Positions 1 through 64,000 of a DNA stretch of 64,000 nucleotides are shown piece by piece. The stretch is from Cercozoa sp. M6MM. Taxonomy: Eukaryota > Protista > Endomyxa: Ascetosporea. Each line of letters opens with the position of its first letter. The stretch's first letter is position 1. The notes beneath the pieces are model-generated. The model was not told where the DNA came from, searched no databases, and was given only the letters and a program-made list of their open reading frames with translations. Made by a program: the position numbers and the translations under genes. Location: assembly GCA_040357565.1 (NCBI GenBank), contig JBDODJ010000001.1. One strand, 5' to 3'.

Positions 1-3000
1 CCGGACGTGCTGGAGACAGTGGCGACGCTGTTGTGTCGCGCGTTGCGACCGCAGCAGCTGGCTCAGCGTGTTGCAGTGGCACTCGAGTTCGCGCAGTTCG
101 AGAAGTCGTCACTGTGGACATGCCACGACGTGAGGTCATTGGCCACCGCTCTAAAGCAGCCGTTTGTGACAGTCTCGGTGCGTTTTCTTTGCAAGAGAAG
201 TGTGTTTGCCAGGAATACTCGAAACGAGTATTGTTGACAGGACGAAGAACTGCTGAAGCACGTGGAGAACAAGAAGAGCGCCAAGAAGCTGCGCAGTCTG
301 CTGTCGCTGGTGTGCCACAGTCTGCGCGCCGACGGTGTCGCCGACAGTGTCACGAGTGATCAAGTGATCGACGACGGTGTGATCGCGTCGGTGACACGTG
401 CGATCGCACGCAGCAGCGGTGCCGACGAAAGCAGCAAGGCCACGTGGCAGCTGCACTGGCTGACACGCGTGGTGTCACTGCAGGCACGTGCTATCACCGT
501 CGTGCTGTCGGTGTCGCACGAGGTGGCCGCGCAGGTACTGGACAGAACGGTCGAGACGACGACGGAACCGTCGCAGTACCTGGCGCAGTACCTGCCGCAG
601 CACGCGTCGCCCAGCCTGAGTGACACGCTGCTACGGCTGTTTGCGCACGTGCGTGACGCCAGTCTGTTGGCACGTGTCGCCTCGCAGCTGTCGCGTCAGT
701 TGCTGCAGGAGCGACGCACTGGCAAATCACTGGGTAGACCCTGTTCCTATCCCACCCGCACCCTATTCCTACCTACCCTCTAACCTACCTACCTATCCTC
801 CTAACTCTACCGACCATGTACCCCGTACCCTCAGCACTCACGACACTGAAGCGCAAGTACTGCGTCGTGTTTGACGCCTTCCTGCGCTGCGACAAGGCGC
901 ATCGGTACGTGAAGGGACTGCGTGCCACGGTGCGCTTCCTGGCCGTGTCGCTGCTGGACGCTGCCACGGGTACTCCCTCCGCTACGACGGCTTGACTTGC
1001 CTTTGTTTCTGACACGTGTTCGCTGAGTGCAGCACACGCCAAGTGGGCCAAGAAACCGTCGCGGCAGCGCAAGCTGGAGGCGCGTCTGCAGTACCTGACC
1101 CGAGTAATCGCGACACTGGTGACGGTTGATATCGCCGGTATCATCGACTCTGACACTAACGGTGACACTGACACTGACACTGACGGTGACACTGACACGA
1201 GTGAGTGCGACGGTGTCGAGGTGCTGCGTCGCGTGCTGGCGTGCCGACACGTGCACAGCGACACCGTCTTCGAGTTCTGCGCGCTGCTGATCGATCTCAG
1301 CGGGCACGTGGTTGACCGGTCGCTGACGGTGTCACTGTGCGACCTGTACACTGACAGCAACCGTGCCTGTACTGACACTGACAAGAACTCCGATACTGAC
1401 AAGCACCCCGACACTGATACTAACACTGACACTGACACTGACCTTGTCGGCACCGTCAACAGCAGCGTGGCCGTGCTGCTGCCACGTGTCTACTGCGTCA
1501 GTGGCGGCGACACCGAGCTGAGCGACCGCGTGCTGGACATTGCGCTGTGCCACTTTGGCGCCACGCTATCGCGCAACGACACGCTCGTGTGGCGGCGTCT
1601 GCTGGCGCCGTCCGCCGGTATGCAGCTGAGCACTGTGATTCCGCGGGTGACCACTGACGGTAACAGTGCGACCAGTGACCATGCGACCAGTGACCATGCG
1701 ACCAGTGACAGTGCGACCACTGACGGTGACAGTGCAACCACTGACGGTGACACTAGTGGCGACGGTGTCTTTCTGTTTGACGCGGAATTCGAGAGCGACG
1801 ACGTCGAGCGCGTGCTGCGGCAGTACGCATCACTGGCGCGACCGTTCGGCCACGCGCGCCGCCGCCGCTTGGCCGGCGACGACTTCCTGTGGCGCGTCTT
1901 TGAGCGCCGCCGCCTCCAGCAGGCGCAGCCTTCGCACAATGCTGCGGTACATCACTTTGTGCCTGTGCGTGTGTCTGTGCGTGTGCGTGTTGTTTGTTTG
2001 TTTGTTTGTTTGTTTGTTTGTTTGTTTGTTTATTTGTTTTTCGATTGATGTGTTTATTTATGGGTTTGTGTTAATTTTTTTATGTTTTGTTTATTTGCTT
2101 GTTTGTTGATATATTTATGTGTTTATTTGCTGTTTTTAATTGATTTATTTATATTTTTATCTGTGTCTTGATTTGTTTGTTCATTTGCTTGTTTGTTTGT
2201 TTAGCTATTTAGACGTATTCGTTTTGTTTGAGTAGGGCGACAGGAGGTATAACCTGCCGCTGGTGCTGCGACTGGCCTTTGTGGCGCTGTGCCGATCGCT
2301 CGATGTGACGCGCTTCGCCGAGAGTCGTCTGCTGAGTGCGACGGTGCTGGCACTGGCCGATCACTGCGAGGTTACGCGACACCTGGCTCTGAGAGTGCTG
2401 TCGCTGCTGCGAATCGTGCTGGCGTGGCGACAGGTAGATAGCCCTACCCCTACCCCTACCCTACCCCTACCCCTGCCCCTACCCCTACACTACCCTACTG
2501 CTGACCCTGTGTACACAGGCGATTGACGAACACGACACGGATGCCGAGTTCGAATTTAGTGGGTACCCCTCTCTCGCCCTCTCTTTGTAGGCATGTGGAT
2601 GCTGGTGCAATGTGTCACAGCGGCTCGGCGCACCGACCGCGACCGGTTCAGTGCCGTCCGGTGGTGCAGCAAGCGGTCGACATGCTGCGCAACTCGGTGC
2701 AGCAGGGCCGCACTCGACTTCCGTCGCTGTGTCTGTCGGCGTGGTGTCATGCCGTCATTCTGGTGCTCAAGGGCGGTCGCATGTACCTGCCGGCACAGGT
2801 ACCTGTCCGCGCGGCTGTGGCAGACAAGCAGGAGGGTGACCCGTCGACCACCTTGTTCACTGCTGCCGGTCGTTTCTGCTGCCGCGACGTGGTGCTGCAC
2901 TCGCGCGAGGTGCCGCTTTTCGACCGACTCTTTCTCAACTCGGCGGCGCAGGTGCCTTGTCTTGTCTTAACTCTTTCCTTTACCCCTTCACTTTCCCCCC

Positions 3001-3646
3001 CCCCCCCCGCAGGTGCGAACAGTGGCACAGCACCGACTATGTCGCCGCGCGGCGCTGCAGATCGTGCGCGACGCCGTGTCGTCGCACTCGGCCAAGGACT
3101 TTGTGGTGCTGCGGCAGTGCCGTGCGTTGGAGGCGCTCATCAACGCGCTGTACACGCGGGAGGACGCCTCGGAGACGCAGCTAGTGTGTGTCATTATGGT
3201 ACGCTTCTCTGCCACTGTTCCCTTTCCTTGGTGGTACTGCTGTCTCTACCTGGCAGAGCCACCTGTGTCAAGGACGCTTCGCACGCAATGAACTGCTCGA
3301 CAAGCACGCCTTCCTTCCAATGCTGCGCGCTCTTCTTTCTTCGCTCTGTGCCGGTACTGCTGCTCTGTATATGTGCATGTGCTAATGTACGAGCGTACAA
3401 ACAGAGACGCCGTCGACTGGCACGGAGCAAGCCTTGCGGGCTGCACTCGGTCTCGCGCAGTCGCTGCTGCACGCGCTGCTGCGCGATACGACGCGACGCA
3501 ACTCACCGCTCGTACTGCCGCAGCTGCAAGCATTGCGACAGACGGTGCTGTCGTTGCGACAGACGCCGCACGGCTCGAGCAGCGACACGACGAAACGCGT
3601 TGTTGCCATCGAGTCGCTTTTCGTCGCGCTTCAATACTCGTACTGA
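1..3646 (+). CDS. URB1: Nucleolar pre-ribosomal-associated protein URB1/Npa1 homologue, 3' part (multi-exon, 5' end outside window)
   Basis: Spliced exons give YNLPLVLRLAF..VLALADHCEVTRHLALRVLSLL..VDMLRNSVQQGRTRLPSLCLSAWCHAVILVLKGGRMYL..EVPLFDRLFLNS..AALQIVRDAV..KDFVVLRQCRALEALINALY..ELLDKHAFLPML, which follows the order of the URB1 C-terminal (NopRA1) region as recalled. Introns are GT-AG and the stop is at 3646. Confidence 0.7.
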
Positions 3647-3779
3647 TCATAGCGGAGCTCCTAGTACGGCTTGGTGCATAGCTATGGTTCGGTTTGAAAT
3701 ACGATACCTGCGACCAACCAACGCGACGCGAGACCCTAGGGCCTACCGTACCAGAGGAAGATGATGAATGAAGCAGCTA

Positions 3780-6251
3780 GTAGAGTTTTTTGGTGACCTA
3801 ATTGGACCCACTAAAGATACTCAGACGTGTGCACACACTACAAGGAAGCGCTAGAGCAGCCGAGTAGATCGATAAGCAGCACGCACCGACCTGACGCGCA
3901 AGAAGCCGAAAGACGCCAGACAACCTCAGGTATACTCTAGTGGCATACCTGGGAAACATGGCACGCGCTGGGCTCCTAAGGGCTCGCGTGTCATGGAAGA
4001 CTTTTTGTTTGTGTTTGTTTGTGTGTTTTTCGGCTTCCCAACTTGTCATCAGATCATTGGCCTCACAGCCACCTCTGGCCTCACCGCCACCACTGGTCTC
4101 ACCACCAACTCTGGCTTCACCGCCACCACTGGTTTCATCACCAACCCTGGCTTCACCGCCTCCTCTGGCCTCACCGCCACCACTGGTTTCACCACCAACC
4201 CTGGCTTCACCGCCACCNNNNNNNNNNTCATCACCAACTCTGGCTTCACCGCCACCACTGGTTTCACCACCAACTCTGGCCTCACCGCCACTACTGGTTT
4301 CACCACCAACGCTAGCCTCACCGCTGCACCTGGCTTAACCGCCTCCTTTCGGCCTGACGGCCCAACACGACCTTCGGGTCCATACTGGCGTATGCAAAAT
4401 CGTCACCAATGGTTTCACCACCAAACGACTCCTTCGGGACTCCACCGTTGGTATTTCTACCAACCATGCCGGTTTAATACCCGCAAAGGCCTAACACCCA
4501 ACCCCGGCTTAACCGCCAACTTTCGCTTAATTGCCAACAACGGCCTCAGTGCCACCCCCCACTCTGGCCTCACCGCCACAACTGGTTTCACCACCAACTC
4601 TGGCTTCACCGCCACCACTGGTTTCATCACCAACCCTGGCCTCACAGCCACCTCTGGCCTCACCGCCACCACTGGTTTCACCACCAACTCTGGCTTCACC
4701 GCCACCACTAGTTTCATCGTTAATTATCATTGCTTTACGGCAAGGGCCAGTGCCAACGGGCTTAGGGCCTCTTACAACCATGCTCGCTTCAAAGCCAGCA
4801 ACGGCGCAACACCCAACCCCGGCCCCAGTCTGATCAATGCCACTTTGCGTGAACTCTGTTTGATACGCCCAACTAGGAGCTTCTGCGACCAAGCGGCGCG
4901 GAGATTCCGCCAACGACCCACCGAGTTCACAGCAACAATGACACAATCTAAACAACACCTTGATGAGCAACTAACGTCGCTTGCACCCACTAAAAACCAA
5001 CGAATCTTTAAACCAACCAGACGAGAACCCTATGGACCAAACCCGCCAACTAGGCACAACCTCCAAAACCACTACCAAAAATACACCCCAAGTGATGGTT
5101 AGAATAGGAGAAAAACGAAACAGAGCCTTGGCTGATATACAAGGAGCAGAGAGCGTAAACAACCGCAATAAAAGAACAAGACACGCAGAAAATATCAGAG
5201 AAGAGAGAGACCACCCAAACGACGAGATCGAGATACCAGGTATGAGAGAGATTGGAATAGAAACCTATGAGAGTGATGACAACAATGACAACGATCGTCA
5301 CATTGATGAGATAGTTATACCCGACATGAGAGAAATAGGCCTAGAAGCATACACGAAACAACAAAAACAATGAACCGCAACGCCCTCTCAGAAGGGCCAG
5401 AGCCAGAGCTCTACAGAAAACACACGTCAGAAACCCCTGGAAACATATCAGGAACTCAAACAAACTCCTCAGAATAGCCAAAGAGCGCAAACTCAGCATC
5501 GCAGACATCCGCACACTCTCAAGATTCCTCTGCAACAGACTTGGAAGCTTCAAGTACTACAACTACGCCCAAATACCACGAAAGTGCAATGAATGCAATG
5601 CCAGAGGCAGACTCAGGACTCCCAACTGCAAGGGATGCAAACAACGACTACAAAAACGGGAAGTAAGCGAGTGCCCCGACTGCGCGGGTACCTGGGAAAA
5701 TGCAGAAGACACTCTAGACACGTACCACCGATTGCTGGAATGCAAGGTAACGGAAGCTATCAGAAACAACACCAATGCAGCTCAGTGGCGCACAATTGAA
5801 GACATACTGGCTGGCTAACCCTGAGAACCTAGCAACACTCAACAGAATGCATCAAGGCACCAAGATCTCCTGGGACGAGGAAGCAACTGTCGAAGGACAA
5901 CCAGCCTCCCAGCAGGCAATGAACCGAGAGGTCCCCGACATAGACTAGGCCACCACTCACAGCAGTGGTGGCCCTAAGTCTATGTCCGTTTGCTTGTTTT
6001 GTTTAGGAATCGAGTGGAGAGACGGGAGGACGACGACGGGACGACCCGACGCGGCCTGCGACGCCTCTCTACTTGTAGCCCGCTACCTGCACCAACCATG
6101 AAGTCGACTTCGGTGTCTGGGGAACGTCAAAAGGGGAGTTGTATGGTCCTACCCTAAGCGGGCGGTAGACACGGCCATGCTCTTGTGACCCACCCCAGAC
6201 TGGTGCAGGGGAACTACATAGTTGGTTTCCTAGAAGACTCAACTAACTAAC
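3780..6251 (+). mobile_element. Non-autonomous non-LTR-retrotransposon-like insertion (no RT or endonuclease visible)
   Basis: Flanked by a perfect 14-bp direct repeat GAATGAAGCAGCTA (3766-3779 and 6252-6265) and ending in an (AACT)n tail. It is A/C-rich, with no obvious introns. An ATG-less open frame at 5345-5818 ends in ECPDC-x12-HRLLEC, like the C-terminal zinc knuckle of LINE ORF2. Confidence 0.7.
4060..4720 (+). repeat. 18-bp-unit minisatellite (CTGGCTTCACCGCCACCA / CTGGTTTCACCACCAACT), two blocks
   Basis: Directly visible at about 4060-4320 (with an N-gap) and 4560-4720. Translates as LASPPP/LVSPPT or GFTATT/GFTTNS. Confidence 0.9.
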
Positions 6252-6584
6252 GAATGAAGCAGCTACGATTGGAATGAAGCAGATGAGAACAATCCATTGA
6301 TACCGCAGCCCTCTCAGATAGGGATCAGGCCTTGGTAAATTCAGGGTACTTTGCCAGTGATACAAAAAAACTAAGGAACGTAAGAGTGGTTAAGTGTCAG
6401 TTTGAAAGAGTGAGTTGCCCCAACGGTCCAGTTGGGCGGCAAAGCACTGGTGGACGGGAAAGTCACCCGTCAGGTGTTTTTCCTGTAGAAAGGACAGCCA
6501 GTTAAAGGGTTCTTGAGACCGAAAGGCGTCGTCAGAACTGAGTAGTGAGGGTTCAGAAGTACTTGAGTTGGCGTGAAGCAAAGA

Positions 6585-6660
6585 AAGAAGAGAGAAGAAG
6601 TAGGAAGAAGGAAGAAGGAAGAAGGAAGAAGGAAGAAGGAAGAAGGAAGAAGGAAGAAGG
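6585..6660 (+). repeat. (GAAGAAG)n purine microsatellite
   Basis: Directly visible. Confidence 0.9.
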
Positions 6661-7691
6661 GCCTCTGGAAAGGCAGAGGACGGGTAGAAGCGGAGACAAC
6701 TGGTCCTGGAGAGACAAGGCTTCCCTACTCAAACACAGGTGTTCCACAGTCTGGACTGAAGCTCTCAGAGGTCAGGATACCAGTGAGCACACGTCCAAAT
6801 CTTCCACACCTCTCTTGAGGATTTTTGTAAGTTGTAGGGTTGCTTTCGCGCGGATACAGTAGCTCATGCTGTAACATCCCGCCCCTCCAAGGTCGCACGG
6901 CGCAGTGCTCTGAGCGAGCTGAAGTTTCGTGTTTTTCGATGTATTCGCGCCAACCACGTTGCGTCGCCATCAGGCTCGAACTGGACCTTGTAACTTACTC
7001 AGGAGGAGAATCCGCGAGGAGCCGTTTTTCGATGATTCGGGGTATGGATCGTACCAGCCGCTTCCGCGCTCTTTTGGCACAGCACGTTTTGACGAACTGT
7101 CCGACAGCGACCCGCTGTTCAATGACTGCGCATTTCGACAGTTGTGCACGGATTTTGAAGCCACACGTGCACGGCAGTGATATCGATGGATGGAACGACG
7201 GTTAGGTTGCAGTTTCGGTTTGTAGGTATTTATACCTTGAATAACGTTGCCATATTTTGCTTTATTGTCCATGATTTCTGTACTGTAGGCAATGCGCAAC
7301 TGTGGCCAGGTATTCACGTTCAGTCACTCCAAATCCGAGACTCTTTAATTACAACAGAGGCGAAGTGCAGCGGCGCGGTACCGTACATGCAGCGTACTGT
7401 ACAGGGAGTAGTTGCAATTTAGTTGGTTTTTGTGGATTGAGCTATCTTACTGACTCGACTAGCGCACGGTAAGTTTAGATTGAGGACTCCTAAAATACCG
7501 AAAGATCTAGACTGAACACGGTAGGCACAAGCGTAGCTAAATTCACAGTAGTCTAAACGGTCAAGTTGATTCCATGCGGGGAGGAACGCTCGTTCTCCTC
7601 GGCTTTCAGACAGTTTGTCAGAGGCGATGTGGCTCATTTAAGCCTGTGGGAGTACAGTAACACAAAATGAACAACAAGTGATCATGAGATG

Positions 7692-9122
7692 TCAGATGCA
7701 TACCCCGCCGTTCATGCACACCGACGGCGGGCACGCGTGTGCGTATTGCTCACAGCCCTCGCTACAGTTCAAGCGGAATGCACTTTAACAGAACACAGGA
7801 AAGACAGCTTACCCATCGTTGCAGTAGTCGAAGGGCGCGACCTCCATCGTGGCCATGTTGATGCACTACTCTCGGAGGAACATGAAAGGGCACAGTATAG
7901 AGGTACAAAGGGACATGGACATAAAACGAGGTGTGTGAAAGGGAGGCACCTCGAAGCGTTGCAGAATGGCGCAACTCGCATCACCGCCGACGGCCACAAC
8001 ATTCGGCTCGTCGAGACGGTCGGCGCAGGTGCCGTCGATCTCGCTGGCACGGCACACGAGACCGCCCGGGCACTCGCGAATGTCACACGACGTGGTGCGG
8101 AAGACGTTCATGTCGCCGCAACGCTCTAGACGCTCGCAGTCGCCGTTGAGGTAGCAGCCGTGCACCTCGACCCAGCCGGCGGGACAGCTCGGGTCGACTG
8201 TGACAGTCGGCTCCGGCGTAGTCGGTTCAGCTGTGGTCGGCTCAGCTGTCGTCGGCTCTGCAGTGGTCGGCTCTGCAGTGGTCGGCTCTGCGGTGGTCGG
8301 TTCGGCAGTTGTGGGCTCTGCAGTTGTGGGCTCTGCAGTTGTGGGCTCTGCAGTTGTGGGCTCTGCAGTGGTCGGCTCAGCAGTTGTGGGCTCTGCAGTC
8401 GTCGGAGCAGGAGTAGTCTCACTCGGACAGCTGCCATCGGCACACGCGAGCACCACGGGCGGACAGCCGTTGCCCATGTTGCAGTCGCTTAGAGGGCCAT
8501 CGTCTGTCATTTTGCAAGTCACAGTACGGTGTAGGGGGAGGGCAGGCAGTGGGGGTACAATAGTAAAGCACAGTTACATTCCTCCATGGCGTCGAGGTTG
8601 TAGCAACCGAAGCGCTGAAGGGCAGCACAAGCCGGGTCGTCACCGAACGGACCAGTGGCAATGTTGGTGCCCTCCTCGTTAAGGTACTCGGTACGGTCTA
8701 GGCACATCGCGTCTTCAATGCCAAGTTCGATTCCAAGACACACAAGAGCGCCCGGACATTCCGTCGGAGCGCAGCTGCTAATCACGAGTTCTCCCGTCGA
8801 AGAACAGCCTAAGTGCAACGTTCAGCTGGCAGTTGTACCAGTTATTCTAGCAGAGTGAGATATGAAAGTCTAAGCGTACGGTCAATGCGCTCGCAGGAAC
8901 CGTTGATGTGACACGGTTGACGGTTCTCCCACTGCAAGAAAAAGAAAGGCGATGATTGTGAGCTCGATAAGGAAGGTCGAAGTCAACGATTCGGACTTGA
9001 GTCAGAGTGATAAAATGAATCTAAGGCTAGACTACCTCGCCTTCCGGACAGTCTTCTGCAGGCGGGAACGATGACAACTGAGCAGTTGCACCGACAACCA
9101 ACACCGAAAGCAGCAGTTTCAT
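7692..9122 (-). CDS. Secreted cysteine-rich protein with a PTTAE mucin-like stalk
   Basis: Signal peptide MKLLLSVLVVGATA at 9122. Twelve PTTAE repeats plus one PTTPE (8210-8405) lie between two homologous Cys-rich domains. Introns are GT-AG and it ends ...CPPSVCMNGGVCI*. Confidence 0.75.
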
Positions 9123-9380
9123 GGTCACAGGGTGGATCAGATCTGAGGTTGTGACGAGAGAGTTGGGACGCAAGTGGTCTACTAGTGAAGCGAGAGTGAC
9201 AAACAATGCAAAAACACTTTGAAAGTGAGAGGAACAGATATACCGCCGGTCGAACACTTGTCCGTGCACATGCTTCGGTCTGTACCGAGGCACGGAAGCT
9301 GTACACCCGAGCGGTTGTTCGGACATCACTCACAACAAGATGACCGTTGCCGTAATTTACAGTATCAATGTAAATTCGCT

Positions 9381-9556
9381 AGTTCAGTCGACTAAGAAGC
9401 CAACGATGTAGCTCTCCGCACCAGTCCTGGGGGTGGGTCACAAGCGCATAGCTGTAATCAACGGCCCGCTTCGGGGGCCATCCAACTCCCCTTTTTAAGT
9501 CCCGCAAGATATCTGCTTCAATGTGTTTCCCACGACGACAAGATTAACGTCATGGT
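9381..9556 (-). mobile_element. Diverged copy of the 3' end of the 3780-6251 element (SINE-like or 5'-truncated)
   Basis: The reverse complement aligns with about 6095-6250: AAAAGGGGAGTTG..AAGCGGGC..CTTGTGACCCACCCC..GACTGGTGC..CTACAT.GTTGG..GACT.AACTA. Confidence 0.75.
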
Positions 9557-9808
9557 TCTTCAATTGGGAGTGTCCGGTCATAGTTAAGACTAGTGCAGGT
9601 GCAAACCTAAGTGACGCACCCTGGCAGTGTATCATGCAGGACCGGTACAGCCGAGCCACACTACGCTAGCGTAGTATTACCACATGATTGGTTTCATACG
9701 TTAGGTAGCATAGTACGGCAACCGAAACTAACTACTGCAGATTTGACTAGTACGAACTAACATAACGTAAGCGCAAACTGCAGGTTCCGCAAGCGAAGGT
9801 CGTTCATG

Positions 9809-12550
9809 TCAGAGGCACACCTGGTCGTTGTTGTGCGCGGCGAGTTGCACGTGCAGTCGCTGCAGGATCGACGAGCGGCGGTACATCCGTCTCTGCACAT
9901 ACCGCACACAACCTCAGAGGGACGGGGGGGGGGGGGGGGAAAAAAAGGGCTACCCTTTCGAGAAGGCACAACAACGTGCGGCGTGATCTTTCCCAACGGT
10001 ACTGGCCCCACTTGTTCCCCGCTTTCTCCCCGTGGGGGGGGGGGGGAGATAAGGGGAGCAAGGGCAAAGGGGTAGGGGGCAAACCTTGTCCTCAACAGCG
10101 AGCGTGTCGGGAGCGGCTGACTTGGGCCGAGCACTGCCAGGTGCATCACGATCGGCCACATCGTCATCATCATCGTCGGACGAGTCCGAGTCCGTGTCCG
10201 GCGGCGCCAGCAGATCCGCGTCCATCTCAGGCAGCATACCGACTACACAATGATACAAATGGACCACAATGGACCACAACATAGCGGTACAAATGGACTG
10301 CAGTACCTTCCTCCTTCATCTGAGCGACACCGGCGCCGCCAGACTGACCGACGGATTCCGCCGCTACGTTCGTCGCCGCTTGCGCTGCGTAGTCTGGGGG
10401 GGGGGGGGAAAAGGGGTAACGTGGGGGTAAGGTGGGGGGGTAAGGTAGGGGTAAAGCCTACCGAACTCCACAATGGGCGCATCAGCACGCGCATCGTCAG
10501 AACGCAAATGTTGCTCGCGCTGTGCCAGCAACGCGCGCGGCTGCGGCTCCTCCTTCCGTAGGTCGCGCGGGTAGTCGCCCCATCGCACGTCTGCCCGGAA
10601 GTAATAAAGGGTAAAAGAGGGGTAAACAACAGTGTAAACAGGGGTAAACAGGGGTGTAAACAGGGAGGGGTGTAAACAGGGAGGGGGGGGGGTAAACAGG
10701 GTGTAAACAGGGGGTAAACAGGGGGTAAAGCACCTTGCCGATTGCGCGCAGCACTGACGCAGTCGCCGTAGAGTGTTCGCAACAGTTTTCTTGCGCCTGC
10801 TTCCAGCGCGTTCACTGCACTCTCGCTCACTGCACACAGAGGGGTAGGGAGGTAAAAGGGGTAACGAGGGGCCGGGGGGTAAAGGTGCCAGCGCACGTGG
10901 CAGAGGAGTCTCGGCAGGAAGGGCAGGCGAGCCCAGTTGCTGCAAGGCACGTTGCCGCCGACGCTGCCAGTGTCGTCGCACCTTGTGCTGCAACACCTGC
11001 GGTCGCAGTACTCGGTAGCCCCTATAAGTGTGTATACCTTATATACATACACTTTTGTATACATCTACATACATACATAGATACATGCATATACATATAT
11101 ACATATACATATATACATATACTATCCTTTTATACATGTACATGTATACAGTACAAACATACATACATATACACACATGTGTAGATGTGTATACGCCTGT
11201 GCCGCCTGATGCAGCGCCTCTCGCTGCACCTGCTCGATCTGCGCGCGTCTTCGAATCTCCTTCTGCAGTACTTCGTCGCCCTCTTGCCGTCGCTATGGGG
11301 GGGGGGGTAAGGGAAGGGTAAGAGGGGGCAGTAGGGAGAGGTGGTAAGAGGAGGTAAGAGGCGGGTAAAGAAGCGAAAAGGAACCACGCGACGCTCGCGC
11401 AGTTGCTGTAGTCGCTTCTCGCGCAGATCGTCGAGTGATCTCGCTTCCAGCCACTACAAAAAAACAACAGGTCCAAACTGGCTACAAACTGGCTCCAAGT
11501 ACAGACAAACTGTACTGTACCTCAGATTCGGCTGCCTCGCGAAACAGCGGATCGGCGATGGCTGTGCAAACACACACAAAAAAAAACACACAGAATAAAA
11601 AGAAACAAGAAAAAGAAAGGTTCAGCAAAAACTGACCAGTCGGATCGAACGTGACGCGTTCTTCAGTTTTTCTCTTCTGCGGAAAGAGTGGAGAATCACC
11701 GAAACAAAGAGAGCCGAAGTGAAAGCAACTAAGGCACAGGTGAAAGGGTGGAAGGAGGTTACCACAGGCGGGTAGGGATAGTCATCATCGATCAAGAGAC
11801 GACGGTCCATCCGGTCGGGGAACAAGTCGCCGGTATGCGCATCCCTGGTGGGTGCCACACCCAGGTACATTCGCGCAATCAGTTGCTGACTACGTCTGGC
11901 CACCATCTGCACGCAACAGATTCAGCAAACCAACTGACTGACAGAAGAAACAGCCTCCAGTTCTCCAGTTATCACTGGAGAAACGCACCTGATCGGTAAA
12001 GCACGGGAATAAATAACGACGCGTCGGGCGCTTTTTGTTTTTGAGATTCTCGCGAGGTTCCGCAAGTTCGGTTTGTCGATTCAAAGCGGCCTGTTTCAAC
12101 AACAACGACGAGATAGAGAAAGCAGACAATGTGGCTGAGCAGAAGAAGGCAGCACCTTCTCAATCTTACGCAGCGCATTGGCTGCCTCGGGAACGTGCGT
12201 ACTTCGCAGACCGTTCAGCCAGTCCTCCTTCGATTGCGTCGCGAGTTCTTGGCGCCATTGCTACCCAAACACATCGGGCATCGGTTTAAACGGTGAAACA
12301 GGGTAGCAAAAAAAAAGTACATTGTTGAAGCGACCCATAACCTCTGAGCGCTGCTCATTGGTGGCGTGTGGGTGCATTGTGTCTCCTGCGCCGCTCCACG
12401 TGCCTCCTTATCTCCTGACTGGACTGAAAAGAAACCAATCACACGGTTGCCAGCGCCCGTGACACCTGCTAACAGGGTCCTTCCAGTGCAAGCACAGCAC
12501 CAGGTGCGCCAGTGACCAAACACACGCACACTAGTGCCCCATTGTAGCCG
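9809..12550 (-). CDS. Multi-exon protein, possibly a divergent TFIID subunit TAF4 (histone fold); 5' end uncertain
   Basis: Exons join as KRKTEERVTFDPTAIADPLFREAAESEWLE..VSESAVNALEAGARKLLRTLYGDCVSAARNRQ..AAQAATNVAAESVG..GCVRYVQRRMYRRSSILQRL. These loosely resemble the TAF4 histone fold, its ANxTA motif and its C-terminal helix. Confidence 0.4.
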
Positions 12551-12625
12551 CGCTTTTTTGTTGTGCCTGTTCCCGGTAGGTTCTGAAGGATTAGTTGCTT
12601 TATTTGACACCAATTTGAATTTTAG

Positions 12626-15229
12626 ATGTGTGGGATAGGCATCTTAGTCTCGCGCAACCCGCCCGACAATGATTTTGTCAGCGAGCGAATGGAGGCGCTT
12701 CGACCTCGCGGTCCAGACAGCGTGCAAGTCGAGCGTTTCGCAACGGATGGGTTGCACGTGACCGGGATTGCATCGGTGCTGCACATGCGTGGGCAGAGGT
12801 ACGTTATGTTCAGAATAAGACGGTCCCAGATGGCACACCATGACACCGAAATGTAGTGGACAGGTCACTCAGCAGCCTTTCATCGACTCGGACCGCTTTT
12901 CTCGAGCGAATGTTCGCTTTTTTTGGAACGGTGAAGTGTTTGGAAGCGATGACGAAGATATTGAAGCGGCAGTAGTCGCCAATAACGACGGAGCGGTGAT
13001 TTTCGAGCAGATCATGCGCTGTTTGATTGATTCTGGTATCTTTCATTTCACAGTATCTGACACAGTACAAGTTAGTTTGATTTAGAGGTTGCCACACTTG
13101 CCGAAGCGGCCGAGATACTGAGAGCTCGGGTGTTCCAGAGGATTTCTGGTCCCTACGCAATGACAGTCGTTCTCACCGGCGCGATCGCGCTGAGTGGTGT
13201 TATCTTTGCGCGCGATGCTTTCTTTGGACGACGCAGGTAACGGCACCGTTCCTTTCTTTTGTCTATTAGTTATTGCGTTTGTTGTGATAGCCTATTGGTT
13301 CGCTTGCACGATGACACTTTTGAGTTGTCCTCTGTCGCTATTGGTGAGATTGCAGAGGGACCTGCATCTACCGAGTTGGAACAGTTCGACACGGCACCTT
13401 TTGCGCCTCACTGCGACAATTTGAGGAGTCAACTCACTCTTGATGTTGCCGAATGGATTCCTGTGCCCCGTGAGTTGCTTTTCTGACTGTTTAGTCATCT
13501 AGATGTATGTGTTTTTGGTGTAGCACTGGGTGTGTACGCACTTCCTTTAACGCAAATCGAAAAAGCACTACACACCCCTGACCTAACAAGACTGAGGTTT
13601 CACTTGTCTCCGTTCCAGCCGCTGGCTGATCGAGGAGAAACGCTGGATGAAACACAGTTTGACACGGCAGATGAAGTTTGGACCGATGCTGGAAGGCAGT
13701 TCCTTGATGTATTGACTGATGCCGTTCGCAGGGTACTTCTGATTTATGTGCTGCGTGTGCTTTTTCAATTTTTAAGTGCGTGAAACGAATACAGCGAGTG
13801 ACGGATATTTCGAACCCTCCCAAGTCAAATAAAGACGAAGAGAATGGCACCGGCAGTCGTGTTTCGGTTCTTTTCAGCGGCGGCGTGGACTCGCTCCTTC
13901 TGGCTGCCGTTGCGGACCGTGTGTTGCCCGTGCAGGATACGATCGATCTGATCAATGTCGGCACCATAAGTGAGAACTTTCCTGTTCCTCCCGATCGTCG
14001 GACTGCGCAGTATGGGGTACTTGCTTAACTTTTGAGGATTTCTGTTGATTTTGATATTCGGTATTTGTAGCTGCTTGAGTTACGAAGAGCGTCCAGGAAA
14101 CTTCATGGTGTATGAAGTGCTTTTTATTAATTTTTTCGTTGATACTGGCTTGGGCTTGCTTGTGCAGGTCTCGCGTCGGTTCAATCTGATTGAAGTGGAC
14201 GTGACGGTGGGGGATTTGCGTGCGCACAGGGACACGATCAAGCAGTGCGTGTACCCGCGAGGTGGCACTATGGACCTGAATATCGGTGCCGTCTTCTTTT
14301 TCGGCTCTCGCGGAGTCGGTGTGCTACGCACTCCTCGCGCTGTCCAGCAGCAGATTCGAGCAGTGAATGCGAACGAGAACTTGGCGCGGTTTGCTCTACC
14401 TCAAGCAACGCACTCACTCGAGGAAGAGACCGAGTCTTACGGAGACAGTGATGCACAAGATGGCACACGAGTCACCAGCAGTGCGAGAGTTCTCTTGATT
14501 GGCTTGGGTGCTGATGAGGTACATACATGTGTTTCTTTTGCCGTGTGTACTGCTTTTATTGGACTGGTGCTTTAGTTGCTGGGTGGTTACGGTCGGCATC
14601 GAACCAAATACAGCAAGACATTCAAAGATGCTATTGGTACTGTACCGGATTTTCTCTTGTATTGTTTGTGTGAGTTGTTGTTGCAGAGGCAGGAGAGTCG
14701 CCTAACGTAGCGCACGACGAAGCAACACGCGCTTCGAGTGCCGAAATGGACAGGTTCGTTTGTGCACACCGTAGCTTTAGCTTTATCTCGTTGACTGTGT
14801 GCTCGTTGGCAGAGACATTTCGCGACTCTGGCGGCGTAATCTCGGTCGCGATGACAGGTGCATTGCGCACAATCAAAAAGAAGCGCGTCATCCATTGTAA
14901 CTTTCACCTTGGTTGAAATTGCAGCAATTTTGCCCTCATAATGAACACTTTTTCGATCTACATGTAGCCTCGATAAACGCGTTCTTCAGTGGGTGGCACA
15001 CAGCGCCCGTGTTTGCGACCTCCAGTTGCCGCCCGGCGTGGGCGACAAGCGCGTGCTGCGTCAAGCCTCACTTCTCTGCGGCCTCGGCCAGTGCTCGTCT
15101 CTCATCAAGTAACTGTCTTTTCTTTACTTCTCTCAATAGAATGCTTGCCTCAACTTTATTGATGTTCTTTGCAGGCGAGCTATTCAGTTTGGCACTCGTA
15201 TCGCCAAGTGCGAGCGTGATATCTGGTGA
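12626..15229 (+). CDS. ASNSD1: Asparagine synthetase domain-containing protein 1
   Basis: MCGI N-terminus, RGPD, SVLHMRG, WNGEVFG, VLFSGGVDS, DLINV, PDRRT, MDLNIG, GLGADELLGGYGRHR, RNLGRDDR, GDKRVLR and KRAIQFGTRIAK, in the expected order. Confidence 0.92.
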
Positions 15230-17308
15230 ACGGCATGTCTGTGCCATTCTGTGGTCGTGGGCGTGAAGTGGTTGGGCCGAGACGATCTCGCTCGCGCTGG
15301 CTTTTAGGCTTTGCGAATAACCACCGGCCGTGTACCTTACGTAAACCGAACGTCTGCGATGGGTGTATCCAAACATTCGATTCGAAGCTGATGATGCGAT
15401 CGGATTGAATGCGGCTCCAAGTCCGTTTTGCAACTGCGTTGAGTTGCCAGTATCCATCGTATTCACTCAGTTGATTCCATTCGCTCACCACACGATTCCT
15501 CTAGATCTGACGTCGGATGTCTTACTCAAACAAGACTTGCGAAGCAGCCGACGGTGCCGGCGATGCGAGCAATCGTTCGGCTATATCAGAGGAAGCGAAG
15601 CGTTCGAGTCGGGTAAGTTTTTGGTGATCATGACTGCGGCGCCGACTCGTTGGTCGAGCGTTAACGTTGGTGTTCGGTTCGCCGATGACGTCGCTGAGCA
15701 GGTGTTTCACGATCGACTCGATCTCTCTCGTCTCGAGCATGCCCGTTGCGACTCGTTCGTCAGCTTGCTGCATACCGGTAGTGTGTTCGGAGGTGGAGTC
15801 ATTGCTGGAGACTTTGCCGCTCTCGCTAGTGCTGTCAGGAAGACAGCAGCTTTCAGCAGTGTTGACAGTCTGCGAGGCGACTTCGGCTGACTCGGCAGTG
15901 GCCTGGAGGGAGAAGTCGCGTCTTTCAGCCGCAGCTTTGTCCTTGTCGTTCTCAGTGACAGTGGCTGCGTTGGCGAACACTTTCGCCTCGCCTCGGGTTT
16001 CGGCAGCTTGCACTGCGCGAGAGCGCTTTGCGACACGAAGAGTTTGCGTACTCACGCAGTACAAAAGACTGCGTTGTTTCGCCTCTGCTTTCGACTGGTC
16101 TGGTCGCGTGTGTGCTACTACAGTTAGGCATACTAATCAGAAAAATGAGGTGTGTGGTGCATTACCTTGATTCATCGCCGTCAGTGTGTCGACGAGCAAG
16201 GAACGAAGCTCGAGCATCTGCTGGGACGAACTGTTGCTCACGTGTGACACGATATCTCGCATCTCGGTCATTGCTTTCTGCGTCAACTCCAGGACAGCCG
16301 ACTCTGCTGCATTCGACTGGGATTGCTGTGCAGTGTGGAGCTGCGGCTGGGGAACAAAAGACATTGCGTGTTGGACACGCGCGTTATCTTCCAGCTGTCG
16401 CACTCGCGACCGTAGCGCATCGACATGAGTCTGAAGGTCGGAGTGTTTCCGTATCAAGAGTTTACATTATGGGAATGAAGGAATGAAGCTACAGTCTGCG
16501 CTGACTCGAGACGACTTTGCAGCTGTCGGATCGTTGCCTTCAGGGTAAAGTTCTCATCCTGCACACGAGTCGCTTCCAGTTCGAGACTGCGCCGACTCTT
16601 GCGCAACTCATCGGCATCCGCAGCTGCTTCTTGAAAGTGTTTGAGCTGTTTTGTTATGTGCGACATTTCTTGCTCTTTCTCGCGCAACGTAGCTTGCAAG
16701 TTGAGTGCTTCAGTATCGCGCAGCGACGCCTGCTGTCGCAGTTTCTGCAACTGTTGTTTCAACTCACTCACTCTGCGTTTCTCGGACTGCAAAGCTTCGC
16801 GACAAAGTGAGTTCTTTCTTTCAGCTTCGGCTATTTGGTGTTTGCTTTCACGTCTTGCAGTGTTTTGACGACGCAGGATTTGTTTCGCTTCTTGCACTCG
16901 CGTTTCGAGTCCCGTTGTCAGCTTGGCAAGCAGCTCGATCCTTCGCCACATTCGACGTTCGTGCTGCTCAACGACTCCAGAAAACTGCAAACATCGTTGT
17001 TGGCACGTTTCAAGCACAATGCTGTGCTGTTCGACACGCGTGCGATGCTCGTGCAGAAGCTGTGACTGGCGATCCTCCAGTTCTCCGTTTGTTTTCTGCA
17101 GTTCGGCCTCGAGATCTGACAGTCGTGTCGCAAGTTCGTTTTCTCGCTCGGCAGCCGCGGTTTGTGCACGCGATAGCATATGCTCGAGTGTCCCCGTGCG
17201 CTGCGTGCTCTCGCGCAATTGCTTTCTCGCGAGGGCTTTCAGTCGGCATACCTGAAAGAACTGAGCTCGCCACCTGAGCTCCCGGTCGTCGTCGGAGTCT
17301 AAAACCAT
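15180..17308 (-). CDS. Uncharacterised coiled-coil protein (multi-exon; 3' end approximate)
   Basis: Long E/Q/K/R/L-rich heptad ORFs at 16454-17308, 16137-16457 and 15522-16064, linked by short introns. Confidence 0.6.
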
Positions 17309-17611
17309 CGCTCGCTACACCGATAGCACAAACTGGGTGTAGCGATGGATGTACAGGCAGTAGTGTGTCAGTACTGCACGCGGTTAATTTCTCTTTTTTG
17401 TCTGATCGGACAACTGTGACCAAACACACACGTTCGCAGCCGCTGCCAGATTTTGACCAAGCAATAATATTGCAATGGCTTGCATGTGCGTTATTTGCAA
17501 ATTCAAGCTCAGTTTTAGGGTATCCAACAATTACACTGACTCGTTTCTCGCGCCTAGGGCGAGTCTGTGCTGATGGGTGCTTATTTCTATTGCTTTTTCA
17601 ATAATTTAGAA

Positions 17612-19549
<1,938 letters not shown>

Positions 19550-19837
19550 TGTTTTTTCAAGCAAGCAGAAAGAGCAACTCGGAGTTGCGTTGTCGCATTG
19601 CACTCTGCAAACATTCCGTTCCCGTCCGGTCAGCTTTCGTTTCGTTTTCGCTTCGCTTCGTGAGTGCCAGTGAACCGAACCAACCGACCAATTGTTTGAT
19701 TAACGTAACATAAGTATCCGAGCGTAGCGCGCAGGCAGGCTACTGATACAAAGTCCTGTAACACGACATGCATGTGAATGCGATTAAGTCTAGTCATGAG
19801 CGATCATGCGAGGCCATGCATCCAATCGAATGTATCA

Positions 19838-20508
19838 TCATGACGGAGCCTGCGGTTGCGACGGTTGTTGTGATGACCGTCGCGCGTGTCGCAACTCAGC
19901 GAGGCCCTCGAGAATCATGCCGAGAGTGTGCTGGATACTCTGCGTGCCTTGTTGCAGCACTTGCTGCTTCTGCGAGAGTGTGCGCTGTGTGCAATACCAG
20001 ACACAAATTAGACAGAAGTAGCACATACAAAAACACAGACCCAAAAGGTACCAATCTGTGTTCGCAGAAAGTGATGGCCTCTTCTTGCGTCAGTTCGACC
20101 CACCATTCGTCGCAGGTCTTCACTACCACCTGTACCAAAAAGAAAGTGGAAGAATACACTGTACAGTGAGGGTACAGGCAGTACCTTCTCGGCGTTTACT
20201 TTAGCAGCCACGTAGCATTGCGAAAATTTGCCTCGCCGAGTCAGCAGTTCGACCTCTTTCCGCTTCACGAGTGCCAGTGCGCGCAGCGTTTCCAACAACT
20301 GCATCCTGCGACACCGTGTAATCACAGCACAAGCATCAACTCTGTGTAAAGGCGACAACACGTACATTTCTCTCGTTTCCAAAATCGCGGCGCACTCGCG
20401 CGAATGTGCGATCTTGAGGTCGCGCTGCAGTACATCCTGGCAGTACATTTCGAGCTGCTCGATCCGGCTCTCCAACCCGTCATTGTCATCACTGCTTCTG
20501 TTGCTCAT
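19838..20508 (-). CDS. UXT: Prefoldin alpha-like protein UXT
   Basis: IEQLEMYCQDVLQRDLK..QCYVAAKV..WWVELTQEEAITFC..IQHTLGMILEGLAEL matches the UXT layout. Confidence 0.75.
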
Positions 20509-20604
20509 TTCGCTGTCTAAGTCACAAAAGTGCACCTATAAACAGTCTTCTATCTGAAAAAGTCACCCGCGTGGTTAACTAAGCTTCAGACGTTGCGTCA
20601 AACT

Positions 20605-22178
20605 ATGGGCTCATGGGGCTCGTACAACTTCGGCTCCGTTTGCTCCTTGGCTTTTCCCGCTGATGCATTAATTGTGCGTGTCGCAATGCATGAACAGCAT
20701 AGGCAACGATGGGCACCTTTTCTCGGTAGCATGCTGCGTCGTCGTTTTTCCAAAGATCGATCTCACTTCTGCTGATCAAGACTTGGTCTCTGCAGGTGGG
20801 GTTTCCGGAATGGCAGGCACGCTAGTGTCACATCCACTCGAGGTAGTCAAAGTGCGCTTGCAGCTGCAGAACGAACTAGTTGGTATTACCCCTGCTCCGA
20901 CTTGACTTGACTTGACTGACTTGACTTTGCAGAGAACACGAACCGACAACCGCTGCTTCAGTCGATCCGCACCTTTCTGTTTTCGTATGCGACTGCAAGT
21001 GTTCCACAGGGTGTGCTGATTACACCTTAGACTCTTCGAATCATGCACAGAAGAGACGTGTATGCCGGGATTCAAACTGCACTTGTCCGACAGGCAGGTA
21101 CAGCCTTCCTTAGTTTTGATCTGTTTCATTAAATCAACAAGTGCAGTTTCGGCTTCGACACGATTTGGAATGAAAGCGAAACTGGAACAATTGTTTCACC
21201 ATGATCCATCGCAGTTCGTCCCGTTATACAAGCAGGTATAATTAACTGATGCTTCCACTGTGTCAGACTTGACTGGATTGAAACCTTAGGTACCGATCGC
21301 ACTGACTGCGGGAGCCTGCAGTGCCGTTGTTGCCTGTCCTTTCGACTCAATTCTCTTGCGACAACAAGGTTTCACTGTGACCTTGTGTCTTTTGCTTCCT
21401 TTCTTTTATTAGGGTACTTGGTAGGTGCTAGACAAGGCACGTCGTTGATAGACGCTGTTCGAAACATCGGCGGTATGCGTGGCCTGTTTGCCAACGTGCC
21501 TGCCAACTGTACGCGCGCTGCCACTGTCACTCTTGGACAGTTCGTTGGTACACAATCAACAACAAACAGACGCTGTATGATGCTGCTGCACTTGCCTGCT
21601 GTAGGCAAGGACGGGAGCAAAGAAATCTTGCTGAAACTGGGCTTTCAAAATACGCTGAAAACTGGTTCGTTTGATTAAAGATTGTCTGCTTTATCTTTTT
21701 ACCCCTCCCTCACCCTCCCTCGGGCAGATGCACTGGCAGCGATTGGTGGCGGCTTTTTCGTTGTGCTTGTTAACAGTCCGGCCGATGTAGTGCGGACGCG
21801 TCTCATGAACACTGTCAAGAATGGTGCACTCGCACAACTAAACTCTCTGACTGTAAATTTACCTGCATGCATGTGTACTTGTACAGGTGCACAGTACCGA
21901 GGTGTCACAGACTGCATTCGGCAGATCTTCAGACACGAGGGCTGCGGCGGCTTCTACGTTCGTTGTTTTCATTCAGTTTGTTGTTGTGGCTGTTGTTCGA
22001 CGCCCTGCCTGATGTTGCCTTGTGCAGAAGGGATGGAAGATCTACTGTGTGCGCGTGATGCCGCGTATGTTTGATTCCGGTTTCTGTGTTTTGGTTTCGA
22101 GCAACTTGTGCAGACGTTCTGACGATGTTCACGACTTACGAGTTCCTGCGACGACGCTTTGGCACCCTGACAGCGTAG
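20605..22178 (+). CDS. Mitochondrial carrier (SLC25; dicarboxylate/oxoglutarate/UCP-like)
   Basis: Carrier signatures HPLEVVKVRLQ and SPADVVRTRLMN, plus GLFANVPANCTRA and YRGVTDCIRQIFRHEG. Confidence 0.85.
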
Positions 22179-22588
22179 TTGGCACGCATTGCAAACGAAC
22201 GGAAAGCTTAAGTAACGTGGCGTCCCGCATCCCGTTCCGTTCTTTTATTTTATCTGTTTTTAGTAGTGCTGCCTTGCCCCAACGAACGCAACTGAACTTA
22301 ACCTATGCTAAACCTACCCGACCGACTACAGGTGTACTTCGCGTACTGTAAGTACTAATCAGCTACAGCGCAGTTGACTCGACTCGCGGTCAACTCAAAT
22401 GGGCGGGACCGAGCGACTCGAGGTTGGTTTCCTTCTTGGGACTGGTGGAACTTCGAGGACGCCGAGTGACCCTGGCCAGCAGCAGAGTGCTTCGACGTCT
22501 TTCCTCTGCGAACGCAATCAAAATTTATACTTGTACGGGTACTGCAGGTGAACTTATAGCCTACGCTCTCGCAGACGGATGCGGTCTC

Positions 22589-24000
22589 TTAGCCACGCGA
22601 TTGCAAAGCCCTTTGGTCCGATCCAGTTGTATCGTCTTGTGTCTTGTATGATAGTAGAGAACACAGATCCAGTACCAGACAAGTCCCGAACACAGCCATC
22701 AAAAGTGCAGCCAGTCTACAGCAGGAAATTAACCCGGCTCTGTTGTGCACATAGCAAGCCATCAGCTGCAGCAACGTACACGAACAGTAGTGTCGTCCAG
22801 GAGCGCCAAGTCATCACATGGTACACTGGTCGAACGCAGTAGCTGTAGGCGAAGTTGATTGGAAGGTACAGTAGCAGGCCCACAATAACCGCGTACAGCG
22901 ACGTTCGCTTCTGCACCTGCATGCGGCAGAAGCACAAATCCAGCACGGCAAACACGGCGCACAAGCAGTGGGTCGTGAGGTCCAGAAACGGGTCGAGTGT
23001 CTCCTTCCTACTTTCAGTACAATCTCTGTGTAACTGCAATATTCGATTATGCTTCGGTCCGCTGATGTACTGTACCGGTACAAGGCGGCCCAGAACTGAA
23101 CGGAAACCATGATGGCAAAGCTGAGGTGCAGCAGAGCCAGCACCGACAGGAACTGCAAGAATCGGTATTTTCGAGACACGTCTTTTCGAAACGGTTCCTC
23201 TGAGGCAGGCGCAAGTGCGTGTACGTCACTGTCCGAGTCGGAACGAGAAATGTCGACTTACAACATCGCTGTCGCCTTCCGCGCCAGGAGGGTCGAAGGT
23301 GCGAATGCTGTAAGAGTCCTCTTTGCGTCGCTCAGCGGACAGAGCGGCCATTTTGACACAGTGCATCGACGTTGCAACGCCCGCTAGTCCCTATAAAATT
23401 GGTTGATCAGTAGGAACATTAAAATAACTGAACTGCTTGGAGAAATGTGAACCTACGAAGTACAGCAGCGTCAAACACAGCGTCCAGTTCGTGAGGTAAA
23501 AGACCCACGGTGTGCGTTGTGCATTGTTGACGTTCAGATGCCGGAAAGTGAGAAATAGAGAACGATGCACCACAGCACGAAGACTAAAAAACGAAAGCAC
23601 GCCAGCGCAACTGTAGTTCTGTAGCTTCCCGACCATGAAACTGCGCAATGAAAGTAATGAAACACTTGAATCTTGCTGTAAAATTGGATTTGACACTACT
23701 TAATATCAACCGCGCATCATAGCGTCCCCAATCGTGTATTAACTTCGGCATCGCACTGCTCCGAGCTGTTTTGGCTGTTGCTCGAGTCAAGTTCCACAGG
23801 AGGTTGTCATGACGAACAAATCCCATGTGCCAGCACGTAGCGAGACTGAAAGTCCGAAGCGTATCGACACAGAGAGTTGAACCACAGACAATAATCACAA
23901 AGAAGCGCATGGATGAACGGAAGTGCAGTACACGAACTGAACACAGGTAAGTCCAACCTTCTTCTGTCACCACTGGCACAGAGGCCCATTGCATTGCCAT
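22589..24000 (-). CDS. Multi-pass membrane protein, rolling stone / FAR-17a-AIG1-like
   Basis: VFYLTNWTLCLTLLYF, MVSVQFWAALY, THCLCAVFAVLDL and PVYHVMTW motifs with hydrophobic helices. Ends are approximate. Confidence 0.6.
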
Positions 24001-24371
24001 TACTGACGTGACGTGATCGGATTAGAGCGATGCTCCGCCCGTGACGTTCACTTTTCACGCGTATCTATCGTATATACTAAGCTGATGTGACTTGGAAACG
24101 AAAGTCCAAGTCAGCGCAGTTGCGATTGGAGCGGACGTAGTGTCGTGCTGAATGAAACGGAAAGACTAAGTGATGACGTGTGTTGCCGCGGGCAGGCGTG
24201 GACGGTGCGCGGGAGACCCGGTGTTCGGTTGCGAGCGGCCAGACTGGCGTGGTAGTGATCAATCACGAGCGGAGTGAATTTGAGTCACGCCAACCCGAAG
24301 GGAGGCGAGAAAAACTGTTTGAACATTCTTGCGTTGTGTCGGTATTGAGGGGTCCTTGCTTGATGGAGCTC

Positions 24372-27300
24372 TCACAGACCGGTGTGAATCTGCTCGGCCT
24401 CGACACCGCCAAGCGAGGGCAGCAAACGCGACATGTTACTGTAGACGGCGTCTTGTTGCCGCACGGCAAGCCACCTGGACGTCAGAGTATAAATAGTGAC
24501 TAAATAAGAAAGGCAGGGTGTTAGAAAGGACCAATACAGCACAAACACGATAACGAGCACGATGCAGAAGAACTCGCGATAACGCCGTTCCTGTCGGTCG
24601 CCTTTGAAGGCCTACGAACACGCTCACTGCAAGAAATACGTTGGACATGGATAAGTTAAGGGTACAGCCAGGGCTCGTGCAGCAAGGCGTAAGCGACGCA
24701 CACTCTTGGGCATCAATACCGGGTGACGTTGCAGCACGCGGCATCTGGCCTGTGTGCACTTGTGTATGAAAAGCACAAGCAGCACGGACACAAGGAAACG
24801 CGAAGTACGAGTGAAGTCTCGTCGAGTTGCGGAATCTGCGGAATGTTGGTCACACTCGGTGCCACATCGACTGGATCGACTGTTGAAACACAAATTATGC
24901 TTAAACAAACACACAACTTTCCAAAGTGTAGTATACTTCCAAGCTGCTCATACAGCACGTGTTCAATCTCCTGCGACTGCGTTGATTCCAAGTCGAACTG
25001 TTGCGCAACCTGCAGACAAAACTCACACTTACAAAAAAAAACAAACAAACGCAGCGTATGAAACATGAAAGTACAGGTGCATCATCGGGCGGCACAACCA
25101 CTCGCGTGTCCAGCAGTCGACTTGGAAGACGGTTCTCGCATGCTGAACGAACCAAGTCGTCTGGCTGTCGGCACACGCACACCACAGTAAATATACATTA
25201 GCAATACGGACAATGAGAAAGGTGCCTGTAAAACAGTACCAATAGACCAAGGAGTTGCCACGACAGTTGCGTCCACAAGGAGTGGCTGTTCTCACTACAC
25301 AACACAAACACACATCGAACAGTATGAGACAGATGCCAACCTGGGTAAGTGTACTCTGTGAGTGCACGACGTGCCACCGAGAGTGCCTCCTCGAAGGCGC
25401 TGCTCTGCGTTGCCAGCGGTCGCAGGAGCGGCACAAGGGTCTGCTGCGCCAGTTGTCGGCACTCTTCCTCCTCGTTGGGCAACAGAGGCTGCCAAAGAAT
25501 AGGTCGGGAGTATTAATCAATGGGCATTGTGCTACCTGATCCGGACATTCAACAATCTTGGCAGTGCATAAACCGTGCTGGTCTGCCTCGTGTCGCAGGC
25601 CACACACCTGTACAGTCAGAGGAGCAAACTAATGGATACCAACACATACCAACACACACAAACAGAAGGTACAACGACACGTCGCTCTGCGATCGAGTTA
25701 GTCCACACACGTCCGTCGGGCAACACTCCTGTGCAATGGGAGCAAGCTCAGACACCGATACTTTACTATGCAGTCAGAGGATACGCAAGTGGCGAATGCG
25801 GCACAACAGTCCAACGCCGACACTATCGCTTCGTGCCCACTGTACCCACACACACACCACAGTGTACAAGCACACGTTGGGTTGAGATGGACAAAGTGCT
25901 GCTACATTGGGCATCACGAGGAATTGCTGACTGTTGTCCATGGCCAGAGTGGCCAGCGATCGGTATCGACGCTCGTACAGGTGCAGCACAAAGGCGCGTC
26001 CGATGGCGAAAAAGTCTTCCGACAAAAAGACGCCAAAACGCTCCTCTTTCTTCAGTCGACGCACTGCAAAAAATATGAGTAGTTTTAATGAAGGTATCGA
26101 TACACAGAGGGTACAAAAGGGAGGTAAAGAAGTAAAGAAAGTGAAGAAGAGGATACCAGTGGACTGTTTGGCACGTCGCTCGTAGGCAGCGGCAAAGTGC
26201 GTCTCCAGCAGACTCAGCAGAACTGCGTTGGTGGCGTGTGTCAGCGCATCGATGCGACAGCGCGAGCGACATAGTGGACAACGCTTGCGACGCTGCAGTG
26301 CTCGGTGAATGCACTCTAATAGATAGCAAAGGTAAGGGAAGGTTAAAAACAATACAAGGCAAAGGGTGGTACCGCGACAGAAGGTGTGTCCACACGGCGT
26401 CGTGATCGGGTCGAACAGCAGGCCGAGACACAAGGAGCAGTTGAAGTCTTTGGCAGCTACCGTGGCTTTCATATCTTCCTCGTCTTCTTCTTCCGTGTCT
26501 TCGAGTGCCAGTCTGCTCAGTTTGAGGTGAGATTAAACATGCGAGGGTACAAGGCTGGGGTAGAATGGTAGAGTGCTACTTGGGCAAAGGCGTAAAGGGC
26601 GTAAGTGGCGAGTGAGCACCCGACATGCCAAATCCCTGAGACGGCACCGACGACGTTGCCGATGGTGGCACTGCGAGCATGTTGGCCGAACCGCTCTCTG
26701 AAGAACTCGATGACGACGTACTCGCCGTGCTGGGAGAGTCCACGCTCGGCGTCTCGGGCACGCGTGCCGACGAGGCGACGTCTTCCGGCGCACGCGAATT
26801 CTGATTGCGTTCTTCGGTTCGTCTGGCTACACAGAAAGTAATTTGTACAAATTAAGGTGCACGCAAGAGCAAAGTGCACCCCTGTCAGGCACTTGGAGTG
26901 ACGCGAGAGCCTTTGCATTCGCTCGGCGTCGCATTGGCGACTCTTGTCTCCTGCAAAAAAAGCAATAAGGTTATTCTCACCACACAGGCAAACTCACATG
27001 TGTGTGTGTGTGTGTGTGTGTGTATGTAGAATGCAAGTTACGCTGGTTCCATCAGAGAAGACACAGACGGCGCACATACGTTGACGTTGAACACACCAAG
27101 CGATGAAGAGCGACGGTGGTGGCGATTGCGCCGACCCGCCGACGATCCGCGTCGTGATTGCAGCATGCTCCTCTGCGGCACACGCACAGAATATCACTCA
27201 CTTGCCCTCAAATACACTGTTAGTGTGCAAAAGTGCAGTGTGCCGCCAGAAACCGTGCAACCACAAGCCGACCAGAGGCGATTTGCGAGCAAACAAGCGA

Positions 27301-27445
27301 ATGGTACCTGTGAATCGAATGTTGGACTCGAGGGGGACGATATGCTTGAGGAGGAGCTCGATCCGCTCACTGACGCGGTGCCTTCGATTTCGACATCTGC
27401 GTCCGGTGTTGCCACAGATAAACCGGGCGGCGGCAGGGCTGACAT
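24372..27445 (-). CDS. LON peptidase N-terminal domain and RING finger protein (LONRF-like)
   Basis: RING CSLCLGLLFDPITTPCGHTFC..CI..CPLCR is followed by a Lon substrate-binding domain (GVFLS..LHLYERRYRSL..VGLLCRI) ending ..RRLRLAARAL. Ends are approximate. Confidence 0.8.
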
Positions 27446-28111
27446 TCCTCGCCCCAGGAAGCGTCAGTCTGCGCGAAAGGTACCCAAATCTCAGAATCCG
27501 TTTTCCACGCACGTGAGACTCAAAATCGCGGAATACCAGTGTCAGCGAACCACCGGCGTTGCTGCGGTTTACAGAGCACACAGCGAGAAAACTTGGCGGT
27601 TTTGTTATGATTTTTAGATTTTGTTTGTCCGATCAGCAAATTTGAAATAAACAGTGACTCGGAAAAAACGCGGCGCAAGGCGCCGTTTCAACAGCACTGC
27701 ACAACTTAAAAAAAATGTGCAATACGTGTTGAATTACAGCAAGATGCGGTCCCAGTCAGCGATCGATCATCTTTTTTCCAGAACGGGTTGACTTTGGCAG
27801 TCCGAAGTGATCCGATGATCGCAAGAAGTGCTCTACAGCCGTGATCATGTTACAAGAAGTAGTTGTTCTTGGCAGGTTGTTCTTGTACTATCGACACTGA
27901 TTACTGCTTTACAATAGGTTTGGCTAGTGTACAACAACAACTGTCAACCGGCAGCCGGTCAAAGCGGGACGATTCAAAATACGCCGATTTCAAAGGCTTC
28001 ATCTTCAACGAGAGACCCCAACCGCTCCAGGCGACTTCTCGCGAGCTCGCGGCTATGAAAACCCAACTTCTTGACCTAACTTAAATGATACATTAAACCT
28101 TGGTTTGTCAC

Positions 28112-30949
28112 TTACCGTCCCGAGTTGTCTTCGATCACAGTTTCCTCGGAGATCATGCGTGGGATACGGGACAGTATCATGTCAAGAATTTTGCGCATTT
28201 CAGGCGGCAGTGAGTGGATGGTATTCCTCACGATAAGTTGCAGTATTTCGTACTCTGCTTCGTCGAATGCACTCGCTGCCATGGTTCGATCGTACGAGAA
28301 CGACGCTCGCATTTGTGACTGCAATTCCTGCGTCATCTTCGCATCGAGGTTCACCGCATTCGAGGCGTCTGGTGCCAAGTAGTGGTCGAAAATCAGGCGT
28401 GCCAGAGCCTGTGCACGTCGGTACCGCCGAGTTAGCATGAGGCGCCGCCACTCTTCGCAGTGTGTCCAGAACGCCAGGTTCTCTTGACTGAAAATCTTCA
28501 CGAGTGCGTCAGACACAAACTCTCGTGCCACCGGCTATAGCGAGCGCATGGAGTAGACATGAACATAGGCGTATGCAAAATAGTTGGTACCGACATCAAG
28601 TATTTCTTCATGTACTGCGCTGGCGTCCACAAGTGCGCTTCACGTGCGACATCTTCAACGTCTGCTTCAGCACTAGCGAGGAGTTCGCGAGTAGACACCT
28701 GAGAGCGCAGCACCGACATCCGCTGGGCGCGTGAGTGACGGTCGTGAATCAACTCTCGGAAGGGGGTAAGCAAGTGCGCCATCAGGATGAATACAAAGTC
28801 ATGCGGGAATCCAGGCCTGGCGAAGATGGAATACATGGAAATACAGGGGAATAAGGGGTGAAATATGCCGATGTGGTGCTATGTGTGGAATGTTGACGAT
28901 ACCTGCAAAACCCGATGATGTCCATCTCTGCTTGCTGCATTCGAGACAGTACGCGAATGCGTCTCTCAAAAATCGCAGTGTTTCGCTTCAGTCGATCGTT
29001 GTTGCGCTCAACGCAACTGTCAAGCTCATTGCGCGCCTCTTTGGTATGGTGCAAACTCGCACCACACATGCCAAAGCAGACGGCACACGCAGTGATCGCA
29101 AAGACTACCCCAAGCACATCCGACTCGAACCGTATCCCGCCGAGAGTATCCTCGGATGGGGTCGTCAAGAACGAAAAGGTTTCGATCAACACTGCTTTCT
29201 CCCCTACGCGCCCAATCGCCAGCAGCACCGACAACACGAAACGTGTCCACACCGAAGTTGGAGCATATGCCATAGAGAGCCAGATCGACACAGGCACCGT
29301 GATTGCAGTGTACACGCACAAAGCAATCAGCTGCCCAACCTCGAACTGTTTGTTGCAGTTGACACACGACACACTGGCGATCGTCAGAAAGTTGATTCCG
29401 AGGGTGACAGCAGCACTTGCACCTCCGATAAGCAAAACGCTTTTTGACTTGAAGAAAACCTTCCACGGGATTTGTCGCAGTGCATGCGCGAGGTTGTAAG
29501 CACTCAGTTCTTTGTCTCCTTCGACAACCGACGACCGTGCACCCCGTTTGTTCAGCCGTTGAACAATCTCCTGCACTTGTGGCGACTGTTCGTCGACGTC
29601 ATGCTCTGACTCATCGCTTGAGTCTTCTTCGCTTATCGGACGCTGTGGCGATTCAATCCTTGGTTTTGTCATGAGACGCTTCAGCGACTCGCTGACTTTT
29701 GTCATCGCAATGATAAACCTGCTCCAATTGCAACCAAACCAACGATTGAAACCTGATTGCTGGTAAGAACAAATAGAATAGACGTACAAAGGTATGTAAA
29801 AGACGATTGCTGCGGCCGAACACGCCACCAGAACCGCATTGAAGGCTATGCGCAGGTCCAAAGCGGCTTCGGCCACATCATCTGACACAGACACCTCGAT
29901 GGTGTCTATCACAATGACGCTTGCTGTCCAATCGCAAACGAAACCAAAAGCAATTGCGCCGAGAACAAGCCACATGCGAGCGTCTCTCGTAGTTTGCGAC
30001 GATTCGTATGCTCGAGTTGTTCGACGCTCGATCTCTGTGAAGAAGGCTTGCTCAAACTATAAATAAATTTTCTATCGTCCCACGATAAGTGTAAGCTGTG
30101 ATGTCTGCATGGCACAAAGGTGAGTCACCTGAATGAAGAGCGTCCAAAAGCCTACACAAGATACTGCGAAGGCCAGCGGCCACAGTGTCGTGTCGACTTT
30201 TCTCTCCGTCTTTTGCCTAAAAACGCTTGAATTAAAGCAGCCAAAAGCATGCAGTGAAGCCGGTAGATATACCCGTATTTGATTTCCTTTGTGCATACAA
30301 TTGATGTGCCAGACCACAGCCCTGAAGGCAGACACACTCGAACTACCGAACCTTCAGTTTGCGCATACCCCACGTCACACTCCCAGACCTAATTTTTACA
30401 CTAACGCCATGGAACGAAGCGCAAACATTGGTATTGATATCCTACGAGCCAACATACACAGCGAGACCCAACGAGGGCGAAGTCGGTGCAACGCTGAGAT
30501 GCCTCTGCAACGATCAACGCGTGTGCAGGAGCGACAGGGACTTCTACACAGCTTCGATCGAAAGGGATTTTGTTTGCAGCGAATCGTATATCCAATTCGG
30601 TCAGATCCGAAATGGCGCGGACGTTCATCTTTTTCAAATCCCCCAAGCTCATGAAGAGTGTTCTCCTGCTCATGCCCAAGGTATCGATTGTTAATATTGT
30701 ATCAAAGCGCGTAATCATAAACTTCAGAGACAACTTTGGTTACTGTAAACCAGGTTCCATACTCTCCGTGTGCTCTGGGCCAAGAAGCTGAGCGATCTGC
30801 AATCCCTGCACACATAAGGCGAATTAAAAGCAAACCAAAAATTTATAAATTTTACATCAGTGGGCATGTATCCGCTGTGATGCTCGGTAAAGTTAATCGT
30901 CCGTATGACTCCGTCGATTATCAAAGAACTCAAGGCGCCTAGTTTAGGT

Positions 30950-30999
<50 letters not shown>

Positions 31000-31009
31000 N
31001 NNNNNNNNN

Positions 31010-31059
<50 letters not shown>

Positions 31060-32476
31060 TACCTGCAATATCGTCTCCCTGGAATGGATCGGACGCATTC
31101 ATCTCCAAAGTAATGTTCATGGCATGAAGTAAAGCCCAGCAACTGTCAAAGGCGTCCCAAACTCGATACTGCTGGTTGTACTGTAACTCCAGTGTTGCGT
31201 CCTCAACCTTTGTTCTCAGGTTATGAAGGACAGTTTTCGCAAAGTCAGATGTCACTCCTTGCTTTGGGGAGATCGTCAGTGACATCTCGGAGGGTTTCAC
31301 GAGTTCCAGTATGCTACTCGCGAACCCAAACAGAGGCGCAAGTTGTTCGATGCCTTCTGCCACAGTGGGTTCGAGAATGTACTGGTATCCTTCCCCGGTC
31401 ATGTTTAAGGTCTCGGCTGCTCTGTTAATATACCACAGGGGGACTGTTGAGTCGGTCAGAAGATTTGTTCAACAAACATACTTCATCAAACACGGTGTTG
31501 ATCTCCACCCGAAAGAGATAAAAATACGCGCATCCAGTTCCTTCAAACGTTTCATTGCTTGAATACACGCCAAAAGATCCGACAGGATCAACGCCTCTGT
31601 TGGAGCCATTGTCTGTGTTCCCACTACAGTGATGTTCGAGCTTTCGGCCAGGAGAGCAAACCTCGACATCGTTCCGACGACGGTAGTGTCGCCCAGCAAA
31701 GCGACCCGACGCCAGTCGAATACTTGGACAAGGTCTCGTAAACCTGTCAGTATCGTGTCTGCAAGCATTTTCCAAAATAGAACAATAATAACAGCGCCCC
31801 TGTAAGTGACGTATGACCAATATCGGCGAAATTTGAGTAGTAGTGCGAGTAATCTTGGACATTCGCGAGCGTGTCCGAAGTTGCATAGTGAGAAATTGAT
31901 GGGATGCGAGCTTCACTCAAAATCAAAGCCACCGCTTCAATCGTGGCGAGGTAGGAATTGCCTGCAATGACCGCTGAAATGTCAGGCGGAGGTGCTGCAA
32001 TCTGAGAGGCCACATCGGTATCGGTGATGTTCTTTCCCAGCCAGGCAAATGTAGCCTGGAGTCCTTTGGAAAACCTGCATCAAAAGCCTTGCAAGGCAAG
32101 ACCTTTTGACATTAAGAGAAATAACTTACGTGTCAAATGTAGTTGCGTCGTAGATTTCGACTTCATCGAGTTGTACTCTCCACCCTGGCAATAGTTTGCT
32201 CGACCAATCTTCGCCCAAGTACCCTCGAGTTGAGGGAGGGTCATTCGCCATCTCAATGCACAGCTGCACGGCTTGTCTCTGCAAAGGTCCGTCGAATCCG
32301 GACAGCGGATCACTTAGTCCTTCGAACAAATTAAAATGCAAAGTGCAAGGCCAAGACATCAAAAGAGACGCAGACTTACGTGTGAGGTATCCAATGCGAA
32401 CATCTTGCTGTGCGTTGACGTGTTCGAAAGCACGGAAGCACAGAAACTGTAAATTTACAACCCTCCAGATGAGCAT
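28112..32476 (-). CDS. Receptor-like protein: Venus-flytrap (PBP1/ANF-receptor) ectodomain + multi-TM MHYT-like module + coiled coil + RGS domain
   Basis: VFT: DVRIGYL..AVQLCIEMAN..ISAVIAG..IPSISHYATSDTLA..LVQVFDWRRVALL..LKELDARIFI..MTGEGYQYI..VWDA. TM region at about 29040-30190. RGS: MKKYLMSPVAREFV..FSQENLAFW..ARLIFDHYLAPDASNAVNLD..FDEAEYEILQLI. Start approximate. Confidence 0.7.
30953..31057 (+). repeat. (GT)n microsatellite with gap, intronic
   Basis: Directly visible. Confidence 0.95.
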
Positions 32477-32885
32477 TAAGCACTTGAAGTAGATTGTGAG
32501 CCCTGGGTTTGCTCACATGGTTGCGTTCTCAGTTTAGTCACTTCCTTGCAGCACGTTCCGCGCGGATGTCAGAATGGTATGTATACTGGGTGATGCCAAC
32601 AAAGCAGCGATTATCAAAAACCAATGAATATCTCGATATCCGATGACTACCTTTGCCACCACACGTTTTACTATTCCGACATGTACCATCTCAGCTGTAG
32701 TTGTCCTACTTGCAAACTCACGCACAGGAAATCTCCAGTCGTCTGGGAAACTGCATGCCGATTTGTCTGTCAGTTTCTGTAGACCCATCAATAATCTGTG
32801 CACGATTTCTTAAAGTAAAACGTGTGCCTGCATGTGCATGTACTGAATAATCGTGTTTCCAGTTGTAGATACGCCTTAAGGAGCC

Positions 32886-34180
32886 ATGCTGGGAACACTT
32901 TCGTTCTTTCTGTTGGCGTTTTTGTTCGTGCCTGCAACCATCGGTGTGTTTCTTTCTGTTAGTCCACTTTCTGACTGCAAAACGTACATTTTGTGCTCGG
33001 CAGGCTTTGTGTACGAGCAGCTGAGTAATGCTCAGCGGCGAAGACGGCGACGGCACCGCGAAATGGTGGAGGTAATGTGTCTTGTCTTTTCATTATTGGT
33101 ATGACATGTGCGCGCGCTGAGTTGCACAGAGCGAAGCTGAGTCGCCAGAGCCGTTGGACGTTTTTGCACGAGCAGGCGCAGAGAAACGCGAGCAACGGCG
33201 CTTGAGATCGCTGCAAAGAATGCACGGCATGACGCAAGGAGATTCTCCGCCGCAGGAACATCTGACACCGAAACTGACATCGAAAATGACGCCGTCCCTG
33301 CGAAAAAGCGATTCGCTGGCGCAACTTTCGTTGGCGGAGAATGCGCCAACGGTGCCGAAACCTCCAACTCTCAAAATTGCACGAAGAGACTCGAATCCGA
33401 TCAAAGCCACTCAAAAGCAACCAAACACTGTCAAAAACAACACGGCGAAACACTCAAAACCTCCGGTTTTTTCTGTCAGCGCGGAGGCGCCAAAAACAAC
33501 ACAAGCTGTCGTTTCTCGTGCGAAAACATCGAAAGCAACAAACGCGGTTTTGCAGCCGGTCCCTGTCTCCTCGCAAGCCGTGTCAGCTTTGTCAACATAT
33601 GAGTACATTCTGTTTATATGTATGTGCTGTGTCTGCTTGATTTTCCTGCTTGATTTTAGCGAATTGGCGCACGAAACAACGCTAGTGGAGTCGCCAGCGC
33701 GACTGCGCCAACTGAACGAGCGTGTTGAGACACTAAGTGAGTGTGGCCAACTGAGGGATTTCGAATGTGACCTTCTGCGCCACAAGATGGCGATTCGCAA
33801 GAGCAGCATCGACTCTTGCGACACCGAAATCATCAAAGACGACGATGAGAACGTAGTTCTGCCACTGAAGAGTATTTCTCCTTGTCTCTGAGCGCATGGC
33901 GTGTGTTTAAAGGCACTCAAAAGCGAAGAAGACGACGAAGCGCCGAGTTTCGCTCCAAGCGACGAGTTGCCGCCATTGCCGCCTGCGACAGAAGAAATCA
34001 CTTCCGCTCGCACTCGAAGTGACACAGCGAGTGCGGCTGGTATGTCTCTCGCTTCTTTGTGTCTTTGTGTTCGACATCTTTTTGTGTGTGTTGATCATAG
34101 ACAGCAACACGTCAGTGAGAAGTGACATCAGGGCACGCATCCGGCAACGCATGCAAAACAGAAGAATCGCCACCATGTAG
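32886..34180 (+). CDS. Uncharacterised protein with an N-terminal hydrophobic segment and a low-complexity body
   Basis: MLGTLSFFLLAFLFVPATIG start, chained exons including ORF 33154-33891, and an end at ..IRARIRQRMQNRRIATM*. Confidence 0.55.
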
Positions 34181-34385
34181 ATTCTGCCTCGTACGGTACC
34201 TCGTCTTCCGTTCGTTCGGACAGCCGGCATTAATTAAATTAAATTCAATTACGTCCACCGTACTGCTGCTGACTGTCACGCGACGTACCGTACTTCGTCG
34301 ATCGGATGTGGCTTGACCGTATCCAATCAAGTAGCGCATCCGATCGCAAGGAACGGACGGGAAACAAACGAAAGAAACGCGGCAA

Positions 34386-35675
34386 TCAATCGACAGAGTC
34401 GCCGTCACGCTGAAGTGGGGTAGGTAGTACGAGCGTCACGTAGAGGAAGCCGTCAGCAGCAGGCATGTGCGCGTGCAGCCACTGCAGCGGTGTCTCAGGG
34501 GCCACAGTGATTCCGTTGACACGGAAGGTGCCCTCTCTGTCACCCTACACAACCGGCGTGTGCGAGTGATATAGACATGAGTTATATAGAGACCGTACAA
34601 ACAGTTCGGCAGCAGTCTGCTGCAGCGTGCGCTCGTCACACTCGAGTGGCCGCTGGATGTACCGCTGCAGTGGCGGCTTGCCCGGCGTGGCCACAAAGAA
34701 ACGCACCGGCACTCGTAGTGGCGGCAAGTTCGAATCGCGCGCAATCGTCTCTGCTCAGTCGGTTCAAGCCAATCAGTTCAAAGGCAGTCAGTTCAAAGGC
34801 AGTCAGTTCGAAGCCAGGGAGATCTGCGAGAGCAGAAAAGAGAGTACCCGAGCGCGACATGGTGACGAAAGCCTCGCTGTAACTCGCCTGTCGCAGGCCA
34901 TCCCACAGGCGACTCTGTTCCTCGGCACTCAGCACGAGTGCTGGCTTGCCACTGCCGTACCGCAGGTACGTCGACTGCTTGAAGGTCTCAAAGAAGCTCT
35001 TCTGCGAGAGAAATATCGTATAAAGCAAGCCACAACATGAGGGGTCAAAACCTACCTGCGCATCTGTTCCATTTCGCAGACTGAAAGGCAGTGCGCCGTC
35101 TGGCTGGTTCTGCAGAAATTGCTCTCGTTTGAACTCGTGAGTTAAAGGCGAGCATCACTACCTTGAAGTGAACAATGATATGCCAGGGCCGTCTTTTGGT
35201 TTCAAACTGCACAAATGCATGAACACATGTGAACACACACAAGAGCTTCGTGTCACATACAGCTAGATCGTCGTGTTCCTCCTGGTCACTGTAGTCAATG
35301 AGGTCCTTGACATGACCACATGGCCAGTCACTGCACAAATACGGCGTTATGACAGACCACAGTGACACGTGCCAAGTGACCACAAAAGCACCTGCGCAGC
35401 GGCTTCAGTGTCAGGGCATCCTCGAACCAGATACTCAGACTGCTGTTGAACACTGTCGTCCTGTGCACAGAACACAAGGAGGCTACAACGGCAGAAACCG
35501 CTTTGATACTGGAAAGTTTACGAATTTGAGAAGTGCGACCGAACAACGTCAGCCAAGGAACTCTACAGAACAGAAGCAATCGCACAGACAGGTCACAGCA
35601 CACCAGCATGTGTACCAAGGGAGCGCCACGCATCACTTGTTTCAGCAAAGGCGCGGGAGCTTGCATTGTAGTCAC
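34386..35675 (-). CDS. ATG5: Autophagy protein Atg5
   Basis: IWFE..PLR.DWPCG..DL, PWHIIVHF, FFETFKQSTYLRYGS, LSAEEQSRLWDGL, VPVRFF, VNGITVAPETPLQWLHAHMPAADGFLYV. Confidence 0.9.
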
Positions 35676-36095
35676 TTCACCAGGCGACTACAGTGAACGT
35701 GTGAAAGCTTCGCCCCCGGTAAAAAGTCCAACGCACCAGTGTGATCAGAACACTTAGCAGGCCGCCAAACGAGTCGCGGAAAATCACCTCATCTCGCTCC
35801 ATTGCGCTTGTAAGGCACTATGCGCAGCACTTATAATATTAGCACAGCCTGGCACCCTACGAATACTGTACCCGTACACCTAAATGTAAAAGAGCAACAA
35901 TCATTGTTGTTAAAAAAAAAAGCACTGCATGCTCGGGGCGGCATTGTGTACAGTAAAGGTTGTAAAAGTGTTTACTGGACGTATGAGAACATGAAATGAC
36001 CAAGAGAATCAAATGGTCGCTTGCGACTTGACACGATCAAACAAGCACGTTCGGGCGCCACTTTTTGATTAGTGTGTTGTTGCCGTTGCTACGCT

Positions 36096-37871
36096 ATGAA
36101 TCGAACAATGGAGAGCCTAGACGAACCTCGTTCGGACGCGGGTGTGAATGAAATGCCGCCTAACGCGAGCGAGCAAAACTCAAATTGCAACTTCAGCACG
36201 CCGCATGGCATGCACCTGCGTGCGCATATGCACCTTGGTGCGAGTGAGCAAAGCTGCAGCTCACTCGGCGGCCTCAACACGCGATTGCAGACGCTTCGAT
36301 CGCGCATCCTTGCCGAAGAGTCGCTGTCTCAGGAATATCGGGACGCAGCAAATGAGCTGCGATACGCACTCGAGGAACACCGGCAGAAGATCTTCTCTCT
36401 TCGCAACTACATTGTGGCTTTACTCTCTTGCTTTCCTCTCCGTGTTTCTTCGAGTTTGCACCGCAACAAATAAAGCTTGTTTCTTGAGCAGACAGAGCAG
36501 GAGCAAGAAACTCGCCGCTTTCGGGCCGAGATGAGCGAGACCGTAGCGGAGAAAGCAAAGTACGACGCGCGAATTCATTCTTGTGAGTCTCCCTTTCTTT
36601 TTTCTCCGTTCTGTCCTTCAAAGACATAGTGTTATTTCAACACTTCCTTGCAGACGATACGAAGCGCGAGGTGTGGCAGCAAGGGGCACTGCTCGCGCAC
36701 ACCAAGTTCGACGCGACGTCGTGGAAGCTCCTGCGAACGAAACTGGAGACTGCTATGGCATTCCGAAAGATGACAATGACGACGCTTCGACACACGTCGC
36801 TCGTTGCAACTGAGGACGAAACACACAACGCTTTGGAACATGAGGTGCTCCTCAAGCAACTCAACGGAAGCTCGATGCGATTGCGACCCGACTCTGAAAT
36901 GTACGAAGACACAATGAAGGTACTCTCTGCACACGTTCTCTTAATATTAGACCAACGTTTATCTAGCAAGCGAAACAACTCGGTATCTCCGAGAGCAAGT
37001 GCTGGAAGCTCATGGCCGAAGGTAGTCAAGCAGTGTTCGAACATGCTCCGCGCGGACAGGTCGCTGCTTCGACGTCGCCGGACCAGTCACCGCTGCCTCC
37101 TTTGCGCATCCTGTCGCGTGTGCACGGACACACTGCAACTCAAGGTATGCTCACTCTCACATTTTGCATCTGTTCTCGTCACATTCTGTTATGTGATGCT
37201 AGATGAGTCGCAGATCGGCGGCGAAACCACGCGTGCCATGCTGGCAGCGTTGCAGTCACTGCGTTCGAACGAACAGCCAGCTGCTGTTCCCAGAACTGAC
37301 GAACGCGATGTGTACCTGCGCTTCAATTCCGACATCACCGACGAAGTGTTAAAGTACCTTTCAATTTATCTGTTTTTGTTCCTTTACCTCTCCCTCTCCT
37401 CGCCAGGGAAGTCGCAATGCGGCAGAAGATGCCATCGGTGATGCGCTCGTTTTTGGAAGAATGTCGTCGCGGCAACTTTGACGCCTCGCCAAAGTTCTGC
37501 AAGCCATGTCGCTTGATTGCACTGCTGTACTTTGGTCGGCAGCAGGTGCAGTTTGAACCTACTCAAGACGAGCTTCGGCACAACGAGATCGCTGACGCCA
37601 AGGAACTGAGTCCTCGTCAAAAGACGGAACGTGTCATGCGCATCTTCCGCTCGGTAAACTCAGTTCTGGCTGCCTCTAACAGTTCACACTGTCCCTTTCT
37701 GTGCATTTGCAGGTCATACAAGATGCCTCCTTCGCACTGTTGCAAGATAAACACGAGGACCGACTGGATCAGGTCACTATCGTGAGCGACATGACAACTT
37801 TGCCTCCGCGCACAGAGCCAACTACTGAGCAGGACCCTGAACTCATCGAGAACTTCAATCTTTCGCAATGA
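36096..37871 (+). CDS. Uncharacterised protein (coiled-coil segments)
   Basis: Successive + strand exons with GT-AG introns from MNRTMESL.. to ..ELIENFNLSQ*. No recognisable motif. Confidence 0.55.
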
Positions 37872-37969
37872 ACTACCCCTAACTTCGTTAATCTTGAATG
37901 TTGACTGCTGTGATTTTTTAGTAGTTAGATTGAATAGATTTAATAAACTCAGTATATATATAAACTGAA

Positions 37970-39730
37970 CTACAGACGAATTCCATCTGGAAGTGAAGTT
38001 ATTAGATGTCGATGTCGATATTCAGTCAAACTGAACTCGAGCTCAATGCATTTTGGCAAAACCTTCTCGAGCTCAATGCGTTTGCAAAACCTTCCCCCGT
38101 CACTACCGCACTGTAGTTCACGAAAGCTACCTGCCGGTCGAGGTACATAGTTTACTTTGACAGACAGAAACAGACAGACCGACAGGCGCAGTGCTACCTT
38201 GGGGTGCAGCCGCGAGCATCCCTGCAGTGACGCCTCGCCGTAGTCGATCAGCACGGCGTGCACGCTGCCTGGTTCGACCTACATGTATGAACACACATAT
38301 GTGCACAGACAGACATGTGTTTCCTTGTCGGAAAAGGTCGTACAGTTCGCCGAGTGAGGCACATGCCTCGATCTGCTCGCAGACCGCGTTGTCGATCGAC
38401 GAGAACATGACATTCCCTAGAGATAGGTCGTTGTGGAGAATGCCGTGCTTGTGCAGACGTGTCAGTAGTCGGCACAGAGTCGAACGTTCGGTGCCCACGC
38501 ACCACACTGACACATCAACAGAGATAAACGCGTACCCATAGCACCTGGTCCTTCATCTTGTCGCATCGCGTGGCGTCGACCGAGATCAGCGACGACGACG
38601 ACGACGAAGGAAGAGCGGTGAGGCGCAGCGTGCCTCCACATGACGCAGACGAGTGACCGCCAAGAAGCGGTCGGCGCGACGCTCAAGCTTCTCGTTCTCT
38701 TGTCGCTCGCACTCAAGTCGCTGCAGTCGCTGCAGTCGCTGCTGCGCGGCCAGTGCTGTGCTGCCGCGCGATGCTGCCGACGCGCGACTTGGCGACGCTT
38801 GACGCAGTCGCTGAAGGAGCAGCGGCCACGGTTCCCAGGCACTCTCGAGCAGCAGCCTCGCTGTCCAGCAGCTGCAGGAGTCGACGCTTTCACTCATTGC
38901 AGCAGCTGCAGCTGCATTTGTTGTTGTTGTTGTTGCTGTTGTTGTTGTTGCTGTTGTTGTTGTTGCTGTTGTTGTTGTTGTCGACGAGTGCCTCCAAGCA
39001 CCCGAAAATCTTGCGCAGGAGTTTCTGCACAGACACAAACACAGAAATATACACAAAAGAAACAGCAACGAAAAAACAAAACAAAAACAAAACAGAAAAG
39101 ACAAAACACAACACACACACAAAAAGTGAAGGGCACAAAAGCTCAGACAGCTCTCTCGGCAGTCCGCACGCACACCCGTAGTGCACAGACACGCCAGGCA
39201 ACATGGTGCACAGCAAATCACACGCACACAGAAAAACTCACCATTCATCAAACGCCAAATCCTTGCCTTGTAGTGCTCGTGCACTCAGATCGTTCTTTTC
39301 TCGTCTTGTTTCACAAGTCGAAGCCTAACACAATGTGGTGAGAAAACAGTGCATTTCTGTACAAAACGCATGTCCATGCACTCATCGCATGTGGAGACCA
39401 CAGAGACAAATCGGCATTTCGGCGTGTGTCGGAGTGGTACAACACACCAACTCGGAAGTCTGCCCAGCCAGGCAGGGCCAGAACGACCAGAGTGCTTTAG
39501 ATAAAGCGTGGGATGTGCGCAGCGGACACTTGAAACTGCGCAAAACCCGTGCGGCACCTTCCGGCGCGCTCTCATGCTGCAGTAAAAGGCGAGTTTTGCA
39601 ACAAATCGGTCACCTGTGGCGTTTCTCCACACAAAAAAGCTGACTAGTGCTTTTTGGTTGTCATTTTGACCTTTAACTATATTATCCACCGGTTAAAGCA
39701 TACTAGACCTCTAATTTCGCTCAACGAACC
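37970..39730 (-). pseudogene. Divergent protein-kinase-like gene, apparently disrupted
   Basis: FVAK (beta-3-like), RLHKHGILHNDLSLGNVMF (catalytic loop) and VLIDYG. There is an in-frame TGA at about 38890 and a frame change relative to the paralogue at 60-61 kb, plus a poly-Asn expansion. Confidence 0.5.
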
Positions 39731-39885
39731 GAAACAGCAGTTTCAGGTTTCCAGACCTGCCAGCCGACCCGATGCTGGGTTTTCGGTCGCGTACGAGAGA
39801 GTTTACGTCGACATAGACAGACATGTGCGGCGGCATATTGCAACTCTTTCTGTATCTTAGATGGTGGCATTGAGAATTTTGCCAT

Positions 39886-39918
39886 TACATAGTTGGTTCC
39901 CAGTAGACTGAACTCACT
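39886..39918 (+). mobile_element. Short remnant of the same retroelement 3' terminus
   Basis: TACATAGTTGGTTCCCAGTAGACTGAACT versus TACATAGTTGGTTTCCTAGAAGACTCAACT at 6215-6244. Confidence 0.6.
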
Positions 39919-40217
39919 CTCAAAGTCAAATTAAAGTTGTCGACTCACTCGACTGCTCGTGCTTTCCTCACGCACGGACAAGTGCGGAGGTACCAAAGCT
40001 GTTGGAGCAGGCAGCAGGGAGTACACCGTACTACCTAAGTCGACCGAGAACGTGCTCAGTGCTCAGAAGTTCTTCAGATACTTTCTGGCACGTTCTTTGG
40101 CTGTTCGCGGAAACGATTAGAAGCAACGTGCACTAATCTGAGGACTAATTGAGTTTAACTAACGTCAGAGACAAGCAATTTTTGGTTTAAAGCAGTAGTC
40201 TGCAGACTGATCGATCA

Positions 40218-40999
40218 ATGGCGCCGATTTGGAGTGCCGTGAGTTTTGTCTTCGTGGCTGTTCAGGAATTGAAAGTTGATTGGGTGGTGTCTGTAGATCC
40301 TCGGATGGGCGTGGTTCATCCTGAAACTCGTGGTGCTGGTGCCGTTGTCGCTGTGGTTTGCATATGCGCTGCTGGTGCCGCTGTTGGTGTGCCTCATTGT
40401 CATGACGATTGGTGCTTTGTCACTGGGCACTGCCCACATGCGGCGCCAAGTCGCATTCCACTGGTCCAACATGCGCCGTCGACTGGCGCAACTGCGAAAG
40501 AGACTTCGTGTACTTTTATCCTTTTGTACACACGCACACGTGTCCCAGAGCTAGAGGCAGAGTGGTGCATACTGACTGACAGGCACACACCTTGCGGCGA
40601 GTGCGCGAGTCTGACTGGGTCGCCTGGTGGTGGCTCCGTCTGCTTCCTCAGCACCGTTTCGACTGCGACATCTGCGGCGACACTGGCCTGCCTGCCTACC
40701 GCACTGCCAGCATGCACACCGATGCGTGTGTTCCCTCTATCTCTGTGGATATATATGTATGTATACAGCACAATGGCACAGTGCATTGTGTGTGCTGCAG
40801 AGAGAGCGGCATGCACCGCATGTGCCATTCGTGTCTGCGCAACACGGTGCTGCACGCCAGTGGGCACGTGCAGATTGCGTGTCCCATGTGCCACTCACTG
40901 GAGAAACGCCACCGTCGGTACCTGCGCGACGACACACTGACCGACGTGTTCTGCGGCTATCCCGACCAACTGCAGCGAGTGCGACGGTAGCACACTCTG

Positions 41000-41031
<32 letters not shown>

Positions 41032-41179
41032 CACACACACACGCATGCAGCACTCTTTGAGATACTCACCTCCCTGTGGGATGGGATGCACAGATGGCAA
41101 CTCGAGCAGGGACTCAACTCGCTGTCGCAGCAGTGCCCGGAAGGCACGAGACTCTGGCGTTGTGCCACGCCCAACTGTA

Positions 41180-41243
<64 letters not shown>

Positions 41244-41253
41244 NNNNNNNNNN

Positions 41254-41302
<49 letters not shown>

Positions 41303-42928
41303 CACAGGGATGTAGAATGGGGTTGGACTCGCGCATTTGTAATGTGTGTGTGATAGGCAACAACGCCAAGGTACTGGAGGTGCCCAGGAATAGTCTGCTA
41401 ATGTCGCACTGTCTGCGACTCGAGTGCGAGGGCTGCGGTGCCTGCACTTGCAAGCGGTGCGAACGGCCCTGGTCGGCGCGTCTCGTGAAACGCTCCGCCG
41501 ACAACAGGACCTCTGTCGGTACCTCCATATTGTTTGCAGTCCTTCCTACTGTAAGTCTACGTTTGATTGAGCAGTGCAAGAGTTGCTGCACGCTGACGAG
41601 AGTGACTGCGAGCAGTACGCGCGGAGGATCAGGCGGCTCGAGTCCGCGATGCGAGTGAAGAACCAGAAACTGCGTGACACCGGCGACACACTCGAGTTGC
41701 AGACCTCGAATGGTAATCCATTGTGCTTGTGCAGTTCAATTTGATAAATGTAGACTCGTTGATGGATTGCAGGCTCGCACGCCTACGTGTCACCACTGTC
41801 GCCCGAGTCAGTGAACTCCAAGTTGTGTCCTCAGTGTGTACCGCAACCTTTGTCCTCATCCCTTATCAGTGTTCGGTGCCACACACACCCACACACACAT
41901 ACACACACGCACACTGCACAGGGCGCACTGATCAGTCGCACGGCAGGCTGCAACCACATGACTTGCAAGTGCAAGCACGAGTTCTGGTAGTTGCTTCCTC
42001 CCGCGCTGTCACCTGTGCTGCTATCTTGTTACATTGATAGCTACGTGTGCCTGATGCCGCACCACGGACACAACTCTGCCTCCTGCACCGAGCGGTGGCA
42101 GTTGGACCGGACGGCACGCATCGCGATGTTTCAAAGCAGCTTCCTTGGCACTGACTCTGAGGATGTGGTCGAACAACTGCAGGCGCTGAACTTAGAGCGT
42201 CTACGCATGGAGCAGGGTCAGTTAATTTTCACCTTTCCACTTTTGTGCCTTTTTGTAATCGTTATAACTTTGTTTCAATTGGCGTAGTAAACATAACGCA
42301 AACTGTCCGCCGAGCTCCTCGTCGTCGCCGCTGCTTCAACGCTGTCCGAGATCGCACGGACGCTGCCTTGCACCGGTATCATCTCTGCTTCGTTGCTAGG
42401 TCGAAGCGCTCACTCTAGCCCCTTGTTTACATGTTCCAACGTGCTTTTCAGGCTAGTGGCGAAGCTGCGCATACAGCACACCGAAGGTTTACGTGTGATT
42501 AAAGCATTCGGCCGCATGCTTTTCAGTGTGCTACGTGTTCGCTTGGTACTTTTGCTAACAAATAGACGCGTTTTTGTCGTATCGATAAGGCTAAACTGTA
42601 TCGTTAGATGATCGCGCTGCTGGGCTATTCGTACTTTGCGCTGCGTCGAGTCGGACTCTCCCTGCCGATGCGAGTGCTGCGACACGGCTTTGGCTCCTTG
42701 TGCGGCATATTCCTCTTCTGCATCTTCATGGTGTGTCAGTTCTTTTCGCGCTGTCGCTTCAAGCAACGTATGTGGCGGTCACGGCGTCGAAGACGACAGC
42801 GACCGGCACCGCGCCTTTTGCCTCATGTGCCAGTGCACCGACCGCGCAAGCTGCAACAGAAACAGCGCTACATTAAACGACGCGTCGAGCGCGTGGTACG
42901 GCAACGCACGCGCCATGTGAACAACTGA
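40218..42928 (+). CDS. Membrane-anchored RBR (RING-IBR-RING) E3 ubiquitin ligase
   Basis: RING1 CDIC..HRMCHSC..CPMC, IBR RCATPNC..CEGC..CKRC, and RING2 CPQC..GCNHMTCKCKHEFCYVC with the catalytic Cys. Hydrophobic helices occur at both termini. Confidence 0.85.
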
Positions 42929-43167
42929 CATGTGAACACCTGACACAAACTGTTGGAAGTTGAACTGAACGTTTATCCATCGATATCCATCTTATCACAT
43001 CCGCTCTATTCGATGTGTGACGGAGTGAGTAATCAAAATTTGTACACTACGGCCGGACTCACGGATGTCGGTCAACGCAACTTGGCCACGCCGCAGGCAG
43101 GCGACGGAGCGCATCGCCTGTCAGCTTAAGATTGCCGAGGGGCCAGGTTGGTTGCAGAGTCAAGGAC

Positions 43168-45203
43168 TCAGCGCTCGATGGTGTGCGCATGTATCCTTTG
43201 TGAGCTTACGACGTGTCGCTCAACGCGAGCCAAGTTGCGCTGAATACAGTCAACTTACTAGAGGCCGGATTTGTCAGCATTTAAAATTGTCTCTACCTTA
43301 AATCGCGGCAGGTCCTCTCCGAGCAGTCGTGCCAATGACGAAGAACCATTCAGTTGGAAGGAGAAACTTGCTTCGGCAGACGAGTCACTGGTCGTCGAGC
43401 TGAGGAGTGACTTTGGCTGTGCTTCGTCTTGCTCCGACACTGTGTGACTCAAGTTTAGTGTACTGCGACTTGCGTGAATTCTTTTCTTCTCACCCAGTCG
43501 CTTGGGTCTCGCTGGTGCACTCTTGCGCAAGCTGTGCGGAGGCACTATTCGGTGGCCGTGTTCAGATGATTCCGCAATCCTTCTTTCGATGGTGTTGAAC
43601 TGCGAACGTAGCACGCCAATGTCTCGGGCAAAGCCAGAAACCTCCAGTTGACGACGCTGCTTAAAGATCGCATTTGCCCGAAAAATAAAGATCATACGAT
43701 ATGGTGTACAGTAAATTTACCTTGACGACAGAGTTGTACTTTTGCTTGAGTTTGTCGAATTTGCTTCCAAGCGATTCAACTCTCGCTTGTGCAGCACTTT
43801 CTGCGGCTTGTAACCGAGCTCTGCATGCGAAAAAGCACTTGCAGACAAGCAGCGGTATTTGTAAAAGATAAATGTCGAGGGTACTTCAGGTAGAGTGCCT
43901 CCTCGCGAGCTTTCCTCGCACTGCAGATGGCTCGCTCCAGTGTCGTTTCAGCGTCTCGCTTGGCTCCAATTCTCTCCCGTTCCCGCATGGTCTTGGTTCG
44001 CTCGCGAATCTCGTCACACTTTTCCTTCGTCATGTCGTACTTTGCGCGCAACTCGGCGTTTTCAGCTTGCAAGGACTCTACCGTCGAGTTCTGTCCACGC
44101 CGGACAGTCAGCAGCTCGTTCAGTGCGTCATCGCGTGTCTTCTCTGCGACTCTCATCTCTTCTCCAAGTTTCCTCACTGCATCTCGAAGTGCTAGGATGT
44201 GCTTCTTGTGCTCCTTCGCTTGGAGCTCTCGTTCCTGCTTAAAAGCCGCAGCCCGCTCGCGCGCCGCATCCTCAGCCTCCTTCAATTGGCCTCGCAGGAG
44301 TTCGTTTGCGGCTTTCAGTGGCTCTTCCTCCTCTGAAGGCAGATAAACCAATCGAATTGACCTTCCGCCGACCCTTGCTGCCTCTGCGAACCGCGAAAGC
44401 TCGACTCGTGCGCCGTGTCCTTTAGGCCATTTCTTCTGCTTCGTTTTCTTCTTCGGCTTCTTTGATGCCCGACTCGAGCCTACAGCTGTGTCGGGAAAAT
44501 GAACAGTGTCAACACTGACACCATTCGTGGAGTAGTGCAGTTTTGCAGTGGTCTGTGGGGCTTTGTTTTTCCGCAGTCGGACAATTTCAGTGACTGGTTC
44601 AGAAATCGACTCCAGTCGAGCAATGTGCTCTGTCTGCTCAATTTCTCGAATCTTCATGTCTGCGAGTACCTTTTTCAGCTGCAACACTCGGTCTCGTTCG
44701 TCATGCACAAAAAGGTTTGCATCGCTGAGCGCTTGTTGCAGCTGTTCGACCTGCTCATTCGCCCTGGACAGACGAATGCGTAGATCGAGAACCTCCTTTC
44801 GTGAACCTCGAAGAGTGTCGAGCTGCTGCTCGAAGCTGCGTCGCTCTTCCTCGAAGTTTCTGGCTTGTTCACGCAGGAATTTCACCTCGTTTTGCAGCTT
44901 TCGTGCTCCCAAACGCGTCAGTTTGCCATCTTCGCTCTCTTCTGATGGACTTGGAGTCAACCTCGGCTTTGGTGGCCGATTTACCGGCTTGACTGATGTG
45001 TGCGGTTTTGCTTCCTGGCTGTTGTTGCTCACGGTAAAGAAAGACGGAGCCGAGACCAAGTCGCTATTATGAGCCACAAACGGATCGTACTTGAGCACAA
45101 AACTAAACAAAACCCGGAAAAAGCCAACCTTTGCTGCGAAAGGCACACCTCGCTGGTTGCCTCGCCAATGCAGTGAGAGTCTTGCATCTTCGTCGATGTA
45201 CAC
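43168..45203 (-). CDS. CCDC77: Coiled-coil domain protein CCDC77-like
   Basis: LQQALSDANLFVHDERDRVLQL..MKIREIE and RRQLEVSGFARDIGVLRSQ resemble conserved CCDC77 blocks as recalled. Confidence 0.7.
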
Positions 45204-45446
45204 GTTGACGAGAGCTTAATCTGAGGCCAAAGAATGGATAATGACCGCTAGTGTGTAGGATGTGCAATCTCCACGCGGAGGGAAGAAAATACCGTGATGC
45301 GATTTTGTAAAACTAATTCCGCCTTTCTTTTCGTTCATTTGGCAGCTGTGCTGGACTCGATTCGGTTTTGTGGTACGGTACGCGACTACTAAGTACTTCG
45401 TGGCAGTTGAGTACGTACTACGTAGAGTATTTTTAGCCGACAAGGG

Positions 45447-46183
45447 TTATTCTACTATATCAACCTGCCTGGACCCGCGCCGACCGGAAGGTTTAGTTGG
45501 TTCCGCGGCAAGGTCAACGGGCAGTACAGGCTCCAGCAGTAGTCTTTGGGTCTCGCTGTCCCGCTCGCCTGGCAATAGTGCTTGCTCAATCAGCTGCAGC
45601 TTCTTCATTATGTCGCTCGTGTCATCTTCGAACGCGTGCACGTGAATATCGGCGTTGAAGACATCGGCAAACGCGTCAATAAGACTGTCTCGAACTTGAT
45701 GTGCTTGTGGCATGCTATCGTTCTGTTCAAACGCAGAACAATGATGCTCCAGCATCAGTCGCATCAGAGCAATTTGCACCAACATCGACTGCATGCAGGT
45801 GACACCGGCCTCATTTTCCGAGATTCCGCATGGAACAATGTCGTCAAACATGCCCATGTGGGTATCGAACAGGTTGAGTGCGAAACCATGGTAGGTCTTC
45901 CACCTGTTAGTGAGGGTACAAACACACACACGTAGACCGACAGACAAGGGTGGCTTGTGACCAGTTTGCACCTGGCAGCACCGAGTCCGATGGCGCAGAT
46001 TTTGTCCGTGTGACCTCTGACACTGTCGACGAAAACGCCCGTGTGTTCCGAGTGTCGGCACGCGTCGATCTGGTGCTCTGCCAGTGCGCGTATCACGACC
46101 TCTTCCAAGCCGCGTAGTGCCGCACGCAGTGACATTTTCTCTCTGTAACATACACATGGGCTTTCTTCCTTGCATCCACGCGG

Positions 46184-46261
<78 letters not shown>

Positions 46262-46714
46262 CAGGTCAGGCAAGTGGATCAGCGGGTATCCAACGATCTG
46301 ACCCGGGAAGTGAGTGGTCACTGATCGAGCACAACACCATGGGGGGGTCACTTGGGTCTACGAGCAGCATCAGGCAGCGGGTGTACCTTCACCGCCGCGT
46401 TCTGTGCGATACACAGGCGCATGTGGCTCGTGTGTTCGAAAGTTGTCCACCGTGGAGGAGCGACCCAGCGTGTAGCATCGTTCGTGTCTGTCAGCTAGAG
46501 CACTTTGAACAGTCAGACACGATCACAAAATCTGAACTGACTCGAGCAGCAAAAGGTAGTTTCGACAGTCTTGCTTCTTTTTGTGCCGGTGGATCAATGC
46601 TCTCCTACCAACAAACACCACGTTTTCAGCAGACCAGCAGGGATCAGCAACCTACTGCCAAGCAAGAGCTCGTGGGAACGGCACTTTGCCGCACACAAAA
46701 GCTTCAAGCCGCAT
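45447..46714 (-). CDS. LIPT2: Octanoyltransferase LipB / LIPT2
   Basis: VYRTERGGEVTTHFPGQIVGYP, TGVFV..KICAIG, TYHGFALN, IVPCGI. Confidence 0.92.
46186..46258 (+). repeat. (CA)n microsatellite in a LipB intron
   Basis: Directly visible. Confidence 0.95.
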
Positions 46715-46936
46715 CGAATGCCACGGCAGTCAGTTATTGGCACACCACACGACACAATCCCCCGACACTAAATTAAAACTAAGTAACTGTGTCGTGAGCA
46801 CACACGTGCACTGCTCAGATGAGCTGCTTACGTGCGCTCGTACAGCGTTTCAGAAAAACTACAGTACGTATCCCAAAGTAACGAGCACTGTCGTGCGTAC
46901 GCTTCCTTCGTTTACTAAATCGGTCAGGACGCACAG

Positions 46937-49243
46937 TTAGCCACACTTGCCGCCACCGCAGCCTCCCTTGGCCAGGAAGTCCTCGCTGCAAGAAACCATA
47001 GAGGTCAGAGCACAAAAGACACAAGACTGGTGTTGAACTGATACCCGCTCGCGCGCGTGACCTCGAGGGTAGTGAAACTCTCGGCGTCCGTCGGGTGGAT
47101 GCCGACAAGTGAATCAAAGTCGCTCTTGGTGGCGCCCAGTCGCAGACCGAGAGCGAAGCCCTGCAGCAAAGAGAAAAGAGTGTGATTTTCCGTATTTGTT
47201 CGACTCGACTGGTTTGATGGTCTGATGGGTCTGACTGGGAGAACAAGTGTACCTGAGTGACCTCGCCAGCATTGGGACCGACGAAATGGAAGCCAACGAC
47301 GCGTTCGTTTTCGTTCTTGAGACACACGAGTTTGGACAGACAGGGCGCCGGGAACTCGGGGTCCAGATCGTGCTCCTGTGTGGGTTTTAATCGTATTTTC
47401 TTTGACAAGAAAAAACGGGAGAAAACACTGACCGGATTGGCGCCGTGCTTGTAGCGATGCGCCGCTTGGATCTCGAGTGTCGTGAATCGGAACAGGTAGG
47501 TCTCAATGTTGTCCTTGCCGTACTTTTTCTCGGCATCCTCCTCGGAGAGACCAATGACGCCGTACTCGAAAGGCGTGAACACAGTGGTCGGCACCAGGTT
47601 GTAGTCCATCAACTCCGTCTTGCCGGCGAACAGTCGGCGAGCCAGCAACTCACCTGGAGGAACACAACGGTACACACATACATAGACTCACACAGGGAGG
47701 GCGGCATAGGTTGGTTTGTCAAGCAGGGACATACCAGTGCGAATGGCGACAGGCGTCAGTTCCATGCGGCCTTGCACGACATCACCAATGGCAAAGATGC
47801 TCGGCACCTCCTGCACCAGAGGGTTGGGAGGGGGTAGCAGAGAGTAAGGCTAAGTGGGTGGTACCGTAGCATCGTTCTCATTGACGCGAAGCTTGCCGCG
47901 CGAGTCGGTGGAGACACCGGCGGCCGCGAGGTTGAGACCGCTGGTGTCGGCCTTGCGACCGGCAGCATACAGCACGGTCTTGTAGGTGTCCTCAGTACCG
48001 TCGCTAAAGGTCACCTTGATCGGACCCTCATCGCCCTGCTTTTCCATCTTGACCGGCAGCACCTGTCGCTTGAAGTGCACGCCCTGCGCCTCCATCAGCT
48101 CGCCGATCTGCTCGGCGCACTGACGGTCGAACCTGCGAGTGGGGGATATATACAGGGGGTAACTATATACGTGGAGGGTAACTATGGGGGTGGGGAGGGG
48201 TAGAGGGTAACAAAATAGGGGTGGGAAGGGTAGAGGGTAACTATATAGGGGTGGGGTAGAGGAGGGTGACTATATAGGAGGAGGGTAGGGGTAGGGGTAC
48301 CCACGGAGCAGGATGCTGCGCACAGCGACAGTGGTGTCGTAGCCGAGTTCATTGAGGAAGCCGGCGCACTCGAGTGCAATGTAGGAGGCACCGACCACGA
48401 GAGTCTTGCCAGGCGACTCACTCCACGAGAACAAGTCGTCGCTCGTGATGGCGGCACTGACACCAGGCACCTCGTCCTCGGACGGCACAAACGGACGTCC
48501 GCCGACGGCCAGCACGATGTGCTTGGCCGTCGACACCTGCTGTTGACGCTTCCACTTGTAGCTGACGCTGTTGGGACCGGCGAGTGCTCCCAGAGCCGGG
48601 ATGTACTGCACCTTGGCCGAGCGCAGGCCACTGCGGTAGCCAAAGTTGAGTTGCCGCACGTGGTTCTGCACGCTTTCAACCAGCTTGGCCCACTCGTGCT
48701 GAACGCCACCCGGCACCTGCCAGCCAAAGTGACGCGCGTCGGCAAACGAGCCGCCCAGCAGACCGGCGTAGTGCATGATCTTCTTGGGCACACAGCCCAC
48801 GTTGACGCAGGTGCCTCCGAGACCCCACCGCGTTCCATGCGATGTCGGCTTCACCTTGTCCAGCAGCAGCACCTTGGCACCGTGACTGGCGGCCTCCTTG
48901 GCACACGCCATGCCACCGCTGCCGCCGCCAATTACGATCTACCAGGACACACATACCAGATCATAAGCCTCCCCCCCCCTCCGGCAGATCCGAGAAACGC
49001 ACCAGGTCGTAGTCGTACTCTTCGCTCATTTCGGGGGACTAATTGCAGGAAACGTAAAGTCTAAATTAGGTGTCTCAAACACAAGCGAAAAACGCGTTTG
49101 GTTCCGAAACAGAATCAAAAAATGAGGGAGCAAGGCACAAAGAAGCTTCCGCTTCGCTTTGCGCGGAACAAGTACACGCCAGCTGCCACCGTAGAAGCAG
49201 CCACAGCAGCGTAGCACCAACTCCGCGCACGCGAGGAGAGCAT
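46937..49243 (-). CDS. TrxR: High-Mr thioredoxin reductase (C-terminal CGGGKCG type); conserved core starts at ATG 49029
   Basis: [68 protein letters not shown], and C-terminus [11 protein letters not shown] (TAA at 46937-46939). Confidence 0.96.
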
Positions 49244-49603
49244 ACTACTTGTTTCAACGCACCCAGGGCACCAAACACGAAGCAAAATGCACAAACGTCC
49301 TAAAACGTGAAATTGCGATCAATCGTCTCTGATTTCATTAAGGGTGCGGCAAACGGTACCAGAGTGCCCTCCTCGTGTATCGCGCGCTGCTACGGCGAGC
49401 GTAAGTCTAGTGTACCGACCAAATAGGCCCAGACCGTGGTTAGGCATTATTTCGACTCAAGTCTGACGACTGAGGTGCACTTTTCTCGTTTGTTGACCTT
49501 TCAGCCTGCCTATCTTTGGCTTTGGTTTCTGATTTCTTCTGTTTATTTGCTTTTACATCTTACCCATGATGTAAGGTTTGTTTTGTTCATGACAGACCAG
49601 ACG

Positions 49604-52846
<3,243 letters not shown>

Positions 52847-53633
52847 CTTGTTTCCGTTCCCTTTGCGTTGGTACATTAGTGCGTTTGGTTCGTACCGGTA
52901 CCCGCGGTGGTTGATCTCGACTTTCTCTCATTAACCAAGTCTCATGACCTACCGTACTATAAATTTTGGAGTTTTGTTACGGTATACATAAACCAGTAAC
53001 TAAGGTATCGAAGACGACTAAATAAAGGAAGTGCTAACTTCAGTTAGAAAGACGTCGAAGGGGAGGATTAGATGACATACCCTTGTAGGAAAGGTCGTCG
53101 AAAGCTTGGACGCCTTTTTGGAGTTATATAAGTCAGCCCAAGCACTGCAGTCAAAGTGCGTGAGCTGTAGAAAGTCAGGTCTAGCAAAACAAATCCTTCA
53201 TCTAACCATACTGGTTCAGATTCCGCGCTGACGAGTCAGACGTGTGGCTTGGTTGATTGAGAATCCCAATGCCGTAACAGTTTGTGGCTCTGTTTGCTGA
53301 TTGCAAACACTGGCCCTGTCTGAGATACTGTAGCCTGTAGATTGAGGAAGCTTGCGTATTCGCTCTTGCTGCAAGACCCTTGTCTCTCGTAAAGGCATAG
53401 GTCACGGGAGTTCCCTTCCTACGGCCGCTTGACGGGTTTTTGCAGCGGTTAACAGTTTTCCCTCGGCAACTGAACTCTAGTAAAGCGTCTGCGTCGAACC
53501 TGTTTGGTGTTCTTTTTGTAGCATCGCCACAAAGACAGCAACATCCACGAGGCGCCGGCAGGACCATCCATTTATTAAAAATCATTGGCCAGAATTCAAA
53601 CGGACTCGACTGGAGCGAAAAAAGAACTACACG

Positions 53634-55073
53634 TTATGTATGGGTTCCAGTTTGACTTCTTTTTTCGCTTCGTTTGGGCAGTTTTCGTCGAGAGCTGACG
53701 TCAAAGACAAGAGCGCTGGCGGTTTGTAAATCAGCGTCGAGTGACTCGATCGACTCGGATTCGTCAGCAGTCTCGAGAGAGGCTAGGAGCGCCTCGTCGT
53801 CGATGTCGTCGAGCAGACGTTTCTCCTGCTCCGGCAACTCTAGGTTGCGCTGCAAGCACACAACAGATAAAACTGACCGGTACGAACATCGGTGAGTTGG
53901 AGCATACCACGAGTTTGGCGTGTTCCGCGTCGATGATGAACTGCGCCACGTCAGTCATCGTGGCCATGTGGAAGAGCGTGCCATCGGGCGGAGCAGTGGC
54001 GGTGCGACTGATCTCAGTGCCAGGTGGCAGGGTGTTGATCACGAGCACGTGCTCGTTGCGTGCCGGCGGCGCCAGCGAGTCGACGTAGTCGAACCAGTAG
54101 AGCACGCTGCCGCTGCCGAAGCGATTCACGTAGCCGCGCAGCTGCTGCATGTTGCGCGTGTGCGACGCCGGGTCGCCGAACATGGCCTTGCTATCGATCC
54201 AGTGCACGACGAAGTCGTCGATCACGATGGGCTCCACCAGTACGACATCCGGCGTCTTGGCCAGTCCAGCACGACGCAGGTCCTCCTCTGAGCGGAACGG
54301 TAGACCCAGGTCTCCCAGCAACGACTCTAGTCGCCGCTCGTACTGTACTGAGCCAAGTGGAGCACTCTATAACTTAACGAATCGACTGTTTCGATAGACC
54401 CGGTGGTACCACCGATCTCGGCCCGAATGGCATCGCCTTCTGGCCCGTTGGCTGGGTCCAGTTTCAGACACGCAACCACTTCGCGTCGCATGCGCTGCTC
54501 CACACACACATAGCATGATAATAGTGTGGAATATTTCGAAAATACGGGAACTACCTCGTTGCCAATCAGACGCGGTTCCTTGAGTAGCCGCGTGATGGTC
54601 TTGCGTTGCACACCCTGTGTTTTGAGAAAGACGCGCACCATTGAAACCGGCGGCACGCGGTTCTCCCGCGCCATTTCCATCAGTGTGGCACCTGCCTGCC
54701 ATCTTCGTAGCAACCTATCTTCCTGCTTAAGTAAGCATACATACATCAGATAAAGCAACACCTATACGCAAACATCCCAAAGGACCTAGACACACAACTA
54801 CCATTCTGCGCATTCGCAAAAGATTGCGGAACTTGGACGTCTGCACGCGGTGCTTGCTCGCAAGGATCGATAAAAACGCCTCCTCCGACAGGCTACATGT
54901 CAGGTGCAAATCATTGAAACATCGTGTGTAGGGCGCACAATATGTACTCTGGGTAGTCGGTGCGAATGACGTCTGCATTGTCAGGGTCTCCAATACGGTC
55001 AAAAATGTCTTGGAAGACTTCGTCTTTCATCTGCAAAGTGTCACTTAAGCACCTGCTCGATCGACAACGGCAT
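53634..55073 (-). CDS. CDIN1: CDAN1-interacting nuclease 1 (C15orf41, TPD domain)
   Basis: SEEDLRRAGLAKTPDVVLVEPI..HWIDSKAMFGD..QLRGYVNRFGSGSVLYWF. Confidence 0.9.
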
Positions 55074-55626
55074 GCATTTCAAAAAAAGGTGCACCTCATT
55101 TGGCAAGCCCAGGTGTAGACTGGGTAAGTTACTGAGTCAGATCACAGCATCACGCGCGGTTAAAGTGCACGCATTTAGATTGCTTTTTTCGGAGCCGGCA
55201 ATGAGCCGGTGCCTCTGGTCCAATCGAACTCACTTCTTGGGAAGTGGTTCACCAAAAATCGCGGTTGAACCGACGCACGCGGCGTCTGATCGCGCTTTTT
55301 CTGAGGATTGCTATTAGCGTTGCCGTTCCTCAAGCGTGGTTTCGCACAACAGGCGTGCCCAATACCCTCAGACAAGGAATAGTTGTTTGCAGGTGGTCTC
55401 TGGTGCGTTGGTGTTGATCGAGATGACGAATGATGGCCCTTTGACTTTGACTCTGACTCTTTGACTGATTGCTGCATGATTGCCTCGTTTGTTCTTGCGC
55501 TTGAACCGTGCCAAGTGAAGAACATTTTAGTTTTGTTGTCGGCAAAAGTTCCTGCGCATCGCACTTTCGCTGTTTGAGTGATTTAATGTTGAGTGATCTA
55601 ACTTGAGTTTCTTTCGCTAGACTTGA

Positions 55627-58600
55627 ATGGAAGGACCCCCAGAGCTCCCACCCGATGGTATCGTTTGCGCCGTACTTTCGCTTTGGCGCGATCCAGATAT
55701 TGTTGCCTTTCGTTCTTAGTGGTGTTTCCGATGTCGGTGCGAGCGATCCTCGTTTCTGAACTGGCGGAGCGCTTTGCATACTATGGCACGAGTGCCTTGC
55801 TGCCAACGTTTCTGAGTCATGCCATGGGCTTTGACGAGAGGTGAGTTTTTGTATTTGCCTCTTTCTAGCTTGACTCAGCAGAACGAACGTGCTTGTTTTG
55901 TGCTTTAGTGTGAGCATCGCCGCGTTCTTTGTGTTCGACTCCATCTGCTACTGCTCGCCACTGTATCACTACCTGGCTGCTGGGCAACAATATGGTATAT
56001 TAGTTCGATTGATCAAATGAACAGATACGGTGGCTACAAGGCCGACTCGAGCTGGGGAAAATACAAGACCATCATCCGACTGTCGTTGGTGTACATCCTG
56101 GGCACGGCGCTGCTCTCGGTGGCCGGTTTCCTGCAGCACGCTGATCAGGACTGCATCGACTGCATTCGCGACACTGGCGGTAGGGGTGGGGGGGGGGGGG
56201 GAAAAGGGGGGTATGGGGGTAAGAGGTGCTAGGGGGGAGGTCATGAGGGAGTATGGAGGTAAGAGGGGAGTAAAACTTCATGTGTCAACAGACGACTGTG
56301 AGCCGTGTTCGGCCTCGACGCTGCCGATGGTTTTCATGATGCTTGGCCTACTATTGATCGGCATCGGAACAGGAGGTACAGAACATTGGTCCATTTGTAC
56401 GGCCATGTACCGTTATATTGAACGACTTGAGTCTGTCTAAGAGTCTGCTTAAGGCTGCGTTTTTGGACACAGGTATCAAACCGTGCGTCTCAAGTTTCGG
56501 CGCCGATCAACTGCCGAAATCGGGCGAAGGCGCCTGTGAGTTGTCTTTGTATTTGTGTGTATATGCTTCCGTGCGGAAGGTCGAAATATACGAGTGCTGT
56601 AGCCGAGCGTGTGTCCAAGTACTTTCGGTACTTTTACCTGGCCATCAACGTCGGCAGCGTCATGACGTACCTCGTGATTCCGAACCTGCAGAGCTACTTT
56701 GAGCCGCGCGTTGCCTACTCCTACGGGGTAACTCCTACGGGGTAACTGGGAGGGGGTAAAGGGGTAGGGGTAAAGGGGGTAGGGAGTAGGGGTAGGGGGG
56801 CATAACTGTACTGTGTGCACAGGTGGGCTTTGCCCCACCGGCAGTGCTGCTGACGGTGGCGACTTTGATTGTGTGGCTCGGTCGGCGACTGTACTACCAC
56901 TCGCCTCTCAAAGGTTCCATGCTCACCAAGGTCTTCACTACTGTGCGCGACGCTCGGCGACATGTAGGCTTTTTACCCCCCTCCTCCTTTCCCCTCTGTT
57001 TATTCCTGCTTAATTTGTTTGCTCATGTTTTTTTTTTTGCTTTACCCCCCTGTTTACCCATCTATTTACCCTCCTGTTTCCCTTTTTATTTACCTCCCTA
57101 TTTATCTCCCTATTTACCCCCTGTTTACCTTCCTATTTACCCCCTGTTTACCCCCCTCCGCAGAGACCGAGTGGTCGGCGAGGTGGTGTGTGGGTGCCAG
57201 GCTGCTGCATGCCATGCGGTGCCAAGTCGGACGACGACGAGGCGCTGCTGCAACAAGAGCAGAGCGATGAGGATGACGAGGATCAGGAGGCACAAACTGA
57301 GTGGGTGCACTTCTTGGACTGGGCCCTCCGCGCGGACGGTGCCGACCCGCTCACCGTCGCTGATGTCAAGTCCTTCTATCGCGTGTACATACGCTTTTAC
57401 CCCCTCTTTACCCCCCTCTTTACCCCCCTCTTTACCCCCCTCTTACCCCAGTATGCCGGTGTTTGCGACGCTGCCAGTGTTCTGGATGTTGTTCGGACAG
57501 ATCTCGTCGGCTTTTGTGGTATCTTGGACAGGTGGGAAAATACAAAAAATAAAACAAGGCTGTTGTAGTTGCAAGCTGACAAAATGGATCGCAACTTTTT
57601 CGGCTGGGAGATGCCGCCTGGTATTACCCCCCCCCCATTTCCCTGCCCTCTCTTACTTCCATGTCACTTACTTTTTACCCCTTTTCCCCCCTTTTTTTCC
57701 CCCCCCCCCCCCCGAGTAGCCATGATGCAGGTGGTGAACCCACTGACGGTGGTGTCGTTCATTCCACTGTTCGACAAGGTTGTTTATCCGGTGTTCCGAT
57801 GGTTGGGTGTCATGCGACGCGACCTCGGCAAGATGACCGGCGGCATGCTGTATGAGTTTTACCCCCCTACCTCTTTACCCCCTTTACCCCCCCCCCCCCT
57901 GACCAGTGTATCAGCTCTGGCGTTCGTGGCAGTCGGTCTCGTGCAGAAAACAATCGACGAATCTGCGCTGCACTGTACCTACTCACCTAGGATGGGGGGG
58001 GGGGTAAAGAGGGGGGTAAAATTCTGACTGGATGTAGCCGTACACGTGCTGTGGCAAGTGCCGCAACTCGTGCTACTCACCTCGGGCGAGATTATGGTAC
58101 TTGGGTCAGGGGAAAAAGGGGGGGGGGGGTAAAAGTACATCTGTCTCGTTGTAGGTCTCGGTCGTCGGTCTTGAGTTCGCCTACTCGCAGGCGCCTGTTA
58201 CGGTACTATGGAGCTTTACCCTCCCCCCCTACCCCTACCCCCGCGACAGATGAAGTCGACAGTGACGGCGTTTTTTCTGTTGACGAAATCGATCGGTTCA
58301 ATGTTCGGCGCGATCTTTTTCCTGCTGCTGGACAAAGTGACCACCAACGCTGCCTACCACTACTGGTTCTTCTCGGCCCTGTGTCTGTACCCTTGTCTCT
58401 TCTACCCCGACTTTCCTATATCCATGCTTTCATCTATCTATATCTATCTATCTATCTATCTCTCTATCTATCTCTCTATCTATCTCTCTATCTATCTCTC
58501 TATCTCTCTATCTATCTCTCTATCTATCTGTTTATCTACCTCTACCTCCATGTCTATGTACCCCAGGGTGAACATGCTGGTGCTGCTGCTGGTGCGCACG

Positions 58601-58795
58601 CAATACCGCTACCGTGACATTGCCGCCGACGCCGTCGACGCCGACGCGACGCTGCCGGAGGATTGCGCCGTGCTCAAGGCCGTGTCGCCGCACGATGTGC
58701 CGCAGACACTGCACGCCGGCGCCAACACGACGCTGTACGCCGAGGAGGATCACTATGTCGATGAGCCCTACGAACACCAGGTGCAGCAAGAGTGA
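55627..58795 (+). CDS. Proton-dependent oligopeptide transporter (POT/PTR, SLC15-like)
   Basis: SELAERFAYYG (ExxER motif), ADSSWGKYKTI, GTGGIKPCVSSFGADQ, FYLAINVGS, QVVNPL, WQVPQ, LEFAYSQAP..MKS. Confidence 0.93.
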
Positions 58796-59125
58796 CCACA
58801 CGGGGCAACAACCGTCGTTGTCACCGTGATCGATCGATCTGCACCTACGACTCACCCTGTTGAATTTGAATAACCGTTAACCGTCCTTCACTGTACCAGA
58901 ACTGGTGAGTCCGAGTGAGCTCACTAACGTCAGTCCTATCTGACCGACTGAACCAGGCTGTCTCGCGTACGTCATAAGCGATGATTTTACGATACTGAAA
59001 ATATCCGGTCAGTCATCCCGTACAGAGGTATGCTCATTCCTGTCTAACTCTGTCTCCTTGGGTCAAGCTGTTGCGTGACTCGAGTGATGGTAACTGGGTA
59101 ACTTGACCCAAGGAGTCGCGCGCAG

Positions 59126-59263
59126 ATGTACCCGGCTCTCTTCGAGCAGGCACAGGCCGAGTACGCCGAGCAGGCCGAGGCCGCCCTCACGGCCAACGAG
59201 AAGCAGGACGTGCAGGAGCTCATCGTCGACAACTTCTTCGCGCTCGTCGAGGAGCACGAGTAG
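59126..59263 (+). CDS. 45-codon acidic helical micro-ORF or orphan terminal exon
   Basis: MYPALFEQAQAEYAEQAEAALTANEKQDVQELIVDNFFALVEEHE*. Nearly all codons end in G/C, and a CAG acceptor sits directly before the ATG. Confidence 0.45.
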   Translation: MYPALFEQAQAEYAEQAEAALTANEKQDVQELIVDNFFALVEEHE

Positions 59264-60004
59264 ACCGAGTAACTCGACCTGGACTGACGCTTCGAAAGAC
59301 ATCCGTCGTCTAAAGTTAAATTTACTGGATGGCAGATGCCTGATCCTTGAGGCCGGAGACGAAACTAGTGGGCTGATGCCTGATCCGTGAGGGATCTCAA
59401 CGTGTGCTAGATCTAACTTGTTTCTGTCGTGGGCAGGGTACGCGCAATGACCCAACCTGCGAGCGAGCGTATTGGGAACACCAAGATGCCGGACTTGCGT
59501 TGGAAACGAAACCTATGAGTACTACCATATTTTCCTGTTTGCCGTTGGTTTTTGCTGACAGTACTAGTACATTTAGACTTGAAGGAATCACCGTGTGCAT
59601 TCAGTTATATTACTAAACTTACTCGCTATGCTGATCCGATCATGGGGATACTGACTGTACACTGCGACTAGCGCTGACTCGACTAAGGATCGTATACTGC
59701 AACAAGCAGCGGTGCTTGTACTGTGTAAAGCACCAGCTGCGCTGTGCTGCCCTGCCCATCTCTATGTAAACTCCGTCATGAACGGAAGTTGACGTGATTG
59801 ACATGATGTGGCACGATTAAACGAAACTCATGCTGGCTGGTACAGTGCTAGGTTGTTAGCATTCATTATGACATACAGTACAATTGAAATAAAAATTTAC
59901 TGGCAGCTGCTTAATCGAATATAATAACTCGAAAGTTGAAAGTCGTGTTGAAGAAGCAAAGCAAGGTGGTGTAAAAATACACCGGGGGGAAGGGGTGCGA
60001 CATG

Positions 60005-61240
60005 TCACAGCCGGCAGTCACCTTTTGTCGCAGTCAGCGACGACGGTGGAAGTGAGGAGGCGAGCCGCAGCGCGCTTCGAGTGCGCAAGGCTGCGCACTG
60101 CTGCAGCGCACGGCGATGGCGCGCTGCAGTCGAAGCTCCAGCAAGTGGCGGAACAGCTCGCGCGCACGGCGGGCGACGCGCAGCACTCGCGCCTGACGTT
60201 CGAGCTCGAGTGCCTCCAGACGCTCGCGCTCGAGTCGTTCCTGCCGCTCTCGAACGGCGGCAGCAGCTTCGACGGCGAGTTCGCGGAGTTGCAGGCGCTG
60301 CTGCTGCTGCCGGCGCTTCCAGCAGACGCGGAAAGACGCGCCTCGCTCCTGCTGGCGCTGCAGCTGCAGACGCCAGCACTCGCGAGCGGCCGCGTCGCTG
60401 TTCAGCAGCAGCAGCAGGTGCTTCTCATGCTCGCACGACGGCCCAGGGCCTGCAGGCGTCGGCGCCGTCTCGTTGTCACGGGGTGCACGCAGGCACCCGA
60501 AGAGGTTGCGCAGGAAAGTCTGCGCACACACACAGAGACAGAGACTCGTGAATGCACTGACTGTATAAAGACAAAACAAAAGACAGAAAACAACGGGCCA
60601 AAAACAAAAAACAAAAAACAAAACGACAAAAGAGAAGCGGACTCTCGGAGCAGCCCAGAACCCACTCCCACAGTGCACCGACGCACCAAACAACAGTGTT
60701 GCACAGTGAAATGCAGGCACACAGAAAACTCACCATTTCACAAAGCGCAAAAAAGCGTTCTTGTAGTGCACAGTGCACTCTGGCGTTCGGTAGTTTCTCG
60801 TATCACAAGTCTCAAACTCACACAATGCGTGGTGAAAGAAGGGGCAAATTTTTTGTACAAATCGCGTGCCGAGCACTCACATGGCTACACCGGAATCCAT
60901 TCGACCTTCCAAGGTGTGCCAGAGTGTCACTACGCTCGCCTCATCACCCTGCACACACCCACTTGAAACGCCCAGAAGCCGCGCCCAGAGCAAGAACGTG
61001 CTTAGATTAGATGTGGGACGTGTGCAGCGGGGTCTCAAAACTGCACAAAAGCCGTTGCACACCTCCCGACGTGCTCTCGAGCTGCAACAAAAATCAAGTT
61101 TGCAAACAAAATCAGTCACTCGGTGCGCGTTTCTCCACCCACAGCGCCGGTGACTAGTGACACTTTTGTGGGCAGTCCTGAGATTCCACTAGTATTTCCT
61201 GCCTAATAGACGTGCCTAAACCTCTAATTGCGCTCAGCGA
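60005..61240 (-). pseudogene. Paralogue of the 38-39.7 kb kinase-like gene; catalytic-loop exon not seen
   Basis: Colinear similarity: WRNA..FVCKLDFCCSSRARREVCNGFCAV vs WRNA..FVAKLAFYCSMRARRKVPHGFCAV; HCVSLRLV vs HCVRLRLV; FLRNLFGCL vs LLRKIFGCL; LLNSDAAAREC vs LLDSEAAAREC. Confidence 0.55.
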
Positions 61241-61845
61241 GATCGACAGGTATTTTTGGCTAAAACCGACAACTTATACGAGCTATAACTTTGTTTGCTG
61301 CTGTGTGCGGCTGTGTGCTAGTTGTCAGTTAGTCAGCAGCGCTACTTGTACAGGCAATACTAGATCCAGAACATCTCGACGAGCGAATGGCCTGGTAGAC
61401 CGACCTGCTGCAGCACGTCGTCCAGCTGCCGCACTGCTCGACTCGGCGTGTTGCACTTGCAAGTAGAAGAATACTGTTTTCTGTCGGCGTTGTTGAAATA
61501 AAAGAAGAGAAGAGGTGGCTGTGTCTGGGGGTCCCGTATCCACACCACGAAGTGTTACTTCTGGTGAATATATATTTCCCTTTTTGTCGGTCTAGCAAAA
61601 CAAATCCTTCACTATTAACCATACCGGTTCAGACTTGATCGTCCGCGCTGACGAGTAGTTAGATGACAGTTTGACCGTAACATTAGGGCAGGGACGAAGC
61701 TGGGACATAAAAAGAAAGAAACGGAACTCAACTGAATCGAGTGAAACGCCGGGACGAAAGAGGGAATGACAGGAGTACCCTCGTACTCACTCAGGCTGTA
61801 GCCTCGTAGTATTGCAATCTTGAATTGCCGTGCGTTGTACAAAAT

Positions 61846-63072
61846 CTAGGCAGGAAGCCTCGTAGATCTAGAGGCAACGAAAAGTCGCAGCAGTCGTTGT
61901 CGCAGCAGTGGTCTGTACACCAGCAGCAGCAGCAGCAGCAGACCGGCCGAGGTGCCACCGACCACAGCGACGTCCCGTCTGCGCAGACTTTGTTTCACAA
62001 AGACCGTGTCGCGCTTCCGACGCAGTTTACGCACAGCTGTGGCACCGGCTGTTACCATGCTCTACGGGGGGGGGGGGGGAGGGAATGGGTTGGGTAGCGT
62101 GGGTAAGGGTCGGGGTACCACAGCAGCTAGGGCAGCAGCGGCCGTAGGCGAGCGACGGCGCAGGAAGGAAGCGCCGCGCAGCGCCAGGAAGAGCAGGCCG
62201 CCCGTGAGCAGCAGTCGCTGCGGCGCCACGACGCCATCGACGCGCCGTGCCACGCCGCGTTCCAGCGCCGCCAGTCGCGCGCGCCACCGGCGTCGCAGCA
62301 CCGACGCTGTGATCGGTGCCAGTGTGGACCACGTGTCACTGTGGTCACTATGATCGCTCTGATCACTACTTTGATCACTTTGATCACTGTAGCCACTGCT
62401 GTGGTCACTGTGATCGCTGTGGTCACTCGGACTCACGACATCGAACGGCGACGCCGAGAGTGCCGCGCGGTCCGCGCGCGTCAGCAGGCGCCGCAGCCGC
62501 CGCGGCAGCAGCGACAGCACTCCGCGCGCACACAACACCCTCCGCGCGGACGGCGGCAACTGCCGAAAATGCCAGTCATAGCTGATACACAGGGAGACAA
62601 CACACTGACCTCGTGCAGCATGCGTTGTCGCTCCTCCTGGTCGAGCTGCACCGTGCACAGCACCAGCGCATCCAGCGCAGTCTGAATGTGGTCACATGGG
62701 TCACCAGATGGTCACATGGGTCACATAAATCACAGTGACACGGGAGAAACGCACCGCGCGGAACGCTAGCGGCGATTGCAGAGCGTCCAGCAGCGGCATC
62801 TCGAACAGCACGCGCTCCAACCAGCGCCAACGGTGCAGCAGCACGTGCAGTACCTCACGCACTCCGCGCGGATCCTGCCACTGCACAAATACGGCCGTCC
62901 CTGTCGCCAACACTGCCAGCACCAGCGCCACTCGCAGCACGAACGGCAGACTGAGAAACGTCGCCACTGCCACCAAGAGCCACGACAGAGCCAGCACCTG
63001 CAGGCCCAGAGACGGCAGAGGCCTTACTCCGGGCAATCCTGCCTTTCCCGCTGCCCTTATCATGGCACACAC
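61846..63072 (-). CDS. Uncharacterised membrane protein with an SDH/SDQ repeat tract
   Basis: Chained exons (62701-63072, 62062-62658, 61846-62058) with several hydrophobic helices and GC-rich codon usage. Confidence 0.6.
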
Positions 63073-63193
63073 GCACTAGCACACTACTGTTGCTCTAAAT
63101 GTAGTGCAGCCTGGGACTGATCTCTCGACAGTATTTTATTTTTCAAGTTCAGTGCAGTGTGGGGAATAGAGCGATCAAGCTACTGCGATAAAG

Positions 63194-64000
63194 CTACGCT
63201 ACTGTACGTCCTCTGGCTCGGTTAAAAACGCGGATATACGCTTTTACCGGCCTTGGGCGTGCGTCGTCGCGATTTCCGCTGCGCGCGGTAGACAAAAATG
63301 AGAAAAAGTAGATAAAGAGCAGCGAATGGCTTGGCATATGTACCTTGGAACGCAGCAGGAAATCCTCGTACTTGCGAACTCGGTCATTGAGCATGTTGTT
63401 AACGATCCTCTGCAAGCTTAGCCATGCCTCGAAAAATGAAGCCTTGTTTTTCGTTCAGAGAAAAGAAAAAGTACATTCTTGCGCTGGATGGTTTTTTCGC
63501 CCTTTTCGTCCTCGAGTTCGACCATGTCGCCCTTTTAAAACACGAAAGTGAGGAGTCAAAGTGAGAAAAAGAAAAAAGGTAATTCGAGAAACGTGGAAGC
63601 ACCATGGAATCGAGGTCCTCCTGTGGCATGATGGCGTTATAGAAGCGGTCCTCCCAGCTGTCATCATTCATGGGACCCTCCTCCTCGTCGTCGTCGCTCT
63701 TGTCGAGACCGCCATTGGCATGGATGTGCATGGCCATCTCGTCCATCGCGTTCTGCATAGAGGGTAGGGGTAAGGGTAGAGGTAGAGTGTTGGGGGTAGG
63801 GTGGGATAGGGACAGGCCTACCTGCAGATTGTCCATGTAGTCGTGATCGCCGCTGCGCCAGTCCTCGGCCTTGCCGAAACCGACCTCATAGTAGTCGCGT
63901 CCGAGTCCAAGATCGCGCGCCTCGTCCGGGATCATTCCGACAGCGCCGCCGCCGCTCGCTTTAATGGCTTCGTTCTCGTCTTGCATCTGGGGGGGGGGGT
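63194..64000 (-). CDS. 3' part of an uncharacterised acidic protein (continues beyond the window)
   Basis: GC3-rich exons MQDENEAIK..DYMDNLQ/NAMDEM..EDLDSM/..LQRIVNNMLNDRVRKYEDFLLRSK separated by GT-AG introns. Confidence 0.6.

Follow-up and report, generated by a model that had tools for sequence, protein, structure and literature searches.

This locus raises the question of whether a single minus-strand gene joins an extracellular Venus-flytrap domain, a set of membrane helices and an RGS domain, and what kind of receptor such a protein would be. The window, i.e. the whole stretch of 64,000 nucleotides that was analyzed, comes from Cercozoa sp. M6MM (Lemnamoeba sinaloensis), a marine amoeba belonging to the Rhizaria.

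Between positions 28112 and 32476 of the minus strand, we found 13 colinear exons of in total about 1179 codons, separated by 12 GT-AG introns of 50-124 nt (Table 1). After splicing, the reading frame of this 13-exon model stays open between ATG 32476 and TAA 28114-28112. Genes of the species have a mean of 13 introns, with a mean length of 82 bp and GT/AG borders in 99.5% (PMC13746701), and the intron number, sizes and borders of the model match that reported structure. All peptide motifs quoted in the first-pass annotation were found in minus-strand frames, and the two joins that it had proposed, from the membrane part to the linker (CR/PGF) and from the linker to the RGS domain (LMS/PVAREF), are indeed in-frame GT-AG introns of 86 nt (28902-28817) and 56 nt (28590-28535), respectively, both of them also present in the public protein MES1906948.1. 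Likewise, the Pfam matches and the splice model place the flytrap, seven predicted helices, the linker and the RGS domain in one colinear, splice-consistent gene, as was first suggested. The reading that we favor, and hold to be rather likely, is a single-gene receptor of about 1180 residues, with the order flytrap-Sushi-7TM-linker-RGS, that would tune G-protein shut-off as a receptor-GAP.

Table 1. Features of the receptor gene and of its predicted product.
Feature	Position	Strand	Description
Exon 1	32380..32476	-	ATG 32476-32474; weakly hydrophobic N-terminus, into flytrap start (DVRIGYLT)
Exons 2 to 8a	30551..32319	-	Venus-flytrap / ANF_receptor (periplasmic-binding-protein type 1) ectodomain
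Ectodomain exons 2-5	32319-32130, 32074-31818, 31758-31482, 31421-31063	-	Splice model
Intron 5	30939..31062	-	(CA)n microsatellite holding N gap 31000-31009
Ectodomain exons 6-8a	30938-30856, 30805-30744, 30665-30551	-	Splice model
Sushi/CCP	30293..30550	-	Second half of exon 8 and exon 9, split by intron 30457-30389
Exon 10	30216-30129	-	Contains TM1
TM1	30132..30188	-	Exon 10; Kyte-Doolittle 1.73 (19-residue window)
Exon 11	30056-28903	-	Contains TM2 to TM7, then linker start
TM2 to TM7 region	29061..29963	-	Hydrophobic segments, without Pfam family
TM2, TM3	29963-29907, 29849-29793	-	Exon 11
TM4, TM5	29435-29361, 29330-29274	-	Exon 11
TM6, TM7	29240-29184, 29117-29061	-	Exon 11
Linker	28591..29060	-	End of exon 11 and exon 12, interrupted by intron 28902-28817
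Exon 12	28816-28591	-	Linker
Exon 13	28534-28112	-	RGS; TAA stop 28114-28112
RGS domain	28226..28498	-	PF00615 match inside exon 13
Possible 14th exon	27974..28052	-	GTAAGT donor overlaps stop codon

Ectodomain and helix bundle

Pfam scans and searches were run exon by exon, which lowers the sensitivity for the flytrap relative to the joined 1179-residue protein. ANF_receptor was matched by exon 3 (20 bits, E 3.8e-4), exon 4 (16.3 bits, E 5.1e-3) and exon 5 (21.9 bits, E 1.1e-4), each match being singly below the Pfam cut-off of 25.4 bits, at the colinear profile positions 52-96, 110-182 and 196-305, respectively. It is by these three colinear exon matches that the ANF_receptor flytrap ectodomain of a class C receptor is recognized here; PDB sequence searches with exons 3 and 5 gave no meaningful match. 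Between the flytrap and the membrane part lies a Sushi domain (PF00084), for which exon 9 alone scored 21.7 bits (cut-off 20.7), and whose pattern Cys...Cys-x-x-G-Y...Cys...W...Cys is visible in the sequence. This domain was absent from the domain list of the first-pass annotation. It occupies the position of the cysteine-rich NCD3G linker (PF07562), which had no match in any exon.

Kyte-Doolittle analysis gave seven hydrophobic segments between the Sushi and RGS domains, with a charged loop of 119 residues that separates TM3 from TM4. On the predicted inner side, the loops contain 5, 17, 1 and 10 lysines and arginines, compared to 0, 1 and 0 on the outer side, and these positive-inside loops, together with the odd number of helices, place the flytrap and the RGS domain on opposite sides of the membrane. 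Furthermore, the ectodomain exons encode six N-x-S/T sequons, whereas the last 215 residues of the protein contain none. Loop charges and sequons thereby fit the predicted topology, with the flytrap outside and the RGS domain inside, that had been assumed from the start. As in 7TM-RGS proteins, seven helices are found N-terminal to an RGS domain that is predicted to be cytoplasmic, in a splice-consistent model.

The membrane part had also been described as a bacterial-type MHYT scaffold, a view that had to be abandoned. At thresholds as lenient as E 10, the membrane exon had no match to the MHYT profile (PF03707); at E 0.1, the profile matched the bacterial control genomes but nothing in the genome of the amoeba. 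The motif [ML]-H-[YFW] was found nowhere, the predicted helices are free of histidine (exon 11 has four, all located in loops or after TM7), and a helix-pair repeat was not detected, the three pairs being no more alike than shuffles in pairwise local alignments (z -0.36, -0.01 and 0.44). In a phmmer search of 1.84 billion proteins, the membrane exon matched only itself; the ESM Atlas gave no usable match, and a scan of metagenome contigs identified no relatives. An AF2 model built from the exon 11 sequence alone was unusable (pLDDT 39, pTM 0.25). As judged by sequence search, the helix bundle is of a lineage-specific, unclassified type.

Class C receptors are built of a flytrap and seven helices, and the protein might instead be a true but highly diverged GPCR of this type, working as an exchange factor to activate G proteins, with a tethered RGS domain that only sharpens or self-limits the signal. 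Ordinary class C 7tm_3 genes do occur in the genome, some of them beside ANF_receptor exons, and GABA-B receptors likewise pair Sushi with a flytrap. Moreover, several lineages have both GPCRs and 7TM-RGS proteins (PMC3971589). However, 7tm_3 (PF00003) had no match on the membrane exon up to E 10, hhalign of the helix bundle against the class C 7tm_3 ORFs of this genome gave a probability of 0.8%, and the NCD3G linker was not found. We therefore agree with the earlier statement that the membrane part is not ordinary class C, and consider a diverged GPCR of this type unlikely.

Gene structure, paralog and public gene model

The run of N in the fifth intron has (CA)n on either side, and the intron borders read GTATCA...AACTAG. 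Coding bases are untouched by the gap in the model, as it is wholly intronic; the genome is rich in simple-sequence repeats that interrupt short-read assembly (PMC13746701). Since exon 5 reaches position 305 of the 353 in the ANF_receptor profile, and exons 6-8 add about 84 residues ahead of the Sushi domain, a missing exon is not required. The 5' end of the gene, and with it the N-terminus and signal peptide, is uncertain, other in-frame first exons being found upstream, e.g. one with ATG 32689 and donor 32586 that has a better hydrophobic stretch (WFLIIAALLASP). At the other end, an alternative 63-nt intron (28115-28053, with the end CATAG) would exchange the stop codon for 25 extra residues. 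The public model ends at 28112, i.e. without this candidate 14th exon.

A divergent paralog on contig C576 has the same order of parts, i.e. ANF_receptor flytrap, Sushi, seven helices and linker, followed by PVAREFV. Single ORFs of this paralog cover TM1-TM4 (L034:3101-3769), both Sushi halves, and the region from TM7 to the C-terminus. The Sushi halves are joined in one ORF, where exons 8 and 9 align at adjoining positions (z 11.2 and 3.7, respectively), and the domain scored 18.7 bits over profile positions 1-50. TM2 and TM3 are conserved between the two genes, and the TM7-proximal linker is 31% identical over 63-64 residues. While bridging several other joins, the paralog is too divergent to bear on the join of exons 5 and 6. 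The genome thereby has a second flytrap-Sushi-7TM-linker protein, but one without a recognizable RGS domain.

The only public annotation of the locus, MES1906948.1, is a 5'-truncated model of 483 aa that covers TM4-7, the linker and the RGS domain. It consists of exon 11 from Met118 (ATG 29705, in the TM3-TM4 loop) and exons 12 and 13, and its last two introns are identical to those of the 13-exon model. The open frame extends upstream of this ATG by 117 codons, in which TM2 and TM3 are encoded. The public start inside exon 11 could reflect a real shorter transcript, and the locus would then hold two units, one of them a flytrap-Sushi-TM1-3 product (or a remnant without expression) and the other the 483-aa protein with TM4-7, linker and RGS. 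In favor of such a division, the depositors relied on transcriptome reads to train and update their annotation, although their pipeline also included jaccard clipping, by which transcripts can be cut (PMC11069148). Against it, the 117 open codons before the ATG encode two helices conserved with the paralog, which has the same order of parts and TM1 to TM4 in one ORF, and the introns around exons 8-11, at 56-78 nt, are too short to hold a promoter. We find two units improbable; on the splice model, the whole gene is most likely expressed as a single transcript. In a supergroup as poorly sampled as the Rhizaria, the locus thereby points to a public gene model that is truncated at its 5' end.

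RGS domain and putative receptor-GAP function

The linker is a charged, helix-prone stretch that is predicted to be cytoplasmic, and in which AF2 placed helices with low confidence. Following it, the RGS domain (PF00615) was identified in exon 13 with 45.4 bits (cut-off 23.9, E 1.2e-11), and in the public protein with 43.2 bits. In the PDB, the RGS exon matches RGS16, RGS4 and RGS7 chains, with conserved SxENLxFW and VNLD segments, e.g. SQENLAFW and VNLD against SEENLEFW and VNID in RGS16. We take these two segments to be in contact with G-alpha in the RGS4-G-alpha-i1 complex, the contacts of RGS domains presumably being S-x-E-N in alpha3-alpha4, Asn in alpha5-alpha6 and D-S-x-x-R in alpha7-alpha8. 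The third contact segment is altered: it reads LIVRNTIHSL, while LLE(K/T)DSIPKF is found in both RGS domains of the genome that were compared with it. A complex prediction of G-alpha MHM6MM_001737 with the RGS exon scored 0.37, compared to 0.20 for a single control, values that do not bear on binding either way. The linker-RGS part of the public protein, used as query in a word-based search, had no match other than itself.

The G-alpha partners that the first-pass annotation called for are present, with at least 16 loci above the Pfam cut-off as possible RGS substrates. About 14 RGS loci were also found, of which those spot-checked, apart from the one described here, contain RGS domains only. 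The RGS at 83 kb on contig C1 adjoins a tubulin-tyrosine-ligase gene. A genome search for further ANF_receptor or 7tm_3 loci beside RGS loci, made to identify a third family member, had no match. As the sole paralog is without a recognizable RGS domain, the putative GAP function is not a conserved property of the family. A non-catalytic RGS scaffold, as in GRKs or axin, in a flytrap receptor with some other signaling route would agree with the unusual alpha7-alpha8 segment, with the paralog C-terminus and with the loss of GAP activity in some RGS domains (PMC3971589), but is very improbable given the retained SxENLxFW and VNLD segments and a Pfam score far above the cut-off.

The protein is thus best described as a probable ligand-modulated receptor-GAP and variant of the 7TM-RGS proteins, with ligand binding and GAP activity attributed to it from its domains. 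The chain would run from an N-terminal secretion signal, itself uncertain, through the flytrap, one Sushi domain, seven helices and the charged helical linker to the RGS domain. A small ligand outside the cell may close the flytrap, and the closure could be relayed via the Sushi hinge and the helix bundle of a receptor that, by likeness to other flytrap receptors, is probably dimeric. This would change how readily the tethered RGS domain reaches, or how strongly it acts on, GTP-bound G-alpha at the membrane. The receptor would thereby set the speed at which a G-protein signal is shut off, in a direction that we infer. A more far-reaching version, a receptor class of its own where the flytrap sensor directly gates the built-in G-alpha GAP via a bundle unrelated to the known GPCR families, and where this amoeba, with its many G-alpha and RGS genes, would control G proteins mainly at switch-off by a set of sensor-RGS receptors, is tentative and appears rather unlikely.

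Relation to known receptors

With bacterial MHYT sensors, the receptor shares only a multi-helix membrane module ahead of a cytoplasmic output domain, as all of their defining features that were tested are missing. Class C GPCRs (metabotropic glutamate, GABA-B and calcium-sensing receptors) likewise have an ANF_receptor flytrap outside, seven helices and a cytoplasmic tail, and GABA-B1a carries Sushi domains. In contrast to these, the present receptor is without a 7tm_3 match and an NCD3G linker, and has Sushi between flytrap and membrane and an RGS domain on its tail. A flytrap can, as in this gene, be joined to membrane helices without detectable likeness to class C.

In oomycete GPCR-bigrams, an N-terminal seven-helix receptor is likewise fused to a C-terminal signaling domain, but the latter is catalytic (PIPK, cyclase, kinase or phosphatase) instead of RGS, and a flytrap has not been described (PMC6033456). 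The class C orphan GPR158 is also a seven-helix receptor whose output is RGS GAP activity brought to the membrane; its complex with RGS7-G-beta-5 is reported to end G-alpha-i/o signaling (PMC8611064). GPR158 however has no flytrap, and its RGS7 is a separate bound protein, whereas the RGS domain is here fused in the chain.

Lastly, plant RGS1 and the 7TM-RGS proteins of protists and early-branching opisthokonts similarly have seven helices and then a cytoplasmic RGS domain in one polypeptide. Here, the helices come after a flytrap and a Sushi domain, an ectodomain that plant RGS1 is not known to have, and the helix bundle could not be related in sequence to any family. The first-pass annotation named no characterized protein with this architecture, but 7TM-RGS receptors are widespread in protists and reported, alongside G-alpha, in many bikonts (PMC3971589). 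The receptor is an unusual variant of this known kind and not a separate category. Ligand regulation of 7TM-RGS proteins is debated because plant RGS1 is without a recognizable ligand-binding domain; with a bona fide flytrap in a 7TM-RGS protein, a ligand-gated GAP would become open to direct tests, as each of the two end domains is suited to expression and assay.

Gene structure and domain content

The source organism, a marine amphizoic amoeba of the Apofilosa (Rhizaria) from fish gills, is currently named Lemnamoeba sinaloensis (PMC11069148, PMC13746701), and its draft genome comprises 23.6 Mb in 2235 contigs, of which C1 contains the window at 424240-488239. Genes in this species are reported to have 13 introns on average, the mean intron being 82 bp and 99.5% of introns GT/AG; simple-sequence repeats are very abundant and cause breaks in the short-read assembly (PMC13746701). 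The 13-exon model fits this gene structure: each of its 12 introns has GT-AG boundaries and a length of 50-124 nt, with the reading frame uninterrupted over 1179 codons. All motifs quoted in the first-pass annotation were recovered in minus-strand frames by six-frame translation of 27800-32800.

Exons of the gene model (window positions) and location of the paralog
Feature	Position	Strand	Basis or content
exon 1	32476-32380	-	splice model; candidate start
exon 2	32319-32130	-	splice model
exon 3	32074-31818	-	splice model
exon 4	31758-31482	-	splice model
exon 5	31421-31063	-	splice model
exon 6	30938-30856	-	splice model
exon 7	30805-30744	-	splice model
exon 8	30665-30458	-	splice model
exon 9	30388-30273	-	splice model
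exon 10	30216-30129	-	splice model
exon 11	30056-28903	-	splice model
exon 12	28816-28591	-	splice model
exon 13	28534-28112	-	splice model
paralog	L034 (G000:C576) ~5600-1588	-	ANF_receptor (two pieces), Sushi, seven helices, TM7-linker block, PVAREFV motif

An assembly gap (N, 31000-31009) with (CA)n on either side lies wholly inside intron 5 (31062-30939, GTATCA...AACTAG), so that no coding bases are affected in this model. Since exon 5 takes the coverage of the ANF_receptor profile to position 305 of 353, and exons 6-8 supply about 84 residues ahead of the Sushi domain, a hidden exon is unnecessary; the paralog is too diverged to serve as confirmation of the exon 5/6 join itself. Starting from the originally chosen ATG, the N-terminal signal is weak, and alternative in-frame first exons in 32480-32800 give a more hydrophobic N-terminus (WFLIIAALLASP), which makes that ATG only a candidate start. 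At the other end, the TAA stop overlaps a strong GTAAGT donor (27974-28115), from which a 63-nt intron ending in CATAG could add 25 residues; the public model stops at 28112.

Pfam scans were run one exon at a time and never on the joined protein, so all scores are single-exon scores. The proposed flytrap ectodomain was borne out by colinear ANF_receptor matches in exon 3 (E 3.8e-4, profile positions 52-96), exon 4 (E 5.1e-3, 110-182) and exon 5 (E 1.1e-4, 196-305), each below the cut-off by itself; three such matches in order to a single family are not chance. Exon 9 additionally carries a Sushi domain (21.7 bits, cut-off 20.7), which the first-pass annotation had missed. The RGS box was likewise recovered, as a Pfam match in exon 13 (45.4 bits, E 1.2e-11). 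This exon matched PDB chains of RGS16, RGS3, RGS12, RGS4 and RGS7, with SQENLAFW and VNLD aligning to SEENLEFW and VNID of RGS16. Its alpha7-alpha8 segment is altered, reading LIVRNTIHSL where two of the genome's remaining RGS domains have LLE(K/T)DSIPKF.

The membrane bundle

In a Kyte-Doolittle scan, exon 10 contributed a single helix and exon 11 the other six, in line with the roughly seven expected. With seven helices, the flytrap and the RGS domain fall on opposite sides of the membrane. The predicted inner loops are rich in K+R (5, 17 and 1, plus 10 after TM7) and the outer ones poor (0, 1 and 0), while N-x-S/T sequons number six in the ectodomain exons and zero in the C-terminal 215 residues. 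Together these features fit the topology originally proposed, with the RGS domain predicted inside and the flytrap outside.

The bacterial-type MHYT scaffold suggested for the bundle did not hold up. No PF03707 match was found genome-wide at E 0.1, while bacterial controls did match; the [ML]-H-aromatic motif was not found and none of the helices contains histidine; and the similarity among the three helix pairs did not exceed that of shuffled sequences (z -0.36 to 0.44). Nor did the region score as an ordinary class C 7tm_3, a reading rejected because exon 11 matched no Pfam family even at E 10 and the bundle profile gave an hhalign probability of 0.8% against the genome's own class C 7tm_3. 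Ordinary class C genes do occur in the genome, with 7tm_3 scores up to 119 bits; on C829, C13, C94 and C1 (7-12 kb), ANF_receptor exons adjoin 7tm_3 exons on the same strand, so canonical flytrap GPCRs coexist with this gene. The sole database protein matched by the membrane exon was the gene's own public model, MES1906948.1, and no other relatives were found by phmmer against 1.84 billion proteins, in the ESM Atlas or in a metagenome scan. A single-sequence AF2 model of exon 11 (pLDDT 39) was too low in confidence for use. For now, as far as sequence tells, the bundle appears to be an orphan seven-helix module, neither MHYT-like nor class C.

G proteins and proposed function

G-alpha proteins of this genome include MHM6MM_001737; at least 16 G-alpha loci above the Pfam cut-off are spread over many contigs, and about 14 loci encode RGS domains. 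The G-protein repertoire is thus large for so small a genome, and possible RGS substrates are plentiful. The RGS domain with the highest score in the genome (70.9 bits; C1:76000-85999) has a tubulin-tyrosine-ligase gene immediately upstream, with no membrane or sensor domain seen alongside. In Pfam spot checks of loci on C3, C25, C419, C422 and C20, RGS was confirmed at four of five, the tested C422 ORF giving no match; none of the ORFs checked showed a globin or another type of sensor domain.

The gene product is best read as a putative receptor-GAP, in which a ligand would bind the flytrap and this binding would modulate the activity of the tethered RGS domain towards G-alpha-GTP. Chief among the rival readings is that of a diverged GPCR whose own RGS is self-limiting; an RGS of scaffold type is another.

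Transcript structure and comparison with known systems

A further rival, that the locus yields two transcripts, would place a boundary at ATG 29705, where MES1906948.1 begins ("MAG: hypothetical protein MHM6MM_000162 [Cercozoa sp. M6MM]", 483 aa). Its sequence is exactly that encoded by exon 11 from Met118 (codon 29703-29705) onward together with exons 12 and 13, and it omits the flytrap, Sushi and TM1-3. It shares the stop and both in-frame GT-AG joins named in the first-pass annotation, CR|PGF and LMS|PVAREF, and thereby lends them independent support. Against a boundary there, the same open frame runs 117 codons further upstream and includes TM2 and TM3, a promoter has no space in introns of 56-78 nt such as those around exons 8-11, and the paralog keeps the same domain order. 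MES1906948.1 is probably a 5'-truncated annotation, and it seems quite likely from these features that the gene produces a single full-length transcript.

The family has two members only in this genome. In the divergent paralog, TM1-TM4 share one ORF, as do the two halves of the Sushi domain and the stretch from TM7 to the C-terminus; these ORFs bridge the exon 8/9, 10/11, 11/12 and 12/13 joins of the gene, to which the paralog is 31% identical over the conserved TM7-linker block. No RGS was recognisable in its C-terminal domain by Pfam or hhalign, and this copy may have degenerated or been repurposed. Downstream of the gene, a minus-strand ORF (25774-26472) with a C3HC4 RING-finger pattern (CSLCLG...CGHTFC) is probably a separate neighbour.

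A full-text literature search found no description of a flytrap-7TM-RGS fusion, though an earlier mention is possible. The conserved glutamate-receptor layout is flytrap plus 7tm_3 (PMC3971589), oomycete GPCR-bigrams are receptors fused to catalytic domains (PMC6033456), and RGS7, which GPR158 recruits, is a separate protein (PMC8611064). We file the gene, as neither class C nor MHYT, as a variant of the 7TM-RGS proteins, which have been reported from plants, many bikonts, chytrids, filastereans and ichthyosporeans (PMC3971589).
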